Source of the DNA: a virus
Lineage: Duplodnaviria > Caudoviricetes
Length of the DNA: 64,000 nucleotides
Strand: one strand, 5' to 3'
Virus record (IMG/VR): IMGVR_UViG_3300033475_000013
Coordinates: 13,944-77,943 of that record
Part shown: positions 1 through 64,000 of the stretch, one piece after another
How the letters are laid out: each line of letters opens with the position of its first letter
Position numbering within the stretch: the stretch's first letter is position 1
Made by a program: the position numbers and the translations under genes
Notes under the pieces: model-generated
What the model was told of the DNA's origin: nothing
Databases searched by the model: none
The model's input: the letters and a program-made list of their open reading frames with translations, nothing else

Positions 1-225
1 GATATTGTAAGACTGAAATACAATCCATCCGCCGTATTGCTTATTATGGAATTTGCGGCCTCCTATCTTCTTTGCACGGCTCAAAGCAAGTGCGTAACGT
101 GCGTCTAAAGAGGTAAATTCATCTTTATCAGTGAGTAGATTAAGAAAGTGGCACACGTAACGAGGGTTACCGTTCGTGTCGTTATTGATTCGAGTAAAAT
201 CTATTTTACTTTCAATTGTTTTCAT
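1..225 (-). CDS. Early hypothetical protein, runs off the left edge
   Basis: Manual translation from ATG at 225: MKTIESKIDFTRINNDTNGNPRYVCHF...GGRKFHNKQYGGWIVFQSYNI, open to position 1; starts 4 nt after the stop of the upstream gene. Confidence 0.75.
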   Translation of the reverse strand, partial: MKTIESKIDFTRINNDTNGNPRYVCHFLNLLTDKDEFTSLDARYALALSRAKKIGGRKFHNKQYGGWIVFQSYNI

Positions 226-229
226 GGCC

Positions 230-715
230 TTAATTGATTTCTTGTAGTTGTTCAATCTCTGATTGAGTAAAAAAATGTTTAACATCGTGCCATTGCTCAA
301 CACAAAGTTGCCATGTTGAATAAGCTTTTCGAGAATCTTCATCGTAACCATATTCACTGCAAAATTCCTCAAAGTTCCCCGGATCACTTTTAACTATGCA
401 ACATAGCACATCATAAGCGGTAGGTTTTTGTCCATTTGGATTATCAACAAAAGTACTCCATGACCTAATGTCATTTACTCTTTTAGAGTGTTGTAAGTCT
501 TTTAGTTGAATTCTGTAGGAATGTGCAGTTGATTGGCCAAAGGTTAGTGATAATGATTTGTTCCTTTGTTCAGGTTTTTTAAAGACAATAGCATATTTGT
601 CTCGTGATTCTTTCTCACCTTCAAAGTAAGGACCGAAAGAAACAAATCTAGCTTCAAAGGTAATTCCACAAGCTTGCATAAAGTCAATAGCTTGTTGTTC
701 GTATGTAGTTTTCAT
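230..715 (-). CDS. Early hypothetical protein (161 aa)
   Basis: ORF track; tightly packed in the leftward operon; PTAYDVL...FEEFCSEYGYDEDS segment looks like a conserved phage motif. Confidence 0.8.
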   Translation of the reverse strand: MKTTYEQQAIDFMQACGITFEARFVSFGPYFEGEKESRDKYAIVFKKPEQRNKSLSLTFGQSTAHSYRIQLKDLQHSKRVNDIRSWSTFVDNPNGQKPTAYDVLCCIVKSDPGNFEEFCSEYGYDEDSRKAYSTWQLCVEQWHDVKHFFTQSEIEQLQEIN

Positions 716-840
716 AATTTATAACCCGGTTTATGGTTACCGGAAACATTTTTTAGTTTCTCCAATTGTTTCTTTATGCGCGCACTCATCTTCGTTGTAG
801 ACATGACGGATAGGATGAGTTTGTCTTCTTTAGTCAGCAT
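712..840 (-). CDS. Possible small protein (42 aa)
   Basis: Manual translation MLTKEDKLILSVMSTTKMSARIKKQLEKLKNVSGNHKPGYKL; fills the gap, and its TGA overlaps the next ATG. Confidence 0.4.
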   Translation of the reverse strand: MLTKEDKLILSVMSTTKMSARIKKQLEKLKNVSGNHKPGYKL

Positions 841-1034
841 AGTTTTGATTCTTTAGGCAGAGATCCAATGAATACCATTTCGTATTCTTCCTCATCAACC
901 GGATATCCTTGTTCACCATCTTTAATAATGATATGTCCAGCTAATTCAAGATTATACCCTGCGTTGTATTCTGGATAGGTTTCATCAGGAACGGCAGTTT
1001 TTCTGTAAATCGCATATAAGCTATCGGTTTTCAT
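834..1034 (-). CDS. Early hypothetical protein (66 aa)
   Basis: ORF track; co-oriented and packed. Confidence 0.65.
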   Translation of the reverse strand: MKTDSLYAIYRKTAVPDETYPEYNAGYNLELAGHIIIKDGEQGYPVDEEEYEMVFIGSLPKESKLC

Positions 1035-1046
1035 AATGTCGCGCGT

Positions 1047-1943
1047 TTAGTGAGTATTGATTTGACCCCAACCCATTTTCTTAGCAAAGAGATTGATCTC
1101 TTTGCGCTCAATCTTATGACAACCAATAGTAAGAACACCATTCAAACCAAGCACGGTATAACCATCAATCACAAATCCTATAACATCTTTGCCGCTCTTT
1201 ATTCGCTCAAATAATATTTTGGCCTGCTTAACATTTACCCGCGCACCGTGCGAGGTCTCCACTACATTATCTGAAGCATTAAATCTCAAATAAACCTCAT
1301 CAACATGATAGTATAACCTAATGTTTGCACCGCGTTTCCATTTCGCTATCTCTTTCTTTGCTTTTTCACGCCTTTCATTTTCTTGTGCCAACTCCCTACG
1401 TTGTGCCTCTAATTTTTGAGCCTCAAACGTGCTTTGTAGCTTGCTTAAATCCTGATCTTTGGCAAAGGCATACAATGCCACAAACGTATCGAATGTGAAG
1501 ATTTTAATAGAAGTGTTGATAGCTGCCAGATATTTATCCACACGTTCAGCAATAGCCACAATTTCAAGCTTTGCTTTATCATGAGTAACTTTGCGGCGTT
1601 TAGTGTCTTGAATAATAAGATATTGCTCATGCATCTCTTTACCAAAAGCCAGTATATTACTATTAGCACCTTCAGACGGATCATTGCAGTAAACTAATTC
1701 TTTATGAGTTATAGCCCGCTGAACTTGGTACATATGCGAACTAGTCGTTACTGAATACCTGCGAGTGGTAAACAATACTCTATTGTTATCAATCATGCGC
1801 GCGATACAAAAATGATGGCCATAAGAATAAATTTTGTCACCATTAAAAAACAGGTTCTTACCTGCGTTTCTACCTTCAGTCTGTGATTGTTTAGACCAAA
1901 TATGCGCTACTTCATCGGTCGGAAATACTTTTTTCTGTCTCAT
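1047..1943 (-). CDS. Early hypothetical protein (298 aa)
   Basis: Long ORF with IYSYGHHFCIA N-terminal region, central coiled coil and C-terminal VETSHGA...IGCH region. Confidence 0.85.
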   Translation of the reverse strand: MRQKKVFPTDEVAHIWSKQSQTEGRNAGKNLFFNGDKIYSYGHHFCIARMIDNNRVLFTTRRYSVTTSSHMYQVQRAITHKELVYCNDPSEGANSNILAFGKEMHEQYLIIQDTKRRKVTHDKAKLEIVAIAERVDKYLAAINTSIKIFTFDTFVALYAFAKDQDLSKLQSTFEAQKLEAQRRELAQENERREKAKKEIAKWKRGANIRLYYHVDEVYLRFNASDNVVETSHGARVNVKQAKILFERIKSGKDVIGFVIDGYTVLGLNGVLTIGCHKIERKEINLFAKKMGWGQINTH

Positions 1944-1954
1944 CTCCTTAAACC

Positions 1955-2125
1955 TTATTTAGACCAAACACTCATTTTATTAGCAAATTCCATAGAGTCA
2001 ATCTGAGTCTCTAATCTCATTTGCTTTTCAAAGGATGAAAAAGGCTTACTTGCCACTGGTTTTGGAAACATGTAGATAGCAGTGATAACCGCCGCAATTC
2101 CGATAATGATCTTGATTGTCTTCAT
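1955..2125 (-). CDS. Small protein with N-terminal hydrophobic segment (56 aa)
   Basis: Manual translation MKTIKIIIGIAAVITAIYMFPKPVAS...MSVWSK; A-rich start context. Confidence 0.6.
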   Translation of the reverse strand: MKTIKIIIGIAAVITAIYMFPKPVASKPFSSFEKQMRLETQIDSMEFANKMSVWSK

Positions 2126-2178
2126 TTTTGTATCCCGTTTTGCGTGTCCCGGTAACGTTTTTGTCTGTGATTATGATG

Positions 2179-2215
2179 TAAAGATATTAACAGATATTAA
2201 GAAGTCAATACGTCA
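2179..2215 (-). promoter_or_regulatory. Bacteroidota sigma70-type promoter for the early operon
   Basis: Minus strand reads TTGACGTATTGAC...TTAATATCTGTTAATATCTTTA; TATCTTTA (2179-2186) is a one-mismatch TAnnTTTG -7 box. Confidence 0.55.
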
Positions 2216-2287
2216 AGCAAACTATTTTTTAAATATTGTGTAAGTTGTTGATTGTCAGAAAGAATAATTTTTTGTTAGGAATGGATT

Positions 2288-2848
2288 TTAGGCCGTTTGG
2301 CGTGCTTTATAAGTTGGTAAATCCTCACCAATCACAATAGATCTTATTGGACAGTCATCATCAGGATTGATATAACGCTGGAATAATTCAGCCTGTTCCT
2401 TGAAATATAAATCCATAACCTGAATACCAAAATCAGTAATGCCAATGGCCAACGAATCAGGCGAACTAACATACTCATAACTACCCAAACAACCTTTATC
2501 TAACAAGCCCTGAAGATAACCGCTAAACTTTGCCTTCGTCTTGAAACTACCAGTAACAATCTTAAGAAATACTGTTTTACTAATTACCTGCCTGCCTAAA
2601 TTCTCAAGCAATCCAGATAACAATAACAGACAATCAACCTCAAAGCGGTTAATACCATAAGCCTGATAAACCTTGTCACGGTAACGAACTAGTAATTGCG
2701 TTTTGTAACAACGTTGCATATGCCTCACACTTGTTTGCAAATATTCGGCCGGTGTTGGCTTAATCGTGCCAACCGTGGGTTGCGCGGTGCGCTGCGTTAC
2801 GGTGTAAGATGGAGAAATTTTAGTAGGCTTTTCTGATGATTTACCCAC
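2288..2848 (-). CDS. Hypothetical protein, possibly winged-helix DNA binding; start uncertain
   Basis: 186-aa ORF from GTG; helix-helix-wing pattern (INRFEVDCLLLL...FSGYLQGLLDKGCL...IGITDFG). Confidence 0.6.
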   Translation of the reverse strand: MGKSSEKPTKISPSYTVTQRTAQPTVGTIKPTPAEYLQTSVRHMQRCYKTQLLVRYRDKVYQAYGINRFEVDCLLLLSGLLENLGRQVISKTVFLKIVTGSFKTKAKFSGYLQGLLDKGCLGSYEYVSSPDSLAIGITDFGIQVMDLYFKEQAELFQRYINPDDDCPIRSIVIGEDLPTYKARQTA

Positions 2849-2981
2849 AAAATTATGTTTGGTTGCGAAGATTTGGTGTTAAACGTTCGATTATTACGAA
2901 CTATGATCCAAAAATAGTTTAATCCAGCTTCAGTGTCAAGCTTTTATATGCTCTTATTTTGAAAATATTGAAAACAGAGGC

Positions 2982-3028
2982 CCCCGGGTCTAGAAAAACC
3001 GATTGCCCAATCGGTCAGCGACCCGGGG
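2982..3028. other. GC-rich nested hairpin
   Basis: CCCCGGGTC (2982-2990) pairs with GACCCGGGG (3020-3028); inner CCGATT/AATCGG (2999-3004/3009-3014). Confidence 0.7.
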
Positions 3029-3061
3029 ATGGTCTACCGCCTGGCGCAGGGAGGTATCCTT

Positions 3062-3364
3062 TCAGAATGGGCACCAGTTTTGGCCGTGAATGGCGATCAT
3101 ATCTTTTATCCAGTCATCTTTGGAAGCGAACGGGCTCATTAGAGGCTCGTCACGCGAAATTATTCGTGGGTAGTGTGTTTGTACGTCTGCATGGTCGATC
3201 CAAGCGGAGACGCGGTTTGAGATGAGTCGTCTGGCTTCTTTTCCGGAATCATGGATGTCGAGGTCGAGGGCTTTGATGAGTTCCTGGACGTTTGGGAGGT
3301 TCAGGATTTTGGATTGTTGCTGGTTGAGTATCATGGATTCGAAGGTAAATGAAAATATTAACAT
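3062..3364 (-). CDS. Hypothetical protein; true start probably downstream of the listed one
   Basis: ORF track, 100 aa, plausible globular composition. Confidence 0.5.
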   Translation of the reverse strand: MLIFSFTFESMILNQQQSKILNLPNVQELIKALDLDIHDSGKEARRLISNRVSAWIDHADVQTHYPRIISRDEPLMSPFASKDDWIKDMIAIHGQNWCPF

Positions 3365-3376
3365 TTGTTAATCTAC

Positions 3377-3558
3377 TATCCCGGTCTAAAATTTTATTTA
3401 TTGTTTTTTTCACCTTCCCACTGGTCACAGATACTAACTCTCCCGCCCCTTTGATATATTTCTCTAAAAAGAAATATATCTACAGGGAGTGACCGGGAGA
3501 GTTGATCAGTTGTATTCGGTTGACTCTCCCGGGATAGTCCGGGATAGTCCGGGAGAGT
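3377..3558. repeat. Cluster of CCGGGA(T/G)AGT 10-mers and nested inverted repeats
   Basis: Forward copies at 3493, 3529, 3539, 3549; inverted copies at 3377, 3437 (9/10), 3523; GATATATTTC/GAAATATATC inverted repeat at 3453-3480. Confidence 0.85.
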
Positions 3559-3633
3559 CGGGGGACTCTATCAAAAATTTGGATATTATTTCAATTTTTT
3601 GCTACTTTGAATTTCTGATTGAAATTTTTCGAA

Positions 3634-3716
3634 GTAGGACTCGAAGGATTTTGGTCTGGTTTAAATCCACCTATAGAAGCCCGAGCAGACGTCCTACACT
3701 GCCGGGTTTTTTATTT
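3634..3716 (+). promoter_or_regulatory. Structured leader with terminator-like hairpin and competing stem
   Basis: GTAGGAC (3634-40) pairs with GTCCTAC (3691-97); inner GGATTT/AAATCC; AGCCCG...CGGGTT hairpin (3678-3708) followed by a T tract just before ATG 3719. Confidence 0.5.
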
Positions 3717-3718
3717 TC

Positions 3719-4189
3719 ATGAAGAGAATCCCAATTCACTTTAAAAAAATTACTCCTGAGGTTTTAAAGGAGGCCGCAATGATTGTTGATCAAGGATCAA
3801 GAGTTCGGTTTTACAAGATTAAAAACAGCACGGTGCACAAGGTTTATATCAAAATCTTCCGGATAGATGATGATATGGATACGGAATTTATGTACCACCA
3901 TTTTGGCGGATACTATTACGTGAAGGACAGTAAGTGCATTCGTGATCAGAAGAACTACTGGCTGAACATCCAGCAGCATCGGGCTGTTCGGCTGATGCAA
4001 TTACTTCTGCCGTACCTGACGCTCAGGAAAGAGGTTGTGGAGTCTATTTTGGCTTATTATGATTCGAAGAAAAAGAATAAGAAGCGGAGATTGACGGCTG
4101 AAATGAAGGCTGAGCGGGATCAGATTTATAAAAATTACAAGGAAGCACAAGCCAGGTTTATGGAATGTGTTAAAAAATCAAAATCTTAA
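3719..4189 (+). CDS. Degenerate single-motif LAGLIDADG-fold protein
   Basis: AAMIVDQGSRV occupies the LAGLIDADG helix position; LLLPYLTLRKEVVESILAYY resembles the I-CreI-type LxPFLKLKxKQA motif; canonical acidic residues altered. Confidence 0.55.
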   Translation: MKRIPIHFKKITPEVLKEAAMIVDQGSRVRFYKIKNSTVHKVYIKIFRIDDDMDTEFMYHHFGGYYYVKDSKCIRDQKNYWLNIQQHRAVRLMQLLLPYLTLRKEVVESILAYYDSKKKNKKRRLTAEMKAERDQIYKNYKEAQARFMECVKKSKS

Positions 4190-4191
4190 TT

Positions 4192-4593
4192 ATGAAGAAC
4201 AGACAAGAACTAGCCTATATCTATGACTATTTTGGATACGCTGTTATCCATTTGAAAGGGGCTAAAGACAAACGAACTAAAGTTGAATTGTATTTTGTGA
4301 AGGATGAGAATGGTCTTTGTAACAGACTCACCATGGAAGGCTATCAATGGCGATTTAAAAATGGTTATGCTTACATGAGTGGATTAGTTGCTATTTCGTT
4401 TTTAAAAGGCATTGTTGATTTGATTCGTATAAAGCGATGTCAGGTGAAAAAGATAATTGAGTTATATGGTATGGATCAAAATCCCAAAAATAAATCCAGA
4501 AAGATTGTTCTTCGAGATGCCATTCATAAGGATAACAAGAGAACAGATCCGGTTTTGGATTACTTAAAAAGGCATAATGCGGACTTTTTTTAA
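4192..4593 (+). CDS. Second degenerate LAGLIDADG-fold protein
   Basis: ELAYIYDYFGYAVIHL at the N-terminus; FLKGIVDLIRIKRCQVKKIIELY and RDAIHKDNKR resemble the C-terminal helices of this family. Confidence 0.5.
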   Translation: MKNRQELAYIYDYFGYAVIHLKGAKDKRTKVELYFVKDENGLCNRLTMEGYQWRFKNGYAYMSGLVAISFLKGIVDLIRIKRCQVKKIIELYGMDQNPKNKSRKIVLRDAIHKDNKRTDPVLDYLKRHNADFF

Positions 4594-4641
4594 CTATCCC
4601 AATACTCCCGAATTCAAAAAACCGGGATAGTCCGGGAGAGT
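4593..4641. repeat. Second CCGGGA(T/G)AGT cluster
   Basis: CCGGGATAGTCCGGGAGAGT at 4622-4641 is identical to 3539-3558; partial inverted copy ACTATCCC at 4593-4600. Confidence 0.85.
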
Positions 4642-4671
4642 GGGACACTTGGATTGAAAGGTTAATTTTTC

Positions 4672-4679
4672 TATGTTTG
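4672..4679 (+). promoter_or_regulatory. Bacteroidota -7 promoter box
   Basis: TATGTTTG matches TAnnTTTG exactly; lies upstream of the tRNA cluster. Confidence 0.6.
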
Positions 4680-4683
4680 AGCC

Positions 4684-4758
4684 ATGAACAATAATCAATT
4701 GCATCCGCAACGACTTTTACCAGAAATTCTGGAGGTCATCGCTATGCAGTTTGGATAA
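4684..4758 (+). CDS. Possible 24-aa leader peptide
   Basis: MNNNQLHPQRLLPEILEVIAMQFG starts 4 nt after the -7 box. Confidence 0.35.
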   Translation: MNNNQLHPQRLLPEILEVIAMQFG

Positions 4759-4788
4759 GGATATACTTTTTAAACGACGCAAATGCTC

Positions 4789-4820
4789 AAAGCCTCCCTG
4801 ATCAGGAGGCTTTTTGTTTT
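4789..4820 (+). terminator. Terminator-like hairpin before the tRNAs
   Basis: AAAGCCTCC-CTGATCA-GGAGGCTTT followed by TTGTTTT. Confidence 0.6.
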
Positions 4821-4823
4821 TAT

Positions 4824-4899
4824 CAGGTATTGGGGAAGTCCGGTCGTTCCCGCCACACTTGGAATGTGGAGCTCGTTGGTTCAAATCCAGCATGCCTGA
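4824..4899 (+). tRNA. tRNA-Pro(UGG)
   Basis: Acceptor CAGGTAT/ATGCCTG; anticodon arm CCACA-ctTGGaa-TGTGG; T loop TTCAAAT. Confidence 0.9.
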
Positions 4900-4906
4900 C
4901 TTTTAT

Positions 4907-4979
4907 TGCCGGATGGTGGAATTGGCAACACATCAGACTTTGATTCTGAAAATTACAGGTTCGAGACCTGTTCCGGCAA
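4907..4979 (+). tRNA. tRNA-Gln(UUG)
   Basis: Acceptor TGCCGGA/TCCGGCA; TCAGA-ctTTGat-TCTGA; T loop TTCGAGA. Confidence 0.9.
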
Positions 4980-4981
4980 CT

Positions 4982-5055
4982 GTGATCGTGGGCAAGTGGC
5001 TTAAGCCGCGAGATTGTGGTTCTCGTATTCGCCGGTTCGAATCCGGTCGATCACC
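4982..5055 (+). tRNA. tRNA-His(GUG)
   Basis: Acceptor GTGATCG/CGATCAC, discriminator C; CGAGA-ttGTGgt-TCTCG; T loop TTCGAAT. Confidence 0.9.
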
Positions 5056-5065
5056 AAAAATTAAT

Positions 5066-5145
5066 GCCCCTGTGACATATGCAAACTGGCACAGCTGACG
5101 GTTTTAGACACCGTGTTTTTGAGAGTTCGATTCTCTCCAGGGGTA
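5066..5145 (+). tRNA. Atypical tRNA-Leu(UAG)
   Basis: Acceptor GCCCCTG/CAGGGGT; ACGGT-ttTAGac-ACCGT; T arm GAGAG-TTCGATT-CTCTC; 25-nt D region and 6-nt variable loop. Confidence 0.7.
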
Positions 5146-5149
5146 CAAT

Positions 5150-5223
5150 GGCTGCATGGCGAAACTGGCAGACGCGTCAGACTTAAAATCTGAATTTTAC
5201 GAGTTCGAATCTCGTTGCGGCTA
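5150..5223 (+). tRNA. tRNA-Leu(UAA) with short variable loop
   Basis: Acceptor GGCTGCA/TGCGGCT; TCAGA-ctTAAaa-TCTGA; T arm ACGAG-TTCGAAT-CTCGT; 5-nt variable loop. Confidence 0.85.
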
Positions 5224-6267
5224 CAAAAATTTCTCGATCAATGTTCTGAAAGCGAGTTCGGCTTGCTGTTCAACGACGGCATTTCCTGCCATGCGAAGAA
5301 GGTCTTCTCTAAAGTTGTACCCATTAATTGCATAACCCAGGCTGGATTCAAGACGAGGCTCTTCGAATTCGAATTGATTTGGTCCTTGTCCTGCTGGAAA
5401 AAGACTTGTCTGGGCAATTGATCGCACCGATTCCTCCCATCGCTTCTTTGCATTTCCATGCCGGCCGTGTCCTTCCAGTCGAGACTGGAAGGAGTTGTCC
5501 ATTGTCTGACTTGAACTGGTAATGCTGTTCCTCCTTGTTGAAATTTTGTTTTTCTGTTGGTTGAACTTGATAACGATGTCGTCCACTTTCTCACTGTCTC
5601 CGCCAGATATAACGGAACGGTGTTCTGGTTGGCATTTGACTTCCGATAATCCAAGCACTTCTGCAAGGTCTCCTCGTCTCTTACTCTGTTCAGAGCAGTA
5701 AGTGTCGGCCACGGCAAGGATGAAGAGACGTTTTCTAAGATGTGGCGTGCCCACTTGCTCCGCAGCGAATATGTCCGCTTCAACTTTGTAACCAAGGCTT
5801 GATATTCGTTCTCTGACTTCCTGGTATCCGATATTGAGGTGGTTTGCGACGTTTTCGAAGAAACAGAGAACAGGTCTAACTGCGTCGATTCCATGTTCAA
5901 AGAAGGGGAAGAGATGTCGTGGATCGGCGACTCCGTTCTGTAGCCCGGCTTGTGAAAATGGTTGACAAGGATATCCTCCAGTGAGGATGTGTATTTTTCG
6001 GTAAAACTGTTCGTACGGGAATGTTTTAAGATCAGTCCAGATAGGCACTGGAGCCACCATACCTTGTTCCATTTTCGCTGCCACATTGTAGGCGGCAAAG
6101 GATTCGATTTCCACAATAGCGGCATATTGGAGAATTCTAGCTTGATACATTTTTTCTCCTTGATGTGGGTACCGTAGTGCTGCAATTCCTCGTTCCAGTC
6201 CTCGATCAAGTCCACCTTGTCCGTGGCAAAGGCTGAGTGTAGCGAGTGTTTTTTCGGGATTATCCAC
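5221..6267 (-). CDS. C5-cytosine DNA methyltransferase, catalytic (alpha-like) chain
   Basis: Motif I LSLCHGQGG, IV GGYPCQPFS, VI FFENV, VIII HLRKRLFI, X LRMAGNAVV; GTG start. Confidence 0.9.
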   Translation of the reverse strand: MDNPEKTLATLSLCHGQGGLDRGLERGIAALRYPHQGEKMYQARILQYAAIVEIESFAAYNVAAKMEQGMVAPVPIWTDLKTFPYEQFYRKIHILTGGYPCQPFSQAGLQNGVADPRHLFPFFEHGIDAVRPVLCFFENVANHLNIGYQEVRERISSLGYKVEADIFAAEQVGTPHLRKRLFILAVADTYCSEQSKRRGDLAEVLGLSEVKCQPEHRSVISGGDSEKVDDIVIKFNQQKNKISTRRNSITSSSQTMDNSFQSRLEGHGRHGNAKKRWEESVRSIAQTSLFPAGQGPNQFEFEEPRLESSLGYAINGYNFREDLLRMAGNAVVEQQAELAFRTLIEKFL

Positions 6268-6269
6268 AT
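5238..6269 (-). CDS. Overlapping alternative-frame protein, candidate MTase beta chain (TRD plus motif IX)
   Basis: 343 codons with no stop over the whole MTase gene; WPT/WTT(P) repeats, DWKD, DQLPRQV and LNPAWVMQLMG; ATG start 2 nt after the upstream stop. Confidence 0.75.
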   Translation of the reverse strand: MWIIPKKHSLHSAFATDKVDLIEDWNEELQHYGTHIKEKKCIKLEFSNMPLLWKSNPLPPTMWQRKWNKVWWLQCLSGLILKHSRTNSFTEKYTSSLEDILVNHFHKPGYRTESPIHDISSPSLNMESTQLDLFSVSSKTSQTTSISDTRKSENEYQALVTKLKRTYSLRSKWARHILENVSSSLPWPTLTALNRVRDEETLQKCLDYRKSNANQNTVPLYLAETVRKWTTSLSSSTNRKTKFQQGGTALPVQVRQWTTPSSLDWKDTAGMEMQRSDGRNRCDQLPRQVFFQQDKDQINSNSKSLVLNPAWVMQLMGTTLEKTFFAWQEMPSLNSKPNSLSEH

Positions 6270-6271
6270 CT

Positions 6272-6442
6272 TTAATTTTCTAATTTTTTTAAATTCTCCA
6301 ATTCAAATATTGCTTCTGTCAAAACATCAATGGCAACATCGATTGTTTTTGAACCAATAACAAAAACCATCACACCACGGACAGTGACATGATATGTCGG
6401 TATACTTTCCGGCTTCTCTGACTTTTCTTTCTCGTTACTCAT
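6272..6442 (-). CDS. Small hypothetical protein (56 aa)
   Basis: Manual translation MSNEKEKSEKPESIPTYHVTV...LKKLEN; fills the gap exactly. Confidence 0.55.
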   Translation of the reverse strand: MSNEKEKSEKPESIPTYHVTVRGVMVFVIGSKTIDVAIDVLTEAIFELENLKKLEN

Positions 6443-6708
6443 TTCTTTTCAACTTTAAACCACACATGCATCTCAAATCCAAAAAAACAAAACCGGATGG
6501 CGTATGAGTCCCAGCTACAATACCAGTGCTGGATTCCGATGTACACCGGATCAGATGCATCAAACAATAATCGCTTATGGATAATTTTCCACCTGTTAGT
6601 AAAATAGATACGATTAAATTTTGTCACATACTTTATTTTCTTTGGCTTCTCTTCCCAATACTCTTCAGGGTAAGGATGCGTTTCATCTACTATAATTTCT
6701 TGTGCCAT
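6439..6708 (-). CDS. Hypothetical protein (89 aa)
   Basis: ORF track; overlaps both neighbours in the operon. Confidence 0.6.
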   Translation of the reverse strand: MAQEIIVDETHPYPEEYWEEKPKKIKYVTKFNRIYFTNRWKIIHKRLLFDASDPVYIGIQHWYCSWDSYAIRFCFFGFEMHVWFKVEKK

Positions 6709-6977
6709 GGTAATTTTTTAAGTAACATTTTACCTACCGATTCAGATACAGCTAGGTTCCATGAAATTATAGCTGATGATATTCCTGGGTGAGGATCCTC
6801 CACCCTGTATCCATTTTCAACGAGCCAAACTTTTATTTCATAAGATGGACCAAGAAGCGAAACACTATACTTACCACGAACTGATGCTTCACGGATCATT
6901 TCGATCATTAATTTTTTTTGATTCTCTATGGATTTTGCATATCCATCAGAAATCTTTTTTGCTTCAATTGCTGTCAT
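6690..6977 (-). CDS. Hypothetical protein (95 aa)
   Basis: ORF track; packed operon. Confidence 0.6.
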   Translation of the reverse strand: MTAIEAKKISDGYAKSIENQKKLMIEMIREASVRGKYSVSLLGPSYEIKVWLVENGYRVEDPHPGISSAIISWNLAVSESVGKMLLKKLPWHKKL

Positions 6978-6980
6978 AAC

Positions 6981-7148
6981 TCATGCATTTTGTATATGAT
7001 CAATCAGAAGTTCAGTCGAAACCTTATCAGGATGAAGGCCATTACGATAAGTGATTATCCACTCATCATGCTCAGCGTCATACGTTACTGTTTTGATATT
7101 GCAGTCAGCGATCATGTCGATCAATTCTGAAATTGTTGTATTTTCCAT
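6981..7148 (-). CDS. Small hypothetical protein (55 aa)
   Basis: Manual translation MENTTISELIDMIADCNIK...IDHIQNA; fills the gap. Confidence 0.55.
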   Translation of the reverse strand: MENTTISELIDMIADCNIKTVTYDAEHDEWIITYRNGLHPDKVSTELLIDHIQNA

Positions 7149-7150
7149 AA

Positions 7151-7441
7151 TTATTCCTTTAAGGTTCCGACTTCTTTTGAGTACGCTAAAAATTTTTTCA
7201 CTTTTTCCTTCTTTAGTTCAAGTGCTGGCTGATTAATGATATGTGGAATAGCACCTTCTTTCTGTAACATCTGCATGATGGCATACAGATCATTGAATTC
7301 ATAAACTATTCTATCAGCATTCGTAAATTCTTGTCCAGGTTGAATCTCTTCCAAAGTAAACCGAAGAGCCTTTGATGCACGTTGTGATACCTCGTCACAC
7401 TCCTCCATGAGCATGATCAGCAGATGTTCTTTTCTTGTCAT
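7151..7441 (-). CDS. MazG-like NTP pyrophosphohydrolase-fold protein
   Basis: LMEECDEV...KALRF...EFNDL pattern (EExxE...ExxD). Confidence 0.65.
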   Translation of the reverse strand: MTRKEHLLIMLMEECDEVSQRASKALRFTLEEIQPGQEFTNADRIVYEFNDLYAIMQMLQKEGAIPHIINQPALELKKEKVKKFLAYSKEVGTLKE

Positions 7442-7655
7442 TTTGTTCAGCTTTATATTTTTTCAATTCTTCAAACCACTTGAGTCTTTCAGTGGCACTA
7501 TCACGCAATTCTAAATATCGTACCCACTTTTCACTTCGTGACCACAAATATTTAACTCTCAATTCTTCTAGGTAATCTTTCTGTTCTTGAATGCGCTTAT
7601 CAATGAAATCATCATCCATCAAAAGCTTCATTGCTGATTTTGATATTTCACTCAT
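7395..7655 (-). CDS. Hypothetical protein; likely start MSEISK at 7655
   Basis: ORF track 7395-7697; the internal ATG avoids a long overlap with the upstream gene. Confidence 0.55.
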   Translation of the reverse strand: MSEISKSAMKLLMDDDFIDKRIQEQKDYLEELRVKYLWSRSEKWVRYLELRDSATERLKWFEELKKYKAEQNDKKRTSADHAHGGV

Positions 7656-7830
7656 AACCAAGTATTCGTTTAGCTTCCTCCAAGGCCTCGCGGCCATCGA
7701 AAGAATTATGTTTTACTAATACACAATTTTCATCTTCAATATATTCTGTCTCCGGGTTACACTCGCACACATAGCCAACAAGGTTATGCTGCTTCTCTTC
7801 ATCAAGAGGATAAATATGAAAAATCTCCAT
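7648..7830 (-). CDS. Hypothetical protein (60 aa) with H/C residues
   Basis: ORF track; HxxxxxxxCxCxP...H pattern. Confidence 0.6.
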   Translation of the reverse strand: MEIFHIYPLDEEKQHNLVGYVCECNPETEYIEDENCVLVKHNSFDGREALEEAKRILGYE

Positions 7831-7833
7831 ACA

Positions 7834-9450
7834 TCAAAAAGGCAAATCTGGATTATCTTCACTCTGTTCTTCAGTATGATTCTCCATCACAATACTCTCG
7901 CTCGGATAGGCATCAAACAAGGATGTCTGCTGCACAGCTTCAGCCATCGGTATCAACCTGCCACCTTCATCATTAATCATCAACCGCCAGGTTGCACTCG
8001 GATCATTGATCTTACCATCCTTCACAATCCATCCTTTATTTCTAAACTCACGGATGAGTTCAGCCGTCTTATGCTTGGATGTTTTAAAATTCGATTTTAT
8101 TTCTGCTGTTAATTCTCCACCTTTCAATACGCCACCATCAAAAATCTTAATGAGGATATCACGCTTGGTATCAACCTCTGTTGCTTCAGGTGCAGGAACA
8201 CCAACAATAAGCGGAAGTGAATCAGGCTTCGGACCATGCTCCAGGTAGAACGGTTCAAACTCTTCATCACGGGCACTCTCGCATTTCACCTGGGTGATGC
8301 CAGTCTTATCATCTTTATTCAGTTCGTATGTCAGCTGAGCTTTGTTGAGTAACTCCGTTCCGATGTGTCCACGCGCATTACCATCTGTCTTATTCAAATG
8401 CAGCACTTCAATAATGTGTACATTGTATTCCAGAATTAATGATTCAAGCCACACAATCAATTCAGTCGTTTCAATCGGATCATTGATGTTGTTCATCAGA
8501 TCACGCACGCCATCAATGATGATAATCTTCGGTTTATTCTTCCAGTACTTGATGGTGTACTTGATAAAATCACGACGCTCTGCCGGCGACATACCACGCA
8601 TGAAGAAGATCGGAAGTTCAATACCAGTTAGTTTTTTTAATTTCTCGCGCATGTTCCATACGTGTGACTTTCCCTGCTCAGTATCAAAACATAGTACATC
8701 ATCAGCAGTGGCTGATTTGTTCTGAAGAAAATATTGATAGACAAGCCATACTAAAAATAAAGTCTTACGTGACTTTTTCTTTCCCAGGAGCAATGAATGG
8801 TTTCCGAGTGTAGCGACAATTATTCCGAAGATGGTGATGAGAGGAATTTCTGCTGGAGGTTGTTCGGTAAGCAGGCGCGTCTTCCAGAGTTCTTTTATTT
8901 TTGATTCATTATTTTCAACTTCAATTCCATCCTGAAGAGCTTTGATGGAGTTGAGCGATGTTTCAAGAATTTCAAAAGCATCCGTAGTATCTTCGTAAGA
9001 TTGATGATGCAGCGATGATGCAATTTCAATGATGCGCCGCTTGATGGCCATCTCCACAATGACCCTGGCGTGATATTCAATATTGGAAGCAGAAGAAACT
9101 TTAGATGTTAGCTCAGCGATGTAATAAAAGCCACCAACAATTTCGAGTTTACCTGTTTTTTTAAGATGATTACCAACTGAGCGCATATCAATTGGATCTT
9201 TCTGCTGGTGCAGATCAGAGATTGCAGTATAAATTTCTTTATGCTTCTCTGCATAGAAATGTTCGGCTAATAAAAATTTTTCTGTGATTAAAAATGCATC
9301 TTTCTCCAGCATTATGCTACCAAGAACGGCTTCCTCCATCTCGATTGCCTGTGGCGGAAGCTTACCCAATGATTCACTAATGTCTCTAGGAACCAATTTC
9401 TGATTTTTCCCTTGACTCAAGCGTAATGGTGTTTCTCTTTTACCCTCCAT
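7834..9450 (-). CDS. Replicative helicase-like protein: DnaB N-terminal domain + AAA_25/RepA-type ATPase + C-terminal helical domain
   Basis: LGKLPPQAIEMEEAVLGSIML (DnaB_N); Walker A GKKKSRKT; FDTEQ; Walker B IIIDG; HLNK...RGHIGTEL; acidic DLPF tail. Confidence 0.8.
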   Translation of the reverse strand: MEGKRETPLRLSQGKNQKLVPRDISESLGKLPPQAIEMEEAVLGSIMLEKDAFLITEKFLLAEHFYAEKHKEIYTAISDLHQQKDPIDMRSVGNHLKKTGKLEIVGGFYYIAELTSKVSSASNIEYHARVIVEMAIKRRIIEIASSLHHQSYEDTTDAFEILETSLNSIKALQDGIEVENNESKIKELWKTRLLTEQPPAEIPLITIFGIIVATLGNHSLLLGKKKSRKTLFLVWLVYQYFLQNKSATADDVLCFDTEQGKSHVWNMREKLKKLTGIELPIFFMRGMSPAERRDFIKYTIKYWKNKPKIIIIDGVRDLMNNINDPIETTELIVWLESLILEYNVHIIEVLHLNKTDGNARGHIGTELLNKAQLTYELNKDDKTGITQVKCESARDEEFEPFYLEHGPKPDSLPLIVGVPAPEATEVDTKRDILIKIFDGGVLKGGELTAEIKSNFKTSKHKTAELIREFRNKGWIVKDGKINDPSATWRLMINDEGGRLIPMAEAVQQTSLFDAYPSESIVMENHTEEQSEDNPDLPF

Positions 9451-9581
9451 AACAGATGTAAATCTTTAAAAGATGGAGATTTTGGCCTGAAAAAGAGGAA
9501 AAAGTTTTTATCATAAGCACAGTTGAGTTGAAGCCGGGGGAATGAAGGTAAAAAAGTTTCGTAACAGATGTTACTTTTGCA

Positions 9582-10091
9582 TTAATAATTTATTTTTTCA
9601 TGCCAGCACAATATCTGGCCTGAAAATGTCTTGGGATGTTTAAACCAATTTTTAAAATCTATAACTTCCAAACCATCATTATTAGCTATTTCATGGATGT
9701 AAAGATTCCTATCAGTTAATGATCGACCATCAATGTAAGTTTTACCTTCTTCACCAGAAATATCAAAATCCCAAACTTTTTTTAATTGAATATCTGGGGC
9801 AAGTATAATTTGTTTAGAATTATAAGGTCTTCCTGACCAGATGCGAGGACTAAACCAATCTCCTTCTTTCCAGCGATGACCAGCGCGAATAGTGTGATAC
9901 TTTGGTACAGCACTATAATACTCATGCCAATCCCAAAAATCATTAGCGTTATTTGGAATTTTAAAATCAGGAATGATGTCCGCTAATCCAGCATAAATTT
10001 TTTCGATAAAGAGAGTTGATTCACCTTTACGAGGATGGTATGATGGAAATTTTTGAGAGAATGTAATTACCTTACTCATCTTTATGCACAA
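9582..10091 (-). CDS. ASCH/PUA-like domain protein; start probably 10079
   Basis: KYHTIR...WKEGD...WSGRPY...IANNDG pattern resembles ASCH. Confidence 0.5.
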   Translation of the reverse strand: MCIKMSKVITFSQKFPSYHPRKGESTLFIEKIYAGLADIIPDFKIPNNANDFWDWHEYYSAVPKYHTIRAGHRWKEGDWFSPRIWSGRPYNSKQIILAPDIQLKKVWDFDISGEEGKTYIDGRSLTDRNLYIHEIANNDGLEVIDFKNWFKHPKTFSGQILCWHEKINY

Positions 10092-10260
10092 TTAATTCAT
10101 GTGGCATCAACTCATGTTCTTTCCCATCGGGATCAACAACAATAAACCTGGCGCCGAGACTTCCGTCAGCACCACGCTTATGACGCACGCGATCAATGAT
10201 ACCTTCAACCTCAGTTGATTTAATGGTGGCCTTCTTTCCTTTATAGTCTTCGAATGTCAT
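10072..10260 (-). CDS. Hypothetical protein (62 aa)
   Basis: ORF track; packed. Confidence 0.6.
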   Translation of the reverse strand: MTFEDYKGKKATIKSTEVEGIIDRVRHKRGADGSLGARFIVVDPDGKEHELMPHELIVHKDE

Positions 10261-10703
10261 TTCAGTAATGCTTTATAGTTTGTTTGTTTTAATGATTCAA
10301 AGAACGTTTGATCTTTTTCAATCTGATAGACGTATGGTAAAAATACTTCAATGAATTCAGCTTGCTCAAGACGAATTAAAGTAGCCTGTATTTCTACCCA
10401 ATCACAACAAATTTTCCATGCCGTACGCGCAGACTGTTCTGTTAGATTTTTAAGTGCCGGTGTTGATAATCGCTTGTATGACTTTTTCAACGCCTGATAC
10501 ACGTTATCAACTTTAGCAGGAAGTTTAAAAGGAACAGATGAACCGTTAACTAAAACCATGAAAGAGATAGATACTAACTGTCCATCTTTGTAATTTTTGT
10601 TAATATGATCTGCACCAATAGAGACGAGTATTTCTTCAATTCGAGCAACTGACTTTGATGCCGCAACGGTAGAAGTATAATTCTTGATATTTATTTTAGT
10701 CAT
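10257..10703 (-). CDS. Conserved-type phage hypothetical protein (148 aa)
   Basis: NYTSTV...IEEIL...FKLP...RTAW...DW...EVFLPY pattern; 4-nt overlaps. Confidence 0.75.
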   Translation of the reverse strand: MTKINIKNYTSTVAASKSVARIEEILVSIGADHINKNYKDGQLVSISFMVLVNGSSVPFKLPAKVDNVYQALKKSYKRLSTPALKNLTEQSARTAWKICCDWVEIQATLIRLEQAEFIEVFLPYVYQIEKDQTFFESLKQTNYKALLK

Positions 10704-10930
10704 ACAAAAAACATTTCAGTGATTACATATTTACTTCCTTCAACTTTATTATTCTCTATCCACATGAGACAGGCATCAAACGCAGTAGCATTATCTTCCA
10801 GGATCGGATCAAATGGTGCCTCATACAAAATATTAAAACATGACTTTGATGGAGCGGGCGTATTACCTAGCAAAATTATTTCTGACTTCTTCTGCTGATA
10901 TTCGATGACACAATATTTCCACTCCATCAA
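10700..10930 (-). CDS. Hypothetical protein (76 aa)
   Basis: ORF track; ATGA overlaps. Confidence 0.6.
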   Translation of the reverse strand: MMEWKYCVIEYQQKKSEIILLGNTPAPSKSCFNILYEAPFDPILEDNATAFDACLMWIENNKVEGSKYVITEMFFV

Positions 10931-11289
10931 TTATCGCGTTCATCGTTATACTCCTCCTCCTCTTTGTCCTCCTCTGATTCAACAGGAACGTGAGCAGCTA
11001 ATTTTTTATTAGCCTTCTCCATAAAATCCTTAACATCCCAGGAAGTGATCGGTGCGAGTGCTAATCGTTTCGCATAATTACGCGCAGTCTCTTCATCGAT
11101 TGGATTGAGTGCGTAGATAGCAGATGGATTCAATAACCGTGTGAATGCTGGATTGGTATCATTCTCTGGTACATCAACCTGAAGGAATGCAGCGCCACCA
11201 AGATTACGTTCCGTTACACGTCCTGCTATTTTTTGATGTCCAAATAATTCAACCAGACACCAAACGTCAAATTTTTGTTCGTCTTGCAT
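10927..11289 (-). CDS. Conserved-type phage hypothetical protein (120 aa)
   Basis: WCLVELFGHQKIAGRVTE...VDVPE...SAIYALNP; acidic tail. Confidence 0.7.
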   Translation of the reverse strand: MQDEQKFDVWCLVELFGHQKIAGRVTERNLGGAAFLQVDVPENDTNPAFTRLLNPSAIYALNPIDEETARNYAKRLALAPITSWDVKDFMEKANKKLAAHVPVESEEDKEEEEYNDERDN

Positions 11290-11302
11290 ATTGATTTAAA
11301 GT

Positions 11303-11791
11303 TTAGTCATTACTGGATGATCCACAATCTGATGATGATGAATCGGAAGATGAAAAGTCGGAACTACCGGAATTGTCACTCCATGAATCACTGCTGCCTC
11401 CGCCACCGAAAGAACCACCACCTCCATGGTCCGAGTGATGTTCGATATGATGATGTGGAGGTATGTCTTCATTCATCATACTATTGATGATGATTGATTG
11501 CTCTGGAAGACTTATAATTGGCACATCATCTTCCTTTCGAATAGGAACAGAACGAATATCGTCTTTATTTTTCTTACGCTCTTGTTCTTTGTTAGCCGGA
11601 TGAAAGTGGATTTGTTTAGCTTGTGCTATCTTTATCCTATATTCTGAATCTGCAAAATGCATAGCCTCATCAACATCAGACTGACGGTACTGTTTGAAAA
11701 CTTTGATTTCATTGTCTACTTTTTTTGAAGACTTAATGATGAAATAAACAATAACTGCGACAAGCAATAAAAATAGAATGACGTATACCAT
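11303..11791 (-). CDS. Membrane-anchored protein with Gly/Ser/Asp-rich tail
   Basis: N-terminal TM segment VYVILFLLLVAVIVYFII; C-terminal GGGGSFGGGGSSDSW...SSDSSSSD. Confidence 0.75.
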   Translation of the reverse strand: MVYVILFLLLVAVIVYFIIKSSKKVDNEIKVFKQYRQSDVDEAMHFADSEYRIKIAQAKQIHFHPANKEQERKKNKDDIRSVPIRKEDDVPIISLPEQSIIINSMMNEDIPPHHHIEHHSDHGGGGSFGGGGSSDSWSDNSGSSDFSSSDSSSSDCGSSSND

Positions 11792-11825
11792 AAAAGTTAC
11801 ATTTGTTAATATTATGACATTTAAT

Positions 11826-11833
11826 TAAATTTG
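11826..11833 (+). promoter_or_regulatory. Bacteroidota -7 promoter box
   Basis: TAAATTTG 5 nt upstream of ATG 11839. Confidence 0.55.
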
Positions 11834-11838
11834 CGCTT

Positions 11839-12084
11839 ATGGCTAAGAAAGACAAAATTTCATCAATCATATCCCTTCGCGCATTATGTGAGAAAGCTGA
11901 GATCATCCATCACCGTGTGTACCATGCTCTGAAAGGAACGCACAAATCATCTTACAAACCTCTGGAGCACATTGAGAAAACAAAACTGGCTAACACTATT
12001 TATAATGAGATAACACCAATGCTTAAAGCGTTAGGCTTTGGCATTACCATTCACCGGATTAAAGATCCAACTCTGGAGCCGTAG
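11839..12084 (+). CDS. Small possible HTH regulator (81 aa)
   Basis: Lone plus-strand gene with its own -7 box; SLRALCEKAEIIHHRVYHALKG resembles an HTH. Confidence 0.55.
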   Translation: MAKKDKISSIISLRALCEKAEIIHHRVYHALKGTHKSSYKPLEHIEKTKLANTIYNEITPMLKALGFGITIHRIKDPTLEP

Positions 12085-12619
12085 CCTTGTCCTCTTCATC
12101 CATAAAGGATGTTGATGTCTTCTTTTTCTTCTCTCCCTTTTCAACACGAAGAATTGGCTTGTGTTGGTTGATCTGATCAATCGACATCTCTTTAGTGTAC
12201 TGCGGCCACTCAGCACCGACAATATCGACACCAACCATTAATGAATATTCAGGATATGGAATAATGTACACTGGAATACCTTCTTCTTTAAAGCCTTGAT
12301 CAAGCTGTTTGTCAGCAAAGGCACGATTTGCTTTTAGTGCTTTCAAACCTTTAGTTGGATGAATAGTAATTCCAACAGGCTGAAGTTCGCCATCAATGCC
12401 AGGCGTACCTTCTTTGATGTAGTCCATGAATTCTTTCTTCAGTTCTTCCAGTTTGTCAATAGCACGGGATGCCATCGATGACTGGCGCTCAAGTTCATGA
12501 GTCTCTTCTTCTCCGAGATTTATTTTCTCTACATGCTGAATCACTTCAGCGGCATTTGATTTGATCCATTCAGCCAGGGCCTCATAGGTTGATGTTTGTG
12601 ATACGCAGCGGTGTCGCAT
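12059..12619 (-). CDS. Hypothetical protein (186 aa)
   Basis: ORF track; starts 2 nt after the upstream stop. Confidence 0.75.
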   Translation of the reverse strand: MRHRCVSQTSTYEALAEWIKSNAAEVIQHVEKINLGEEETHELERQSSMASRAIDKLEELKKEFMDYIKEGTPGIDGELQPVGITIHPTKGLKALKANRAFADKQLDQGFKEEGIPVYIIPYPEYSLMVGVDIVGAEWPQYTKEMSIDQINQHKPILRVEKGEKKKKTSTSFMDEEDKATAPELDL

Positions 12620-12621
12620 AG

Positions 12622-12831
12622 TTAATTTTGTTTAGTTTGAATGTTCTTAATGTTGTCACGTATTTTCTTAAGGTGCTCATCAAGCAGCGTGAGCAATTGT
12701 TTTTTCTCGGATGCATCAATAACGTCTGACTTACCATCTAATGCAGCACATACTTTAACATAAGTCCATCGTTTACCATGCAGGCGGATCAAATCCTTGT
12801 AAAAAGCGTTTCGGTTGATGTAATTATCCAT
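12622..12831 (-). CDS. Small hypothetical protein, possibly DNA binding (69 aa)
   Basis: First gene of the leftward unit; helical and basic. Confidence 0.6.
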   Translation of the reverse strand: MDNYINRNAFYKDLIRLHGKRWTYVKVCAALDGKSDVIDASEKKQLLTLLDEHLKKIRDNIKNIQTKQN

Positions 12832-12836
12832 GGCGA

Positions 12837-12844
12837 CAAATCTA
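12837..12844 (-). promoter_or_regulatory. Bacteroidota -7 promoter box
   Basis: Minus strand TAGATTTG 5 nt before the ATG at 12831. Confidence 0.55.
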
Positions 12845-12960
12845 AATTTAAAATTTGAAATAAAAAATTTGAAATTTATTTTTTATTAAGATTCTTTTTA
12901 TTTGATTTGTACCACGCAATCAGAAACTAACAAGAGAACATCACTCTTAAATACTTTATT

Positions 12961-13818
12961 ATGAGCCAACTCCAGAAATTTGAACAAGCCATTAAAGAGG
13001 CTAAATCTGTTAAAGAACTTTTTACACTTCCTGATGTAAGAGATCGTTTTATTAAAAATTATCAAAGTGTCACCAATCGAGATGATGGTGAGAACAGATT
13101 GGAACAGGAGCGATTCGCTTACCTACAGATCATTGCCGATAAGCCAGACCTGCAAAAAGTTGATAATTTTTTTCATGTCGCAGCTTTGATCTATGCTGGT
13201 ACAACTGGGCTGAGCTTCCGCGACAATAAGCTTTATGTGCGCTCAAATGGTAAGGGAGGACTGAAAGTTGATTCAAGTCCTGCTGGTAAACGTGAAATGT
13301 TCCACATGATGCCAACTGTAAAGGATGTTCCTGAAGGTGTTATTGTGTATATGGGTGATCATTTCGTTCATGATAAACGGAACCATTGTGTGAAAGAACA
13401 CTGGAGCACAGATAAGACAAAAGAACTCAATAACATCGATAACATCAGGGCCACGTATCAAACTATTACTTATAAAGATGGTACAGCAAAAGATGTGGTC
13501 GTTTATAATGATGAGATCAGGAAGGCTATGGCGAAGAGCCCGATGCAGGGAGATAAGTCTACCTGGGCAACCTGGACGGCAGAGATGGCGAAGAAGACAG
13601 CAATGAACAGAGCATTCCGCTTGTACCATCACTATCCTGACAATGTGGTACTGTATGGTCCATCTGTTGAAGCTGAAGATATTTCGCATGAAGATGTTAC
13701 TATCATGCCAGATGCACCGGTTTACTCTACTGATGGAGAAGAGGTTGACACTACTACAGGTGAGGTAATAAATCCTCTTCCTGATGCGAAAGAGTCATCG
13801 CCAAAAAGTTTCATGTAA
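12961..13818 (+). CDS. recT: RecT/Red-beta family single-strand annealing protein
   Basis: AALIYAGTTGLS region and W..W..EMAKKTAMNRAF motif; acidic C-terminal tail with VDTTTGEV. Confidence 0.8.
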   Translation: MSQLQKFEQAIKEAKSVKELFTLPDVRDRFIKNYQSVTNRDDGENRLEQERFAYLQIIADKPDLQKVDNFFHVAALIYAGTTGLSFRDNKLYVRSNGKGGLKVDSSPAGKREMFHMMPTVKDVPEGVIVYMGDHFVHDKRNHCVKEHWSTDKTKELNNIDNIRATYQTITYKDGTAKDVVVYNDEIRKAMAKSPMQGDKSTWATWTAEMAKKTAMNRAFRLYHHYPDNVVLYGPSVEAEDISHEDVTIMPDAPVYSTDGEEVDTTTGEVINPLPDAKESSPKSFM

Positions 13819-13824
13819 AGATAT

Positions 13825-13901
13825 TGGGCATTTGAATAAAATAAAGTTCGCGTAGAGTGATAAAAGCTTTATGAGTGTCGGTGAGAACCCGGCATGCCCT
13901 G
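13825..13901 (+). ncRNA. tRNA-like cloverleaf, non-canonical
   Basis: GGGCAT/ATGCCC acceptor; GAAT/GTTC D stem; 8-bp anticodon-like stem with GATAAAA loop; GTCGG-TGAGAAC-CCGGC T arm. Confidence 0.55.
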
Positions 13902-13905
13902 AAAT

Positions 13906-14171
13906 AAAGTATCCTGCTTGAAGATAAACAACGAGTGCAGATTACAAACTCACTATAGCCAAGGCTAGTAAACTGTTCTAGCAGTTAATGTTTATTGTAG
14001 AGGTAGTTTTATGAATAGATTCATGTAACAGTGTCCAGCGGCAAAGGGATTGGGGCGGCGATGCTCATGAACGTGATACCGTATATAATCTAGGATAGCC
14101 ATTGTTGAGACCTAGATGTAAATGGGCTTGAGATTAAGATTATTCCACTAGAAAATTGGACAGGATATTTT
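13906..14171 (+). ncRNA. Candidate structured non-coding RNA
   Basis: Closing stem AAGTATCCTG/CAGGATATTT; ATAAACA/TGTTTAT junction with three hairpins; ATCTAGG/CCTAGAT hairpin with a possible pseudoknot; no ORF. Confidence 0.5.
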
Positions 14172-14184
14172 TAATTAAAAAATT

Positions 14185-14370
14185 ATGGATGAATTCATCA
14201 AATTAGCTGAAGAGATGCGTGATGCGCAGAAGAATTACTTCAAAGCCAGACGCAATCATGATGACGAAAAATCTCAATACTATCTGGCCTTATCAAAAAG
14301 ACTGGAAGGTGAGTTTGATGCTTTCATTTTGAAGTATAAGAAGGATAAAGAGCAACCTAAATTGTTTTGA
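14185..14370 (+). CDS. Hypothetical protein (61 aa)
   Basis: ORF track; A-rich start context. Confidence 0.7.
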   Translation: MDEFIKLAEEMRDAQKNYFKARRNHDDEKSQYYLALSKRLEGEFDAFILKYKKDKEQPKLF

Positions 14371-14373
14371 TGT

Positions 14374-14613
14374 ATGGAATTAATTGAAGGAATGGGCAAT
14401 GAAACGATGCCGAGTGTTATAAAAGATCCATTCAATAAAAACAAAATTGAAATGGTTGCCATTTACCTAATGAAAAGTATGTTTGATGACAAGTATAATG
14501 CTTCCGGTAAAATAAAGTTTAAAAATGGAAATACCGTTGGAGAGCAGGAATTTACAGGAAAATCAATTGATGACATTATCATTCAAATGAAAGCAGTTCT
14601 TAAAGATTTGTAA
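14374..14613 (+). CDS. Hypothetical protein (79 aa)
   Basis: ORF track; packed. Confidence 0.7.
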   Translation: MELIEGMGNETMPSVIKDPFNKNKIEMVAIYLMKSMFDDKYNASGKIKFKNGNTVGEQEFTGKSIDDIIIQMKAVLKDL

Positions 14614-14625
14614 ACCAAAAATAAT

Positions 14626-15102
14626 ATGGAATTAAACGAGAACATTCTAAAAGAAATCAATAAGCAGTTGCCTCAATTGGCCGCTACTGAATTAGTGACA
14701 TTTATTGAAGATGCAAAAGGAACAAAAAAACTCCTTGAAGTAACTCAGCAAAATGTAAAAACAATGCAGGCGGAACTTAGTGCACTTCGCGAAAAGGAAT
14801 CTAAGTTTAATAATGCGACTAAAATGATGGAAGATGCTGAAAAACTTTCTAAAACAGCAGACGCACGGCAGGCTGATATGGAGTTGACACTAACAAAAGA
14901 AAAGCTTTCACAGCGTGATTTTGTGATTCAGAAATTCGAAGGTTTCCTGTCACTGCTTGTTAAAAATCCAAGAGCCATTGAAATGATTTCCGGAAGTGAG
15001 AACTTCTCTAATTCAACTTATTATGACGGATCAAGAAATGTTAGAGAACACCTCCATTCTTCAACTTCATCACAATCAGAAAAGATTGAAACAAAAGACT
15101 AA
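14626..15102 (+). CDS. Coiled-coil hypothetical protein (158 aa)
   Basis: ORF track; heptad-rich. Confidence 0.7.
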   Translation: MELNENILKEINKQLPQLAATELVTFIEDAKGTKKLLEVTQQNVKTMQAELSALREKESKFNNATKMMEDAEKLSKTADARQADMELTLTKEKLSQRDFVIQKFEGFLSLLVKNPRAIEMISGSENFSNSTYYDGSRNVREHLHSSTSSQSEKIETKD

Positions 15103-15320
15103 TGCAACTCGAAAAAACTTTCACCGACAGCAAAACAGTATCTGGTATCCGCTACAATCCAGAAACCAAAGTTTTATCCATCACCTACGTAACGGGCAAG
15201 ACTTACGACTATGCAGATGTGCCTGAACGTGTTGTTGATCATGCTATGAACGCTGAGTCTATCGGAAAATTCGTCAACACCTACATCAAAGAAGAATATA
15301 AATACAAACTTGTTAATTAA
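15102..15320 (+). CDS. KTSC domain protein
   Basis: SKTVSGIRYNPETKVLSITYVTGKTYDYADVP...AESIGKFVNTYIK matches the KTSC pattern. Confidence 0.85.
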   Translation: MQLEKTFTDSKTVSGIRYNPETKVLSITYVTGKTYDYADVPERVVDHAMNAESIGKFVNTYIKEEYKYKLVN

Positions 15321-15326
15321 TTTGTT

Positions 15327-16553
15327 ATGGCAGAAGAAACAACATCACTCATAAAGCTTGAACCTATCTTAAAACAAATGCAGGAGGTAGTGCCTCGCAT
15401 GCAAAAAGGAAGTGCTAATAGTGTTGCTGCCATGCGGCAGATCACCGAAATCACTTCGGATGAAGATCTTCAAAATGCTACTGGCGTACTTGTCGCTGTC
15501 AGAAATACATTCGATGCCATACAGAAATTACGCAAGCCTATCACGGAGGAATTTGATAAGTTAAAATCTGAATTGATGGAGTTTGAGAAACTGGTTAGCC
15601 AGGACTCAAAAGACAATGAAGTAGCACGTATCCGAAATCTTATTGGCGCCTATAACCAGGCTAAGCTGGACAAGAAACGTGAAGAAGAACTCAAGGCCCA
15701 AAAACAAAAGGACAAAGAGAATCATAAAGTTGATATTTCATCTCGACTGAAAAAGAAATTGGCCGATCTGTTAATTGAACGTGTGCGCCAAGTTCATGAA
15801 GGAAGTAAAAAACATTTTGATGTTCCGCTTGAGCAATTTGATGAACGTGCCGCTCAGTTTAAAAAGTTCAAGCCCGTTCTTAAAAAAGAGCAGTATGATT
15901 CATGCTTCATCACCGACTACAATAAAAGCATAGTATCAGAAGAAGAGTACATTCAACTTGTTGCCGATCTTCAGGTAGAAGAAACGTATGCCAAATGGAG
16001 CGAACTTGTGCTGGAGCAAATTGTACCGAAGGTTAATGAGTGGATTGGACGTATTCCTGAGTTAAAACAAAAACTTGTTGATCTGAAAAACGCTACAGAT
16101 GAAGAAAGCAGGCTAAAGATTGAGAAAGAACAGAAAGAAAAGGCTGAGCAGGAAGAGCGCGAGAGTAAGGCAGAGATTGAGAACATGCAGAAAGCCTCTG
16201 ATGAAAATATTCAGCGTGAAGCTGCCGTTGATAAATTACAGAATGAATTCCGGGAGCAGGCTATTACGCAGCAACTGGAAGATGCAGGTCCGACTAAATT
16301 GATTTTGAAGTTCAAGGATGATAAGCCTGTGAAAGCTATCTGTGAGATCATCTATCATAATTTCAAACATGATAAATTCCCTAGCATCATAAAACTAGAT
16401 AAGGACAAGAAGCCTAAGGTTGATGAGTATGGTTTCCCGGTATACGTGGATTGGTTGGACTTACTGGTTAGCTTCTTTGTTAAGTATGGCGACGTTAACA
16501 TAAATGGTGTAGAATTGAAAGAGGTCACCAAAACTATTGTGAGAGCAAAATAA
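15327..16553 (+). CDS. Long coiled-coil protein in the recombination module (408 aa)
   Basis: RKPITEEFD...LMEFEK N-terminal region; extended E/K/Q coiled coil. Confidence 0.8.
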   Translation: MAEETTSLIKLEPILKQMQEVVPRMQKGSANSVAAMRQITEITSDEDLQNATGVLVAVRNTFDAIQKLRKPITEEFDKLKSELMEFEKLVSQDSKDNEVARIRNLIGAYNQAKLDKKREEELKAQKQKDKENHKVDISSRLKKKLADLLIERVRQVHEGSKKHFDVPLEQFDERAAQFKKFKPVLKKEQYDSCFITDYNKSIVSEEEYIQLVADLQVEETYAKWSELVLEQIVPKVNEWIGRIPELKQKLVDLKNATDEESRLKIEKEQKEKAEQEERESKAEIENMQKASDENIQREAAVDKLQNEFREQAITQQLEDAGPTKLILKFKDDKPVKAICEIIYHNFKHDKFPSIIKLDKDKKPKVDEYGFPVYVDWLDLLVSFFVKYGDVNINGVELKEVTKTIVRAK

Positions 16554-16596
16554 TCATGTACTTATTCTTCGACACCGTTAAAGAAGTGATTTTAAA

Positions 16597-17190
16597 ATGA
16601 GTTACTTCGATCATCATTACGTCTCGAATTCTGATCTAAAGAAACTACATCATAAGCTGGCAGGAAGAGTTGATCAACCGAATCTTCAGGAGATTTATGA
16701 TGCTGGTACACTCAACCATAATGCGCTACTGGAGCCATATAAATGTGACAAAACTCATCCTGGTTATCCACTGGCAAAGACAATGGCCGAAACTGTACTA
16801 AGAGATGAATTGTGTAGAAAGATAATTATGCATCATGACTTCAGACGCGAGCATGAGTGGTATAGAAGCAACAGATGGGGACTTAAAGGCGTTCGGTGTA
16901 AGACTGATGGAGATAGTAAGGAATTATCAACGATCTTTGAATACAAGGGGCTGGCGATTACTACTGAGAAAGCATTTGATGCCGCTATTCTTCATCACGA
17001 TTATGATGCTTCGTGTTACTATTATTTAAATGTTGTTGGCTATAAATACTATTTGATTGCTGGCGTATCGAAAGAGAAACCGAAGATGCTTTTCAAACGG
17101 CTATACACTAGAGACCATGATGTTTATTCCAGCGGAGGCATTAAGATTGAGACAGAAATTAGTGAGTGGAAAAATTTTGGATTTGTATAA
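16597..17190 (+). CDS. PD-(D/E)xK exonuclease (RecE/ExoVIII-like, probable RecT partner)
   Basis: VSNSDL...GTLNH...RCKTD...EYKG...YDASCYYY pattern; near recT. Confidence 0.65.
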   Translation: MSYFDHHYVSNSDLKKLHHKLAGRVDQPNLQEIYDAGTLNHNALLEPYKCDKTHPGYPLAKTMAETVLRDELCRKIIMHHDFRREHEWYRSNRWGLKGVRCKTDGDSKELSTIFEYKGLAITTEKAFDAAILHHDYDASCYYYLNVVGYKYYLIAGVSKEKPKMLFKRLYTRDHDVYSSGGIKIETEISEWKNFGFV

Positions 17191-17202
17191 AAATTAAAAA
17201 CT

Positions 17203-17493
17203 ATGTTGACCGGAAAAATTGATTGTTCTAAGATTGAAAAAGCCAGATTGTTTAATGGTAAAGATGGCGCGAAGTATCTTGATATTATTTTGATTCCTAC
17301 GCCTAATGACAAGCATGGTAATGACTACATGATTGTACAGTCCATTACAAAAGAGGAACGTGCTGCCGGGCAGAAAGGTAAAATACTTGGCAATGCTAAA
17401 GAATTAGGACAGCGAAGTAATGCTCCTCAGCAAGGAAATGATGGATGGGGAAGTGCTCCATCTAATAGTGATATTGACGGACTTCCTTTTTAA
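17203..17493 (+). CDS. Single-stranded DNA-binding protein (Bacteroidota phage type)
   Basis: IDCSKIEKARLF...KYLDI...ILGNAK, flexible linker and acidic-aromatic DGLPF tail. Confidence 0.7.
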   Translation: MLTGKIDCSKIEKARLFNGKDGAKYLDIILIPTPNDKHGNDYMIVQSITKEERAAGQKGKILGNAKELGQRSNAPQQGNDGWGSAPSNSDIDGLPF

Positions 17494-17496
17494 GAT

Positions 17497-17913
17497 ATGA
17501 TAGTTGTAGTCGGAGGCTGTTTTGATGTTTTGCACGTCGGGCATATAAACATGCTTATGTTTTGTCGCCAGATAGTAGGACAAAATGGAACTGTTATTGT
17601 CAGCATTGATAGTGATGATAAAATCGCTAAAGATAAAGGTGCGGACAGACCTATCTTCAATGTCTTTGAACGCGAAGATGCACTTATGGCACTTACAGCT
17701 TACGGAAATAAAGTAGTTAATGAAGTGCTTCGTCATCATGATAATGAAGAGTTACTTCAAATCATTGAGAAAATAAGGCCTGACTACATCGTGTCTTGTG
17801 ATGAATATCGAGGACGTGTGGTCGGTGCTGAGTATGCTGAAGTTATTTACTTCAAGAAAGATGCACGATTTTCTTCTACTAAAATAATTGAGGCATGTCG
17901 AAGAAAAGAATAA
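17497..17913 (+). CDS. rfaE2: Heptose-1-phosphate adenylyltransferase (HldE C-terminal domain / RfaE2-like)
   Basis: GGCFDVLHVGH (HxGH), DSD..IAKDKG..RPI, FSSTKII. Confidence 0.85.
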   Translation: MIVVVGGCFDVLHVGHINMLMFCRQIVGQNGTVIVSIDSDDKIAKDKGADRPIFNVFEREDALMALTAYGNKVVNEVLRHHDNEELLQIIEKIRPDYIVSCDEYRGRVVGAEYAEVIYFKKDARFSSTKIIEACRRKE

Positions 17914-18056
17914 GATGCACAATTATTAATAATGAATTTGCTTGTGATCTTGGTAATGGTTGGATTTATTGGTTTGTGATGAATGGAAATCATTATTACG
18001 CAAAACCACTTTTTGGCATATTCGATCCTTTACCTAAAGACTGGAATAATTTATGA
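17895..18056 (+). CDS. Small aromatic-rich protein (53 aa)
   Basis: Manual translation MSKKRIRCTIINNEFACDLGNGWIYWFVMNGNHYYAKPLFGIFDPLPKDWNNL; TGA overlaps the next ATG. Confidence 0.55.
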   Translation: MSKKRIRCTIINNEFACDLGNGWIYWFVMNGNHYYAKPLFGIFDPLPKDWNNL

Positions 18057-18931
18057 CTAACGAAGAAATACTACAGCGTGCAAAAACTTTGAAGATCGCC
18101 ATCATCGGTGATCTGATCGAAGACCGATACATCATTGGTGACGTGCATCGAGTGTCACCTGAAGCTCCAGTAGTAGTAGTTTCAAAAACATCAGAGACTA
18201 CATATGCGGGCGGTGCAGGTAATGTGTTTATGAACCTGGTTAATCTTGGAGTTGATGCATACCTTTTCACCCGAGGTAATCCACGTGCTGATATTCTTTG
18301 TGATAGCATCTTCATTCACCCTGGTAGAACTCCAATTAAGACACGGATCATGTCTAACAATCATCATCTGCTTAGAGTGGATGATGAAGAGAGTAATCCG
18401 GATATAGTAGAGTATGATGATCTGACGTGGAAGGAAGATTTTGAAAAATTATTTCCTTCACTTGATGCCATTATATTCTCTGATTATCATAAAGGAACTA
18501 TCAGTCCATCAATATCGAACACCATTATTTCACTGTGTAATGAATTTAACATACCGGTGTTTGTGGATGCGAAGCGTGATTTTGATAAGTACAAGCATGC
18601 ATTGATGATTAAATGTAACAAGCATGAGGCCAAAGATATTGATGTTGAGAAACTAAGGAGTGATTTGAAGGCCACATATTTTGTGGTGACTACTGGAGAA
18701 ACAGGTATGACTGCTTTTTATTATGGCAATATATGGCTTACACTAGCTGTTGATGTCGGTGTAGTAGATGTGTGTGGTGCTGGAGACATTGTAATTGCTA
18801 TAGCAGCGATGGCTTTCGCTGCCGGAATGAACATGATACCAGCACTTGATCTATCGAATAAAGCAGCAGGTGAGAGTTGTAAGCATGCTGGTGTGTATGC
18901 GTTGACGAAAGAAGACTTTTTAAAATTATGA
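18053..18931 (+). CDS. rfaE1: Heptose-7-phosphate kinase (HldE N-terminal PfkB domain / RfaE1-like)
   Basis: IGDLIEDRY..G.V.RVSPEAPV, GGAGNV..NL..LG, KTRI...LLRVD, FSDYHKG, DVCGAGD. Confidence 0.9.
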   Translation: MTNEEILQRAKTLKIAIIGDLIEDRYIIGDVHRVSPEAPVVVVSKTSETTYAGGAGNVFMNLVNLGVDAYLFTRGNPRADILCDSIFIHPGRTPIKTRIMSNNHHLLRVDDEESNPDIVEYDDLTWKEDFEKLFPSLDAIIFSDYHKGTISPSISNTIISLCNEFNIPVFVDAKRDFDKYKHALMIKCNKHEAKDIDVEKLRSDLKATYFVVTTGETGMTAFYYGNIWLTLAVDVGVVDVCGAGDIVIAIAAMAFAAGMNMIPALDLSNKAAGESCKHAGVYALTKEDFLKL

Positions 18932-19173
18932 GTTTGTATTCAGTTGTGCAGGATATGTCATCAGGCGAGACAATTGAAATATCTGATTATGTCTATTCTG
19001 ATGTCTTTATTTCAAAAGATCCTTACGAATGGTTTAAAAATTCTTTACTTGTTTTTGCTGGTCATAGACCAAACTTAACAACAAAAGAAAAAGAAGAATT
19101 ATTCTGCCGTCAGACTAATTGCATAATAAAGCATGATATAGTGACAATGAAAATTTTCATTACAAAAAAATAA
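18928..19173 (+). CDS. Hypothetical protein (81 aa)
   Basis: ORF track; packed. Confidence 0.6.
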   Translation: MSLYSVVQDMSSGETIEISDYVYSDVFISKDPYEWFKNSLLVFAGHRPNLTTKEKEELFCRQTNCIIKHDIVTMKIFITKK

Positions 19174-19175
19174 TT

Positions 19176-19709
19176 ATGGAAACAGTTACAAACTTATCAC
19201 CATCTCATAAATTAAGACCTGCATTATGTCTTGATTTTGATGGCACTATTAGAAGAAGTCCTAATGGTAATACGTTTATTAAAAACTATCAGGATATTGA
19301 ATTGATTCCTGGGATGGAAGAAAAAATATGGAGTTTCAGAAATAAAGGATATTTAATTCTTGGCATCTCCAATCAAGCAGGCGTTGCTCATGGTTTTAAA
19401 TTACCAATGGAGATTGAATTAGAACTTCAAACAACTCTTAATTTATTTAAAGAAAATCCATTCCACATAGTGAAGCATTGTTACCATGATGGTAAAGGTA
19501 AAATTGAACCATACAATCATCGTTCATTATTACGGAAGCCAGATATAGGCATGTTAGCCGTAATGGAGCATGATGCGTGGAATGAAGGGTTTGTAATTGA
19601 TTGGGACAATTCTCTTTTTGTTGGAGATCGTCCAGAAGATCAAGAATGTGCTCGTAGAGCAGGAATGCCATTTTATCATGTTGATGATTTCAAAGGATTA
19701 GATGATTAA
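19176..19709 (+). CDS. gmhB: GmhB-like D,D-heptose 1,7-bisphosphate phosphatase (HAD IIIA)
   Basis: LDFDGTI, ISNQAGVA, RKPDIGML, FVGDRPED...ARRAG. Confidence 0.8.
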   Translation: METVTNLSPSHKLRPALCLDFDGTIRRSPNGNTFIKNYQDIELIPGMEEKIWSFRNKGYLILGISNQAGVAHGFKLPMEIELELQTTLNLFKENPFHIVKHCYHDGKGKIEPYNHRSLLRKPDIGMLAVMEHDAWNEGFVIDWDNSLFVGDRPEDQECARRAGMPFYHVDDFKGLDD

Positions 19710-19914
19710 GTTCACTCCAATCAATCACCAATTCTCTCTCTTCAACTTCAATGACACGAAGCCAAAGACGAAGATACCTATTAAGCGTATCTCGAAAGAA
19801 CGATATGAGCAGGCGGTGAAAGAATTGAAAGAAGGAAAAGAAAAGAGCATGTTGAATATGCTTAGAGATTTGAATGATTCATTGGATAGATACGAAAAAA
19901 GACATGGCATATAA
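19702..19914 (+). CDS. Hypothetical protein (70 aa)
   Basis: ORF track; packed. Confidence 0.55.
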   Translation: MIKFTPINHQFSLFNFNDTKPKTKIPIKRISKERYEQAVKELKEGKEKSMLNMLRDLNDSLDRYEKRHGI

Positions 19915-20491
19915 AACTGAAAATAAAACAATGTGTATCTGCATAAAATGCGGAAAGCCAATTCAATATGATCAGGAAGATGGATATTGGGACAGCAAAG
20001 AGACAGATGAAAATTCCACGTTATGGACACCTATGTGTGAGGATAAAAAATTTCATGAACCAACATTGCATGTAAGAGGCGATAAAGGGTATTACTATAT
20101 GAAAAAAGAAATTATACCGAGAACAATTTCTATTGATTTTGATTCTACCTGCGTGCTAAACGAATGGCCACAGGTTGGCGAAAGTATTGAACATTGTGTT
20201 GATGTATTGAAGCGATTGAATAAGGCAGGCCATACTCTTATTCTCGTGACTATGAGAGCAAACAATCTGCTTGATGATGCTGAAGAATGGTTTCGAAATA
20301 ATGACATTGAAATAAAATACTCTAACTGCAATCCTGAGTACGAAACTGGATCTCGAAAAATTTATTCTCATTTAATTTTGGATGATAAATCGATTGGTGT
20401 ACCACTGATTAACAATCCGGAGATACACAAAAAGCCATTCGTTGATTGGGTTAAGGTTGAAAAAATATTGGAAGAAAAGGGATACTTATGA
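19874..20491 (+). CDS. HAD-superfamily phosphatase-like protein with N-terminal Cys-rich segment
   Basis: ISIDFDSTC, LILVTMR, KIYSHLILDDK; CICIKC...C...H at the N-terminus. Confidence 0.7.
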   Translation: MIHWIDTKKDMAYKTENKTMCICIKCGKPIQYDQEDGYWDSKETDENSTLWTPMCEDKKFHEPTLHVRGDKGYYYMKKEIIPRTISIDFDSTCVLNEWPQVGESIEHCVDVLKRLNKAGHTLILVTMRANNLLDDAEEWFRNNDIEIKYSNCNPEYETGSRKIYSHLILDDKSIGVPLINNPEIHKKPFVDWVKVEKILEEKGYL

Positions 20492-20745
20492 AATACACAA
20501 ACTTTCCAAAAGCAAAAGAACTTGTAAGTAAAATTGACAAGTACTATGAAAAATTGAATGAAATCAATGCAACTCCTATAGTTGTCATTCAAACATTTGG
20601 TGCTAGATACAATATTTTCACTATCGGAACTGATGGCAATTGTGAACATGAATACACACAATTAACAAAAGAATTTATTGAAAGAATAAAGGCTGATCTT
20701 ACAGACAGAATCAATGAACTGATAGCAGAACTTGAATTGCTATGA
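20488..20745 (+). CDS. Hypothetical protein (85 aa)
   Basis: ORF track; ATGA overlaps. Confidence 0.65.
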   Translation: MKYTNFPKAKELVSKIDKYYEKLNEINATPIVVIQTFGARYNIFTIGTDGNCEHEYTQLTKEFIERIKADLTDRINELIAELELL

Positions 20746-20987
20746 TCCGCCCAGAGATTATCTATCTCGAAGAACCCATTCTTATAGCTGGCATTAAAAT
20801 TTTACATTCCAGAGAAGGATTGGTTTATCTGATTGATCATTATAAGTGCTTGCTGAAACAAGATGTAAAAAGATTACCAGAGATCACGCAGCACATGGAG
20901 TTGCTTATTAAAAATTGGGAGATTCATTTAGAACTTTATAAAAAACAGCATGATCACATTACGACCGGAACAGAGAGCAACAGTTGA
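20742..20987 (+). CDS. Hypothetical protein (81 aa)
   Basis: ORF track; ATGA overlap. Confidence 0.6.
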   Translation: MIRPEIIYLEEPILIAGIKILHSREGLVYLIDHYKCLLKQDVKRLPEITQHMELLIKNWEIHLELYKKQHDHITTGTESNS

Positions 20988-22185
20988 TAAAAGTCTTGTT
21001 ATCTTAAAAAGATATAATCTCCTGTATCTGGCGGCTCAGGTAAGAACTGGAAAAACTTTTATGTCATTGACTATTGCCAAAGAAATAGGATGGCGAAGAG
21101 TATGTTTCATAACCAAAAAAATGGCCATCTCCAGCATTAAGGAAGACTATCAAAAATTTGGTCATTTATTCGATTACATCAATATCACAAACTTTGAACA
21201 AGCAGAAAAACTTCATCCCGAGTATGATGGTTATATCGTAGATGAATCAGTTTCCATTTCTGCTTTTCCCAAACCTGGCGTATACTGCAAGGCACTTAAA
21301 AAAGTAATTCAAAAGAAGCCAGTAATACTTATGTGCGGCACGCCTTGCCCAGAAAGCTATTCTCAGATTTTCCATCAATTCTGGATTTCTTATTTCTCTC
21401 CATTCTCTCCATACGCCAATTTTTACCGATGGGCCGATGATTATGTCATCAAAAAGATTGTATACCGAAATGGATTTCCGATCACAGAGTATAAAAATGC
21501 CAAGCAAAAAGAAATCATGGAAGTGGTCAATCACTACATGGTCACACTCAGTCAGGAAGAGGCTGGCTTTGTTAGTCACGTTGAAGAGGAAGTAGTGTGG
21601 GTAGATATTGATAAGCGTGTATATCAACTGATGGATGTGCTAAAGAAAGATAAGGTGTATAAAATGAAAAATGGCAATCATATCGTATGTGATACACCAG
21701 TTAAAATGCAGAGTGTCTTCCATCAGTTATCATCAGGTACAGTTATTACAGAAGAAGATAAACGGGAACTGATTGATGAAAGCAAGGCTTGGTTTATCAA
21801 ATCAAAGTTCGCCGGACAGAAGATTGCTATTTATTATCAGTTCGTAAGTGAGGGTGATTTACTTCGAAAGGTGTTCCCGTTGAACACGAATGTGCCGGAA
21901 GTATTCAATGAACATGAAAATATTACGTTTATCTGCCAATTATCAAGCGGCAGGATGGGCGTTAACCTGAGCACAGCGGATGCACTTGTGCTCTATAATA
22001 TTGCATTCTCTGCCATTACGTACTGGCAAGTAAGAGCCAGGATGCAGTCACACAGCCGGACCAAGGCGAGTAAGTTGTTTTGGATATTTAGTAAGAATGG
22101 TATTGAGAAGTATATCCATGCCGCGGTGACGAAGAAAAAAGATTATACGCTTAATATTTTCAAAAAAGATTTTGGAATAAAATGA
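20950..22185 (+). CDS. Superfamily 2 (SNF2-like) phage helicase
   Basis: Walker A VRTGKT, YIVDES, MCGTP, GRMGVNL...Q.RAR. Confidence 0.85.
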   Translation: MITLRPEQRATVDKSLVILKRYNLLYLAAQVRTGKTFMSLTIAKEIGWRRVCFITKKMAISSIKEDYQKFGHLFDYINITNFEQAEKLHPEYDGYIVDESVSISAFPKPGVYCKALKKVIQKKPVILMCGTPCPESYSQIFHQFWISYFSPFSPYANFYRWADDYVIKKIVYRNGFPITEYKNAKQKEIMEVVNHYMVTLSQEEAGFVSHVEEEVVWVDIDKRVYQLMDVLKKDKVYKMKNGNHIVCDTPVKMQSVFHQLSSGTVITEEDKRELIDESKAWFIKSKFAGQKIAIYYQFVSEGDLLRKVFPLNTNVPEVFNEHENITFICQLSSGRMGVNLSTADALVLYNIAFSAITYWQVRARMQSHSRTKASKLFWIFSKNGIEKYIHAAVTKKKDYTLNIFKKDFGIK

Positions 22186-22685
22186 TTAAGGAAGCCTTCT
22201 TTTCCCCATGTAGACAATATCGATATCGCCTAGACAGGACATGGAACCGTAATTTACCCACAGCAATGTGTATAGGACTCAATCCGTCTACAGCAGATGA
22301 GCACGAAGATGATGCTACCATTGAATCCATCATCCGTATTTTAACCCACAATGGATATGGAGCACTGAGAATGTGTAATGTATTTGCTATTATATCACCA
22401 AATCCTGAAGATATTCGTTCATGCCCAGATCCAGTGAAGGAAAATGATAAATGGCTTATTGAAACTATAGAGTACTCCCACATTCAAATACTGTGCTACG
22501 GCAACTTTAAACAAGTAACCTATCGTCTACCGTTCATCAAATCAATTATCACAGAACCAATGTGTTTCGGACACAACAAGAACGGATCACCAGTCCATCC
22601 ATTATATAAGAAGGCAACAACACAAATTATTAAATTTAATGGCCCAAGAGTCCAAACTTCAGATACGAATCACCAAAAAGCTTAA
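22182..22685 (+). CDS. DUF1643 family protein
   Basis: CRQYRYRLDRTW, CIGLNPSTAD...DATI, HPLY. Confidence 0.85.
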   Translation: MIKEAFFSPCRQYRYRLDRTWNRNLPTAMCIGLNPSTADEHEDDATIESIIRILTHNGYGALRMCNVFAIISPNPEDIRSCPDPVKENDKWLIETIEYSHIQILCYGNFKQVTYRLPFIKSIITEPMCFGHNKNGSPVHPLYKKATTQIIKFNGPRVQTSDTNHQKA

Positions 22686-22908
22686 AAAATCAGGCTGGCT
22701 GGTGACTAAAATCATGTTGTGCTCTACACCTGGATGGCCTGATATTTACGCCATCCGAAATAAAAGATCTATCCACCTGGAAATAAAATCTAAGGGCAAA
22801 AAAGCCGAACCATTGCAGGAATACGTACATTATCAGATAAAAAAGCAGTCCGGAGAGGTATACCTGATTGACACATGGGAAAAATTTCTTGCCTTAAAGT
22901 TGGATTGA
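22639..22908 (+). CDS. VRR-NUC domain nuclease (Holliday junction resolvase-like)
   Basis: ESKLQ...GWPDI...LEIK..G..AEPLQ. Confidence 0.85.
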   Translation: MAQESKLQIRITKKLKKSGWLVTKIMLCSTPGWPDIYAIRNKRSIHLEIKSKGKKAEPLQEYVHYQIKKQSGEVYLIDTWEKFLALKLD

Positions 22909-22986
22909 ATATTAATATCTGTTAATATTGTGCTCAGCAATGCGTCAAGAAAGAGAGGGCTTGATTCATTTTTAGGAATGGTTAAT

Positions 22987-23020
22987 ACCCGCCAGATTCG
23001 CATCCTGGCGGGTTATTTTT
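22987..23020 (+). terminator. Terminator-like hairpin
   Basis: ACCCGCCAG-9 nt-CTGGCGGGT followed by TATTTTT. Confidence 0.55.
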
Positions 23021-23033
23021 AAACAGAAAGACT

Positions 23034-23243
23034 ATGAAAAAAGACAGTTTCTTAAAGTACTTATGGGACGGCCCACTTAAATTATTCCTTGCCGCCACAA
23101 TCGTATCATGTGTTATTTTTCCTTTATACTGGAAAACAACGGCATTAGGTATCAGTGTTGATGGTCCAATCACATGGAGTATCTTCGGTGGAATCTGGAC
23201 ATTGATTATCGTGATCAACTATTTTAACTGGAAGAAATTATGA
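23034..23243 (+). CDS. Small membrane protein with two TM segments
   Basis: Two hydrophobic stretches. Confidence 0.65.
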   Translation: MKKDSFLKYLWDGPLKLFLAATIVSCVIFPLYWKTTALGISVDGPITWSIFGGIWTLIIVINYFNWKKL

Positions 23244-23716
23244 AAATAATCATCTCCTTCGTCATCCTGCTATTTCCAACATGGTTTGAAGTTTACCGAG
23301 ATCGCAATGGTGATGTACATCCAAACTACGACTGGAAATTCAGAGGACTTACCTGCATCATTTCCGGATTTTTAGCGCCATACGGAGTTCATGATTACAT
23401 TAGTTGGGAGTCTTACGTATTGACTTCATTTAAATACACGCTGATCTCAGTGATGATGTTCACATCAATCTTTCCTTACTGGATTAATTTCATTCATCTG
23501 AAAAACAATGTTACTCGGTTCTCAGGTGTTACGAAGTCACATCGATATGATTTTAAATTTCTTACTTACTCTGAAATACTAAAGCATGTGCTCACTCACC
23601 TTTCTGATACCGCATGGCCAGATAGTAAAAAATGGTATCGGTCTTTAAGATGGGTAGGAAGGCTTGTTATTTATATTTTAATTTTGTGTGTCTCAATTTA
23701 TCTGTTATTTGTATGA
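23240..23716 (+). CDS. Membrane protein (158 aa)
   Basis: Several hydrophobic stretches; ATGA overlap. Confidence 0.7.
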   Translation: MKIIISFVILLFPTWFEVYRDRNGDVHPNYDWKFRGLTCIISGFLAPYGVHDYISWESYVLTSFKYTLISVMMFTSIFPYWINFIHLKNNVTRFSGVTKSHRYDFKFLTYSEILKHVLTHLSDTAWPDSKKWYRSLRWVGRLVIYILILCVSIYLLFV

Positions 23717-24054
23717 ACTTACTGTTAGTTTTTTTCTTATCGTTATCAAGCCTGCTTGACCAAGCTAAGGCAGTCGCCAACAAGCCAAATATTCAAGATG
23801 AACGGGTGGTTAAACTGGAGCAGCGTATCGCTGATGAATATGAAAAGTGTGGCGATATCTGTGTTGATCGTTTACTGGATGGACTACCAACTGATTGGTA
23901 TAGAGGCATTGATCTGTATATCAATCATTCCGATGCAGAGGTTATTCACATGATGACTACTGATCTGACAGCTTTTTATAAAAATGCTAAATCAGTGTCT
24001 GTGTCGGCAGAAAGTTTTGATGGGTATTCGATTATTGTTGTTGTGTCTTATTAA
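23713..24054 (+). CDS. Secreted/periplasmic hypothetical protein
   Basis: ATG at 23713 gives signal-like MNLLLVFFLSLSSLLDQAKA. Confidence 0.6.
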   Translation: MNLLLVFFLSLSSLLDQAKAVANKPNIQDERVVKLEQRIADEYEKCGDICVDRLLDGLPTDWYRGIDLYINHSDAEVIHMMTTDLTAFYKNAKSVSVSAESFDGYSIIVVVSY

Positions 24055-24060
24055 AAAATT

Positions 24061-24351
24061 ATGACTGGAATTGAATTAATCGCCCAAGAGCGAAATGAAC
24101 AAATCGAAAAGCATGGATATTCCATCGAAGGAGATGTCGAAAAATATCCAGATAGTGATTTAATAAGAGCAGCATGCGCAATTGCTTTCGTAGCTAAAGA
24201 TGGAATGCCGTGTCAATTACCTGCGCCTGATTGGGCATGGGCTATTCGTGACAGGATAGAAAAAGATAGAATTCATTGTCTAAAAGTTGCAGGAGCATTT
24301 ATTGCCGCTGAGATTGATCGGCTTAATAAAGTTTCCGAGCCGACCTCTTAG
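24061..24351 (+). CDS. Conserved-type phage hypothetical protein (96 aa)
   Basis: TGIELIAQERNEQIEKHG...LKVAGAFIAAEIDRL pattern. Confidence 0.75.
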   Translation: MTGIELIAQERNEQIEKHGYSIEGDVEKYPDSDLIRAACAIAFVAKDGMPCQLPAPDWAWAIRDRIEKDRIHCLKVAGAFIAAEIDRLNKVSEPTS

Positions 24352-24712
24352 CCTGCGGTGATGCAGCGCTCTTATTCACATTTCTTTTCGACTGTCTCAT
24401 CTGCTTTTTAGAAGCATTACCCATAAGCCCAACAGCACCAGCCAGCGAAGAGTATTTACCATCGCCACCAACACGTGGAGCAACACCAGAATTATATTGT
24501 TTGTTGCCTTTCATTCTTGAGGCATCTTCCTTAACTCTGCTTGCAGATTGGCCTTGGTAGTTCTCACCTTCAGTCCGTTCCAAATCGCCTTTCTTATTAC
24601 GTTTCACAACAGCACCAGTTTCAACGCGCTCTTCATCACTTTTCTGATTATGCTTCATGATGGCTGATTTACTTTTCTTGCTGGGATCAGTTACATTTGT
24701 GAATATCTTCAT
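24323..24712 (-). CDS. Basic low-complexity protein (129 aa)
   Basis: K/R/S/G-rich ORF in a region with no plus-strand ORF; A-rich start context. Confidence 0.65.
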   Translation of the reverse strand: MKIFTNVTDPSKKSKSAIMKHNQKSDEERVETGAVVKRNKKGDLERTEGENYQGQSASRVKEDASRMKGNKQYNSGVAPRVGGDGKYSSLAGAVGLMGNASKKQMRQSKRNVNKSAASPQAKRSARKLY

Positions 24713-24718
24713 GATTTT

Positions 24719-25261
24719 ATGTTAAAGTTTTCTGAGTTTGACGTTTGCAAACAATTCGTCCATAAAGATAAGGCAAAATTATTTTTATACCTCGAAAAGA
24801 TGTATTCGAAGGATTCGCCACTCAACAACATACAGAACCTATCCGAACGAAAACGTGCTGCATGCCTTCAAGCAAAGCTCAGCGATAAAGATCCAGAGAT
24901 GATTAAAATCATGGATTTACAGCATGAAGAGGTGAATAAATTGATTTTTGCTTACCTAGCTGAATTTCAGAATCACAACAAATACTTGAAATTATGCAGT
25001 GATCAGCAGCTTTTCTGGGACATCCAGAAGATTCTTCTGAGCCCAATCGGTGTGGAGGATGAGGATAAAATCATGGAGAAATACAAAAAAAGGGGAGATT
25101 TATCAAAGACTGCTGATGAGGTGCTGACCAGAATTAACAAATTATTCTCCGACATCTTCGCCCACGAGGACACACAAGAGATGGCACAGACAGTAATCGC
25201 CACGCAGATGTTAAGACCAGAAGATCGGGCCAGACTTAAAGAGAATGTTTCAGCAAACTAA
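24719..25261 (+). CDS. Hypothetical protein, possible terminase small subunit
   Basis: Helical 180-aa protein overlapping the TerL start; positional inference only. Confidence 0.5.
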   Translation: MLKFSEFDVCKQFVHKDKAKLFLYLEKMYSKDSPLNNIQNLSERKRAACLQAKLSDKDPEMIKIMDLQHEEVNKLIFAYLAEFQNHNKYLKLCSDQQLFWDIQKILLSPIGVEDEDKIMEKYKKRGDLSKTADEVLTRINKLFSDIFAHEDTQEMAQTVIATQMLRPEDRARLKENVSAN

Positions 25262-27386
25262 AAATGAATATCGATTTAAGTATTTAGTCACTGCGATAAC
25301 AGGTGAAGGAATTCCTTGTGTCTATCTTCCAGAAGTACCTGAAGATAAAAAAATCTTATTTACCCAGGAACAAAAATGGACACGGCCTACTGCGCCAGAT
25401 TTTATAAAGAAAGGAATCAGAGAATACGCAAAACGCGTTCAGGCTGATCCGAATTATATCCATCCACTTCAAACAGAGATAAACAGATGGGCTGATCAGG
25501 AATGGGAGCGATCAGAAAACGGAATTTGGTTTTGGAATAATGGAGTTCCAACGTACATCACTGGGTTTTATTATTGGTATCTGACGGCATGGCAGACAAC
25601 ATTCGGATTTCCTACTTACAGAGAAACGGATAAAGAATTAAGTTATTTTATAAAATATTGTGAAGAAGATCCAGATAGCTATGGAGCACTTCTAAATACT
25701 ATACGTCGTTATGGTAAGTCATCGTTTATGGGCGGATGGGCTACCTATAGAACGACACGCAATAGAAATCATTATTGTGGAATGCAGGGTGAGAACGATA
25801 AGAAGATTGGTCAGTTCTACACACAAATGATTAAATCTCCATTCAAGAAGTTGCCATATTATTACACACCAACGTATGACACTACGTCAGCTTTAACTTC
25901 AGACATAAGATTTGAGCAACCGGCAAACAGAAGTAAGACATTAATCATTGGAGATTATGATGAATCTCAGGATTTAGAATCTGTTATTGATTATAGACCA
26001 TCAGGTGTTGGTGAATATGATGGATCCATGCTTAATACTTATCTGATGGAAGAGGCAGGTAAGATTTTAAATTGTAATGTGAATGATCGATGGGCTATTG
26101 TTAAACCATGTTTACGAAAAGGTAAGGACTTACGAGGTAAGGTTTTCTTCGGCACAACGGTCGAATTTATGGATTCTTCCGGTAAGGGTGGAAAGGCATA
26201 CAAAAAATTATTCTACGAAAGTGATTTCAATCAGCGCCAACCTGACGGTAGAACCAAATCAGGACTTTATGTTTGCTTCCTTCCAGGAGATTGTGCTCAC
26301 GAAAGTTTCTTAGATAAGTGGGGACACCCGTTACGAGAAGAAGCTAAGAAATGGATATTACTTGAACGCGAATCTTATAAAGATAATCCAAAAGAACTAT
26401 CTGGATTGATCAGAAGATTCCCACTTTACATAAAAGAAATTTTCTACATCAATACTGATCGATGTGAATTCAATGCTACTATTCTTCAGGATAGAAAATC
26501 AGAATTAGAATCGATGTCAACTCCTATTCTTACCAAGGGAGAATTTTACTGGCTTGATAATAAACGATTCACTGAAGTCCGCTTCAGACATAATCCACAT
26601 ACAGGTTGGTGTTGGGTACACTCACTCATTAATGACATCAAAGAAACTAATCTTGTTCAGCGAAACATATCTTCATCTATGCCAACATTCGGCCCGATGA
26701 ATAATATGAAATTTATTTCAGGTGTCGATCCGGTGGACCATGGTGTAGTGATAGAAGGTAAAGGTGGTGATGAAGAATTTGTGAGCACACGTAGATCACG
26801 ACCTGTACTTTTTGTGAAAAGAAAATATGACTCAGCTATTGATGGAATTGTAACGCAAGAGATACTGGAGCAACGGGCAAAAGAAAAATATCAGTACAAA
26901 ACCAATCGCTACATAGCCATGATGGATGTTCGCCCAAACGATCCAAATGTTTTCTACGAGCGCGCCTTGATGATGATGTGGTATTTTGGATGTAGCCTTC
27001 ACCCTGAAAGCCAGAAGCCAGGCATTATAAATTATTTTTATGAGCAGGGATGTGGTGAATTCATCCTTAATAAATATGTGGCTGAGTCTGGTTATAAGAG
27101 AAACACCACGATGGATGGTACACCAGCAAGTCAGCCAATCATTCAGGAGTATACCGGCGCACTGGCTACTTACGTTGAATATTTTGGGCATACTATTCCT
27201 TTCATTGATCTGGTTATTGATCTTTTGGAATTTACCCCGAAGAAGACCACTGAGTATGACTACTCGGTAGCAGCAGGATTCACCGAACTTGGTGGTAAAA
27301 TACAGCCCAAGACGTACACGCAGCCTATGGTTGATATCCATGATTTCATGCCCGGATTCGATGAATATGGCAACGTTGTTAATTAA
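25245..27386 (+). CDS. terL: Terminase large subunit
   Basis: Walker A RRYGKS, Walker B LMEEAGK, GTT coupling motif, nuclease GVDPVD; precedes the portal. Confidence 0.9.
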   Translation: MFQQTKNEYRFKYLVTAITGEGIPCVYLPEVPEDKKILFTQEQKWTRPTAPDFIKKGIREYAKRVQADPNYIHPLQTEINRWADQEWERSENGIWFWNNGVPTYITGFYYWYLTAWQTTFGFPTYRETDKELSYFIKYCEEDPDSYGALLNTIRRYGKSSFMGGWATYRTTRNRNHYCGMQGENDKKIGQFYTQMIKSPFKKLPYYYTPTYDTTSALTSDIRFEQPANRSKTLIIGDYDESQDLESVIDYRPSGVGEYDGSMLNTYLMEEAGKILNCNVNDRWAIVKPCLRKGKDLRGKVFFGTTVEFMDSSGKGGKAYKKLFYESDFNQRQPDGRTKSGLYVCFLPGDCAHESFLDKWGHPLREEAKKWILLERESYKDNPKELSGLIRRFPLYIKEIFYINTDRCEFNATILQDRKSELESMSTPILTKGEFYWLDNKRFTEVRFRHNPHTGWCWVHSLINDIKETNLVQRNISSSMPTFGPMNNMKFISGVDPVDHGVVIEGKGGDEEFVSTRRSRPVLFVKRKYDSAIDGIVTQEILEQRAKEKYQYKTNRYIAMMDVRPNDPNVFYERALMMMWYFGCSLHPESQKPGIINYFYEQGCGEFILNKYVAESGYKRNTTMDGTPASQPIIQEYTGALATYVEYFGHTIPFIDLVIDLLEFTPKKTTEYDYSVAAGFTELGGKIQPKTYTQPMVDIHDFMPGFDEYGNVVN

Positions 27387-27421
27387 TCACTATTTTTGAT
27401 TAACATTTCCAACTCTACAGT

Positions 27422-27736
27422 ATGGCTAAAGAGAATCTCAGAAAGACAATGGAACAGGTTTTAGAAAATGCTCCAGAGCCAGAAATCAATCAAGAACATG
27501 TCAATGACTGGCATACTGCAAAATCAGCAGAAGCATTTAAGACCATTCACCGGGATTTAAGCGCAGAAAGGATTGGTACTTTTAATATACGAGCCGCCAT
27601 CTCCGCACCAAAGTCTATCAAATATCGTCAGATGGCAATTGATTGGGAAGGTGGTAATCGTGGAGATTACATCTTTATGGATGCCAGTGGAAATAAAATG
27701 ATACTTCCATACAAACTTTTTAAACGATTATTTTGA
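27422..27736 (+). CDS. Hypothetical protein (104 aa)
   Basis: ORF track; between TerL and portal. Confidence 0.7.
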   Translation: MAKENLRKTMEQVLENAPEPEINQEHVNDWHTAKSAEAFKTIHRDLSAERIGTFNIRAAISAPKSIKYRQMAIDWEGGNRGDYIFMDASGNKMILPYKLFKRLF

Positions 27737-30132
27737 TGGATCCACTGACCAATCTTAGTAATACCAGACTTGTAGATTCTTCCTTCGCCACGAAGGGGTC
27801 AACATTTCCAAACGAATTTGTATCGCCATTAATAAAAGAACTTCCGGAGTATGGCGCCATGTATGCCAAAAGCATCTATGCTGCCAGCGGAAGATTTGGA
27901 GGATATGTGTTTTGGAATGATACTGAATATCAAGCTTTACTTGAGGTATCACAAGGTCGGCAGAGTATTGATAAGCTCAGGAACATGTTCGGCTTCTTCC
28001 GGGAGAATAAAACTGATCCTTTAGATGATGGTTCTTCAAGTCTTGCCTATCTGGATATCCAGGTTTTAAATCTGGCACCAAAATACGTTAATCGGGCAGT
28101 GGCGAAGATAATGAACCTAGAATATGATGTCCAGCTTGAGGCTGTAGACTCTGTTTCGGTACATGAAAAGAAACAATATGAAGCCAATCTTCAGGCTTTT
28201 TATGAATTCAGAGGTTGGCTTGATGATCTTAAGATAAGCCCAAAAGAACTATTTCCTGATCTGGATATTGATATTTTACCAGAATATCCAGATGAATTGA
28301 TGTATGAGATGCTCACCAATCCAAAGATGCAGAAGGCCATCGATGGTGAAGAGGCGCTTACATTGATGCAGCAGATCAATGACTTTAATCAGAAAATGCG
28401 CATGATGGTGCATGATAAAGTCGTTTATGGTCGTGGGCACATCCATTGTTACCGGGATGAGAATGGGATACCGAGAATTGATCACATCAATCCAAAATAT
28501 TATGTCGGTAGCTATGTGGAGGATGAGAACTTTGAGGGACAGGAGTATGCCGGATTCTTTGATTTCCCAACCGTAAGCCAGTTTCGGAAAGAAGCATCGG
28601 GTTATTTAACCGATGAAGAGATTGAAGAAATTGTTCAGAAGTATGCGTACATGAACAATATTCAGACAACCTATAGCCCACTCCGGGCCAATCAAAAATT
28701 CGATGGACTGAATTATATTCCTGTTTTACGCTTTTATTTCCTAAGCCAGGATGACCGGGTATTTGTAAAGCGAAATAACAAAAATGGCAATCCAACCATT
28801 TTTGAGCGTAGTTTAGGATGGAAGCCAAGTGAAGATGATCCAAGATTTGGTCAAGATGGAGATTCAGACATAATCCGCAATTCATATACCAGTGTCTATG
28901 GCGGCACCTGGATATTGGATAGTGATCTGGTGTATAACTATGGTAAAAAGGAATATCCACGTTCTAATCTTGTTGATCTTACCTTGCCAATAAAAACTTT
29001 CGCTCCACTTTACAAAGAAGGAAGAACGGTGAGTTTCTGCGCACAGATGATTGAGCCATTGTTTATGATCAATGTGGCATGGAATAAAATCAAGCAGATT
29101 TTAGCGCAAGGATTCATGGGCGTGCAGGAAATTGATTTTACTCAGTTGGAGAAAGTAGCGTTAGGTAAAGGTGGTCAAGCATGGACACCACGTGAAGTTT
29201 ACAAGCATTTCCTGCAAACCGGCAGATTAATCAAGAGATCGCCAGTTAATAAATATGATCAACAGTACTCTGGTAGTGCTGTTGAGGCTGGACAGACCGG
29301 ATTACAAATGAGTGATTATTTGAGTGTCCTAACTACTGGCATCAATATGCTTGAGCAGTTGACAGGAACTACAGTGGCTGAATCTACCCAGATGCCAGAT
29401 AGACTTCCTGTTCGTGTAATGGAGCAATCCCAGGCAACAGGTGATCTTGATATGGAATATCTTTTTAATTCATACACCTACATGTATCGCGCTGTTTGCA
29501 CACAATTACTCGGGATGGTGCAGCAGGCTAAGCGTGATGGAATTGGAATTGCGGGATTTATTCCTTCTCTGGGTAAACACGTTACTGTTTCCGATCGGAT
29601 TGCGCTTTGTGATTATGGATTGTTTTTGGTTAAGTCACCTAGCGGAGCTGAATGGCAATCGCTTTGGGATGATCTACAGATTGGTCTTCAAAATGGAACA
29701 CTTACTCATCTTGATGTGGCGTACATTAAGGATATAAAGAATCTGAAGAAAGCTCGTCAGATACTTGGAATCAGGGTTAAGGTTAATGAGCGTAAGGCTG
29801 CGCAAATTAATGCGATGAATCAGAAAGCGGCCATGGATGCCAATCGTGCGGCAGCTGCTGATAAGGCTCAGGGAGAACTTTATAGCCTTCAGGCGAAGGG
29901 ACATATTGATGAGGATTTGATCAAACTTAAGGGGCAGATCGATGAGCACATTATGGTTTGTGATAATGAACTGAAAGCTGCGATGAATGATAAAACCAAT
30001 CTGGTTAAACAGCAGATCGCCAAACAAACCAGTGTGGATGAGATTATTAAGAAGTCAGTTGAGAATAAAGCTAAATATGCTCAGGTTGCCGCAAAGGAAC
30101 GTAGTGATAAAGAAAAATCAGATTCTAAATGA
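27733..30132 (+). CDS. Portal protein (crAss-like)
   Basis: 799 aa after TerL; ILNLAPKYVN...helical core; long C-terminal coiled-coil barrel. Confidence 0.8.
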   Translation: MMDPLTNLSNTRLVDSSFATKGSTFPNEFVSPLIKELPEYGAMYAKSIYAASGRFGGYVFWNDTEYQALLEVSQGRQSIDKLRNMFGFFRENKTDPLDDGSSSLAYLDIQVLNLAPKYVNRAVAKIMNLEYDVQLEAVDSVSVHEKKQYEANLQAFYEFRGWLDDLKISPKELFPDLDIDILPEYPDELMYEMLTNPKMQKAIDGEEALTLMQQINDFNQKMRMMVHDKVVYGRGHIHCYRDENGIPRIDHINPKYYVGSYVEDENFEGQEYAGFFDFPTVSQFRKEASGYLTDEEIEEIVQKYAYMNNIQTTYSPLRANQKFDGLNYIPVLRFYFLSQDDRVFVKRNNKNGNPTIFERSLGWKPSEDDPRFGQDGDSDIIRNSYTSVYGGTWILDSDLVYNYGKKEYPRSNLVDLTLPIKTFAPLYKEGRTVSFCAQMIEPLFMINVAWNKIKQILAQGFMGVQEIDFTQLEKVALGKGGQAWTPREVYKHFLQTGRLIKRSPVNKYDQQYSGSAVEAGQTGLQMSDYLSVLTTGINMLEQLTGTTVAESTQMPDRLPVRVMEQSQATGDLDMEYLFNSYTYMYRAVCTQLLGMVQQAKRDGIGIAGFIPSLGKHVTVSDRIALCDYGLFLVKSPSGAEWQSLWDDLQIGLQNGTLTHLDVAYIKDIKNLKKARQILGIRVKVNERKAAQINAMNQKAAMDANRAAAADKAQGELYSLQAKGHIDEDLIKLKGQIDEHIMVCDNELKAAMNDKTNLVKQQIAKQTSVDEIIKKSVENKAKYAQVAAKERSDKEKSDSK

Positions 30133-30497
30133 AGCCAACACACGTAAAGCCTCAATTGTACACTTACTATTTTTTAGCACTAAAGGATATTGCGAAAGAC
30201 TTTGGTTATAATCTAGTTGTGCATGGATCAATGGCTAGAGACTTAGATTTAATTGCCATACCATGGATTAATGATCCTAAACCAGAACTTGATTTGATCA
30301 ATGCTTTAAGTAAGGAACTTACTGGAAATATTGCGCACGAAGATCATTGGAGAGATGTTTATATGTACAGTGAATTGCCAGCAGGTAGACATTCGTATGT
30401 TATTAATCTGAATCGAAGACAATCTAACAAAGATGGAAATTATCAAGATGATCCTCAGTACTATATTGATATTTCGGTTACACCATTATCCACCTAA
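30129..30497 (+). CDS. Minimal nucleotidyltransferase-like protein
   Basis: VHGSMARDLDLIAIPW matches the Pol-beta superfamily GS...DxD pattern. Confidence 0.55.
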   Translation: MKPTHVKPQLYTYYFLALKDIAKDFGYNLVVHGSMARDLDLIAIPWINDPKPELDLINALSKELTGNIAHEDHWRDVYMYSELPAGRHSYVINLNRRQSNKDGNYQDDPQYYIDISVTPLST

Positions 30498-30554
30498 AAA
30501 GTGGCTTTTTGCTTTTGATTAAAACTATTCTGAACTTTATGTAAAGATTACGTT

Positions 30555-31832
30555 ATGGCAAAACAAATTTATGACTTGGATAAAGATGACATGGTGGATG
30601 TTGTAGAGCCGCCAGCATCAGAAAAAAAGGTTGAGGATAAAACCAAAACTGAACCCGATCCTGCTGAGGAAGAAGAGGAGGAGGAAGAAGAAGTAAAGAC
30701 TACCGCCGAGAAGGAGAAGGAAAAAACTGATCCCGAAGAAGAGGAGGAAGAGGAAGAAACTGAAGAAGAAAAAGCCGCTCGTATTGAGGCTGAAAAAAAA
30801 GAGAAGGAACAAGAAGAGGAAGAAACTGAAGAATCTGTAGATAAAATTCTTGAATCCAAATTCGGCGAAAAGTATGGGATTAAGAGCGAAGAAGATTTAA
30901 GCACCATCCTTTCTGAATCAGAAGAATTGCTGGATGAAGTAGCCAGCCTCCGCGAAGAAAATAAGGCTTTAAAAGAAAAGCCAAATACGCCTAGCTTTAA
31001 AAGCAAGACCAATGAGGCTGTTTATAATGCCCTGAAAGATTACGATATTGATAAGTTGTCTGATGGTATTCACATGATTGCCGGCCTTATCAGTATGGAT
31101 TTGGATAAAACAGACCCTAAACTTATCCTTGAGCAGGCATTCATTATGGAGCACCCAGAACTGAGTCTGGATAAAGCACGTAAGAAATTCCAGCGTCGGT
31201 TTGATGAAAAATATACCATCCAAAATGCGGATGATTTAGATCCAGCCGATCTTAAGGAAAAAAAGGAAGACCTTGAAAGTGACCTTGAAATAGATGCCGC
31301 AAAGGCCAAAAAGTTCATCAAGGAAAAACAAGCAGACTTTAAAACTAAAAGTGAAGATAAAGTAGAAACCGAAGAAGTGCCTAAAGAAATCCAGGAAGGT
31401 ATCGCAAGTCATACCAAGGAATTCCAAGAGCACATGACCGGAATCGACGAATTGATCTTTGCCGATGATGACAACGATAAGCATCCATTCCGATACAAAT
31501 TCAGCAAAGAAGAGTTGGGACAGATTAAAAAAATCGTTGGTGACCACCTATCCAATCCAAATGCCTACGATGGCAAGGGTAAACTGGTTGGTGGTTTTGA
31601 TCCGGAAGAGAAATTTCAACAAGCAGCGTTCCTGGTAGCAGGTCCTAAAATGGTAGAAGAAGCGCGAAAATCAGCAGCGAGAATTGCGCAGATTATCAAA
31701 GTAGAGGATGTAGCTCAAAAAAAACCAAAACGCAAAGCAGTAGGCAGTGGCGATATTCAGGATGACAGCATTGATGCTCAGGCTGAACGCATGGCTAAAA
31801 AGAAAGAGGCAGAAAGAAAGGCACGAAGATAG
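30555..31832 (+). CDS. Capsid scaffolding-like acidic protein
   Basis: Poly-Glu runs and coiled coils; immediately upstream of the MCP. Confidence 0.65.
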   Translation: MAKQIYDLDKDDMVDVVEPPASEKKVEDKTKTEPDPAEEEEEEEEEVKTTAEKEKEKTDPEEEEEEEETEEEKAARIEAEKKEKEQEEEETEESVDKILESKFGEKYGIKSEEDLSTILSESEELLDEVASLREENKALKEKPNTPSFKSKTNEAVYNALKDYDIDKLSDGIHMIAGLISMDLDKTDPKLILEQAFIMEHPELSLDKARKKFQRRFDEKYTIQNADDLDPADLKEKKEDLESDLEIDAAKAKKFIKEKQADFKTKSEDKVETEEVPKEIQEGIASHTKEFQEHMTGIDELIFADDDNDKHPFRYKFSKEELGQIKKIVGDHLSNPNAYDGKGKLVGGFDPEEKFQQAAFLVAGPKMVEEARKSAARIAQIIKVEDVAQKKPKRKAVGSGDIQDDSIDAQAERMAKKKEAERKARR

Positions 31833-31914
31833 AATCTTCGTCCAATCAAAAAGTGTGCAAGTGAGTTCGGGGTTAAGATATGAACTATGTTTTATCTAAA
31901 ACCCAAGAAATAAA

Positions 31915-33369
31915 ATGGCATTATTCACGGAAGTAAATACCTGGCAGGATTTCGCAGTTGCCGCCCGCGAAGAAAATCCGCTTATCTCCCAAATGAGCTT
32001 TATCCATAAGCCTCAGGTAGGATCGGTAATGTTTGACGTCAATCCACTGGAAACAGATATCGGTGAGATGTTCAAAATGGGCCTCATGGAAGAGGTTAAA
32101 GGAGAAGAAATCATTCACCATGAAGCAGCAAAAAGATTTGATGCTCCTTATGTGAATTCGGACGCCACACAGTCAAATGTGTATGGAACAGCTGCTGTTA
32201 TTAATGGCGATGATGCACTTTATGTCGGGCTTGATTATATCCAGCTTGAAGACATTAGCCATAGCCCACAAACTGGTCCTAATGCACTGAAGTACTCATA
32301 CCCACGTACTGGTCAATTGATTCAGTTCAAAAATAAAGGCGTATGGAGAATTTCAGGTAAAAGAGAGTCTATCCCTGGCGCTCACCGTCTTTACCTTGTA
32401 AAGATTTCAGGTCCATCGCTTGCCAACACAATCACCAGTGCTGGTGGTCTTTATGGTGGTGATCAGTTTGGTGTTATCGGTTCAGCTTTCGAGGAAGCAA
32501 CCTATGGCATGCAAAAAGGTATTGTACCGACCTCTAAAACGTACACCAATTATCTGCAAACATTCTCTGATTACTATGATCAGACAGATATTGAAGCCAC
32601 GAATGAGACTTATCCATTCATGTACCAAGGCAAGGAAATCAATTTCGTGTATCCAAGAGGTATCTCTGATACTGAAATGCGTTTCGCTTTCATGGAGCAG
32701 TCTGGTCTATTCCTGACTCCTTACGGTGCATCAATTGCCGGTTTCGATAAGAACGGCGTTGGTGTTACTATGAACACGACTCAGGGTTATATGCCAAACT
32801 TGGAGTTGAATGCTCCTAAGTTGTATTATGACAATAACCCGACAGTGGCATTGTTTGAGCAGATTATCCGTCTTCGTAGAAAATTGAACCAAGGCCGCGA
32901 ATGCTTGATGCAGTGCGGTTATGAATTCCTTCTGAAGGCTAAGGATATCATCACTCAATTCGGTGTTAACGGTAGCATGGTGTATAACCGTAGCACTGTT
33001 GATTTGAATATCGATCAGATTAAGATCGGCGGATTCGTATTCAACATGAAGGAATTGATGATTTTGAATCACCCTGATGTGACAGCAATACCTGGATTTA
33101 ACTATCCATGGTACTTCATCATCGCGCCAATGGATAAAACCAAGGATGCGAAGACTGGTATTATGAAGGATGCCTTCACAATCATGTGGAAAAAAGCAAT
33201 TGGTGGTGGAGCACGTGGTCACTACAAAATGTGGATGACTGGTGCCATGGCCGATACTCCTACTGATGATCAACAAGTAAGACGTATCCATTTGTATTCA
33301 AGAAAGGGCACCCGGGTGGTAGCAGCATCTAAGTTTATCTTAGGTCAGCGCTTACAACCTGCTGCTTAA
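31915..33369 (+). CDS. Major capsid protein
   Basis: 484 aa; position portal-scaffold-MCP; biased codon use; followed by a strong terminator. Confidence 0.75.
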   Translation: MALFTEVNTWQDFAVAAREENPLISQMSFIHKPQVGSVMFDVNPLETDIGEMFKMGLMEEVKGEEIIHHEAAKRFDAPYVNSDATQSNVYGTAAVINGDDALYVGLDYIQLEDISHSPQTGPNALKYSYPRTGQLIQFKNKGVWRISGKRESIPGAHRLYLVKISGPSLANTITSAGGLYGGDQFGVIGSAFEEATYGMQKGIVPTSKTYTNYLQTFSDYYDQTDIEATNETYPFMYQGKEINFVYPRGISDTEMRFAFMEQSGLFLTPYGASIAGFDKNGVGVTMNTTQGYMPNLELNAPKLYYDNNPTVALFEQIIRLRRKLNQGRECLMQCGYEFLLKAKDIITQFGVNGSMVYNRSTVDLNIDQIKIGGFVFNMKELMILNHPDVTAIPGFNYPWYFIIAPMDKTKDAKTGIMKDAFTIMWKKAIGGGARGHYKMWMTGAMADTPTDDQQVRRIHLYSRKGTRVVAASKFILGQRLQPAA

Positions 33370-33391
33370 GTTGCCATAACGTCGCAGCTAT

Positions 33392-33426
33392 AAAGGTTCA
33401 GGGACTTGTTCCCTGGCCTTTTATTT
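33392..33426 (+). terminator. Rho-independent terminator after the MCP
   Basis: AAAGGTTCAGGGA-CTTGT-TCCCTGGCCTTT then TATTT. Confidence 0.7.
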
Positions 33427-33472
33427 ATAGATAAAATATTAAAATTTGTAAACAATCTAAACAAATTAACAC

Positions 33473-34612
33473 ATGTCAAAGAAAGCTAAAACACCAGCAG
33501 CACCATTACCTACAATGGATGAGATGCAAAAAAACTTCATGGAAGAAGAAAGCGGCAAAGATTCTACTGGAGATTTAAATACAGAGGAAGAGGAAGAGGA
33601 GGAAGAGGAAACTGAGCGAGAACCTGAACCTGAAAAAAAAGGACCACATTTAACTCGTGAAGCCAGACCCGGGAAAGCCAGAGGAGGAAAAGAAATTGAG
33701 GGTTCTTCAGTCCGTGTTTATCGGGAAGATAATAAATTCATGAAGCGCAGGCCAACACAACTTCAGGGGCTAAGTTCTCAGATGCTTCCTCCAATTACCA
33801 AAAAGAAATTGGCGATGTATGAAGTTATTGGTAAAAATGAAGTCGATCCTCTAACAAGAGAGCGAATTGTTTCTCCTACTTTAATTCTTCCGGGTAAATA
33901 CATCATCTATGATCCGTTTGGAGAAGATGTTTTAAAAAGACACATTTTACTTCGAAATGTTACCCGAACAGAAACGGTGGTAAGGGATGGAAGAGAAGTA
34001 CCTGAGGAAACAACGGAAGATTTAATTTTCCCTGATGGTTTCAAATCAGTGGCTATAGAGCGAAATTATCTTGAATATGTGCTGTTAGAACTCCATCCGC
34101 TTAATGAATCCAATAAATTCCGTGATCGATCTCAGGCACCTGCATTTAAGCGCATTGATCTTGGATATCGCAAGGATTGGGCAGAAACTACTGCTGGAAT
34201 GGATTTAGCTTTTGAGGCTGAAAAAATTGTTGTTGGTATGCGGAATGGAGATGAAATTATCACGTATGCTACGGCGGCAGGAATTCCAACCGCAGGAAGA
34301 ATGATTGATAGTGGGGACACTTCTGTTAAAATGGATCTTCGCAGATTCGCCAGACAGAGCCCAAGAGATTTTTTCAAACTCAATAAACACAATACCATGG
34401 CCATTAAAATGGCGGTTTTGGAAGCTATTGATCTTGGATTGATTGAATATTTTGTGGATCGAAGAGACTGGTTATTCTCAACGGATGGCGGATCACTTGG
34501 TCAACATTTACCTGGGCAAGATCCGACAGAAACACTTATTAAACTTCTTCAAAGAGAAGAATACCAAGAAGTCTATGCAAAACTTCAAAATCAACTCAAT
34601 TATTGGGAATAA
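33473..34612 (+). CDS. Virion-module protein downstream of the MCP (379 aa)
   Basis: Acidic N-terminus; LELHPLN and C-terminal helical region; syntenic with crAss-like head modules (inference). Confidence 0.7.
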   Translation: MSKKAKTPAAPLPTMDEMQKNFMEEESGKDSTGDLNTEEEEEEEEETEREPEPEKKGPHLTREARPGKARGGKEIEGSSVRVYREDNKFMKRRPTQLQGLSSQMLPPITKKKLAMYEVIGKNEVDPLTRERIVSPTLILPGKYIIYDPFGEDVLKRHILLRNVTRTETVVRDGREVPEETTEDLIFPDGFKSVAIERNYLEYVLLELHPLNESNKFRDRSQAPAFKRIDLGYRKDWAETTAGMDLAFEAEKIVVGMRNGDEIITYATAAGIPTAGRMIDSGDTSVKMDLRRFARQSPRDFFKLNKHNTMAIKMAVLEAIDLGLIEYFVDRRDWLFSTDGGSLGQHLPGQDPTETLIKLLQREEYQEVYAKLQNQLNYWE

Positions 34613-34639
34613 TAATTGAAACAAAATAGTTTGTAACTT

Positions 34640-34664
34640 AGGGGTCGTAATTGACCCCTTTTTT
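34640..34664 (+). terminator. Terminator-like hairpin abutting the next ATG
   Basis: AGGGGTC-GTAATT-GACCCCT TTTTT ATG. Confidence 0.6.
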
Positions 34665-35330
34665 ATGAGCTTAGTACCTTCCTTTACAATAACTCAGCAA
34701 GATGGTGGTGCCACCGCGCTGGCAGTCAATACTACTCCGTACGGGTCGCCAAATCAAGATCGAAATCAAGCGGCAGAGTATGTACTATGGTCAAAAACAG
34801 ACCAAAACGGATTACGATCATTCAATAACCCGGACCAAGGAAACGTACTTACTAATCTTCAATACAGTGTCCAAACACCAGTTGATGGATGGTATGAATT
34901 GATCCGGTTAAGAATTCAATTTTATAATGCTGGTGCTAATTATGTAGAAGAGCAATCCAGCGGAGGAGTTATCACACAATATGCAAGTATTTTTTATTAC
35001 GGAACTACTGGTAAAGTTTATCAGGCAATTACACCGTCTATTGGTCAATCACCAACAGATACTAATTACTTTGTTGAAGTTCCTGACCTAAGTGTCATTC
35101 TAGCCAATACCAACATTGAAGTTTATTATCAGAATTTTTATGGTGAATACAATACCAATGTGTGTATCCGAGATAAAGATTTAGAGAATTGTAATTGTGG
35201 TGGAGGAGATGAAGCACTTGATCTATTGTATGCACAAAAACAATCAGCTGATACAAATTTTGCTAATGGCTATCCTGACCGGATGGAGAAAATAATTCGT
35301 GAACTTGAACAAACTTGTACACAATGTTAA
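34665..35330 (+). CDS. Structural protein, tail hub/fibre-attachment-like
   Basis: Beta-rich N-terminus, Cys-containing C-terminal helices; precedes the fibre gene. Confidence 0.55.
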   Translation: MSLVPSFTITQQDGGATALAVNTTPYGSPNQDRNQAAEYVLWSKTDQNGLRSFNNPDQGNVLTNLQYSVQTPVDGWYELIRLRIQFYNAGANYVEEQSSGGVITQYASIFYYGTTGKVYQAITPSIGQSPTDTNYFVEVPDLSVILANTNIEVYYQNFYGEYNTNVCIRDKDLENCNCGGGDEALDLLYAQKQSADTNFANGYPDRMEKIIRELEQTCTQC

Positions 35331-38300
35331 TAGCAGATGCATTTAACATACTCTCAGAAGCTAATGCAAAAATTGCTTCATTAGGGATAGACATTATTGA
35401 TCAGGCAGGAACTCCTAAGCAGCCAAAAACAGAACGGCAACTTATAAGAGCACGCCAGTTATATAATCTTCTTAATAAGTTTATTTTTTTAAATGCTGGC
35501 GGTACAGCTATTACAGGAACATTTGGTCAGAATGACGCAGCACTAAACAGGCTTTTACTGCAATTAAAAAAAGTAGCAGAGATATTTACTTTTCCTGCTA
35601 TTCCAAATCCCATAAATTCATTTGTTACATCAGGGCAATCTGGTGGATCACAACTTCCTGTTGGTGCTTCTGAAGGTGATCTATTATATTTTCATAATGG
35701 TGGCTGGACTAATTTTGCAAAAGGCGCTGATGGTACAGTGCTCACATCTTCTCCGTCAGGACTTGTGTGGAGTTCTGCTGTTGGAAATGGTATTCCATCA
35801 GGAGGATTAACTGGACAGTATTTAGCAAAGACATCAAATGCTTCTTATGCAGTTGCCTGGCAAACACTGACTTTAAATAAAATTACAGATGTTACAGCAT
35901 CTGCGGCAGAGGTTAATATTCTTGATGGTGCTTTAGTATCCTTTCAGGAAATTAATACTTTAATCGGAATTAATACCGGAACAACAATTCAATCTCAACT
36001 TGATGGTAAGTTGGGAGGATCACTTGCTAATGGTAAATTCCTAGTAGGAAATGGTTCTGGTATAGCCACTGCGGTTACACCAACTGGAGATGTTACCTTT
36101 AATAACACTGGAGTTTTTGCTATTACTTCAGCATCAATAGTTGATGCTGACATCAATGGATCAGCAGCAATAACCAGATCAAAAATAGCTTCTGGAAATA
36201 TTAATAGAGTTGTAGTTAATAATGGTTCTGGAGTTCTATCAGATGCTGCTGCCATCACTGCTAACCGTGTGTTATTATCAGATGCTAATGGCATTCCAAC
36301 AGCAAGCGGAGTAACAACTACAGCATTTGCATTTTTTGATCCAACATCTTCAATACAAAATCAATTAGATAGTAAACTCACTGTTAGTTTAACTTCTCCC
36401 GCTCAAGGTGATACTATTTATTTTAATGGTACTAATTGGACTAATCTTCCTGTAGGCACAGCAGGTCAAGTATTAACAACTGATGGAGTAACTGTATCGT
36501 GGGGATCTCCAACAGCTAATGGTATTCCAACTGGAGGAACTACACATCAATATCTTCGCAAGATTGATGCAACAAATTATAATACAGAGTGGCACACTTT
36601 TGTGCTCACTGATGTGTCGGATGTAACAACTACATCAACTGAACTTAATTTATTATCAGGGTTAACAACGCCTGCTTCAAAACTTAATTTTTCAAGTTCA
36701 GTAACGAGTGACATTCAGACCCAACTGAATTTAAAACTCAGCACTTCACTTGCTTATAATGCACTATTTGTTGGTAATGTATCTAACACAGCGGGACAAT
36801 TATCACCAGGTGCAGATAATCAAGTCTTGATGATTATTAGTGGCTCTCCAACATGGCAGACATTCACTCCTGGTACCGGCTCAGTAACATCAATTGATGT
36901 ATCAGGAGGAACAACCGGATTATCTTTTACAGGCGGTCCGGTGACAACCACAGGAACCATCACTGCTTCAGGAACATTGATCGCTGCTAATGGAGGAACT
37001 GGATCATCATCGTATACAAAAGGTGATATTTTAATTGCTTCAGCAAGCACAACTTTGACCAAACTTGCAGTTGGTACTAATACTTTTGTATTAACTGCTG
37101 ACTCAACTCAACCAACTGGTGTTAAGTGGGCAGCAGCACCTGGTGCGGGAACTGGAACTGTTACATCTGTAGATGTAACAACAGCAAATGGAGTTAGTGC
37201 AACTGGCGGACCAATAACTTCTTCAGGTAGCTTTACATTTTCTTTAGGAGCGATAACGCCAACAAGTGTTAATGGAATTGTATTCTCAGGTAGTTCAACA
37301 CCAACATTATCTGTAACTGGAACCTCATCTATATCAGGCTCAAACACTGGAGATCAAACAATCACCCTTACTGGTAATGTTACTGGTTCTGGAACAGGAT
37401 CATTTGCAACAACTATTGCGGCTGGTGTTGTAACCAACTCAATGCTAGCTGGCGGGATTGATTTAACGACTAAAGTTACTGGAGTATTACCAGTATCTAA
37501 CGGTGGTCAAGGAAACGCATCTCTTACAGCTTACGCTCCTTTATTCGGGGGAACAACATCCACAGCACCAGTTCAAAGTGGAACCACCGGAACTGCTGGT
37601 CAAGTCCTTACTTCTAATGGTGCAGGAAGTTTACCTACATGGGCAGCAGCATTAAGTTATGGTTTAGCAACACAGATACCATTTACAAACGGAAGTGCTA
37701 ATGGATTCAGCTATTCATCAGCATTTGCATTTGATACTACATATCAGAATTTATTTGTTGGTGGATCAAATACTTATACAATATCCACACCCGGATATAT
37801 AAATAACACTTACGTATTTGCTGAACAGACAACATTAACAACAGGTAATACAGCCCCATCAATTATCACAGATGCTGTTGTCTTTGGATTTCAAAACTTT
37901 ATTGGTGATGGAACTAATTATTATTCTGGTTCATCATCACTTACTTATGGTGCTCATAACAAAAATTATACTGGCGGCGGATTAGTTGGTGGGTTATATG
38001 CAAGATTATTACACTCAGGAGAAGGCAGTGGAGTACATTATCATTTTGGTGGAATTGCAATTGGTGTTGGAGGTTCATCAGCGACAGGAAGTGAACTGGT
38101 AACAGCAGTAGCTACATCAATAAACATTAGCTATAATTCATCTTCACAAACAGCGGGACATGGTGCTTATGGTTATAATTCAGTTATTATAGCTGGTCAA
38201 GACCATAATATTCCAAGCACATCCCCACGCTCAGCTGTTATTGCTGGTAATGCTATCAAAGCTAGAGCATCAGATCCTGATCAAGTTTATGTTCCTAATT

Positions 38301-40729
38301 TTAATATCGTAACTACACCAGCAAATGATGATGCATTAACTCAAATTTTAGCTAGGGATGCAACAACAGGATTAATAAAATACAGAACAGCATCTTCTAT
38401 TATAGGAAGTGCATTCTGGCCATTAACAGGATCGGCACTATTAACTGGAGCAGTTACTATTGATGGAGACATTGGTAGTTATGGAGTAACCTTAGATGCA
38501 TTAGAGCATTTCACTGTCAATGTACAAGGTGGCAATAGCTTTAATGTCAATGTTGCTGACACTGGAGATATAAACTTGAGTCCAAACTCAGGAAATATCA
38601 ATCTAACAACATTTGGAAGCAACGTCACTCAATTAGAAGCATCTGGAACTGGGTATGTATTTGCCGTATCCGGTGCTGGTATAATGCTGAATGTAAACAG
38701 TGATGCAACTGGCGATATTCCTTATCGTAATTCTTCTGGATATTTAGCACGAAGAGGTATAGGAACATCAGGGCAAGTCCTTACGGTATCCGGTGGATTA
38801 CCAGTATGGGCAACACCATCTGCTGGATTCGCTAATCCTATGACTACACTGGGTGATCTTATTTACGAGGACGCCACTCCAACAGCAGTTAGGTTAGCAG
38901 GTAATACAACAACGACAAGAAAATTTTTAAGTCAAACAGGTAATGGAACGATAAGTGCTGCTCCTGTATGGAATGCATTAGTTAGTGGCGATATTCCAAA
39001 CAATGCTGCAAATACTACTGGTAGTGCAGCAACTTTAACAACATCAAGATCTATCTCCATGACTGGCGATGCAACATGGACTGTTAATTTTGATGGAAGT
39101 GCAAATGTAACGGCAGCAGGAACTTTAGCTACTGTAAATAGCAATGTTGGCACATTTGGTTCAGCTACTACATCATTGACTGTTACTGTTAATGGAAAGG
39201 GTTTGGTGACCGCAATGAGTTCACAAACGGTTACTCCGGCAGTTGGGTCTATAACTGGATTAGGAACTGGAGTTGGTACTTGGTTAGCTACCCCTTCATG
39301 GACTAATTTTACTTCAGCAATTACAGGTACAGCACCATTTTGGAATACTTCAGGGAGCACTACGATTACCACACCAACGATTACAGGGAAACCAACCTGG
39401 ACACAAGCTTCTGAATCAGCAACAAATACATTTCAAACATTTACCCAGGCAGCACATACTGGCGGTAGCCCAGTCGGGATATTGTATACTGGCGGTGCTC
39501 ACACAACAATAGCTGTTTCTGAATTCACAGACTTCAATTTGAACGCATCAAGGACTGTAAATTTTGCATCCGGTGGTGGTACGATAGCAAACGAACGCAT
39601 AGTACGAATTCAAGCTCCAACACTAACCGCAACAACAAACGGTATTACAATCACAAAGGCCGCTACTTTAGCTATAAGTGATGCCCCTACAGCATTCACA
39701 AACGTAACTATTACACAAGGCTATGCTTTGGATATTGAAGCCGGTAAAATGAAAGTTGGAAGCTTTACGCCCCCGGGCACAACCTTAACAGCAGCAATCC
39801 AAACCAGCGGTGAGGTCCGGGCTACAGGAGGTTTTAATCTTCGAAACGTTACGACAAATGATAACGCAAAAATAGGATTTTTCATCAATGGTACTGCTGA
39901 TGTTGATATTTTTGCTAATGCTGCCGCAACATTATTAATAAAAAATATAGGATCAACATCAACAGGTGGTGCTTATGTAAGAGCGTCTGGTACATTATCA
40001 CCAACTACAGGAACGGCAAATGCAACCAGTGCTTTTCTATCTTCTGTTGCTTGGCAGGCCAGCGGCGGAACTAATAATTTTTCAGGTATTGAAATTAGTG
40101 GTGTAATAAGCACATCTGGTACATGGGCTGGTGATATTCGAGGATTTTATTATAATCCACAATTAAGTGGAACCACAGGACTTGCAAATAATTATGCTAT
40201 TCTGGCAACAAGTGGAAAAGTTTTAATTAATGGATCTACAATCACTGCCTCTACTGAAATGGACATTAGAGGAACAGGTACAACTTCTAGCACAATAAAT
40301 ACTAGGTGGGCAGATAGCGGCAACACATTATTAATGTCATTATTAGATAATGGATTTTTAGGAATAGGTAATATCACTGCTGCGGTAGGTCTTGATATTA
40401 ATGTAGGAATAGCAAGTAGACAACAATCACCTGCACAAATAACATCTAATCAAAATAATTATGCCATTGGTGCTCAGACCTCATTTAGATTAAATACCGA
40501 TGCTTCCAGAAATATTACAGGATTAACAGGAGGTGTTGATGGTAAATTTTTATTCATAAGAAACGTTGGAAGTTTTAATATTGTGTTTACGCATGAAGAT
40601 GGAGCTTCTACTGCGGCAAATAGAATTACAAGTTCAACAGCGGGAAATTTAACAATTGCTCCAAATGGAGTATTAGTATTACAATATGACTCCAGCGCAA
40701 GCCGATGGTTTGATGTTGCAGTTAGATAA
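35315..40729 (+). CDS. Long tail fibre / receptor-binding protein (1804 aa)
   Basis: G/S/T/A-rich with internal repeats (GDxxY..G.WTNL..G..GQVLT; GTVTSVDV; NGIPxGG). Confidence 0.85.
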   Translation: MYTMLIADAFNILSEANAKIASLGIDIIDQAGTPKQPKTERQLIRARQLYNLLNKFIFLNAGGTAITGTFGQNDAALNRLLLQLKKVAEIFTFPAIPNPINSFVTSGQSGGSQLPVGASEGDLLYFHNGGWTNFAKGADGTVLTSSPSGLVWSSAVGNGIPSGGLTGQYLAKTSNASYAVAWQTLTLNKITDVTASAAEVNILDGALVSFQEINTLIGINTGTTIQSQLDGKLGGSLANGKFLVGNGSGIATAVTPTGDVTFNNTGVFAITSASIVDADINGSAAITRSKIASGNINRVVVNNGSGVLSDAAAITANRVLLSDANGIPTASGVTTTAFAFFDPTSSIQNQLDSKLTVSLTSPAQGDTIYFNGTNWTNLPVGTAGQVLTTDGVTVSWGSPTANGIPTGGTTHQYLRKIDATNYNTEWHTFVLTDVSDVTTTSTELNLLSGLTTPASKLNFSSSVTSDIQTQLNLKLSTSLAYNALFVGNVSNTAGQLSPGADNQVLMIISGSPTWQTFTPGTGSVTSIDVSGGTTGLSFTGGPVTTTGTITASGTLIAANGGTGSSSYTKGDILIASASTTLTKLAVGTNTFVLTADSTQPTGVKWAAAPGAGTGTVTSVDVTTANGVSATGGPITSSGSFTFSLGAITPTSVNGIVFSGSSTPTLSVTGTSSISGSNTGDQTITLTGNVTGSGTGSFATTIAAGVVTNSMLAGGIDLTTKVTGVLPVSNGGQGNASLTAYAPLFGGTTSTAPVQSGTTGTAGQVLTSNGAGSLPTWAAALSYGLATQIPFTNGSANGFSYSSAFAFDTTYQNLFVGGSNTYTISTPGYINNTYVFAEQTTLTTGNTAPSIITDAVVFGFQNFIGDGTNYYSGSSSLTYGAHNKNYTGGGLVGGLYARLLHSGEGSGVHYHFGGIAIGVGGSSATGSELVTAVATSINISYNSSSQTAGHGAYGYNSVIIAGQDHNIPSTSPRSAVIAGNAIKARASDPDQVYVPNFNIVTTPANDDALTQILARDATTGLIKYRTASSIIGSAFWPLTGSALLTGAVTIDGDIGSYGVTLDALEHFTVNVQGGNSFNVNVADTGDINLSPNSGNINLTTFGSNVTQLEASGTGYVFAVSGAGIMLNVNSDATGDIPYRNSSGYLARRGIGTSGQVLTVSGGLPVWATPSAGFANPMTTLGDLIYEDATPTAVRLAGNTTTTRKFLSQTGNGTISAAPVWNALVSGDIPNNAANTTGSAATLTTSRSISMTGDATWTVNFDGSANVTAAGTLATVNSNVGTFGSATTSLTVTVNGKGLVTAMSSQTVTPAVGSITGLGTGVGTWLATPSWTNFTSAITGTAPFWNTSGSTTITTPTITGKPTWTQASESATNTFQTFTQAAHTGGSPVGILYTGGAHTTIAVSEFTDFNLNASRTVNFASGGGTIANERIVRIQAPTLTATTNGITITKAATLAISDAPTAFTNVTITQGYALDIEAGKMKVGSFTPPGTTLTAAIQTSGEVRATGGFNLRNVTTNDNAKIGFFINGTADVDIFANAAATLLIKNIGSTSTGGAYVRASGTLSPTTGTANATSAFLSSVAWQASGGTNNFSGIEISGVISTSGTWAGDIRGFYYNPQLSGTTGLANNYAILATSGKVLINGSTITASTEMDIRGTGTTSSTINTRWADSGNTLLMSLLDNGFLGIGNITAAVGLDINVGIASRQQSPAQITSNQNNYAIGAQTSFRLNTDASRNITGLTGGVDGKFLFIRNVGSFNIVFTHEDGASTAANRITSSTAGNLTIAPNGVLVLQYDSSASRWFDVAVR

Positions 40730-40750
40730 AAAAAATAAACTCTCTCAAAT

Positions 40751-41149
40751 ATGGGAATACATAGGAAATTTTCAGGAACCATAACTCGTGCTGCCGCAAC
40801 AGCAAGTGGATCAGAATCAATAACAGGAATAGGAGGAAAACCAATTATGGTTATTTTTTATGCAATGTCAGATTCAAATTCATCAATAAATTCAAAAGGT
40901 TTTGATGATGGATCAATTGCCACATGTATATTTTGTAATGTAATAACTGGTCTCATAAATTTACTTGGAGGTACATCAAATTTTGCTAATGTAGCAGAAA
41001 GTCAAACAAAATCTATTGACGTGGAAAATACTACACCAAACGGACATAATGCAAATATATCAAGCATGGATAATGATGGATTTACATTAAACTGGACAAA
41101 AATTGGAAGTGGGTTAGCTTTAACAGTAAAATATATCGCAATCTTATAA
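40751..41149 (+). CDS. Small tail-fibre-associated structural protein
   Basis: Beta-rich G/S/T composition; DNDGFTLNW. Confidence 0.6.
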   Translation: MGIHRKFSGTITRAAATASGSESITGIGGKPIMVIFYAMSDSNSSINSKGFDDGSIATCIFCNVITGLINLLGGTSNFANVAESQTKSIDVENTTPNGHNANISSMDNDGFTLNWTKIGSGLALTVKYIAIL

Positions 41150-41161
41150 AAAACAGAAATC

Positions 41162-41512
41162 ATGGCCTCATTAACATTAAGTGAAAAAGCAACATTATCT
41201 GCCTCTCAATCTTTTAGAGATAGATTTATACAAGGTCTATTCTCAAAAGCTAATGTGTACATTCAGCAAACTCCACTGAATTTAGCATGGCAGAAGCAAG
41301 TTAATTTTGGAAAAAGTTTTACCAAAGGAGCGGTTACATATGATGCAGTTGCTTTAACTAGATTTTGGTTAGCAAATTATAATGGAAATGCTATTTTAGA
41401 TGGCAACAATCAACCTATTGATACAGAAATATTAAATAGTGCCGGATTAGACGTTGTATACAATGCTATGGCAAATGTGATTACTGGAGATGATGCTTTA
41501 CCAATACAATAG
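41162..41512 (+). CDS. Hypothetical protein in the tail module (116 aa)
   Basis: ORF track. Confidence 0.7.
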   Translation: MASLTLSEKATLSASQSFRDRFIQGLFSKANVYIQQTPLNLAWQKQVNFGKSFTKGAVTYDAVALTRFWLANYNGNAILDGNNQPIDTEILNSAGLDVVYNAMANVITGDDALPIQ

Positions 41513-41572
41513 AGGAAATATGACATCAACAGCCGCAATTATTGTAGTTATTAAAAAATAAACTTTAATATC

Positions 41573-41580
41573 TATCTTTG
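41573..41580 (+). promoter_or_regulatory. Bacteroidota -7 promoter box
   Basis: TATCTTTG 23 nt upstream of ATG 41604. Confidence 0.6.
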
Positions 41581-41603
41581 GTCTACATTAAAAACAAAAA
41601 GTT

Positions 41604-42068
41604 ATGGCAAAAATATCAATAACAAACGATGAATTGGTTCAATTTAGAACGGCTGCTCAAGCTTACATTAATCGTTATCCAGATCGGACAAAGCTTCATT
41701 ATGCTCTTGAAAGAACGCTCAAAAAAACACTCACGCTATTTGAGGATTACGCCGATAAAGAAAATGATTACAGGGTGGATGCCGCGATCATCGACGAAAA
41801 AACAAAAACATTCACATACCTCGAAGATGTTGTAGGTGGTCAAACAAGACGACAATTAGCTGTTGATCCTGCAAAAGCAAAAACTCTTCAGGCAAACATG
41901 AGAAAACTCGGAAGAGAAAAAGTTGAGATTGAAACTTATTTTACAACTGAGCAACCAAAAGACTTGGAAGCTATGTGGCATCAAGTTTTTAGTGGTATAG
42001 TTATTCCTGAAGAAAGAGAAGATTCAGCAAAAGATGCTCTTACTGAATCGGAAGCATTATCAAAATAA
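41604..42068 (+). CDS. Hypothetical protein, possible tail assembly chaperone
   Basis: Helical 154-aa protein in the tail module. Confidence 0.55.
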   Translation: MAKISITNDELVQFRTAAQAYINRYPDRTKLHYALERTLKKTLTLFEDYADKENDYRVDAAIIDEKTKTFTYLEDVVGGQTRRQLAVDPAKAKTLQANMRKLGREKVEIETYFTTEQPKDLEAMWHQVFSGIVIPEEREDSAKDALTESEALSK

Positions 42069-42071
42069 GAT

Positions 42072-42716
42072 ATGATTGACGAGGTTTATTCGCTAGTAAA
42101 TTACATCTCAGATAAAAATGGCCGGGGATATATACCTCCGGCCAAATTTAATTTATTGGCTAAAACCTGTCAGTTAGAATTTATTTCAACACGGCTTGGT
42201 AACATTCGTAATCCAGTACCTGGCTACAAGTCAAACAGACGTATTGATACTGATCTTCGCCCATTTCTTTATGGTCCTATTCAAGTGCCAATAGACTCTA
42301 ACGGAAACTTTAATTATCCACCAGGGTTTATGTGGCAGGACTCTTGGCAGAAACTTGACTATACTCCAATCACTGATATCCAAAGTGATCAGTATCCTGC
42401 GATTAAAAAGAATGCCATCATTCCACCAACGGTAGATTATCCGTACATCATTTTTAATAATCCGTACGGATTCATTGATCCTTATTCTATTGGTTCTTTT
42501 TTGCTCTCTTACATAAAGTATCCAGATGACCCTGTATGGGCCTACACAACGGTAAATGATGAGCCAGTTTATAATCCATCAGCAGCAGTTGATTTTAAGT
42601 TAGGATCAATAAGTATGATGGATATCACGGCTCTTATTTTAGAGAAGGTTGGTATGAACCTTAATAAAGATCAGATTTTACAATATTCTGTTCAAAAACA
42701 ACTTCAAGGAACATGA
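42072..42716 (+). CDS. Tail ring/adaptor-like protein 1
   Basis: MIDEVYSLVNYISDKNGRGYIPPAKFNLLA..Q; YIKYP..P.W.Y; one of three ~215-255-aa genes before the muzzle-like gene. Confidence 0.65.
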   Translation: MIDEVYSLVNYISDKNGRGYIPPAKFNLLAKTCQLEFISTRLGNIRNPVPGYKSNRRIDTDLRPFLYGPIQVPIDSNGNFNYPPGFMWQDSWQKLDYTPITDIQSDQYPAIKKNAIIPPTVDYPYIIFNNPYGFIDPYSIGSFLLSYIKYPDDPVWAYTTVNDEPVYNPSAAVDFKLGSISMMDITALILEKVGMNLNKDQILQYSVQKQLQGT

Positions 42717-43372
42717 GTCAGAAGACACGGTTATATTATGCTCATCGCGTTATCCTTGCATTACAGGATGATTATCCTTCTCTTGAATTTAAGATACAAG
42801 AGCGCGAAGTATTTCCTGTCATTGATGATATCGTTAACCGGATGGCTGAGCAGGATTATTTTGATAACTGGAAATTTACGGGTCAAGGAATAGATGAAGC
42901 TTTTATTACAACCTTTGATGAGATAACAGTAGTTGATCAGGATAATGAATTGCCTTCTTATTTTGAGTTCCCATCTAATTATGCTGCATTACCAAACAAT
43001 CGAGGCATAGATGAAATCTGGCCATTGAAATTCAGAATGAAAGGCGATGATCACTCTGTAGTTATTATGACACATGCTGATTATCGTCGTTATAAAAGCA
43101 TGAGGGCTGGTAAACTTGAAGGAAGACTCGGTGGATATCCACAAGGAACAAAATTTTATTTTACTTCTTGTGGAGTTAAGAAGAAATATGGCAATATGGG
43201 ATTGCGTCTTGTTATCAGAAGTTCTAAGGATATTTCTGATACTGCGCCATATCCAATACCAGCGAACAGAGAAGGTGATGTTGTACTTATGGCTATCAAA
43301 TATTTTGTTGATAAACGTAATGGACAGACTGATGTTGTTAGGGATTCCAAGGATAAAATAGCCGCATCATGA
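42713..43372 (+). CDS. Tail ring/adaptor-like protein 2
   Basis: Synteny and size. Confidence 0.6.
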   Translation: MSQKTRLYYAHRVILALQDDYPSLEFKIQEREVFPVIDDIVNRMAEQDYFDNWKFTGQGIDEAFITTFDEITVVDQDNELPSYFEFPSNYAALPNNRGIDEIWPLKFRMKGDDHSVVIMTHADYRRYKSMRAGKLEGRLGGYPQGTKFYFTSCGVKKKYGNMGLRLVIRSSKDISDTAPYPIPANREGDVVLMAIKYFVDKRNGQTDVVRDSKDKIAAS

Positions 43373-44139
43373 GTGTAGATAATAGCAGATACTATAAAAT
43401 TTCAACGATTGTTGATGACTTTTTATCCGATAATGATCTGCACAATAGCTGGTATCAGAAGGCTTTAAAATGGGGACATAAGGCATTACGTGATATTCGA
43501 CTTGATATCTACCAGGAAGTCAAGACAGAGTTGTTAAATGTTACTGAGCGCAAGACAGTAGTTCTTCCTGATGGCTTTGTAGACTGGACAAAGATTGCTG
43601 TTAAGAATGGTCAGTATGCAGTTACCCTGGCACTGAATGCTGATTTAACCATTCAGGAAAGATCAACTTCAGATCAAACCATTTCCAGTATTATGAGTCA
43701 GCGCCTGCCTAATGGCACAGACTTTGGGCAGTATGGTGGTTATTATTTTAACAACTTTAACGGATCTAATTTCCTAGCCGTCGGAGGAGGATTGCCTAGT
43801 AAGGGATTTTTCAAAGTAGTACAACATGATAATTGTAAGGAAATATTATTAGACTACGATTATAATCTTAATCAGGTTTATCTGGAATACATCACAGATG
43901 GTCTTGATGCTTGCGATGAAACAGTTGTTCACCCATACGAATACAATTACATTTTCGCTTACATGGAAATGCGTTATGAGATGAAGAACAATCCGAAAGC
44001 AACTAATTATACTAAAGATGAAGCGCAGAAGGATGTATACTTCGAGGGATTAAAATTAAGAGGCCGTTATAATGAACTTGATCCGAGAACATTTATTACC
44101 ATGAGTCGAGCGGAATCCAGAATGACAACTAAACTTTAA
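43369..44139 (+). CDS. Tail ring/adaptor-like protein 3
   Basis: VVLPDGFVDWTKI; LEYITDG...VVHPY. Confidence 0.6.
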   Translation: MSVDNSRYYKISTIVDDFLSDNDLHNSWYQKALKWGHKALRDIRLDIYQEVKTELLNVTERKTVVLPDGFVDWTKIAVKNGQYAVTLALNADLTIQERSTSDQTISSIMSQRLPNGTDFGQYGGYYFNNFNGSNFLAVGGGLPSKGFFKVVQHDNCKEILLDYDYNLNQVYLEYITDGLDACDETVVHPYEYNYIFAYMEMRYEMKNNPKATNYTKDEAQKDVYFEGLKLRGRYNELDPRTFITMSRAESRMTTKL

Positions 44140-44143
44140 GGTT

Positions 44144-44365
44144 ATGAAAATATCCAGCAACAAAAAGAAAGGCAATTCTGTAAAATCATCAGGAATTGTA
44201 GAGAAGAAAATATCTGAAGCTAACGATGAGCGATACAGTGTTCAGAAGATTAGTAACGGATATATCACTGAAAAGTCATGGACAGATAAGAATGGTGCTT
44301 ATCAATGCGTTAAAACTTATTCTGAAAAGAATCCGATTGACAATGAAGCTTCTGAAAAAGAATAA
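44144..44365 (+). CDS. Small hypothetical protein (73 aa)
   Basis: ORF track; SVQKISNGYI. Confidence 0.65.
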   Translation: MKISSNKKKGNSVKSSGIVEKKISEANDERYSVQKISNGYITEKSWTDKNGAYQCVKTYSEKNPIDNEASEKE

Positions 44366-47300
44366 ATGAATAAGAATCCTAATTCTAAATTCACTCCTTT
44401 AGGTGGCGCAAATCAAGATGATAGTTTAATAACTCCTTCTCCAGATGCCGCTGGACGTTCGCTTTTTGAGAATGGAGATTATCGCTATGCCCTTAATTTA
44501 AGAATAGGATCAAGCAGAGGAAGTAATTTTGGAGATGGTGAGAATATAAAAAGCACATTAGCACTTGAAAATTATATTGGTTATGACAGACAAACCTGGG
44601 AGAATTCACCAACCAACTTCCCAGGATCATTAAGCGGATGGAGTGTTTATAATTCAGGAACAGATTTAGCATTTACTTACGGATCGACTCCGCCAAATAT
44701 TTTTCCTGGCGCAAAAGTCAGCATTAATTTAAGCACTATAAAACAAACAGTTACTCTTTATCAGGTTCATCCTATATCAGTGGGTGATTATTTAACACTG
44801 AGTTATGCTTTCACTAGAAATCTTGTTAATCCAAGTTCATTACTAATTGTCGGATTGTATTTAGTCTATCTGGATGGCTCTGGTACTGAGATAGCATCAA
44901 CGCTAATCGATAATTTAAATTCATACTCATCATCCATTGGACATCCGTCCAATGTTATTTCATTGTATGCTACGCAAAATTGTGCAGCTATCGGTTTTAA
45001 AATAAAGAATACAACTACAGCAGGTTCGACAATAGAGTATGTTGTTGATCAATTTAAAATTGATCAGGTATTCAACACCATTGTAACTACTCCACCAGTA
45101 GGAAATAATAAAGTAATCGGCAGGTATGAGGACGTAGAATTTCAACGTATTTACAAATTTGTTTATAACAGCAATAGCAACCATACGATTTCATACTTTG
45201 ATCCCAACACATCAACGACGTATGAGATACTGAGATGGTCAGGACTTTCTTTTCAAAGCAATTATTTTGTAAAGGCTGCAAAGCTTGATAATTGGCTTGC
45301 GTTTACAGATCGAAATAATGCTCCGAGATTGATAGATACTGATTCAATACAGAGTCTTTTCCTTCAATTAGGTTCTACAAATTTTAGAGAATTTCATATC
45401 TCATTTCATAAATGGGCACCTACCGTTCCGCCTATACCAAGAAATTTTTTCGATACGACTACGAATGTTAATAATTTCGAAAAGCTTAAAAACAAACTGC
45501 TACAATTTTCTTATAGATACATTTATTTCGGAAATCTTAAATCGCGCTGGAGCCCGATAAGCAAAGGATGTATCACTAATATTTGTGGATCATATTATTC
45601 AACGGCTCCTGTGGGTCAGCCTATTCAAACACAGAAGATAACTTCTATTGAGGTTGATATACCTGGTTGCATTTATGATGATCCAACATCTTCTGCGCAG
45701 TATAATTATTTTGATCACACTGATCTGAAGTTTAAAGTTGCTGTGCAGTATATAGAATTAGCATTCCGTGAAAGTGAACTTGATTTATGGAAGCAATGGA
45801 AGACAGTTGATGTCAATAATGGATATAATCGCTATCAATATTTTGATGGTTCAGCCACATTAACACCACTCGCGCAAGATGATTTTAATCAGCCATTTGA
45901 TACTGTGCCATTTAAAGCAGGTACAGTAGAAGCTGTTGATAATAGATTTGTGTTCGCTGACATTCTCGATGAACAACCAGCCGCAACAGGATTATCTGTC
46001 GGCAATATTTCTATTGCTAAAAATGGTGATTGGGCAACTTCTGTGAATACAGAGTTTCCTTCATTAACACCACCACAACGCGCTGATATTTTAAGAAAGA
46101 ATAGTCTGAGTAATTTCAATTTTAAAGATCGTGCGATATACAAAATTGGCATACAGTGGCTTCATAAAACTGGATGGAGAAGTGCTATCTATACTACTGA
46201 TCAATTTATTTACAATGTCGATGATAACAATGTAGGTTCAATAAATGCACAAGTTGCTTTTAATTTCTTATTGAGTGTGACTCCTCCTGATTGGGCTGTT
46301 GGTTACCAGTTATTCAGAACGAATGCATTGAATATAGATGCGTTCATTTATGGAATTGCAAATAAGTTTGTGCCACTTGTTGATGATGTTTCTACCATTC
46401 TTGATCAGACAACTCTACCTGACAACATCAAGGATAGAATTCGTCAGCATTTTGAGAACTCAAGAATTATCGATGGTAATGATGTCATAAAGCAGGCTGA
46501 GATTGAAGTTAACGCTGCCATTCAGGCTGATAAGAATAAAAATAAGAATCGAAATAATTTCCTGAAACTTCAGGAAAATATTGGTAAAGGAAGTGGTGTA
46601 CTGGAGTTGTATGGAACAAATCGAGCACTTAACAAATATTTACGTAGCAATCCTATTGCTGTAAAACTTATTCCTGAATTACGCAAAACAAAAGCAATCA
46701 ATGTACTCGCTGATTCTAGTAGGATTTATATTGATATCAACAACTGGTACTCAGGTTCTAAGAAAGGATTGAATAAAGAAAATCCGCTAAATAAACTTTA
46801 TTACAATTATCGTGAAGGTGATCGTGTACGGTTTGTAGGAAGCGATGTTGCTTCGCCATCAAATGCTTCACAATTGAAGGAGTATGATGTTCCTATCATT
46901 GAATTTACCGGTAAAGGAATAATTATTGAAAAGCCTGCAACAATGCTGTGGATGCAGGCTGAAGGAGCTCTTGGAGGTTTCTATTATTATAACATAGAAA
47001 TTTATACTCAGAAGACACCAGATTTAGCCGATCATTTATTGTATGAAGTTGGTGAGTGGTATCCTGTACTTTATCCAGGTGCAAGTAATAGAGCACTTTC
47101 TAAATCAGATTTTGTCTATACAAATAATGCAGCGGTAACATCTGTTACTTATGGTCCATTCAATATCTTCAATAAGATACCTTTCTTTTACGCGGACTGT
47201 TACATTGTTCCTAAGACTGTTTATCGGGACACATACGCCATTTCTCCAGATGTTGCACAGAGTACAGGTAATCCAAGTTCTGGTGTTAATCTAAGCATGA

Positions 47301-48496
47301 GTCCTGATCCTGATAAAACTTTTGATTATTGGGATAAGTGCGATGGTAGAGTGTCTACTACGTATCAAAATTTACCGATTTCAAAATTCAAGACTACGCT
47401 GGCTCGATTCGGAGGCAAGATAGTGGAGCAGTCTTATGTGAATAATCTCAACAATTTTGTTGACGAAAATCAGTTTTTATATCCTTCAGAGTATGGACGA
47501 ATCAGAAATCTGATCAATACTTCTAATGCCCAAGTTGAATCTGTAGGAAGTATTCTTCTGGCCATTGGTGAGCGAGAAGCATGGAGCATCTATGTTAATC
47601 GCACAACACTTGAAGATCTTAGTGGTAATACCCAGGTTGGGTTAAGTGATCAGATACTTGGTAGTTATAATACATTACTTGGTAGCCATGGCACATTAAA
47701 TCCTGAGTCTGTATCAAAATATCGTGGTAATGTTTACTGGTGGGATCAGATCAATGGATCATGGGTACGCTACGGTCGTGATGGGCTTACGCCAATTTCT
47801 GATTATAAAAAGAGAAACTGGTTTAAGGAATTAGGAACCTTACTAATGCCTTATTATTTCTCTGGTGAAATTCCTGTTGTGATGAGTGAGTTTGATCCAT
47901 TCAATATGGAACTTGTTACATTTATGAGTCATAGTTTATTACCTGCTACATTCAGAGGATATGATGATTATAAGGGTGATACCTTCAGTGAGAACGATAA
48001 GCGATGGAAACATTGCCATTCTTATAAGCCTGAGATGTTTGCCAAAATGAATAATCAATTGTATTATTTTGATGGTGGCACTATTTATCAATTAGAAGCT
48101 GGTCCGGATTATAATACTTTTTCAGGAATCAAGTATGATTCAATGATTGAGCCAGTGTTTAATACTGATGTTACTGATGTTAAACACTGGAGAAATATTG
48201 CTTACATTACTACTGATCGGTGGTCAGTTGAACGAATTTTAAGTGAATATCGTGGCAATAAGGCTTTGCAGCAATCAAGAATACAGCTTGAGGCTTTTGA
48301 ATTGAAGGAAGATACGTATTGGGCAGCTATTAAAAATGACATAAATACTCCAAATGTTTTAAATCCTATTGTAGAAGGAGCGCCGATGAGAAGCAAAGCT
48401 ATCCAGGTTTTAATGAAGCTTGATCCAGCAGTTGATTACCTGAGCTTATTCCATTTTGCATTTGGCTTGTACGATGAATCACCAATAAATACGTAA
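44366..48496 (+). CDS. Tail stabilisation / muzzle-like protein (1376 aa)
   Basis: N-terminal GDYRYALNLRI...GDGENIKST; propeller-like repeats; HGTLNPESV and YSEN...W..CHSY.P near the C-terminus. Confidence 0.7.
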   Translation: MNKNPNSKFTPLGGANQDDSLITPSPDAAGRSLFENGDYRYALNLRIGSSRGSNFGDGENIKSTLALENYIGYDRQTWENSPTNFPGSLSGWSVYNSGTDLAFTYGSTPPNIFPGAKVSINLSTIKQTVTLYQVHPISVGDYLTLSYAFTRNLVNPSSLLIVGLYLVYLDGSGTEIASTLIDNLNSYSSSIGHPSNVISLYATQNCAAIGFKIKNTTTAGSTIEYVVDQFKIDQVFNTIVTTPPVGNNKVIGRYEDVEFQRIYKFVYNSNSNHTISYFDPNTSTTYEILRWSGLSFQSNYFVKAAKLDNWLAFTDRNNAPRLIDTDSIQSLFLQLGSTNFREFHISFHKWAPTVPPIPRNFFDTTTNVNNFEKLKNKLLQFSYRYIYFGNLKSRWSPISKGCITNICGSYYSTAPVGQPIQTQKITSIEVDIPGCIYDDPTSSAQYNYFDHTDLKFKVAVQYIELAFRESELDLWKQWKTVDVNNGYNRYQYFDGSATLTPLAQDDFNQPFDTVPFKAGTVEAVDNRFVFADILDEQPAATGLSVGNISIAKNGDWATSVNTEFPSLTPPQRADILRKNSLSNFNFKDRAIYKIGIQWLHKTGWRSAIYTTDQFIYNVDDNNVGSINAQVAFNFLLSVTPPDWAVGYQLFRTNALNIDAFIYGIANKFVPLVDDVSTILDQTTLPDNIKDRIRQHFENSRIIDGNDVIKQAEIEVNAAIQADKNKNKNRNNFLKLQENIGKGSGVLELYGTNRALNKYLRSNPIAVKLIPELRKTKAINVLADSSRIYIDINNWYSGSKKGLNKENPLNKLYYNYREGDRVRFVGSDVASPSNASQLKEYDVPIIEFTGKGIIIEKPATMLWMQAEGALGGFYYYNIEIYTQKTPDLADHLLYEVGEWYPVLYPGASNRALSKSDFVYTNNAAVTSVTYGPFNIFNKIPFFYADCYIVPKTVYRDTYAISPDVAQSTGNPSSGVNLSMSPDPDKTFDYWDKCDGRVSTTYQNLPISKFKTTLARFGGKIVEQSYVNNLNNFVDENQFLYPSEYGRIRNLINTSNAQVESVGSILLAIGEREAWSIYVNRTTLEDLSGNTQVGLSDQILGSYNTLLGSHGTLNPESVSKYRGNVYWWDQINGSWVRYGRDGLTPISDYKKRNWFKELGTLLMPYYFSGEIPVVMSEFDPFNMELVTFMSHSLLPATFRGYDDYKGDTFSENDKRWKHCHSYKPEMFAKMNNQLYYFDGGTIYQLEAGPDYNTFSGIKYDSMIEPVFNTDVTDVKHWRNIAYITTDRWSVERILSEYRGNKALQQSRIQLEAFELKEDTYWAAIKNDINTPNVLNPIVEGAPMRSKAIQVLMKLDPAVDYLSLFHFAFGLYDESPINT

Positions 48497-48527
48497 GGAA
48501 TCACTAAATTGTATCAAAATTACGATT

Positions 48528-49082
48528 ATGGGACTAGGAACAGCAGTATCGCTCATATCCGAAATATCCAAGGATAAAAATAGCAAGGCTTTAAAGCGCC
48601 AGATTGCCCGTGCTCCTAAATATACTATCAATGATGAGGCTTATCAGAACAAGGCGGTAGCGGAGGGACAAGCTTTTGGACGCGACCGATCGATGATGAT
48701 GGCGCAGCAAAATTTAGAGCAAGATGCCGCTAATGCTGCAAATCAAGCCAAACAAGTTACAGGGAGCACATCTGGATTATTGAGTACCATCGCAGCTATC
48801 AATGCTAATAAAAACACCAACATACGTGGTATCGCCCAGGATGAAGCTTCTCTTCAGAATCAAAAAATTCAGCAATTATACAATGTCAATAATCAGATGA
48901 TTGATGAGAAGGATAAGGCATGGAATTATAATGTTAATATGCCATATCAGATGAAGATTGCTGCATTACGTGATAAAATTCAATCGAACACTGAGATGTC
49001 TGCTAAAGGACTTGATTACGAAACTTCAACATCAACTGCCTTCATGGGCTCTATGGGCTCAATGATGGGAGGAGGAGCATAA
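48528..49082 (+). CDS. Ejection/cargo-like protein 1
   Basis: A/Q/N-rich helical protein with Gly-rich ends; first of three genes of increasing size. Confidence 0.6.
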   Translation: MGLGTAVSLISEISKDKNSKALKRQIARAPKYTINDEAYQNKAVAEGQAFGRDRSMMMAQQNLEQDAANAANQAKQVTGSTSGLLSTIAAINANKNTNIRGIAQDEASLQNQKIQQLYNVNNQMIDEKDKAWNYNVNMPYQMKIAALRDKIQSNTEMSAKGLDYETSTSTAFMGSMGSMMGGGA

Positions 49083-49085
49083 ACT

Positions 49086-51002
49086 ATGGCATATAGGGAA
49101 TTCCATCACGAGAAAACTTACGCCAAGCCAGACTTGAGCCATTTTTTGGATGCCTCTACTCAGGCTGTGTCCAATCTATTTCAATCCCTTGCACAACAAC
49201 ATAGGCAGAAGCAAAAGAATGTTGATCAGTTTAATTATGATCTCACTAATGGGAAGTTTGAAAATGATCAAAAAATACTCAGTGAATATGCTACTAATGT
49301 AGTTAACCGGGGAAAGCAGGAAATCTTAAATAATGGTAAGACTTCCAGTGAGACTGCTGGTATGATGAATCAAGGCAAGACATGGCAGCAAATGAGCCAG
49401 ATTCAATTTGAAAAAGCAAAGAATCTACAGGCTGAAGTCTTGGCCCGAGACTCTAAAGATCCTTATTATGATGCCCAGGTTGATTTAGCGAAAGTTAAAG
49501 AGGCTACCAACGGTAAAGATAATGAGGTTAATTTCTTAGATCGTGGTAATAGACTAGCTGAAGCAGAGAAAAATCTTGGCGGAGTTGATGCTTTCAAATA
49601 TGCTAATTACCGCGCTGATTATGTTAAAAATTTAGGGAATGCCTACAAAGAAAAAACAGTAGGTAATCCTAACGCTACAAAAACTCAATATGATCAGAGT
49701 ACTTTCTGGCTTCCAAATGGAAAGCCTGGTGTTTCTGATGATCACGCTATTGAGTACATAAAAAGTGATCCGCAAGGCCGGGTTGATGCTTATTTCAATA
49801 AACGTGTTAATGACCAACTTGACTCTGAGATCAGTAAGATGAAGGCTAGTGGCGACACGCGTGTATCTTGGATGAAGGGAATGAAGGATGAGGATATCAA
49901 AAACGAACTAATCAATGATCCATCAAAAAATATCATCAATAAACAGGATTTTGGTATTCGTAAAAGAGAATTAGCAAAGGCTGATTTATCTGAAGCGAAC
50001 AGAATTAACAGTAAAATATCTGTTGATTATAAAGCCGCAAAGAATGATTCTCAAGGACTTTATAAGAATGAAAATATTGTTCATAGCTATTCATTCAACA
50101 ATGATAAAATGATGGCGCAATTTCGGACTGGTGAAAATAAAATCATCCTTCCGAATGCCAATGGCGAAAACTCAACCAATACTTATAATCCAGGACCGGG
50201 TGGTGTACTCTTCCAAAAGAATGGGAAACCTTTGCAGTTCACCTCCAATAATCCTGTTAGCACAGATTTGAATACCGGCACAACCAGCAAATCAAAAATT
50301 GGGAGCAGACCTTTTAATCTTACTTCGTATCAGTTGCAGGCATTCAATAAAAATGGATATCCGGTAACTATTCAGGGTAATTCACCTGATGAAATGATAG
50401 AGAGTATCAAAAAGTTACCTAATGAACATTTTGATCCAAACGGTTCTTACAAACTTAATCCTGAGATGAGTATAGCTCTTCAGGGATACTCTGTGAATCC
50501 AGCAAATATTTTGAATGCAGCCAATAACCAGGAGCAATCCATAAACTCAAAAATTGCTGCCGCTCAAAATGATAACGATGATAATGAGGTTAGCGTACAG
50601 GAAAAAAATCTGGAGAAAATTCAGATTTTAAAATCTATGATTCAGGCTGGTGTTGATGATCAGGAGTTATCGCTTGCTGCAAGCCGTGCTGGAATTAAAG
50701 GTGTTCAGACTAATGAAATTGTACAGGCTACTGATACTGATCTTGGGTCTGTGAAAGCCATCACACAAGGTCTTGATTTGAAGAATCCTGATTATTGGAA
50801 TGATGGCATGCGCCGGGTACATGAAGCTTACAAAGCAAAAGCACAGGATGCCGCTGCGTCTGGATATAAATCAGAGAAACCAAAGACTGTTCGGAAACAA
50901 AAAGTGAATGTTTCCGCTGAAGATTTTGATACAAAATGGAAATCATTGAAATCAGGAGAAAGTTTAGTTGGTCCTGATGGCAAAACTTATACTAAAAAAT
51001 AA
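49086..51002 (+). CDS. Ejection/cargo-like protein 2 (638 aa)
   Basis: Helical, hydrophilic; synteny. Confidence 0.6.
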   Translation: MAYREFHHEKTYAKPDLSHFLDASTQAVSNLFQSLAQQHRQKQKNVDQFNYDLTNGKFENDQKILSEYATNVVNRGKQEILNNGKTSSETAGMMNQGKTWQQMSQIQFEKAKNLQAEVLARDSKDPYYDAQVDLAKVKEATNGKDNEVNFLDRGNRLAEAEKNLGGVDAFKYANYRADYVKNLGNAYKEKTVGNPNATKTQYDQSTFWLPNGKPGVSDDHAIEYIKSDPQGRVDAYFNKRVNDQLDSEISKMKASGDTRVSWMKGMKDEDIKNELINDPSKNIINKQDFGIRKRELAKADLSEANRINSKISVDYKAAKNDSQGLYKNENIVHSYSFNNDKMMAQFRTGENKIILPNANGENSTNTYNPGPGGVLFQKNGKPLQFTSNNPVSTDLNTGTTSKSKIGSRPFNLTSYQLQAFNKNGYPVTIQGNSPDEMIESIKKLPNEHFDPNGSYKLNPEMSIALQGYSVNPANILNAANNQEQSINSKIAAAQNDNDDNEVSVQEKNLEKIQILKSMIQAGVDDQELSLAASRAGIKGVQTNEIVQATDTDLGSVKAITQGLDLKNPDYWNDGMRRVHEAYKAKAQDAAASGYKSEKPKTVRKQKVNVSAEDFDTKWKSLKSGESLVGPDGKTYTKK

Positions 51003-54000
51003 TGGGAAAGCAGGTTAAAGGATGGGTGCCGCCAGAAGATGCTGTTGAATCAACAGTAATAGAAGAATCTGGTTCATCTGAAGGCACTCCATCATGGACT
51101 CCTCCGGCAGACGCTATTGTATCTGAACCTGTAAAAAAAAAAGATCAATCAGTTTCTTCGAGCGACTCAAGCGTTCCTGGCGAGCCTTCTGGAAAGAGTA
51201 CAACAAATATTCAATTAAGCGATCAGCAAAAACAAACTCTGCTAAAAAACACCGCTCCAAAAACAGAGCAGCAAAAACTATTTGAGAGCACTCAGAAGAC
51301 CGCTGATGAACGTAGCGCACGAGAGTTTGTCACTGGTGAAAAAGAATCTAAAGATTTCATCTCTTCCTTAACAAGCACCATTCATAGTGGTATTGTTGAT
51401 CAATTGCCAAAAGAATATTATACGCAACGCCTGCGGATGAGTAAAGGTGACTTTACTGATCTGTATGATAAGCGTAGTGATCTGAATGCTTTTGGCGCAG
51501 ACTCATTCACCAATAAATTACCGAAAGGAACTTCACTTAATGATTTTACTGAATGGAATTTAAAGCAGCCAAGTGCCATTTCTAAAAAGTCAATCAATGA
51601 GCGTGCTAAAATATTTTTAACTGAAAAGTTAGGAGCAAAAGGATTTGAAGATTTAAAATCACAGTTCGCTGTAAAAAATGTAGAACAGCGTTTAGGTTTT
51701 GAGAAAAACATCGAAGAACAAAATATTGAAGCTGGTTCTAAATTAAAAGGTGTCATTCAGGATTTGAAAGAAGTTAATGGCGCTGGTGACTTTCTGAGTT
51801 TTGCCGGTAATATGATTGGGCAAGCTGTATACCGTGCGCCAACATCTATTGTAGGTGGTCCTACTGGATCAATCATATCAGAGTCGGCCGCTATCTATGA
51901 TCGCCAGCTTGATCTTATTGCTGAGAATGAAAGCCAGAAGGAAGGAAGACCAGTTACCCGGGCAGAAGTAGTTGAGCGTGGATTAGATAAGCCCGCTGAA
52001 GGACAAGCCTTGGCGGTACTTGCTGGATCACTTGATGCTTTGAGTGAATTTAATCTGATCGGTATGTTTAAAAAAGCAGCTGGTAAACAGTTGACTCAAA
52101 GCATGGCAAAGCAATTTGCGAAAGGATTTGTTCGGGGTGCCGCGCCGGAAGTAGCAACTGAAGTTGCCCAGGGAGAACTTGAAGAATTTGCTGCCTCTAA
52201 AGGTGCTGGCGTTGAATATCATCCTGATGGCTGGAGAATGGCTACCTCTGCCGTTGGTGCATTAATAGGCGGAGGTGCCATTGGTGGATTGTCAACTGTT
52301 AAGTTATCAGAACATCAACAAGAACAATCAGCACCGGAATTAGTTAAAGAACAGACAGAGAATTTATCATCAACAGATACTCATTTCATTGAGCAAGCTG
52401 CTGATGTGATTGATAAAAAAGTTCAGGGTAGTCCTGATGATGCTACCGTTGCACTGGAGAAACCAAAAGAGGAAGAACCAGTGAGTAATGTAACAATAGA
52501 ACATACTTTACCAACAACAAAACCAGAAGACAATGCCATTCAAGAGCAACGCACAGAGGAAATACTTCAACGTCAACCGGAAGAAACTGGAAGCTCAGGG
52601 AGTGAACGTGGACGAGTGGAACGAAGCCAGCAAGGGGAAAGTACTACCGGAGAAAGTGGGCAAGAAGAAAAGCCTGCTACACAGAATGAAGGAACGGAAG
52701 AAAACCAAATAAACGATGAAAGTCTACAGCAACAAAAAGAAACCGAAGCTGGGATCGGGGGAACGGTTCAAGGAACTGAAGAACAAACTCAGCCATCAGA
52801 AGGGAGTGAAGAATCCAGCAGCAATCGCGGCAGCGGCGGGAATGAAAAAATACGGCAAGGAGAAGATGGAGGAAATGGCACAGAAGGGCAAAAAGAAGTA
52901 AATAAAAAGTCACTTCTTAATCGAGCTTATAAAGGAGCTACTGATGAACAAGTAAAAGCATCAATTGAAAAGCATGGATTAAACTATGAAGTGGAAAGCC
53001 ATGTTGCTGCTGAAAAATCTGCTGCCAATTTTATTAAAGATGTTGGTATTGATAATGCTATTGAAGCCGTTCGAAAGAATGAAGTAGATGATGGTGCCGC
53101 TGCATTTGTATGGTCAAAAGCTATTGATGATGTTGGTGAAAAATTATCTAAGACATCTTCTCCAGAAGAAATAAAAACATTGACAGATCAGCAGACAGCA
53201 CTTATTGATGAGTTCGATAAAAAGGCACGATCTGGCGGACGCTTCATATCTGCTCTCCAAGAAGTTTACCGCTCGTCTGATTTTGGGTACAGTAAAGACT
53301 ATCAAGTCAAAAAATATAAAGAGGTTAATAATGGTAAAATATCTTCTGAGATAGAGGCTAAATTCACTGAACTTGAAAAGCAATTAAAAGAAGTCAATGC
53401 TAAACTGAAGGCATATGAGGAATCGCAAGCTAAATCTAAGTCGAAAGAGTCAGTTCAGAATCTTCGCGTGGATTTGCAGGCTCAAAAAGAAAAGAGGATT
53501 AAACTGGCTGCCGAAAAGAAAGCTAAGATTGATGAATTTTTCAATTCTCTTAAAGTAAAGAATGAACCCGGTAAGCTAAACTCCATCACCCAGGTAATTG
53601 GTGAGGCTGTATGGAATGGATCAATCGAAGTAATGCGTAAGGCTGTGATGGCCGGTGCTGATGTAGCCATGGCAATACAATCTGGTATTGACTATATCAA
53701 TGAGCATTATCGTGGTGATGATTTTAAAGAAGAGGACTTCAGGACCATGATGCAGCCAGGCATCGAGCAATTAATTCCTTCCTCTGAAGAATCAAAGATC
53801 AGTAAGCCAAAAATGAAAGATGGTAAACTGATTATTCCATCCGCCATGGTCCGCCAATTGGTTGAAGAGGGTGTTGATAATATTGAAGACCTAACACAAT
53901 CCATCCATGATCTGATTAAAGATGAGATGCCTGATGTATCGCTTCGTGAAGTGCGTGATGCCATCACGAAGTATGGTGAGACGAGATCATTATCCCAGGA

Positions 54001-55996
54001 TGAGATTAATACCAAAATACGTGAGTTAAAACGTGTAGGTAAACTGGTGTCTGCATTGGAGGATGTTCAGAATAAATTACGTCCGCTTCGTAGTGGAGTT
54101 CAGCGTGATAAACTCACTGACCAGGAGCGCCGCATGCAGCGTGAGATTAAAGAGGCAATGAAAGATTTGCCGGTTGATGAAGCAGAGCAGGCTGAAGCAT
54201 GGAAAAATGCACTTGATGCTGTAAAGTCAAGACTTAAAAATAGTATTACTGATCTTGAGGAACAGATTAAAACCGGGGCTAAAACGCCAAAGAAAAAAGG
54301 TATTGAGTATGATCAGGAGGCTAAAGATTTAAAACAACAGCGCGATGATCTGAAAAAAATATTGGAAGCCACTGAGGGCAAGCAGACTTTATCCGATGAG
54401 CAGAAAACCAGAAATGCTGTAAATGCTACTCAAAAGGCTATTGATGAGTATGAACGCCGTATATCAGAAAAGGATTTTTCAGTTAAGCAGAAGTCAACCA
54501 CTAAAGAAACTCAGGAGTTAAAAGATCTTCGCGATGCCAGAGATAAACTGAAATTCACTTACAAGCAACTTGAAAAAGATTTAGGCGTGGCTGATAAGAA
54601 GCGTCTTGAGAATTATAAAAAAGCTATCAAAAAATCAGTCTCTTCTTACGAAGATCGAATTAAAAAGAAAGATTTTACAAAACCTGTAAAAGCAAAGCCA
54701 TTAGCATTAGACAAAGAAGCCTCTGACTTAAAATTGGAGCGCGATAAAATAAAAGCTCAGTTTGATGTTGAGCAAGAAAAGGTAAGGTTGGCTAATAGGC
54801 CAATGAGTGAAAAGATATGGGATACAGCGGTAGACGTATGGAATTTACCAAAATCATTTCTTGCGTCTATTGATATGTCTGCTCCATTCCGCCAGGGTGC
54901 CTTATTATCGGCTGCTAATCCAAAAGCTGGTGGCAGATCATTTGTCGAAATGTTTAAGCAGGCATTCTCTCAAAAGAAAGCTGATGAATGGCTATTGAAG
55001 TTAAAGGATAGTCCAGAGTATCAGTTGATGAAACAGAGCAAACTTTATATTGCTGAGTCAAATACAAAATTAACTGCGAAAGAAGAACAATTCTTATCCA
55101 ATCTTGCCAGTAAAATACCTGTTATTGGAAGACTGGTAAAAGGTAGTGAACGTGCTTACTCAGGATATCTAAACAAACTTCGTGTAGATGTTTTTGCTAA
55201 TGGTGTTGATCGATTAATGGAGCAAGGTATCACGCCAGAATCAAATCCTGAAGCATATAAGGCATGGGCAAGCTTTATTAATAACGCCACCGGACGTGGA
55301 AATCTTGGAGCCCTCGAAACTTCTGCTACAGTGCTTAATGGATTCTTCTTCTCTCCAAGATATTTAGCCTCAAGAGTTAATTTATTGAATCCGGTTACAT
55401 ACGCAAAGATGCCAGCGCCAGTAAGGAAAATGGCAATAAAAAATATTTTGGCTTATGCTGCTTTTGGAACATTAGTTATAACCCTGGCGGCAGCTGCTGG
55501 AGCAGATGTTGAACATGATCCTCGCTCTTCTGATTTTGGAAAAATTAAAATAGGGAATACTCGATATGATTTATGGGCTGGCTTTCAGCAAATCATTAGG
55601 CTTATTGCTCAATTGGCTACCGGAGAACGAAAAAGCACTACTACTGGAGAAATTATTAAAATTGATGGTAAGAAGTTTCCATTTGAGGATAGAAGCGATG
55701 TGATTAAACGCTTCTTCCGCTCTAAATTAGCACCAACAGCCAGCACAGCGGTTAATTTATTGACAGGAAAAGATGTTGTCGGTAATGAGGTAACTATCCA
55801 AGGAGAAGCTATTAAAAATGTTATTCCATTATATCTTCAGGATATTGCTTCTATCTATAAAACAGAAGGACCAACAGTGCTTATTGAATCAATGATCCCT
55901 GCATTCTTTGGCATCGGAGTGCAGAATTATGAAGCTAAAAAAGCTGGCAAAAAGAAGAAAAAGCAACGTGAGGATAGCTTAGGATTCACGTATTAA
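51002..55996 (+). CDS. Large ejection/cargo-like protein 3 (1664 aa)
   Basis: Gly/Ala-rich hydrophobic segment, coiled coils, C-terminal INNATGRG...FFSPRY...DPRSSDFGKIKIG region. Confidence 0.75.
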   Translation: MGKQVKGWVPPEDAVESTVIEESGSSEGTPSWTPPADAIVSEPVKKKDQSVSSSDSSVPGEPSGKSTTNIQLSDQQKQTLLKNTAPKTEQQKLFESTQKTADERSAREFVTGEKESKDFISSLTSTIHSGIVDQLPKEYYTQRLRMSKGDFTDLYDKRSDLNAFGADSFTNKLPKGTSLNDFTEWNLKQPSAISKKSINERAKIFLTEKLGAKGFEDLKSQFAVKNVEQRLGFEKNIEEQNIEAGSKLKGVIQDLKEVNGAGDFLSFAGNMIGQAVYRAPTSIVGGPTGSIISESAAIYDRQLDLIAENESQKEGRPVTRAEVVERGLDKPAEGQALAVLAGSLDALSEFNLIGMFKKAAGKQLTQSMAKQFAKGFVRGAAPEVATEVAQGELEEFAASKGAGVEYHPDGWRMATSAVGALIGGGAIGGLSTVKLSEHQQEQSAPELVKEQTENLSSTDTHFIEQAADVIDKKVQGSPDDATVALEKPKEEEPVSNVTIEHTLPTTKPEDNAIQEQRTEEILQRQPEETGSSGSERGRVERSQQGESTTGESGQEEKPATQNEGTEENQINDESLQQQKETEAGIGGTVQGTEEQTQPSEGSEESSSNRGSGGNEKIRQGEDGGNGTEGQKEVNKKSLLNRAYKGATDEQVKASIEKHGLNYEVESHVAAEKSAANFIKDVGIDNAIEAVRKNEVDDGAAAFVWSKAIDDVGEKLSKTSSPEEIKTLTDQQTALIDEFDKKARSGGRFISALQEVYRSSDFGYSKDYQVKKYKEVNNGKISSEIEAKFTELEKQLKEVNAKLKAYEESQAKSKSKESVQNLRVDLQAQKEKRIKLAAEKKAKIDEFFNSLKVKNEPGKLNSITQVIGEAVWNGSIEVMRKAVMAGADVAMAIQSGIDYINEHYRGDDFKEEDFRTMMQPGIEQLIPSSEESKISKPKMKDGKLIIPSAMVRQLVEEGVDNIEDLTQSIHDLIKDEMPDVSLREVRDAITKYGETRSLSQDEINTKIRELKRVGKLVSALEDVQNKLRPLRSGVQRDKLTDQERRMQREIKEAMKDLPVDEAEQAEAWKNALDAVKSRLKNSITDLEEQIKTGAKTPKKKGIEYDQEAKDLKQQRDDLKKILEATEGKQTLSDEQKTRNAVNATQKAIDEYERRISEKDFSVKQKSTTKETQELKDLRDARDKLKFTYKQLEKDLGVADKKRLENYKKAIKKSVSSYEDRIKKKDFTKPVKAKPLALDKEASDLKLERDKIKAQFDVEQEKVRLANRPMSEKIWDTAVDVWNLPKSFLASIDMSAPFRQGALLSAANPKAGGRSFVEMFKQAFSQKKADEWLLKLKDSPEYQLMKQSKLYIAESNTKLTAKEEQFLSNLASKIPVIGRLVKGSERAYSGYLNKLRVDVFANGVDRLMEQGITPESNPEAYKAWASFINNATGRGNLGALETSATVLNGFFFSPRYLASRVNLLNPVTYAKMPAPVRKMAIKNILAYAAFGTLVITLAAAAGADVEHDPRSSDFGKIKIGNTRYDLWAGFQQIIRLIAQLATGERKSTTTGEIIKIDGKKFPFEDRSDVIKRFFRSKLAPTASTAVNLLTGKDVVGNEVTIQGEAIKNVIPLYLQDIASIYKTEGPTVLIESMIPAFFGIGVQNYEAKKAGKKKKKQREDSLGFTY
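52533..52712 (+). CDS. Nested +1-frame small basic protein, MPFKS-type (59 aa)
   Basis: Manual translation MPFKSNAQRKYFNVNRKKLEAQGVNVDEWNEASKGKVLPEKVGKKKSLLHRMKERKKTK; A-rich upstream region with A at -3. Confidence 0.7.
   Translation: MPFKSNAQRKYFNVNRKKLEAQGVNVDEWNEASKGKVLPEKVGKKKSLLHRMKERKKTK
52716..52901 (+). CDS. Nested +1-frame small basic protein (61 aa)
   Basis: MKVYSNKKKPKLGSGERFKELKNKL...NPAAIAAAAGMKKYGKEKM; starts 3 nt after the first nested stop, same frame. Confidence 0.7.
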   Translation: MKVYSNKKKPKLGSGERFKELKNKLSHQKGVKNPAAIAAAAGMKKYGKEKMEEMAQKGKKK

Positions 55997-56036
55997 AAAT
56001 TATGACTAAATTTACTCATCCTTAATAATATTCACT

Positions 56037-56540
56037 ATGGTTAACGAGACACTATTTCACAATGAAAGCGCGGTCTTCAGGGCTGTTACCGGCGGAGCCT
56101 ACAACATTCCAAACTCATACGGGGATATTATGGCCGGAACATCTTTCCCAAAGAAAGGCACTATTCCAATCGCAGTAACGTCTCTTGGCACAATCACATC
56201 AGGAGGTAAATGCGTTCGTGGAGTTGGCACTCAGTTCACAAGATTATTAATAGGAAGTTATTTGTATGACGGTAATGTACTTCGTCAGATTGATTATATC
56301 GTGAGTGATACCATGCTTTTCTTAAAGCAGGCATTTCCTACTGATATTTCTGTGGGAATAGCATTGAAATTTGTGGAGCGTCAATATTATAAAATGATTA
56401 TTGCCACCAGTACCGATTCAGCCAATCCTGCTATTTTACAAGAAGCACCATTCAGGCCTAACGATAAAGTGTTTGATGGCGGCGCACCTTACAGCTACGA
56501 TGCAACAACTGGAGAAATTTCTTTCCAGGTTAGTCAATAA
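56037..56540 (+). CDS. Hypothetical protein, probably structural (167 aa)
   Basis: Beta-rich; GVGTQFT motif like fibre domains. Confidence 0.65.
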   Translation: MVNETLFHNESAVFRAVTGGAYNIPNSYGDIMAGTSFPKKGTIPIAVTSLGTITSGGKCVRGVGTQFTRLLIGSYLYDGNVLRQIDYIVSDTMLFLKQAFPTDISVGIALKFVERQYYKMIIATSTDSANPAILQEAPFRPNDKVFDGGAPYSYDATTGEISFQVSQ

Positions 56541-56591
56541 TACCGGATAAATAAGGTATTCTTGAACTATAGTTAAAGGTTAGGTAAATTT

Positions 56592-56807
56592 ATGGGGAAG
56601 AAGTTACCCATAAAGATGATGAACGGGATATATGCACTATTCTTACTTGGTTTAGCCTTGATGTACACTTCGAATAGGAGGATGCAAAAGAAAAATATAA
56701 ACCAGGATTCGATCATCAAAAATCTTAATGAACGGCTTTCAATAAGCAATCAAAAAGTTAATGACCTTGAAGAAAAAATTGCTAAACTGATTCAGAGATA
56801 TGAGTAA
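56592..56807 (+). CDS. Small TM plus coiled-coil protein
   Basis: IYALFLLGLALMY followed by a heptad region. Confidence 0.55.
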   Translation: MGKKLPIKMMNGIYALFLLGLALMYTSNRRMQKKNINQDSIIKNLNERLSISNQKVNDLEEKIAKLIQRYE

Positions 56808-56931
56808 CAAGAAAAAATCACCAAAAAAAGTTGCTAAGAAGAAACCAATCGTGAAATCTTCTAAGTCTAAAACAGCAACCACGTTGGACTCAACGCCAGA
56901 AAACCCATCACCAATTCCTCCACATAAATAA
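56800..56931 (+). CDS. Lys/Pro-rich small protein (43 aa)
   Basis: Manual translation MSNKKKSPKKVAKKKPIVKSSKSKTATTLDSTPENPSPIPPHK; fills the gap. Confidence 0.5.
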   Translation: MSNKKKSPKKVAKKKPIVKSSKSKTATTLDSTPENPSPIPPHK

Positions 56932-56937
56932 CGGAGG

Positions 56938-57384
56938 ATGAATTTTATTAATAAAGTTTATAAATGGCTTTCTGCTCAGGATGCCATTCTTATCATTGTC
57001 ATAGCTATTGTAATGAATCGTTTTACAAGCTGGCTACCAGAATATTATTACATTAAACCCTTTCCTTTTCATAAAATCCTTGATAAAGATGGTCATGAAA
57101 CAGGGCTTACGATTCAAACTTATTACTACATTTTTTGCTATCACCTCCAGTGGTTAGCCTTCTGGCAATACTGTAAAACTAAAAATAAAGCCATTCCACA
57201 GGCAAATAAGATGTTTTATGCTTTCAGAGCGATAGAGATTGTATCTTTACTTGACTTCTTTCTTATCTATGAACAATCCTGGGGAACAGTTTTTGGATGG
57301 GGAGTAGAGTTCACAGACTTTAAAATACTTTTATACTTAATCTTCTTCGTAAAATGGACAAATTTCAGACGATCTTCTTTATAG
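56938..57384 (+). CDS. Multi-pass membrane protein
   Basis: Several hydrophobic segments. Confidence 0.65.
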   Translation: MNFINKVYKWLSAQDAILIIVIAIVMNRFTSWLPEYYYIKPFPFHKILDKDGHETGLTIQTYYYIFCYHLQWLAFWQYCKTKNKAIPQANKMFYAFRAIEIVSLLDFFLIYEQSWGTVFGWGVEFTDFKILLYLIFFVKWTNFRRSSL

Positions 57385-57599
57385 TTTATGGTTCTGTACT
57401 CGGGTGGCTTTCACTATCCAGCATCAGGCAGGGTAAACAAATTGTCGTACAGCAGGCAACAAGCGGTAACATTGACCGGACTTTAACAGCCATGGATAAA
57501 AAAATTGATGCATTAGGTGTCAGAATTGATTTGTTCATGAAGAATGAAATTGACGTTCTAAAAGACATTTCAAAATCATTTGTTAAAAATGGAAACTAA
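57354..57599 (+). CDS. Holin-like / TM-coiled-coil protein
   Basis: One TM segment then coiled coil; directly upstream of the putative lysin. Confidence 0.5.
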   Translation: MDKFQTIFFIVYGSVLGWLSLSSIRQGKQIVVQQATSGNIDRTLTAMDKKIDALGVRIDLFMKNEIDVLKDISKSFVKNGN

Positions 57600-58071
57600 T
57601 TTAAAACACTTCATTCTTGAACGGGTCTATTTACCTACTGAAACACTAGGTAGTTGGTATGATGGGGCTACATTGATTTGTAAGACGATGGAATTAAGGT
57701 GGCTAAACAACCAACGTGATAATCCTAACACTGTTGAGAATGATGCAAGCTGTATTCCTGAAGGTGTTTATATTATCGAGAAGCAGGCACCAAAGGAAGA
57801 TCGTCCTTACGGATATTTTAGATTTCGGGCTATTCCTGGGCGATCATTAAATAAATACATCAAAGACAAGCTTGGAAATTATATGAGTTCTATTCTTGTT
57901 CATCGTATCTCATATGTTAAAGACTTACTCGGATGCCTTGGTGTGGGGGGTAGATTTGCTGATTTGAATAAAGATGGTGTATTGGATATGGCAGATAGTT
58001 CTTCAAAACTTGAATGGATGTATCGTAATTTACCAGATGTTTTTATTTTAGAAATAAAGAAAAAGCCATGA
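57580..58071 (+). CDS. DUF5675-family putative endolysin
   Basis: LER...TLG...CKTMEL...SCIPEGVY...ILVH...GCLGVG. Confidence 0.75.
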   Translation: MLKMETNLKHFILERVYLPTETLGSWYDGATLICKTMELRWLNNQRDNPNTVENDASCIPEGVYIIEKQAPKEDRPYGYFRFRAIPGRSLNKYIKDKLGNYMSSILVHRISYVKDLLGCLGVGGRFADLNKDGVLDMADSSSKLEWMYRNLPDVFILEIKKKP

Positions 58072-58733
58072 AAGAATCAACAGTAATCGGAGATGTATTT
58101 AAGATCGGTAAGTCTACCTGGAAGCTTAATTACAAACTTTGGTTAGCCAAAGTACCTTCAAAAAACTTTCTTATTTGCTTACACGGTTCAGGTGAAGTTG
58201 GCCCTGCTGATGGATCAAGAATCAGCTTAGTTCAGAAGTATGGTATTCCTAATCTGGCTGCTAATGGCTTTGAATTTGATTACAACATCATTGCTTTTCA
58301 GGTTGAGACTAATTATACGCAGTTGGTGAAATGTGCTCCACAATTTGTTATGGCAAAATTTGGTGCTGAAAAAATTGGTTGTACCGGACTCAGTCTAGGA
58401 GGTATTGCCACAGACGCATTACTACTTAAGCCAGGTGCTAGTCTGCTGAATTTCGTCGCTCCTGTATGTGGAAAGGTATCACCACCATGGTACATGAGTA
58501 TTTCCGCTTATGCTGCTACATTCCCTGAGATTCCGATTCAGGCATGGCATGGAGACAAAGACAAGACAGTATCATTTACTACGGATAAGAAATTCATTGA
58601 GGCTTATAATGCATCACACATTCATCAGGTAGATTTTCGCGTGCTACCTGGAATGGGCCATAATATTTGGGATGTTGCTTATGCGACGAATAGTGACTTA
58701 TTGAAATGGATTAATCTTCAGTTTTCACTATAA
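58068..58733 (+). CDS. Alpha/beta-hydrolase (esterase/phospholipase-like)
   Basis: CLHGSGE oxyanion motif, GLSLGG nucleophile elbow, WHGDKD, GHNIW. Confidence 0.85.
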   Translation: MKESTVIGDVFKIGKSTWKLNYKLWLAKVPSKNFLICLHGSGEVGPADGSRISLVQKYGIPNLAANGFEFDYNIIAFQVETNYTQLVKCAPQFVMAKFGAEKIGCTGLSLGGIATDALLLKPGASLLNFVAPVCGKVSPPWYMSISAYAATFPEIPIQAWHGDKDKTVSFTTDKKFIEAYNASHIHQVDFRVLPGMGHNIWDVAYATNSDLLKWINLQFSL

Positions 58734-59026
58734 TGAAATTTGTAGACAATCTCGTAAATGCATTACACAATAAACCTGAAGGATTCAGTGCCCGAAAACT
58801 CGCTTCTTTCACTGGTGTTTGTGTCTCTGTGTTTATCACAATAAAATACACTGATGATAAAGTGCTCGTTAGTGTGTTAACCGTTTGGTTGCTCTTTGCT
58901 TTATTATGTCTCGGGATTATAACTTTTCAGCAGATCATGGATTTTAAATCTGGAAGAACTACGACTACTACTTCCAATATGAAAGTAGAGACTACAGATA
59001 CCAAAACTGAGCAGAAAAATACTTAA
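58733..59026 (+). CDS. Holin-like protein with two TM segments
   Basis: FSARKL followed by two hydrophobic helices and a polar T/K-rich tail. Confidence 0.6.
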   Translation: MKFVDNLVNALHNKPEGFSARKLASFTGVCVSVFITIKYTDDKVLVSVLTVWLLFALLCLGIITFQQIMDFKSGRTTTTTSNMKVETTDTKTEQKNT

Positions 59027-59080
59027 TATTACAATTGAATCTATCTCCGAGCAGCACACTTGAAGATCTGGATGCCTCCG

Positions 59081-59114
59081 ACCCTGGGACTTGATCTCGG
59101 GGTTTTCTTTTTTT
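59081..59114 (+). terminator. Terminator of the lysis/late operon
   Basis: ACCCTGGGA-CTTGA-TCTCGGGGT then TTTCTTTTTTT. Confidence 0.7.
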
Positions 59115-59119
59115 AAAGA

Positions 59120-59157
59120 AACTCCACTAACTACGAAACTTTAAAATTAGTGGAGTT
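59120..59157. terminator. Inverted repeat, probable terminator for the minus-strand unit
   Basis: AACTCCACTAA/TTAGTGGAGTT, 11 bp. Confidence 0.5.
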
Positions 59158-59166
59158 CTATTTTAT

Positions 59167-59484
59167 TTATTTACAGCCTGCCGGTTTCGGATGACCATTA
59201 TTAATACAATAACTATTAGCTACAAGAACAGCACAAAAAGCGGTGCCACATCCATAAAGATTATAGCATTTACAATTCTGCCAGCCGTAATCAATGCTAC
59301 TTGATGCCAGATTAATTGGAATCATCTTGGGCGAAAATGTTAAATTGGAAAAGTCATGAACAAGATAAAGCTTCTCAGCACTTATCGAAGTTTCACTTTT
59401 CTTTTTTACGGTGTTTGCCTCCGTTAGGCCTGTGAGTACAGCCACTATGGCTATAGTCAACAGTATGGTAAATAGTTTACGCAT
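59167..59484 (-). CDS. Secreted protein with Cys-rich C-terminus
   Basis: Signal peptide MRKLFTILLTIAIVAVLTG; six Cys in the last ~35 aa. Confidence 0.7.
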   Translation of the reverse strand: MRKLFTILLTIAIVAVLTGLTEANTVKKKSETSISAEKLYLVHDFSNLTFSPKMIPINLASSSIDYGWQNCKCYNLYGCGTAFCAVLVANSYCINNGHPKPAGCK

Positions 59485-59487
59485 AAA

Positions 59488-60300
59488 TTATTTTAGTTCT
59501 CCAATTACATCCTGCGCAGGCATCACAAAATATTCCTCATCCTCTACCTTAACCGAACAATCAGCATTCGGCAAATACACAATCTTTGTTCCTGGAATCA
59601 AATGATCATGTCCACTATGAGCGACAATACCTTGTAACCATTTCTTATCCGGTTGCGTCTTTAAAATTATTCCTGAAGGTGAAGTAATTTCATCCCATGT
59701 CTCCATGTCTGGTTTAATGAGCACCCACTCACCTTGCATGATTATTCTGTTGAATTCTTTTTTTTGAAAGAATGAATCATCTTGATCTAAAGTAATACTC
59801 CCTATTTTATTATCACGAACAACACAAATGATCTCCGCTACATTGATCTGATATACCTCACGCTCTTTTGTCTTCTCCAGCATGTTCTCATCTTCAGTAC
59901 ACTGAGGTAAGAAGTAAACCTTATCACCAACTTTAACATCAACTCGCTCAGCAATGTCTGCCATAGTCACCACATCATACTTCTCATACGTGCTTGGGTA
60001 ATAAGCCTTATCAGAATGATTGCGATAGCCTCTGTTTATTCGATCTACAATATCATCATGGCCAACATATTTATGATAAGCAGGCATGCCATCGTCAATG
60101 GCACGGTAACCATTTTCAGAGAACATTTTTGGAACAGATAGTACTGTGCCGTAAATGCGCTTGTGTTCGTTACGATCCATATCCTTGTCATCAATCCATG
60201 CAGTATTGATCAGGATGATGCCAGCCTTTGTTTTAGTCTCTGGATAACGGCTGTCAATAGCGACGGTGAAGTAGTCTTGGATGGGTTCAATCATGGTCAC
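59488..60300 (-). CDS. Tandem GroES-like co-chaperonin with two domains
   Basis: Domain 1 EPIQDYF...TKAGII...GTVLSVP...VKVGDKVYF; domain 2 EWVLIKP...SPSGII...GIVAH...EYFVM. Confidence 0.75.
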   Translation of the reverse strand: MTMIEPIQDYFTVAIDSRYPETKTKAGIILINTAWIDDKDMDRNEHKRIYGTVLSVPKMFSENGYRAIDDGMPAYHKYVGHDDIVDRINRGYRNHSDKAYYPSTYEKYDVVTMADIAERVDVKVGDKVYFLPQCTEDENMLEKTKEREVYQINVAEIICVVRDNKIGSITLDQDDSFFQKKEFNRIIMQGEWVLIKPDMETWDEITSPSGIILKTQPDKKWLQGIVAHSGHDHLIPGTKIVYLPNADCSVKVEDEEYFVMPAQDVIGELK

Positions 60301-60381
60301 AAATATATTTTAAATAAATTAACATCTTAATATCTGTTAAGAATTAATTTCTTCGTAAACTTGTGAACTTTATGGGCATAG

Positions 60382-60414
60382 AAAAGCCCATCGACTAGCA
60401 ATCGAAGGGCTTTT
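60382..60414. terminator. Bidirectional terminator-like hairpin
   Basis: AAAAGCCC...TCGA...TCGA...GGGCTTTT. Confidence 0.6.
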
Positions 60415-60416
60415 AA

Positions 60417-60659
60417 TTAGGCATCAATCAAGGTTTTGATCTGCGATACTGTCTGAGCTACATAGTAGTCTTTCAGTACGCCACCCCAACTGGCCGTGAT
60501 TTTAGACCTTACGCCTGGGAAGTAGACGTTCTTGAAATTGTAAATGCTCGCAGGCTGATAGCTTTGGATATCAACTACAACGAAAGGTTGAGTGTATTTC
60601 TGGGCCAGATCCATGCCGGTGCTGAACTCATACACGTCAATTAAAATGTTCGTAGCCAT
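60417..60659 (-). CDS. Hypothetical protein (80 aa)
   Basis: ORF track; biased codons; upstream TATCTTTA box on the minus strand. Confidence 0.65.
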   Translation of the reverse strand: MATNILIDVYEFSTGMDLAQKYTQPFVVVDIQSYQPASIYNFKNVYFPGVRSKITASWGGVLKDYYVAQTVSQIKTLIDA

Positions 60660-60707
60660 GGTATAATTTTTTAGTTTAAATGTTAATTAACACCTAAAGA
60701 TAAAGAA

Positions 60708-61496
60708 TTGGAGAACAAATTACTATTCAAGCACGGTTGCTTCGCTGGTGACCTGATCTATGCCCTGGCAGGCATTAAAACCATCTGTGAGTCATCCGAT
60801 CACAAAGCAGTCATCTACCAATGGCTAAATCAACAAGGCAGGCTATACGAAGGTGCAGAGCACCCGTACGGATCATCCATGATGAATAAATATGCCTTTG
60901 ATATGTTGAAGCCCCTGATCGAGTCCCAGGATTATGTAGAGTCATTCAATGAATGGAAAGGAGAGAAAGTAATGGTAGATATGGATATGATCCGGCAGGT
61001 AAAGAACCACATGCCGTATGGTAATATTGTCACCTGGCTGGCGATGGTGTTCGCTGAGATGCGTCCGAAGTATTGGGAGCCATGGATTACACTCAATCAT
61101 CCTGCGATGTATAATAAGGCCTTGGAGGGAATGATTTTAATTAACCGGACATCTAGGTATCACGGGCAGTGGATTGATTATTTTTTCCTGAAGGAATATC
61201 AGGAACGGTTAATGTTTATCGGGATGCCGGAAGAGCATAAACAATTCTGCATGGAATGGGGCTTTACTATTCCTCACTATGTCGTTAATGATTTTCTGGA
61301 ATTAGCTATTGCGCTTAAATCGTGTAAGCTATTCATTGGCAATCAGTCGATGTGCTTTGCGATAGCGGAGGCGATGAAGGTTCCGAGGATACTGGAGATA
61401 TGTGACTTTGCCCCGAACGTTCATCCTTGTGGTGAGGGTGGTTATTATTTTAGAGTGCCTGAGATTTTTCAACATCTTGTAAAGCAATTGGCATGA
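60708..61496 (+). CDS. GT9-like (heptosyltransferase-type, GT-B) glycosyltransferase
   Basis: FKHG..AGDLIYAL N-terminus; LELAIALKSCKLFIGNQS...AIAEAMKVP C-terminal motif. Confidence 0.75.
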   Translation: MENKLLFKHGCFAGDLIYALAGIKTICESSDHKAVIYQWLNQQGRLYEGAEHPYGSSMMNKYAFDMLKPLIESQDYVESFNEWKGEKVMVDMDMIRQVKNHMPYGNIVTWLAMVFAEMRPKYWEPWITLNHPAMYNKALEGMILINRTSRYHGQWIDYFFLKEYQERLMFIGMPEEHKQFCMEWGFTIPHYVVNDFLELAIALKSCKLFIGNQSMCFAIAEAMKVPRILEICDFAPNVHPCGEGGYYFRVPEIFQHLVKQLA

Positions 61497-61936
61497 AAAA
61501 AGAAGAATTAAGGATTGGTAATAAAATATGGTTTGATAATCGATATGATGAAGTAGAGGTTATTACTGTAACATCTGAATTTTTTGATAAGATCGATTTA
61601 AAATTATCAAGTCACAAGCCTATTCCATTAACTGAAGAGATACTGATAAAGGCAGGATTCGAAATAGTGAATTCTTATTATTCAGATGGATATACAAATC
61701 CTTACGTTAAATTTGATAAATTAGAATATAAAAAATCTGGATTTGCTTTAGAGATATCTGAAGGAAAGATTGTAACGCTTTACTTGGCCTATCAGCAAGA
61801 TGCTCGTAATCTTTCGCAAGCATATTCAGATGAATTTACTAATTACGAAGAACGAGAAGTTGTATGTGAATACGTTCACCAACTCCAAAATATTTACTAT
61901 GCACTTCTAAATACAGAACTAACAATCAATTTATAA
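61493..61936 (+). CDS. Conserved-type phage hypothetical protein (147 aa)
   Basis: ELRIGN...PIPLTEEIL.K.GFE...YVHQLQNIYYAL. Confidence 0.75.
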   Translation: MKKEELRIGNKIWFDNRYDEVEVITVTSEFFDKIDLKLSSHKPIPLTEEILIKAGFEIVNSYYSDGYTNPYVKFDKLEYKKSGFALEISEGKIVTLYLAYQQDARNLSQAYSDEFTNYEEREVVCEYVHQLQNIYYALLNTELTINL

Positions 61937-61939
61937 TTT

Positions 61940-62431
61940 ATGGCAAAAGGAAAAGCTTACTATATGCCTGTGGAGCCACAGACAGAAGAAGAAAAAAAAG
62001 TTGCGCAGGAATCTTATGATGCCTCTGTTCAAGAGAAGGCGGAACGATTGAAGCAACTCTCGGAAGATAAAGAAGAGAAGCAGAAAGCTATCAACTTTAT
62101 GACTGAAAAGTTCGCACCATTCGAAGATCGTATTCTGGTTTATCCTGATCCAGTAGAAGAAAAGACTGCTGGCGGACTTTACAAGCCGGATGCTGCCATT
62201 GATAAAGTGAAGCCGATGATTGGCACTGTGGTTGCTGTTGGCCCAGGCAAGGCTAACTCAACTTATATGAGAACACAAAATAATAAGTATGATTCTGTAA
62301 CCACTTCAGAATTTCCGGTTCATAAAGGTATGCGAATATCGTATGGAAATTACGCTGGCACTGAGTTCATCATTGATGATGTGAAGTATTTGATTATGCG
62401 ATTCGCGGACTGTTTTGGGGAAGTGAAATGA
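61940..62431 (+). CDS. groES: Co-chaperonin GroES with N-terminal extension
   Basis: PFEDRILV.P...EEKTAGGLYKP...GTVVAVGPGK...YAGTE...YLIM. Confidence 0.9.
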   Translation: MAKGKAYYMPVEPQTEEEKKVAQESYDASVQEKAERLKQLSEDKEEKQKAINFMTEKFAPFEDRILVYPDPVEEKTAGGLYKPDAAIDKVKPMIGTVVAVGPGKANSTYMRTQNNKYDSVTTSEFPVHKGMRISYGNYAGTEFIIDDVKYLIMRFADCFGEVK

Positions 62432-63000
62432 AAACAATAAAGTTTCGCGCGTGGGATGAGCAATTTAAAATCATGCGATATGATTTTGTAGTTGGATTTA
62501 ATCCCGATCAAAAAATTACCACAGGAGTATTTGGTGGTACTCCGGGAAAAGGATTTGAACCTTTTATTGGCCGATCTATAAATGACAAGGAATTCGATTA
62601 TTTCGATATTATGCCATTCACTGGCTTCTTAGATAAGAATGGCAAAGAAATTTATGAAGGTGATATTTTTCGGGTCGAGAAAGTGGATGAAGAAATTTGT
62701 GATCAATGCGATGGCTGTGGATGGCATGAAGGCGGCGAGTCATTAAAAACATCATGTGAACATTGTAATGGGACTGGTTCTTTCATTGGCGATAAGATTT
62801 ATTACTTAGTCATAGTCTGGGTTAAAGAATGGGGTATGTTTTGTACTCTTACAGTAGAGCGTGAGTATTTTAATTACATCAATGGCGGAATTAAAGCACT
62901 TGATGAACCTATGTTTTGGACATATACATTAGAAGATACTAATAGCAAGAAATTTTTCCTTTGTGGGAATATTCACGAAACACCAGAATTACTAAAATGA
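62428..63000 (+). CDS. YopX-family protein with CxxCxGxG insertion
   Basis: IKFRAWD; MPFTGFLDKNGKEIYEGDI; CDQCDGCG and CEHCNGTG; GNIHETPELL. Confidence 0.8.
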   Translation: MKTIKFRAWDEQFKIMRYDFVVGFNPDQKITTGVFGGTPGKGFEPFIGRSINDKEFDYFDIMPFTGFLDKNGKEIYEGDIFRVEKVDEEICDQCDGCGWHEGGESLKTSCEHCNGTGSFIGDKIYYLVIVWVKEWGMFCTLTVEREYFNYINGGIKALDEPMFWTYTLEDTNSKKFFLCGNIHETPELLK

Positions 63001-64000
63001 AAGAACTTCCTAACGTAACACTTGTCATTGTTGACTGCCTTAACTACGGTGAGGCCATCATGGCACTCAAAAAAAGCTTGGAACAAATCAAGCCCCATAG
63101 CGCCATATTCTTCACCGACAAAACATTCAATGATCCTGACTTCGAGCAGATCATGATCGCGCCGATCAAATCGAAAGAAGATTACTCTAAATTCATCATA
63201 AAAGAACTCTGGCACTACATCACAACTACTCACGTGCTGATCATCCAGAACGATGGTTACGTGCTTGACGGTAGTGTGTGGACAGATGAGTTTCTTAATT
63301 ACGATTACATTGGTGCTCCTTGGTTTTACAAGGATGGACGCAATGTTGGGAATGGTGGATTCTCATTACGATCTCAACGCTTAATGTTTTTGATTGGTAA
63401 TGACACATCTGTTGTTAATACTATACATCCTGAAGATGAAGTAATCTGTCGTTTATACAGAACATTTTTGGAATCAAAAAAATGTTTATTCGCTCCCGAA
63501 GAACTTGCTCACCAGTTCGCCTACGAATGTCACGAACCATTACAGCCCACGTTCGGCTTCCATGGTAACTTCCATCCACCATTTCAAGAAAGTGTAGTCC
63601 TGAAGCGCTCAGCGGCCATGGGAGACATTATCATGATGGAACCCGTAATGGAGTATTACCACAAGGCTGGCTATCGTGTAGTGCTTGATATTCCTCCTCA
63701 ATTCTATTGGGTCTTCCAGCACCATTATTTTCCTGTTTATCATCTCAGCCAAGTAAAGCTCATTAATCCAATGGTCATCAACCTGGACATGGCTTACGAG
63801 ATCAATCCAAAACAATTGGTACTCAAATCTTACTACGATGTGTGTGGGATAAAAGATGGACCAATCAGAAATTCAAAACTCAATCATTGGGTAGATGATT
63901 CCAGTAAGTTATTTCAGAAATATATCGTGATGCACATTGATGACACAGCGATGGAGCATCGGAATGTGCATGGTGTTAACTGGAATATTGTGGCAATCTT
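62997..64000 (+). CDS. DUF5672 (GT-A-like) fused to a GT9-like domain; runs off the right edge
   Basis: Manual translation: LIIQNDGYV...YDYIGAPW...VGNGGFSLRS...PED..IC...FGFHG, then VVLKRSAAMGDIIMMEPV. Confidence 0.8.
   Translation, partial: MKELPNVTLVIVDCLNYGEAIMALKKSLEQIKPHSAIFFTDKTFNDPDFEQIMIAPIKSKEDYSKFIIKELWHYITTTHVLIIQNDGYVLDGSVWTDEFLNYDYIGAPWFYKDGRNVGNGGFSLRSQRLMFLIGNDTSVVNTIHPEDEVICRLYRTFLESKKCLFAPEELAHQFAYECHEPLQPTFGFHGNFHPPFQESVVLKRSAAMGDIIMMEPVMEYYHKAGYRVVLDIPPQFYWVFQHHYFPVYHLSQVKLINPMVINLDMAYEINPKQLVLKSYYDVCGIKDGPIRNSKLNHWVDDSSKLFQKYIVMHIDDTAMEHRNVHGVNWNIVAI

Follow-up and report, generated by a model that had tools for sequence, protein, structure and literature searches.

A putative early-control module of uncultured tailed phages, with a catalytically dead I-CreI-like LAGLIDADG protein, lineage-specific iterons and a predicted leader RNA

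The stretch of DNA analysed here (the window, 64,000 nucleotides) comes from a 78-kb contig that is a complete tailed-phage genome, and the locus described below is laid out within it as mirror-oriented iteron arms, an AT-rich palindrome, promoter-like elements at the right arm, a predicted leader, the LAGLIDADG gene or genes, and a second small iteron cluster (Table 1). A MarR-like gene is divergent from the LAGLIDADG-like gene, and the first gene of the leftward operon, a 100-aa ORF, gave no family match. The contig has no tyrosine integrase. Both the leader and the MarR-like gene are conserved parts of the locus that were overlooked in the original prediction, which had been drawn from the sequence of the window.

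Table 1. Features of the locus in window coordinates. L numbers designate related lineages.
Feature	Position	Strand	Remarks
MarR-like winged-helix gene, 186 aa	2288..2848	-	AF2 and Foldseek; second conserved gene of the module
100-aa ORF	3062..3364	-	First gene of leftward operon; homologues only in L009 and L016
Left iteron cluster, left arm	3375..3446	-	3375-3384 exact; 3437-3446 one mismatch; both minus
AT-rich 28-bp palindrome	3453..3480		Centre of left cluster; 12 of 13 arm positions match
Left iteron cluster, right arm	3493..3569	+	3493(+); palindrome 3523-3538; tandem 3539 and 3549; degenerate 3559-3569
Promoter-like elements, rightward transcript	3579..3609	+	TTTG 3579-3582; TACTTTG 3603-3609
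Predicted leader RNA, about 95 nt	3620..3718	+	H1 3621-3652 (loop 3633-3640); small H2; terminator 3675-3711 (loop 3689-3698); U-run
ORF1, single-domain I-CreI-type LAGLIDADG protein, catalytically dead, 156 aa	3719..4189	+	Profile, AF2, Foldseek, VIA-align
ORF2, probable highly diverged second LAGLIDADG-like paralogue, 133 aa	4192..4593	+	Weak sequence matches
Right iteron cluster	4593..4649		4593-4602 minus, two mismatches; about 4604 degenerate minus; 4622 and 4632 plus, tandem; 4642-4649 degenerate

The 10-mer CCGGGAKAGT has eight exact matches in the window against 0.10 expected (100 dinucleotide shuffles, largest count 1), namely 3375(-), 3493(+), 3523(-), 3529(+), 3539(+), 3549(+), 4622(+) and 4632(+). 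All eight are confined to 3375-3558 and 4622-4641, the rest of the 78-kb contig holds zero additional exact copies, and in the 6.85-Mb bin the motif occurs just 9 times, singly and scattered. Imperfect copies lie at 3437(-) and 4593(-), the latter overlapping the ORF2 stop; besides the eight exact copies there are three degenerate ones, and the variants are split between T-type (5) and G-type (5). The array at 3529-3563 is the best-scoring tandem repeat of the window, and the 16-bp palindrome in the right arm is formed by minus and plus iteron copies that overlap. The repeat clusters and the exact 20-bp direct repeat on which the original prediction was built are borne out (3539-3558 = 4622-4641), the latter being composed of two adjoining iterons; the copy that it placed at 3377 likewise exists, at the true coordinates 3375-3384.

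Profile comparison and a predicted structure establish that ORF1 has an I-CreI-like LAGLIDADG fold but lacks the catalytic acid. A profile of 25 homologues matches I-CreI chains at E 1e-3 and single-chain I-CreI at 1e-6, over the full length. The AF2 model (pLDDT 95.3, pTM 0.88) has one domain, with elements in the order H-E-E-H-E-E-H and a long terminal helix; Foldseek assigns it to the LAGLIDADG fold in the PDB with a probability of 1.0, and VIA-align superposes it on I-CreI with a Z of 14.1 (rmsd 2.7 Å over 129 residues) and on I-MsoI with a Z of 13.4. The likeness to I-CreI, I-MsoI and I-CvuI, which we take to be single-motif homodimeric homing endonucleases of 23S rDNA introns, extends over the whole fold (Z 12.6-14.1, rmsd 2.5-3.0 Å, 127-130 residues) and includes an equal size, a profile-level sequence match, small residues in the LAGLIDADG helix and retention of the GG-Y and P-Y-L-x-x-K motifs. 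The closest viral folds are those of phage LAGLIDADG endonucleases. Unlike the I-CreI group, ORF1 carries a glycine (Gly26) at the position of the catalytic Asp20 in the profile alignment, in keeping with the earlier statement that the canonical catalytic motif is missing, has no intron or intein context, and occupies a position that is fixed in the phage clade. Across the family the Asp20 column is not conserved and may hold Q, G, H, N, K, Y, E, V, R, F or D. Loss of this acid is compatible with DNA binding in I-CreI itself, since the D20N variant has been crystallised in complex with DNA (1t9i, among the structures matched by ORF1). No HTH was found in ORF1, and both ORFs are strongly basic (pI 9.8 for ORF1 and 9.7 for ORF2). 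Pfam returned no match for either, the WhiA and LAGLIDADG_1/_3 models included; LAGLIDADG_1 is reached by one of the 25 family members (9.8e-6), and the sole PHROGs match for the two ORFs is phrog_5046, labelled 'HNH endonuclease' (1e-4).

ORF2 begins 2 nt past the ORF1 stop and is probably a diverged second LAGLIDADG-like paralogue. The indications, all of them weak, converge on residues about 55-113, and comprise matches to ORF1 (E 0.012), to I-MsoI (E 0.12), to the family by hhalign (E 0.0016, prob 16%), to the family HMM (E 0.006-0.011) and to a second-domain HMM (E 1e-4). Its position is that of the second gene of L011 (family HMM 1.7e-7) and of the second domain in fused forms, and inspection by eye places G-Y-A-V where the D-G-D-G stretch is expected. 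BLASTP of ORF2 against the L011 second gene gave no match, MAFFT with family members produced an unconvincing alignment, and the ESM Atlas model (pLDDT 0.35) is unusable. The LAGLIDADG nature originally ascribed to both ORFs is as such proven for ORF1 and weakly indicated for ORF2.

The predicted leader is well supported as a new structured RNA, in which the loop of a 5' hairpin would pair with the apical loop of a terminator. Loop positions 3634-3640 of the first hairpin are complementary to 3691-3697 in the terminator loop, and a perfect loop-loop complement of 7-8 nt recurs in eight lineages of differing sequence (shuffle frequency 0.0014-0.03 per lineage). Compensatory changes accompany the conservation of the terminator, which lies directly 5' of the start codon, the U-run of the leader reaching into the ORF1 ATG. 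RNAalifold applied to a MAFFT alignment recovered the terminator alone, because the first hairpin was misaligned, and the loop-loop pairing was therefore scored sequence by sequence. In six of eight related loci a perfect TAnnTTTG box, the Bacteroidota -7 consensus, starts 16-20 nt upstream of the first hairpin, and the copy in the window is one base short. Assignment of the leader to the Rfam trpB motif (RF04312) was considered and rejected, as the scores of 27.0 bits for the window and 32.4 bits for L016 (both full length over the leader) fall under the gathering threshold of 59, and the other loci gave no match.

The ORF1 family is tiny, with 39 matches among 1.84 billion representatives. 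No member of it turned up in 400 genomes of the host phylum, in INPHARED or in a pattern scan of IMG/VR, which points to a phage function restricted to the clade rather than to an element that roams. Searches of isolated phages with DNA and protein found no relative of the module; in IMG/VR no relative was found, and the 20-mer pattern gave 0 matches. The LAGLIDADG-like gene occupies the same site near dnaB (1.7-3.7 kb away in all loci) in each of the 13 related lineages that were examined, and the protein is only 25-45% identical across phages that share this position. The gene is surrounded by its own k-mer-enriched 10-11-mer in 12 of the 13, that of L024 having been read by eye; the repeat sequence is different in each lineage, yet alignable. 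Iterons occur on both sides of the gene in the window and in L009, L010/17/18, L012-14, L016, L019 and L021, with a small cluster at or just past the stop codon also in L009, L010/L017, L012/L014, L016 and L019. Most lineages have a non-iteron palindrome, mainly with a TATAT-type core, between two iteron arms, and in the five closest lineages these arms are mirror-oriented (left 12/14 minus, right 17/20 plus; Fisher p 7e-5). Third clusters stand about 25 nt ahead of other gene starts in L011 and L012, and in L010 and L019 the iterons overlap promoter boxes.

The MarR-like protein was modelled by AF2 from a seven-sequence alignment (pLDDT 73, core 83-94), and Foldseek matched the model to MarR, AbfR, MepR and MexR (prob 1.0, E 5e-4 to 4e-3, target TM 0.5-0.7). 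Seven members gave no Pfam match up to E 1, a profile search of the PDB found none, and a profile search for extra homologues returned no proteins beyond the known set. Wherever a locus extends far enough, a homologue is present at the equivalent position.

Taken together, the locus is best explained as an early-control module that is conserved in a clade of uncultured tailed phages of about 75 kb, and in which the iterons are recognised by the dead LAGLIDADG protein, a putative binder that would control early transcription, a replication origin or both; we put the probability of this explanation at roughly 45%. The protein would read the iterons sequence-specifically via its beta-sheet saddle, without cutting; lineages with one gene would use a homodimer, and the window phage probably a pairing of ORF1 with ORF2. 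Once bound, the protein would repress or organise the divergent early promoters, its own included, and may also mark a replication origin. The leader would throttle LAGLIDADG synthesis, the majority of transcripts ending at the terminator, with the pairing between the H1 and terminator loops setting the level of read-through. The original prediction of a domesticated heterodimeric binder survives in its dead fold and in the joint travel of gene and lineage-specific repeats, as would be expected of a domesticated binder that recognises specific sequences and whose sites evolve along with it; the independent distribution among relatives that would have spoken against it was seen in no lineage, gene and repeats being together in every one examined. 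An obligatory ORF1/ORF2 heterodimer is not general, since the gene is single in several lineages and in others encodes two fused domains.

Besides the established fold, the lost catalytic residue, the DNA-bound D20N precedent, the basic character of the two proteins, and the bracketing of the gene, this explanation draws on the iteron sequence itself. The iteron core resembles the ..GAcAGTT.. half-site of the I-CreI group; the 16-bp palindromic iteron pairs of the window, L009 and L016 present a ..GGAnAGT.. half-site in the I-CreI/I-MsoI register from the dyad, and the L011 iteron corresponds to I-MsoI positions +3 to +10/+11. Two iteron variants at comparable frequency are found in three of four two-domain systems as compared with 2/5, numbers too few to count. 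The covariation of the leader RNA in eight lineages and the extra clusters ahead of other genes in L011 and L012 are likewise consistent with it. Against binding by the LAGLIDADG protein, the family-wide iteron matrix resembles the I-CreI/I-MsoI site no better than do 8% of random 24-mers (p ~0.08), and the inverted pairs of L010 and L012 are 6-9 bp longer than I-CreI geometry. Canonical LAGLIDADG dimers, as in I-CreI complexes, span about 22 bp, and as such could not fill all of the 10-bp head-to-tail iterons; unlike the one 22-bp target of I-CreI, the sites here are many, short, and both direct and inverted. Iteron distance hardly correlates with LAGLIDADG-like protein distance (r 0.11) and correlates better with MarR-like protein distance (r 0.54), over eight lineages with saturated distances.

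A further point against it is furnished by WhiA, a domesticated and autoregulated LAGLIDADG regulator that has lost its catalytic acids, and in which the LAGLIDADG domain need not be the part that reads DNA (PMC3384342). WhiA/DUF199 resembles ORF1 in having a LAGLIDADG fold minus the catalytic acids. It is a Gram-positive cellular protein with two LAGLIDADG domains in one chain, and much of its DNA reading falls to a C-terminal HTH; the phage family differs in having a single domain, two genes or a fusion, no HTH, and iteron arrays.

The strongest alternative, which we nevertheless consider doubtful, is that the iterons are bound by the MarR-like protein, which would regulate the divergent promoters as MarR proteins usually do. 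The LAGLIDADG protein would then serve some other purpose: it might bind its own leader RNA in the manner of a maturase, or act through protein contacts. LAGLIDADG maturases bind RNA, and MarR genes are classically transcribed divergently from a spacer that is rich in sites, as is seen here. The MarR fold match, the 16-bp palindromes that would suit a MarR dimer, the distance correlation given above and the WhiA precedent all favour this alternative; the MarR-like gene is never absent where visible, so presence and absence cannot separate the two candidate binders. What it leaves unexplained is the second cluster, always behind the LAGLIDADG gene and in L009 and L019 within a 3'-to-3' spacer, and the tandem head-to-tail arrays. 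Furthermore, the AT-rich palindrome within the cluster would be a more natural operator for a MarR dimer, and one or two other genes usually lie between the MarR-like gene and the sites.

Less probable again is that the module is the phage replication origin, at which a LAGLIDADG initiator would melt the DNA at the iteron arms around the palindrome and recruit the phage DnaB, the downstream cluster acting like P1 incA, F incC or P4 crr. This possibility overlaps the preferred explanation, from which it differs in downstream function alone. The module is indeed reminiscent of P1 incC-repA-incA, F incB-repE-incC and P4 ori/crr, with a bracketed gene, direct and inverted repeats, and an AT-rich element; such replicons combine a repeat-flanked gene (repA and repE are likewise bracketed by iterons) with an adjoining AT-rich element and tight expression control. 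The mirrored arms about the palindrome, the proximity of dnaB in all loci, the lack of a recognisable initiator among the neighbouring genes, and what appears from the leader to be tight gating of gene expression at the RNA level speak in its favour. On the other side, the placement of iterons over promoter boxes (L010, L019) and in front of genes (L011, L012) is operator-like. Initiators of iteron replicons have the WH1-WH2 winged-helix fold or are primase-helicases, and use iterons of 19-22 bp; the locus shares with them the repeat-flanked gene and differs in the 10-11-bp sites and in the fold of ORF1, which is LAGLIDADG and not WH1-WH2, and we know of no LAGLIDADG-fold initiator. GC skew, which had been suggested as a check for an origin, tracks gene orientation and is therefore uninformative. 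The most ambitious form of the idea, which we offer as speculation and rank lower still, casts the dead I-CreI-like protein as a replication initiator belonging to a new structural class, which would recognise the 10-11-bp iterons mirrored about the AT-rich palindrome (the phage origin) as well as those of a second control cluster behind its gene, with a kissing-loop terminator leader setting its dosage; a homing endonuclease would then have become an origin-binding protein, its specificity re-evolved in each phage lineage.

Two other possibilities have very little to recommend them. Packaging (pac/cos) and partition sites are typically clustered short repeats, as are those found here, and might serve a terminase small subunit or a ParB-like protein; this is very improbable, as the terminase large subunit and portal (25245-30132) are about 21 kb distant, no ParA/ParB-like gene occurs in the conserved neighbourhood, and the repeats always accompany the LAGLIDADG/MarR pair. 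Least credible is the mobile homing-endonuclease cassette with a 20-bp target duplication that the original prediction had entertained in view of the flanking repeat and the fold, and which is ruled out by the 20-mer being two of about 11 iteron copies, by the dead and variable active site, and by identical dnaB-side synteny in 13 diverged lineages, each with its own repeat and with no empty-site relative seen; to our knowledge, homing does not produce target duplications.

Domesticated non-cutting LAGLIDADG binders have so far been known mainly from WhiA, with its extra HTH. In the present phages an I-CreI-type domain with no such addition has been retained at a fixed site throughout a clade, accompanied by arrays of short sites that vary by lineage. 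If the domain is the binder, it provides natural examples, in series, of altered specificity in the scaffold from which engineered meganucleases are built, and it would also be the missing early regulator or origin-binding protein of an uncultured group of Bacteroidota-type phages. A phage parallel is the autorepression of I-TevI, a homing-endonuclease-type protein with a binding site close to its own promoter, and in phage homing endonuclease genes expression is limited by RNA structure immediately upstream of the start codon; I-TevI differs in being an active GIY-YIG nuclease with one operator, and has neither iteron arrays nor a kissing-loop leader. Rep genes of IncB/IncI-alpha plasmids are under loop-loop or pseudoknot control, and the leader is comparable in that a 5' hairpin loop would pair with a distant complement beside the gene start; with the trpB motif, a terminator riboswitch candidate, it shares a hairpin followed by a terminator. 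It differs in that no antisense RNA is evident and the partner of the first loop would be the apical loop of the terminator itself. The standing of the leader RNA is independent of which protein binds the iterons.

On sequence comparison and structural modelling, we read the product of the LAGLIDADG-like gene of this phage (ORF1) as a putative regulator of the early control region that would bind the iterons without cutting. Just 39 relatives of ORF1 emerged when all 1.84 billion representatives were scanned with HMMER (E up to 1e-3). Their length is mostly 140-190 aa, with a few of ~300-350 aa in which two stretches are matched; the weakest matches belong to the canonical two-motif LAGLIDADG type and retain their D/E motifs. 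A 25-member family profile gives whole-length matches to I-CreI chains (E 1e-3; single-chain I-CreI, 1e-6), Foldseek pairs the ORF1 model with I-MsoI and I-CreI at probability 1.0, and VIA-align superposes it on I-CreI (Z 14.1, rmsd 2.7 A, 129 residues) and I-MsoI (Z 13.4), the closest viral models being phage LAGLIDADG endonucleases. In the profile alignment the catalytic Asp20 of I-CreI is replaced by Gly26, in a column unconserved across the family, in agreement with the catalytic motif having been called absent; on this and the fold matches, ORF1 is a nuclease-dead I-CreI-type domain. The start at ATG 3719 is favoured over a shorter gene call because homologue alignments begin at residue 1-10. 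Two distant matches, P0027 and P0035, are canonical two-motif proteins that keep their acidic residues, carry an HTH-like extension at the N terminus and are possibly active relatives of the domesticated ORF1 family.

The original prediction assigned LAGLIDADG structure to both ORFs; profile, Foldseek and VIA-align uphold it for ORF1, while for the following gene, ORF2, it comes down to weak sequence matches. ORF2 has no detectable homologue, and its weak matches all fall at residues ~55-113, the beta4-alpha4-alpha5 part of the LAGLIDADG fold. These include ORF1 (E 0.012), I-MsoI (E 0.12), the family by hhalign (E 0.0016, with a probability of just 16%), the family HMM (E 0.006-0.011), an HMM built from 'second domains' (E 1e-4) and, within a set of six sequences, canonical relatives (3.5e-5). 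ORF2 is also the positional counterpart of the second gene of related lineage L011, which matches the family HMM at 1.7e-7, and of the second domain in fused two-domain proteins. ORF2 is probably a degenerate LAGLIDADG paralogue.

The window spans bases 6970-70969 of G000 contig C497 (77,957 bp), whose ends form a 141-bp terminal direct repeat and which therefore represents a complete, circularly assembled phage genome of 77.8 kb; it had been binned into a 6.85-Mb bacterial MAG of similar GC, made up of 623 contigs. Genes for terminase large subunit, portal protein, a DnaB-type helicase and RecT, four tRNAs, and no tyrosine integrase on the contig identify a tailed phage, in which a short run of plus-strand genes (ORF1, ORF2 and the tRNAs) interrupts the minus-strand early/replication gene block. 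Between tRNA-His and tRNA-Leu, Rfam weakly detects a tRNA-like sequence at 5075-5145 (20.4 bits; no ARAGORN call), which shares 82% identity with a part of Rhizobium phage RHph_I1_18 that carries no annotation.

The 64-kb window holds eight exact copies of the iteron, CCGGGAKAGT, where 100 dinucleotide shuffles give an expectation of 0.10; all are confined to 3375-3558 and 4622-4641, with no further exact copies elsewhere on the phage contig; a mismatch-tolerant search adds 3437(-) and 4593(-), and the array is the top tandem repeat of the window. The predicted clustering in both orientations is thereby borne out, as is the exact 20-bp direct repeat flanking the two ORFs (3539-3558 = 4622-4641), which consists of two adjacent iterons. 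Each tandem pair is trailed by a degenerate copy (3559-3569, 4642-4649).

Independent distribution of repeats and genes among relatives had been named at the outset as a refuting outcome, and the contigs of 13 ORF1-family members, found by identity, speak against it. Wherever the contig is long enough, the LAGLIDADG-like gene lies on the strand opposite to its neighbours, 1.7-3.7 kb from dnaB, and a repeat that differs by lineage is concentrated around it, nearly all copies per locus falling within ~800 bp upstream and 400 bp downstream. The gene is single in L009, L010/17/18, L015, L016, L019 and L024, accompanied by a second gene in the window and L011, and fused into one two-domain gene in L012-14 and L021. 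The lineage repeats can be aligned in a single register around ..GGAnAGTT..; in L024 an 8-mer count shows no prominent repeat, and inspection by eye picked out a GTTTAA-type unit upstream of the gene. Outside the span around the gene fall third clusters: in L011 and L012 they precede the start of another gene, beside dnaB, by ~25 nt, and L015 has one at 5913-5932.

Features of the iteron module in the window and in contigs of related phage lineages (L009-L024)
Feature	Locus	Coordinates	Strand	Length or sequence
MarR-like winged-helix gene	window	2288-2848	-	186 aa
Central palindrome, left cluster	window	3453-3480		
ORF1	window	3719-4189	+	156 aa
ORF2	window	4192-4593	+	133 aa
DnaB-type helicase	window	7834-9450		
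Leader RNA	window	3620-3718		
Leader RNA	L009	5900-6000		
Leader RNA	L010	358-459		
Leader RNA	L011	3897-4000		
Leader RNA	L012	3121-3223		
Leader RNA	L016	1542-1643		
Leader RNA	L019	2326-2433		
Leader RNA	L021	323-421		
C5 methylase beside module	window	5221-6267		
C5 methylase beside module	L009	6759-8177		
N6/N4 methylase beside module	L011	4989-6026		
Dam beside module	L021	1398-1898		
PAPS reductase-like gene beside module	L015	4822-5700		
PAPS reductase-like gene beside module	L024	5784-6662		
Repeat	window			CCGGGAKAGT
Repeat	L009			CCGGGAAGGTT
Repeat	L010/17/18			CCATTAGAGTT
Repeat	L011			YATGACAGTT
Repeat	L012-14			CCATKACAGTT
Repeat	L015			GGTRGGTT
Repeat	L016			CAGGACACT
Repeat	L019			AGGAGAGTT
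Repeat	L020			GGTCAGT
Repeat	L021			CGGGGGACT
Repeat	L023			GTAGTCRC

Upstream of the gene, two iteron arms enclose a palindrome of other sequence, usually an AT-rich one built around TATAT. Across the five closest lineages 12/14 copies to its left are on the minus strand and 17/20 to its right on the plus strand (Fisher p 7e-5), so that the arms are mirror images. The right arm typically opens with an inverted pair (in the window, L009 and L016 a 16-bp palindrome), after which the copies follow one another head to tail every 10-11 bp. Behind the gene a cluster repeats this design in small, with one copy at the stop codon followed by one to three of opposite orientation.

Between the left cluster and the ATG lies a leader RNA of ~95-105 nt (eight lineages), preceded by a TAnnTTTG box of the Bacteroidota -7 type, which begins 16-20 nt before the conserved element in 6/8 loci; the window box, TACTTTG, is one base shorter. 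Each leader folds independently into a 5' hairpin (H1), a small second hairpin (H2) and a GC-rich terminator hairpin, kept across lineages with compensatory changes, whose U-run reaches the ATG. The apical loops of terminator and H1 contain perfectly complementary Watson-Crick stretches of 7-8 nt in each of the eight lineages, with a different sequence each time, and shuffled terminator loops match the observed length in 0.14-3% of trials per lineage. We read this pairing as a loop-loop interaction because both partners are apical loops. The linker between paired loop and terminator stem is 1-2 nt, so a full 7-bp loop helix and a closed terminator should be mutually exclusive, and hence the pairing likely acts as an antiterminator. 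No Rfam family matches the leader at threshold; the trpB motif aligns over exactly this element in the window (27 bits) and L016 (32 bits), below its threshold of 59, and membership is not counted. A perfect TAnnTTTG box also stands at 4671-4678, immediately after the right iteron pair. The following ~130 nt fold better than shuffles (z -3.6) and close with a strong terminator (4789-4813) immediately upstream of tRNA-Pro; 4671-4824, which contains a 24-codon ORF, could represent another small RNA or leader.

Which protein binds the iterons is a matter of weighing, and we put the LAGLIDADG protein at roughly 0.45-0.5. Its gene is bracketed by iterons on both sides in every lineage, even in 3'-to-3' spacers, where a promoter is not expected; ORF1 and ORF2 are both basic; and an I-CreI Asp20 mutant binds DNA without cutting (entry 1t9i). 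Furthermore, there is a resemblance between the iteron core and the half-site of I-CreI/I-MsoI; in three lineages the 16-bp palindromes hold that core in the same register relative to the dyad as the I-CreI/I-MsoI site does, and I-MsoI +3 to +10/+11 has the same sequence as the L011 iteron. At matrix level, however, the iterons do not resemble the I-CreI site significantly (p about 0.08), inverted-pair spacing varies among lineages, and arrays of 10-bp period are not saturable by dimers with a 22-bp footprint. The MarR-like protein is a less likely candidate for the same role: its gene alone, besides the LAGLIDADG-like one, is conserved in all loci, its model (pLDDT 73, core 83-94) matches MarR-family regulators without any sequence-level match in Pfam or PDB, and iteron distance tracks the MarR-like distance (r 0.54) better than the LAGLIDADG-like one (r 0.11), yet the central palindrome offers a separate and more typical site for a MarR dimer. 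What probability remains falls to binding by both proteins together or by neither.

The operator-like placement of the iterons, which adjoin or overlap promoter boxes and precede other genes, argues for transcriptional control, for which WhiA and I-TevI are precedents. Mirror-image arms around an AT-rich palindrome, a gene bracketed by iterons, dnaB close by and the absence of a recognisable initiator argue for a replication origin, at which the LAGLIDADG protein would, less probably, be the initiator. The layout is like that of P1/F iteron replicons, but the bracketed protein here is of another fold. ORF1 shares its fold with I-CreI-type endonucleases and, as proposed here, resembles WhiA in being a domesticated LAGLIDADG regulator, although it does not have the two-domain-plus-HTH build. 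The suggested mobile module with a target duplication falls away, since ORF1 lacks the catalytic acid of a homing endonuclease, no sign of mobility was seen in the 13 family members examined, and the 20-bp repeat is a pair of iterons. A full-text literature search returned no paper connecting LAGLIDADG proteins with iterons and no description of such a phage module.

In six lineages the module has a DNA-modification gene as its neighbour. CCGG occurs in the iterons of the window, L009 and L021, which makes methylation-sensitive binding conceivable. In L024, a TTTTAGTTTGCG-type 12-mer at about nine minus-strand gene boundaries (190, 458, 839, 1272, 1689, 2177, 3326, 5947, 7272) probably serves the phage as a promoter or in some other regulatory role and is unrelated to the iterons.

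Follow-up and report, generated by a model that had tools for sequence, protein, structure and literature searches.

A phage cytosine-C5 methyltransferase gene with two fully overlapping reading frames: a probable two-chain variant of M.EcoHK31I

Introduction

Can one kilobase of phage DNA encode two chains of a single DNA methyltransferase, each in its own reading frame of the same strand? The question is raised by a locus in a stretch of 64,000 nucleotides from a Caudoviricetes record (IMG/VR IMGVR_UViG_3300033475_000013), referred to here as the window. At this locus, two long reading frames, called A and B, lie almost exactly on top of each other:

5221-6267, minus strand: frame A coding sequence, 348 aa with a GTG start; chain with the large (catalytic) domain of a C5 methyltransferase
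5238-6269, minus strand: frame B coding sequence, 343 aa with an ATG start, +1 relative to A; putative recognition (small-domain) chain with an extra N-terminal region

The two frames share 1,030 nt of the same strand, which is about 98% of both genes. Their starts are 2 nt apart and read ATGTG at 6265-6269 on the minus strand. A preliminary description of this DNA had reported same-strand open reading frames of 348 and 343 aa overlapping for more than 1 kb, with a double start made of ATG at 6269 and GTG at 6267. It had placed the methyltransferase motifs in the GTG frame, and the WPT/WTTP repeats and the segment LNPAWVMQLMG in the ATG frame. The list of open reading frames matches both lengths exactly, the double start was found at those positions and the assignment of motifs to frames was correct.

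The third frame of the same strand contains 16 stops in 349 codons. At this stop rate, the chance of a frame staying open for 343 codons is about 1e-7 (hand calculation, (1-0.046)^343), so the openness of frame B is far beyond chance. The A/B gene has a GC content of 0.46 and its surroundings range from 0.35 to 0.48. Its neighbours are phage-like and include a DnaB-like helicase, an HNH endonuclease-like reading frame and a cluster of four tRNAs that abuts the stop codon of the A/B gene.

Frame A: the Catalytic Chain

What does each frame encode? Three parts of frame A are needed for the argument:

5953-5970, minus strand: motif IV, PCQPFS, with the catalytic Cys; columns invariant in 76 homologues
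5386-5595, minus strand: filler or linker of A, residues 225-294, laid over the recognition modules of B
5224-5397, minus strand: conserved C-terminal part of A, with a WPAxPG..Q.EWE.PR-like segment, motif X (GNAVV at 5272-5286) and the final helix

Judged by sequence and predicted structure, frame A is a complete C5 large domain in which a filler, predicted to be disordered, takes the place of the target-recognition domain (TRD) and motif IX. The Pfam family PF00145 was matched by A residues 11-259 (E 1.2e-24) over profile positions 4-219 of 324; because the match reaches position 219 only, the back half seen in normal C5 methyltransferases is absent from A. PHROG 363 (DNA methyltransferase) also matches frame A (3e-41). 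A profile built from the 76 homologues was aligned by hhalign to E. coli Dcm across motifs I-VIII with a probability of 97%, and the same profile aligns to residues 74-180 of M.HhaI. Columns invariant among these homologues include P-C-x-P-F-S, E-N-V, R-x-R and G-N-x-V-V. Frame A alone thus carries the large-domain motifs I, IV (PCQ), VI (ENV), VIII (RxR) and X (GNxV), and between VIII and X it has neither the TRD nor the motif IX of a small domain.

The AlphaFold2 (AF2) model of A, computed from the 76-homologue alignment, is confident at residues 1-210 and 320-348. The pLDDT is 96 at residues 331-348, where motif X and the final helix are packed on the large domain. When this model was searched with Foldseek, M.HhaI and M.HaeIII came out on top over about 200 columns. 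The filler is of another kind: pLDDT falls short of 50 for residues 225-271 and 276-294, and the region has no consensus in the alignment and a variable length. That frame A holds motifs I, IV, VI, VIII and X around a region without structure, at the place of the TRD and motif IX, had been noted before, and the Pfam span, the low pLDDT and the missing consensus bear this out. Absent from the preliminary description is a conserved segment, WPAxPGxxQxEWExPR, located just before motif X in A. The invariant columns of the C-terminal part are P291, Q298, E302, D322, R325, G328, N329, V331 and V332.

Frame B: a Putative Recognition Chain

Searches of Pfam, PHROG and NCBIfam found no match to frame B. 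Its own conservation divides it as follows:

5970-6269, minus strand: B residues 1-100, conserved N-terminal domain, overprinted on A motifs I-IV
5721-5834, minus strand: predicted long helix of B, residues 146-183, overlapping A motifs VI-VIII
5352-5711, minus strand: WxTP repeat modules of B, residues 187-306, from W187 of WPTLTA; candidate target-recognition region
5319-5351, minus strand: LNPAWVMQLMG of B, motif-IX-like, near the C-terminal end of the frame

The consensus of the N-terminal part reads MWIIPSNHPLYS...LMWKSKP...W..W.RVYW..LFGR.LKPS, and W53, S55, W67, W72, L81, K82 and S84 are near-invariant within the N-terminal domain. In the AF2 model of B, based on an alignment of 71 sequences, pLDDT is 81-94 at residues 21-50 and 64-84 from there up to residue 100. 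It is low at residues 105-141 and in the tail, and low to middling in the recognition region. The helix at residues 146-183 reaches about 90 at residues 151-170, and L163, R170 and K172 in it are near-invariant.

The WxTP modules are called a candidate TRD here because of their position and because this is the part that is missing from A. Their number differs among B homologues. One module (RVRDEETLQKC...NANQNTVPLYL) is 74-78% identical to high-GC homologues across 10-12% of B, and these homologues are otherwise distant, which suggests that WxTP modules have been exchanged between homologues.

The modules are followed by the motif-IX-like segment, in which L307, W311 and L315 are invariant and N308, P309, V312, M316 and G317 are near-invariant. 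The only placement that hhalign gave for the B profile on E. coli Dcm was the motif IX of Dcm (PRRLTPRECARLMGF), a short match that is not significant by itself, with an E value of 0.06 and a probability of 0.9%. The tail of B lies where motif IX belongs, one motif ahead of X, and it fits the Dcm pattern L-[TN]-P-x5-L-[MQ]-G. The WPT/WTTP repeats and LNPAWVMQLMG had been pointed out earlier in the window, and a WxTP/LNP..LMG segment was found in the +1 frame of every informative related locus.

Searches with the whole of B added little. A Foldseek search of the B model against the PDB gave nothing above noise, and the B profile gave nothing against PDB sequences even at an E value of 10. A wide VIA-align search with the B fold recovered the long helix only, against generic coiled coils with Z below 5. 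In the ESM Atlas, B found only viral clusters labelled "hypothetical protein".

Conservation of the Two-Frame Layout

How widespread is this layout? A megablast search of the A/B region against the phage collection returned no near relative. With tblastn, frame B matches phage genes annotated as "cytosine methylase" in the +1 frame of the annotated coding sequence, and residues 187-313 of B alone also find phage cytosine methylase loci. A co-extensive pair of reading frames is present in Klebsiella phage 2 LV-2017 and in Phage C75C1 as well. The homologues of B number 103, most of them spanning 95-100% of B.

The distribution of motifs between frames was tested in 51 viral loci fetched with frame B. 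In nearly all of them, motifs IV, VIII and X are in one frame and WxTP and LNP..LMG are in the frame +1 to it. The exceptions are L021, in which motif VIII is deleted, and L047, in which the tail of A is in the third frame. All 35 loci that are complete keep the two frames open over nearly their whole length, at GC contents of 0.46-0.66, some of these loci falling within 0.46-0.54. The preliminary description had proposed to check that both frames stay open in homologues; frame B is uninterrupted in all of these 35 loci, and its relatives amount to 30,444 clusters. That number was obtained with a B profile of 71 proteins, for clusters at 50% identity and E<=1e-3; at E<=1e-30 the clusters number 3,030. 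A common start Met is shared by most of the best 150 of the 30,444 clusters.

The same split, from A to B and back to A, occurs in an E. coli prophage. In the records that were inspected, RefSeq E. coli prophages and GenBank phage entries, frame A is the only one listed. The A protein of the E. coli prophage (L055) was considered as a possible match to the crystallised CP-933R prophage methyltransferase 3g7u, and this was rejected, as no PDB chain was found at E<=1e-10. Two candidates for a natural single-frame fusion were also set aside. In L021, the N-terminal part of A is joined to B modules and motif VIII is lost; in P0101, A motifs I-VIII are joined to the B tail and the modules are lost. 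Both look like deletion derivatives.

Start Signals of Frames A and B

The relatives fall into a window-like group, whose named members come from Bacteroidota, Dyadobacter and Chitinophaga, and a proteobacterial group. One further element was located in the window itself:

6293-6322, minus strand: promoter-like site TTGACA-18-GAGAAT upstream of the double start; 10 of 12 matches, by pattern match only

A terminator-like hairpin was observed at 6368-6394, just upstream of the promoter-like site.

The double start ATGTG of the window, proposed from this one sequence, is conserved in relatives: the hexamer ATGTGG is kept in 11 of 12 window-like loci. For frame A, loci of this group use either the overlapping GTG or an ATG that lies 7 nt upstream. 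Frame A contains no ATG for 117 nt in the window and for 147 nt in most relatives. The GTG of frame A has no clear Shine-Dalgarno sequence and its leader is A-rich. Hosts of the Bacteroidota type are generally independent of Shine-Dalgarno pairing, and a leader of this kind fits the host type of the Bacteroidota, Dyadobacter and Chitinophaga relatives.

The proteobacterial group is arranged differently, with the start of B about 115 nt inside A. An in-frame ATG lies there within GATGTC in 12 of 14 diverse loci, and (A/C)GGAG or AGGGA precedes this ATG by 8 nt in 8-10 of the 14. The Shine-Dalgarno-like motif is made of an Arg codon (AGG or CGG) and a Ser codon (AGY) of frame A. Since enterobacteria rarely use AGG for Arg, its presence at this place suggests selection for a ribosome-binding site. 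Frame B thus has initiation signals of its own, ATGTGG in the window-like group and an internal Shine-Dalgarno sequence with ATG in the enterobacterial group.

Selection on Frame B

Is frame B conserved beyond what frame A imposes on it? The third codon position of A is the second position of B, so identity at synonymous sites of A is a direct test of selection on B. Across the N-terminal part of B, four-fold degenerate third positions at conserved A residues were identical in 51% of cases against 32% in a codon-resampled null (window-like loci, mean A identity 0.47). In the same loci, B identity was 0.32, against 0.21 (sd 0.03) under codon resampling. Flanking genes of these loci, with identities of 39-58%, gave a synonymous-site identity of 137/447, or 31%. 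These genes were picked by hand and replaced a control over all loci and all strands that was confounded by high-GC loci and antisense reading frames. For three largely independent pairs, the comparison is 66/121 against 137/447 (z of about 4.9, hand calculation). The synonymous excess is weaker in the high-GC group, at 0.41 against a null of 0.29.

By this measure of sequence, the N-terminal part of B is under purifying selection. Part of the conservation of each frame is imposed by the other, and the two contributions were separated for the N-terminal part of B only. The suggestion that the first ~190 aa of B may have a function of their own has gained from these results, as the synonymous constraint and the confident partial fold indicate more than filler. 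The locus has the marks of an overprinted same-strand pair: both frames are open, each has its own start and there is excess conservation, measured for the N-terminal part of B. Taken with its own consensus and the partial, confident AF2 fold, the constraint argues that frame B is a real protein throughout.

Weighing Other Explanations

Could the two frames instead encode one polypeptide? Along the DNA, conserved blocks of A, of B and again of A follow one another in the same order as the parts of a normal C5 enzyme. For this reason, a pair of programmed frameshifts has to be weighed, +1 after motif VIII and -1 after LMG, which would rebuild the canonical enzyme. The spacing has features that such a route would explain. 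In many loci, motif X follows the motif-IX-like segment at a fixed distance of 65 nt, and the junctions are tight, as where FILA is followed by WPT one base apart. However, when the junctions were aligned across loci, motif VIII was not followed by any conserved slippery sequence or stalling site, and frame A is free of stops at this point. Programmed shifts of the prfB (+1) and dnaX (-1) type have a conserved site and a zero frame that ends soon after it; neither was found here, and both frames are open to the end. Over the roughly 185 codons that precede the supposed shift, frame B is already open, conserved and under selection, with a conserved start of its own, and the stretch of A that would be skipped contains the invariant residues P291, Q298 and E302, directly upstream of the LNPAWV.QLMG stretch. 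Both junctions are in fact conserved in both frames, by motif VIII and P291/Q298/E302 in A and by L163/R170/K172 and LNPAWV.QLMG in B. Two separate proteins would be expected to leave such dual conservation; a single one would not. The yield of two successive shifts would also be low, and the in-frame junction variants that were found are deletions only, at the cost of motif VIII (L021) or of the modules (P0101). A double frameshift is considered very unlikely.

The other explanations concern the product of frame B. It may be translated without being a methyltransferase subunit, acting in DNA binding, anti-defence or regulation, while A is self-sufficient or targeted in a different way. The N-terminal domain and the helix of B do resemble nothing known, the match to motif IX is statistically weak and B is far larger than the beta chain of M.EcoHK31I. 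Against this stand the lack of a folded small domain and of motif IX in A, the position of the conserved B tail exactly where motif IX would be, with a Dcm-like pattern, and the strict linkage of A and B in all loci examined. An independent role of this kind appears unlikely, though less so than the double frameshift. The least probable explanation, to which hardly any weight is given, is that B is not translated at all and is a by-product of composition or codon choice, a frameshifted pseudogene or an assembly error. Long alternative reading frames are common in high-GC genes, many relatives have GC contents of 0.59-0.66, and gene callers record one frame per locus. The window gene, however, has a GC content of only 0.46 and 16 stops in its third frame, and the layout is kept in about 50 loci of very different composition. 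The synonymous sites of A are constrained relative to flanking genes, and a conserved start and a confidently predicted N-terminal fold are also difficult to reconcile with an untranslated frame.

A Two-Chain Model

The answer judged probable is that A and B are two chains of one C5 methyltransferase, a variant of M.EcoHK31I. We infer that both frames are translated, that A and B bind each other and that both are needed for activity. A single transcript would be initiated independently at adjacent starts, the ATG for B and the GTG 2 bases on for A, and two full-length proteins would be produced from the two frames. Chain A would supply AdoMet binding and catalysis, with motif X folding back onto the core. 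Chain B would supply the small domain that A lacks, composed of the WxTP recognition modules and a motif IX core, and its N-terminal domain and long helix plausibly hold B on A. Assembled, A and B may form an active, probably orphan, phage methyltransferase that shields phage DNA from host restriction. The filler of A would tolerate the exchange of B modules provided that its frame stays open.

A further reading of the locus is slightly favoured. The whole 1 kb would be truly dual coding, and B would comprise, besides the recognition half, a folded domain of about 100-185 aa laid over A motifs I-VIII with a role of its own. This role may be to clamp B onto A, or it may be another function.

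What would follow? If dual coding holds, the phage and prophage genes annotated as "DNA cytosine methyltransferase" would include tens of thousands that are fully overlapping two-protein genes, and this family would rank among the largest and longest of same-strand gene overlaps in DNA phages. The filler of A would then be free coding space that lets the recognition modules of B be swapped. If both chains are made and needed, every inspected record would mis-describe the enzyme of a very large family. Frame A expressed alone would give an inactive or unspecific protein, and specificity predicted from the annotated protein would be read from the wrong frame. The locus would be a clean natural example of two components of one machine being encoded on top of each other over 1 kb of the same strand. 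It would be useful for studies of overlapping-gene evolution, of recognition-module exchange and of split methyltransferase assembly, the last of which is relevant to tools for targeted methylation that are based on M.EcoHK31I. Members of the family in E. coli and Klebsiella prophages make the two-chain model directly testable.

Comparison With Known Methyltransferases

In its large-domain fold, its catalytic motifs and the order of blocks along the DNA, the locus resembles M.HhaI, M.HaeIII and E. coli Dcm (PF00145). It differs from these enzymes in that the small domain is off the catalytic chain and, if anywhere, in the +1 frame. The methyltransferases of the Bacillus phages SPR and phi3T are multispecific enzymes with tandem TRDs on a single chain, encoded in one frame. 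The variable number of tandem recognition-like modules between motifs VIII and IX, some of them common to distant relatives, is a feature shared with SPR and phi3T, whereas here the modules and the catalytic motifs are divided between two frames.

M.AquI is made of two polypeptides from adjacent genes, the enzyme being cut once in its variable region so that motifs IX and X are on the second chain. An enzyme of two polypeptides is proposed here as well. The A/B pair is not a split of the M.AquI type, because motif X stays with motifs I-VIII; the genes also overlap completely rather than adjoin.

The closest known system is M.EcoHK31I from E. coli HK31, with the target YGGCCR (Lee, Kam and Shaw, 1995), which is described as a two-chain C5 methyltransferase (PMC2836561). 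The alpha and beta chains are both required, and the alpha gene contains the coding sequence of beta in a different frame (PMC2836561). Alpha carries motifs I-VIII and X together with the TRD. Beta is small and nested, and motif IX is the only motif on it; its N-terminal 42 residues are needed for association with alpha (PMC2836561). No published description of the present layout was found beyond M.EcoHK31I, in a search that included a review of frameshifting (PMC5009743) and placed most subscription journals outside its scope.

The preliminary description had cited M.EcoHK31I as precedent. This holds for the second chain, encoded in another frame within the gene of the first (B being +1 to A and co-extensive with it), and motifs I-VIII and X are together on the first chain in both systems. 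The precedent is only partial, because the TRD of M.EcoHK31I remains on alpha and beta contributes no more than motif IX. In the present locus the WxTP modules are in B and A is predicted to be disordered there, so that the whole putative recognition region would be in the second frame. Each gene overlaps the other over about 98% of its length, where beta of M.EcoHK31I is a small nested peptide. The second chain also includes an extra, conserved N-terminal part of about 185 aa, whose codons overlap those of the catalytic domain, and the two starts are 2 nt apart, in a comparison that takes M.EcoHK31I by its description and not by its sequence. To conclude, the A/B layout appears to differ from M.EcoHK31I by a complete overlap, by a whole recognition region on the second chain, by an extra overprinted domain and by adjacent starts.

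Candidate recognition modules and derivatives of the two-frame gene

The candidate recognition region of frame B, which overlaps the C5-methyltransferase large-domain frame (frame A) almost throughout, contains a module whose relationships differ from those of the rest of the protein. This module and the features surrounding the gene are listed below.

Features in and around the two-frame gene (window coordinates)
3719-4189, +, HNH endonuclease-like ORF (PHROG 5046, 1e-4)
4789-4813, terminator-like hairpin directly ahead of the tRNA cluster
4824-5224, +, four-tRNA cluster (Pro-tgg, Gln-ttg, His-gtg, Leu-taa)
5604-5711, -, module WPT.TA..RVRDEETLQKC...NANQNTVPLYL (frame B residues 187-222)
6293-6322, -, promoter-like TTGACA-18-GAGAAT (pattern match only)
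6368-6394, -, terminator-like hairpin upstream of the promoter-like site (pattern match only)
7834-9450, -, DnaB-like replicative helicase (PHROG 19, 6e-26)

Over residues 187-222, the low-GC phage of the window is close to four high-GC homologues (P0095, P0096, P0097 and P0099), three of which (P0096, P0097 and P0099) are 76-78% identical over 12% of frame B. Outside this module, all four are only distant relatives. Such similarity between otherwise distant proteins suggests that recognition modules have been exchanged between lineages.

Two natural deletion derivatives of the gene were also observed. In the related viral locus L021 (2015-3103), the N-terminal part of frame A is joined in frame to the modules of frame B, without motif VIII. 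In the homologue P0101, motifs I-VIII are joined straight to the tail of frame B and all modules are missing. Both are probably decayed copies. Another frame-B homologue, P0012 (477 aa), is an ORF with NUMOD4 and HNH_3 domains (PF07463, PF13392); it resembles a homing endonuclease that has either been fused with the two-frame gene or inserted beside it.

Antisense ORFs of 107-144 aa lie across the gene in six related loci (L005, L006, L009, L011, L014 and L023), with ~40-91% identity between loci. This conservation may simply follow from the avoidance of stop codons in the two sense frames.

Genomic setting and putative expression signals

The HNH-like ORF, the DnaB-like helicase and the tRNAs near the two-frame gene mark the contig as phage. 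Despite these marks, the assembly into which it was binned is bacterial and 6.85 Mb in size. The tRNA cluster and the methyltransferase gene (-) are convergent, and the frame A stop codon (5221-5223) is overlapped by the 3′ end of the opposite-strand tRNA-Leu (5224). At the other end of the gene, the promoter-like match lies ~24 nt upstream of the ATGTG double start; if used, it would give a very short, A-rich leader.

What the first reader, a model, noticed from the sequence alone, without database searches (positions are those of the whole stretch)
13825..14171. tRNA-like cloverleaf fused to a ~270-nt structured RNA in a 366-nt gap after recT
Seen: the 366-nt ORF-free gap (13819-14184) in an otherwise tightly packed operon folds into a cloverleaf (13825-13901). 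It has a 5-bp/7-nt T arm (TGAGAAC loop), a 4-bp D stem lacking the GG motif, an 8-bp anticodon-like stem and a U-U first pair. Right after it is a domain closed by 13907-13916/14161-14170. This contains a four-way junction (13924-13995), further hairpins and a possible H-type pseudoknot (loop AGCCATT 14097-14103 with AATGGGCT 14121-14128). Inference: a new phage ncRNA, with the tRNA mimic acting as an RNase P/Z processing signal or as a decoy for anticodon nucleases.
Basis: partly seen in the sequence, partly recalled or inferred. Interest (0 to 1): 0.72.

Follow-up and report, generated by a model that had tools for sequence, protein, structure and literature searches.

The report
tRNA-like gene plus new phage RNA
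The gap after recT holds two separate non-coding RNA genes: a conserved tRNA-shaped RNA that cannot be a normal tRNA, and a recently gained 266-nt member of an uncatalogued structured-RNA family found in or beside tRNA gene clusters of many uncultured phages.

Summary
The interpretation needs splitting in two.

1. **Cloverleaf, 13825-13901.** It has full tRNA geometry, which is very rare by chance: only the 4 real tRNAs and this site match in 128 kb. It folds well only on the + strand (z -3.3). It sits where related phages carry tRNA genes, 7-9 nt after the recT stop. It fails every tRNA detector: no GG or TΨC, no U33, and an 8-bp anticodon stem. Two other strains (metagenomes X2, X3) keep it almost unchanged.

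2. **Structured domain, 13906-14171.** Those strains lack 13910-14177, so this domain is a separate, recently gained unit. It belongs to a family I found in more than 50 IMG/VR viral contigs, with conserved blocks and helices P1, P1b, P2, P4 and P5. There is strong covariation: 98% of cells paired, 13 pairs changed on both sides, 0 of 500 shuffles as good. A covarying P4-P5 kissing loop is also present.

The family has no Rfam 15 match and none among 50,697 cultured phages. It was single-copy in the five genomes searched, four of them complete, and often lies 6-12 nt after a tRNA or tmRNA. Its function is unknown; the closest analogues are GOLLD and ROOL.

The parts
12961..13818 (+). recT gene (context; upstream neighbour)
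   Evidence: Pfam RecT 1.4e-14, PHROG 148; 93 homologues
13825..13901 (+). tRNA-shaped RNA gene (non-canonical). Acceptor 13825-13831/13894-13900; D arm 13834-13849; 8-bp anticodon-like arm 13851-13873 (loop GATAAAA); T arm 13877-13893 (loop TGAGAAC); discriminator 13901.
   Evidence: Geometry scan. Fold z -3.33 on the + strand only. Conserved in X2 and X3 contigs with 1-3 changes. Relatives have tRNA genes at this position.
13906..14171 (+). Member of the new structured-RNA family (whole element, from the 5' strand of P1 to its 3' strand)
   Evidence: nhmmer blocks b5/bm/b3; alignment A2; covariation
13906..13916 (+). P1 5' strand, pairs with 14161-14171 (11 bp, one G-U)
   Evidence: Six of nine P1 pairs change on both sides across the family
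13917..13930 (+). Conserved 5' block CTTGAAGATAAACA. P1b 13917-13919 pairs with 14000-14002; P2 13923-13930 pairs with 13989-13996.
   Evidence: P2 variants in L098, L101 and L102 keep pairing through G-U only.
13931..13970 (+).
13971..13986 (+). P4 hairpin AACUG-UUCUAG-CAGUU. Loop CUAG at 13978-13981 kisses the P5 loop.
   Evidence: L081 has compensatory GCUU/AAGC.
14003..14143 (+). Family-variable domain, the longest seen.
   Evidence: (no alignable homologues)
14144..14160 (+). P5 hairpin UCCA-CUAGAAAAU-UGGA, directly before the P1 3' strand. Loop CUAG at 14148-14151.
   Evidence: All P5 pairs covary. The kissing loop shows CG->UA and UA->CG together in 6 sequences.
14161..14171 (+). P1 3' strand
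13910..14177 (.). 268-nt stretch present here (and in X1) but skipped in a related strain in X2; the X3 contig also passes from 13907 to the start of the 61-aa gene
   Evidence: read laying joint 13909->14178 and the X3 loose end
14185..14370 (+). 61-aa gene (phrog_15937), downstream neighbour. In L006 it abuts recT directly.

Best explanation
The gap holds two independent non-coding RNA genes on the + strand, probably co-transcribed with the recT operon.

(A) 13825-13901 is a tRNA-derived, tRNA-shaped RNA. It occupies a slot where related phages carry tRNA genes. It keeps all four stems but has lost the elements needed for decoding, so it is kept for its shape. Inferred: that shape is recognised by tRNA end-processing enzymes.

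(B) 13906-14171 is a recently acquired member of an uncatalogued phage structured-RNA family. The family has an end-to-end closing helix P1, a conserved P1b/P2/P4 core, two variable expansion sites, and a P5 hairpin whose loop base-pairs with the P4 loop.

Shown: the structure, the family, its habit of sitting just after tRNA-type genes, and that it is separable from the cloverleaf.

Inferred: cleavage at the 3' end of the upstream tRNA-like unit (RNase Z or RNase E, with RNase P acting on any downstream tRNA) releases a stable trans-acting RNA. Its role would resemble that of the tRNA-island RNAs GOLLD and ROOL, whose functions are also unknown.
For: **Cloverleaf**
- tRNA geometry is unique apart from the four true tRNAs in 128 kb and rare in simulations.
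- The fold is strand-specific, z -3.33.
- tRNA genes start 7-9 nt after the recT stop in L020, L009 and L013, and further downstream in L018 and L022.
- X2 and X3 contigs keep it with 1-3 changes, against 8-13% divergence in adjacent recT (Fisher p 0.006-0.03 and <=0.01).
- The one listed change, 13866 G>A, turns a U-G pair into U-A.

**Element**
- Three conserved blocks are colinear in more than 50 viral loci.
- On the 36-sequence alignment, 98.2% of cells are paired, 13 pairs change on both sides, and 0 of 500 shuffles reach this. Slid controls give 37-48%.
- The kissing loop covaries in 6 sequences.
- Recurrent G-U pairs fit the + strand only.
- A tRNA or tmRNA ends 6-12 nt upstream in L025, L027, L043, L049, L057, L088 and L099/L103/L105; L068 shows the same 3' half, which ARAGORN did not call. 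A tRNA starts 8 nt downstream in L025 and L043.
- There is one copy in each of the five genomes searched, four of them complete.
- It is absent from all recT relatives and from the X2 and X3 strains, which points to a recent gain.
Against: - No transcript data: no RNA run holds this sequence.
- The cloverleaf scores below about 14 bits with the Rfam tRNA model and is missed by ARAGORN even at relaxed settings. It could therefore be a decaying pseudogene whose low divergence reflects recombination mosaicism.
- About three quarters of family members have no tRNA directly upstream. Many have an A/T-rich TAATAT-like stretch there instead. So tRNA-coupled processing cannot be the general route to the 5' end.
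- All family members were collected with exact-word searches. The invariance of the blocks is therefore partly by construction, and P2 shows no double changes.
- The function is unknown.
Confidence: 0.6

Rival explanations
1. One fused ncRNA. The cloverleaf and the 270-nt domain are a single functional unit, with the tRNA mimic serving as an obligatory processing handle or as an anticodon-nuclease decoy.
For: Only 4-6 nt separate them. The same spacing to an upstream tRNA or tmRNA recurs in at least 10 family members. Relatives' tRNA-shaped genes in this slot also have abnormal, extended anticodon arms.
Against: X2 and X3 strains carry the cloverleaf alone, packed between recT and the 61-aa gene. 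Most family members lack any upstream tRNA. The cloverleaf has no homologue beside other family members.
Confidence: 0.15
2. The 268-nt insert is a MITE-like mobile DNA element with terminal inverted repeats. Its 'helices' are transposase-binding repeats rather than RNA structure.
For: There is a presence/absence polymorphism between close strains. There are inverted repeats at the ends. It occurs in unrelated phages.
Against: - There is one copy in each of the five genomes searched.
- The terminal helix changes sequence while keeping complementarity.
- Internal hairpins P4 and P5 and a loop-loop pairing covary.
- G-U pairs are strand-specific.
- The internal core is more conserved than the ends.
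- No TA duplication remains at the empty site in X2.
Confidence: 0.07
3. The cloverleaf is a functionless decaying tRNA pseudogene, and only the 266-nt RNA matters.
For: G18G19, TΨC and U33 are lost and the anticodon stem is 8 bp. No tRNA-model hit. Its T arm and acceptor resemble the phage's own tRNA-Pro, which suggests a duplicate.
Against: All four stems are intact. Divergence from X2 and X3 is lower than in the neighbouring coding sequence, and the listed substitution preserves pairing. It is retained in compact genomes that lack the element.
Confidence: 0.2
4. The 266-nt RNA is a Y-RNA-like partner of a Ro60 (TROVE) protein.
For: It has an end-to-end closing stem. Some members carry tRNA-elbow-like inserts in the variable region (L061, L065). 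A TROVE+VWA gene lies 1.7 kb from the element in L024 and elsewhere in the L057 genome. A sub-threshold YrlA hit lies in the L057 tRNA array. The MAG has a TROVE gene on another contig.
Against: The Rfam YrlA and Y_RNA models do not hit the element. Three of four complete genomes with the element lack TROVE. No other locus has it nearby. The closing stem is not conserved in sequence, as a Ro-binding site should be.
Confidence: 0.05

Closest known systems
GOLLD and ROOL RNAs (large phage/prophage RNAs near tRNA islands)
   Same: They are phage-encoded and often sit in or beside tRNA islands. tRNAs are sometimes found inside a variable linker. Kissing loops are supported by covariation. Function is unknown (PMC12286853). 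The new family likewise sits after tRNAs, has variable linkers that sometimes hold tRNA-like pieces, and has a covarying loop-loop pairing.
   Different: It is 157-275 nt rather than about 580-800 nt. It has a different secondary structure and no Rfam model match. Multimer formation was not tested.
tRNA (Rfam RF00005)
   Same: The cloverleaf has a 7-bp acceptor, a 2-nt link, a 4-bp D stem, a 5-bp T stem with a 7-nt loop abutting the acceptor, G53-C61 and U54/A58 equivalents, and a discriminator. It lies in the position of tRNA genes in related phages.
   Different: It has no G18G19, a UGAGAAC T loop, A in place of U33, an 8-bp anticodon stem, a 3-nt variable region and a U-U first pair. It scores below the tRNA model threshold.
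Y RNA / YrlA (tRNA-mimicking Ro60 partners)
   Same: It has a closing stem formed by the two ends and occasional tRNA-like modules. TROVE genes occur in two of the phages.
   Different: There is no model match, no conserved Ro-binding helix, and no consistent TROVE neighbour.
Stable RNAs C and D (species 1 and 2) of the phage T4 tRNA cluster (from memory, not checked here)
   Same: These are small stable RNAs of unknown function, encoded within a phage tRNA gene cluster and released by tRNA-processing enzymes.
   Different: The new family has no match among 50,697 cultured phage records, so it is not the T4 RNAs.
MITEs / inverted-repeat mobile elements
   Same: There are inverted ends and a presence/absence polymorphism.
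   Different: It is single-copy, with covarying internal helices, a pseudoknot and strand-specific G-U pairs.

Membership tests
tRNA (RF00005) | Cloverleaf geometry: 7-bp acceptor, D arm, anticodon arm, and a T arm abutting the acceptor | tested here: met
tRNA (RF00005) | Scores at or above the Rfam gathering threshold (29 bits), or is called by ARAGORN | tested here: not met
   No tRNA hit at E<=10 in 13600-14400. ARAGORN found nothing with default, -i, -ps80 or -ps85 settings.
tRNA (RF00005) | Universal elbow residues: G18G19 in the D loop and T54-Psi55-C56 in the T loop | tested here: not met
   D loop is AAAATAAA and T loop is TGAGAAC
tRNA (RF00005) | 5-bp anticodon stem, and a 7-nt loop with U33 | tested here: not met
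   8-bp stem; loop GATAAAA with A at position 33
New phage tRNA-island RNA family (this report) | Colinear conserved blocks: 5' CTTGAAGATAAACA, middle ACTGTnCTAGCAGTT..TGTTTATTGTAGAG, and 3' TTCCACTAGAA..TGGACA | tested here: met
   nhmmer on the window gives E 7e-5, 6e-9 and 2e-4, in order
New phage tRNA-island RNA family (this report) | P1, P1b, P2, P4 and P5 helices, plus the P4-P5 loop pairing | tested here: met
   All form in the window sequence. The window's P1 (GTATCCTG/CAGGATAT) is itself a compensatory variant.
GOLLD / ROOL | Match to the Rfam covariance models | tested here: not met
GOLLD / ROOL | Phage-encoded and located near tRNA islands | tested here: met
   PMC12286853
GOLLD / ROOL | Homo-oligomeric RNA-only assembly | not testable with these tools
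   Needs native gels, SEC or cryo-EM
YrlA / Y RNA | Model match and a Ro60 (TROVE) gene partner | tested here: not met
   No hit on the element. TROVE is present in 1 of 4 complete genomes and beside 1 of about 80 loci.
MITE | Multiple copies per genome, sequence-conserved terminal repeats, and a target-site duplication | tested here: not met
   One copy in each of the five genomes searched. The ends covary rather than stay constant. There is no duplication at the X2 empty site.
Self-cleaving ribozymes (HDV-like/theta, hatchet, twister, hammerhead, pistol) | Match to the Rfam models | tested here: not met
   Catalysis itself is not testable here.

The most novel reading that the evidence does not exclude
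The 157-275-nt family is a new functional RNA class tied to tRNA biology. It could be a compact tRNA-elbow mimic: P1 acting as an acceptor-like stem, P5 as a T-arm analogue, and the P4 loop as a D-loop analogue. It could be a self-assembling RNA like a miniature ROOL or GOLLD. Or it could be a new ribozyme that sets its own or its neighbour's ends. It spreads between unrelated phages by landing just downstream of tRNA-shaped genes. The window's degenerate cloverleaf would then be kept as its landing and processing pad.
Probability: 0.2. Interest if true: 0.9.

Novelty: new variant of a known kind. Interest (0 to 1): 0.72.

Why it matters
Phage tRNA islands are known to hide large RNAs of unknown function (GOLLD, ROOL). 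This finding adds a much smaller family that is easier to work with. It has a clear secondary structure, a covarying pseudoknot, more than 50 natural variants and two tolerated expansion sites. That makes it well suited to structure work and to asking what RNAs in tRNA islands do during infection.

The window itself gives a natural experiment. Near-identical strains exist with and without the element, next to a tRNA-shaped RNA that is conserved yet cannot decode.

Related phages also carry tRNA-shaped genes with abnormal anticodon arms in the same slot. This raises the question of whether phages keep non-decoding tRNA look-alikes for processing or for counter-defence.

Tried and rejected
- **Rfam and tRNA finders.** Rfam at E<=10 on the gap gave only noise, and at gathering thresholds on the window only the four tRNAs. 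Relaxed ARAGORN found nothing in the gap.
- **Similarity searches with the gap.** blastn against cultured phages gave no match. 60 related genomes gave only chance hits. The MAG's own genome holds one copy only.
- **Decayed gene.** I looked for a pseudogene of the ORFs that fill this slot in relatives. tblastx found nothing, and every frame has many stops.
- **recT-based locus searches.** A single-protein query in viral contigs and an alignment query in genome contigs both found nothing.
- **Sequencing runs.** No RNA holder was listed, so expression could not be assessed.
- **Promoter and terminator scan.** Counts were at background.
- **Covariance model.** I used block HMMs with nhmmer instead.
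- **Earlier findings of this scan.** Nothing by sequence; the word query was malformed.
- **Literature.** The IMG/VR catalogue of 10,006 candidate structured RNAs (PMC10690425) may contain this family, but its supplements are not held. Two genome-language-model preprints and the tRNA-mimic preprint do not mention it.
- **Typical family member against cultured phages.** No match.
- **Pattern search in 400 genomes of the MAG's phylum.** Only two 3-mismatch hits that look like chance.
- **Ro60 link.** Not general.
It lies in a region with no alignable homologues, so it is untestable.
- **Direct repeats D1/D2.** 14009-14028 resembles the recT end and the start of the 61-aa gene. I judged this a probable chance match.

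Full report
**Setting.** The window is most of a ~78-kb phage contig binned into a 6.85-Mb MAG. Phage contigs with recT homologues have the same size, 77.3-78.2 kb. recT (12961-13818; Pfam RecT) is followed by a 366-nt stretch with stops in all six frames. Next comes a 61-aa gene (phrog_15937).

In relatives, the slot between recT and that gene varies:
- empty in L006
- a 101-aa ORF in L004
- an 85-aa ORF in L005
- an 82-aa ORF in another contig
- tRNA genes in several others

**The cloverleaf (13825-13901).** I tested chance directly with a relaxed tRNA-geometry pattern:
- 7-bp acceptor with at most one mismatch
- 2-nt link
- D stem of 3-4 bp
- 1-nt link
- anticodon stem of 5-8 bp with a 7-nt loop
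- variable region of 3-5 nt
- T stem of 5 bp with a 7-nt loop, abutting the acceptor

Over both strands of the window it finds only the four true tRNAs and this site. In first-order Markov sequence it finds 2 per 2.56 Mb or 5 per 1.28 Mb. The pattern was widened after the fact to admit this candidate.

Position agrees with this reading. Rfam's tRNA model, or ARAGORN run allowing introns, finds tRNA genes starting 7-9 nt after the recT stop in L020, L009 and L013, and a little further on in L018 and L022.

Yet the cloverleaf is not a working tRNA. No tRNA hit appears at E<=10, and ARAGORN finds nothing even at 80% thresholds. The D loop has no GG, the T loop is UGAGAAC, position 33 is A, the anticodon stem has 8 bp, and the variable region has 3 nt.

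It is nevertheless conserved. A soil-metagenome contig (X2) covers 13754-13909 and a second study's contig (X3) covers 13774-13907. Within 13819-13909 they differ at 1-2 and at most 3 positions. The adjacent recT sequence differs by 8% and 13% (Fisher p 0.006-0.03 and <=0.01). The listed change, 13866 G>A, converts a U-G pair into U-A. The T arm and 3' acceptor strand resemble the phage's own tRNA-Pro (shared GCATGCC), which hints at an origin by duplication.

**The 268-nt stretch is a separate unit.** The X2 contig joins 13909 directly to 14178. The X3 contig runs from 13907 straight into the start of the 61-aa gene. A contig identical to the window (X1) spans the right junction. So close strains exist with the cloverleaf alone. 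None of the recT relatives carries the element. It was therefore probably gained recently in this lineage.

**A family.** X2 also held 13973-14007 in another context. An exact search with part of that stretch found L023, an unrelated 122-kb viral contig, with three colinear matching blocks. Searching the left block gave 71 viral loci, about 50 of which have all three blocks in order. The consensus middle block gave 38 stretches, 10 of them new.

Members are 157-275 nt long. The consensus reads, 5' to 3':
- AAAAUCACUUG
- CUUGAAGAUAAACAA
- a variable hairpin region
- UUAUAAACUGUACUAGCAGUUGUGUUUAUUGUAGAGGUAU
- a variable domain
- UAUUCCACUAGAAUUUGGACAAGUGAUUUU

**Structure and covariation.** On a 36-sequence alignment (A2), RNAalifold and my own reading give the helices below, in window coordinates.

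| Helix | Window coordinates |
|---|---|
| P1 | 13906-13916 / 14161-14171 |
| P1b | 13917-13919 / 14000-14002 |
| P2 | 13923-13930 / 13989-13996 |
| P3 (variable; two hairpins here) | 13931-13970 |
| P4 | 13971-13986 |
| Variable domain | 14003-14143 |
| P5 | 14144-14160 |

Counting pairs gives 98.2% of cells paired, 13 pairs with changes on both sides in 45 cells, and 0 of 500 shuffles as good. Partners slid by 1-3 columns pair in only 37-48% of cells.

- **P1** takes at least five sequence forms: UCACUUG/CAAGUGA, UUCUUUG/CAAAGAA, CUCUUUG/CAAAGAG, CUCUCUUG/CAAGAGAG, and the window's GUAUCCUG/CAGGAUAU.
- **P5** covaries at every pair.
- **The P4 and P5 loops pair with each other.** Most members have CUAG with CUAG. 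Six members have UCAG with CUGA, two concerted double changes.
- **P2 and P1b** vary only through G-U. This, together with an invariant G-U in P2, fits an RNA read from the + strand and not a duplex-DNA repeat.

Two caveats apply. Members were found by exact words, so block invariance is partly by construction. The shuffle test also ignores relatedness among sequences.

**Context.** The element lies on the same strand as most of its neighbours and has no constant neighbouring gene. It is often inside tRNA arrays:
- A canonical tRNA (Glu, Leu or His) ends 6-12 nt upstream in L025, L027, L043, L049, L057 and L099/L103/L105.
- A predicted phage tmRNA ends 9 nt upstream in L088. L068 has the same 3' half.
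- A tRNA starts 8 nt after the element in L025 and L043.

The window's cloverleaf ends 4-6 nt before P1, the same layout. Other members instead have an A/T-rich, TAATAT-like stretch upstream, which may be their own promoter. Some variable regions contain tRNA-elbow-like pieces (L061, L065).

The five genomes searched, four of them complete (93-115 kb, two with terminal repeats), each hold one copy. The family has no Rfam 15 match in the window or in six typical members. It has no match in 50,697 cultured phage records. It was not found in 400 genomes of the MAG's phylum.

**What it is and how it may work.**

*Shown:*
- There are two separable RNA genes.
- The second belongs to a real structured-RNA family with a pseudoknot.
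- The family prefers the 3' flank of tRNA-type genes.

*Inferred:*
- Both are transcribed with the recT operon.
- tRNA end-processing at the cloverleaf, and at true tRNAs or tmRNA elsewhere, frees the element's 5' end.
- The element then acts in trans as a stable RNA.

The closest analogues are GOLLD and ROOL. These are phage RNAs near tRNA islands with kissing loops, and tRNAs sometimes sit in the GOLLD linker (PMC12286853). They differ from this family in size, fold and sequence.

A MITE reading is unlikely: the element is single-copy, its internal helices and pseudoknot covary, and its G-U pairs are strand-specific. A Y-RNA reading is weak: TROVE genes occur only in L024 and one of four complete genomes, and there is no YrlA match. 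The decoy idea is open. It is worth noting that relatives' tRNA-shaped genes in this slot also have extended or interrupted anticodon arms.

**Verdict.** This is not one fused RNA. It is a conserved non-decoding tRNA look-alike plus a newly acquired member of an uncatalogued phage RNA family. No expression data could be obtained, and the function is unknown. The family may already sit unnamed in the large IMG/VR candidate list of PMC10690425, which I could not check.

Noticed in passing
L020:3363-3489; L009:3384-3543; L013:1703-1785; L018:1281-1368; L022:3566-3641: Related phages carry tRNA genes right after recT. They have canonical acceptor, D and T arms but abnormal anticodon regions. The inserts are about 16, 20, 50 and 68 nt (L018 folds with an extended anticodon arm), and L022 has a 6-nt anticodon loop. 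Inserts this short are not group I introns. These may be non-decoding tRNA look-alikes.
   Followed up: partly
L088:6572-6907: ARAGORN predicts a phage-encoded tmRNA with a tag peptide ending in AA. It ends 9 nt before the structured-RNA element. L068 has the same 3' half.
   Followed up: partly
L024:10283-11695; L106 (genome of L057); L057:378-501: Two of the phages that carry the element encode a Ro60-like TROVE(+VWA) protein. The L057 tRNA array also has a sub-threshold YrlA (Y RNA-like) hit of 35 bits against a cut-off of 69.
   Followed up: partly
window 1-64000 (tRNAs at 4824-5224): The contig looks like a whole ~78-kb phage genome binned into a bacterial MAG rather than a prophage. It has its own tRNA-Pro, Gln, His and Leu cluster. 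The ORF beside it (5238-6269, - strand) has no Pfam hit, integrase or otherwise, at E<=0.01.
   Followed up: no
L004:1679-1984; L005:2156-2413; L006:3358-3362: The recT / 61-aa-gene junction is an insertion hot spot in this phage group. Different relatives have unrelated small ORFs, tRNAs or nothing there.
   Followed up: partly
window 13973-14007 (X2 contig of 233 nt): The same soil metagenome that holds the element-free strain also holds the family's middle block in a different sequence context. This is another family member in that community.
   Followed up: no
L034:7074-7098; L040:4450-4474: The family's 5' block is followed by a tRNA-elbow-like piece and a normal tRNA, with no middle or 3' block nearby. 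This is either a truncated or rearranged copy, or a member with tRNAs inside its variable region.
   Followed up: no
window 13877-13900 vs 4876-4899: The cloverleaf's T arm and 3' acceptor strand resemble the phage's own tRNA-Pro (about 17 of 23 positions, shared GCATGCC). This suggests the cloverleaf arose by duplication of that gene.
   Followed up: partly
window 14009-14028: A short stretch inside the element (TTATGAATAGATTCATGTAA) resembles both the last codons of recT and the start of the 61-aa gene. This is probably chance.
   Followed up: no
L095:2424-2445: A 54-kb contig binned as a Woesearchaeota MAG contains an exact 22-nt match to the window's middle block but none of the other blocks.
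   Followed up: no
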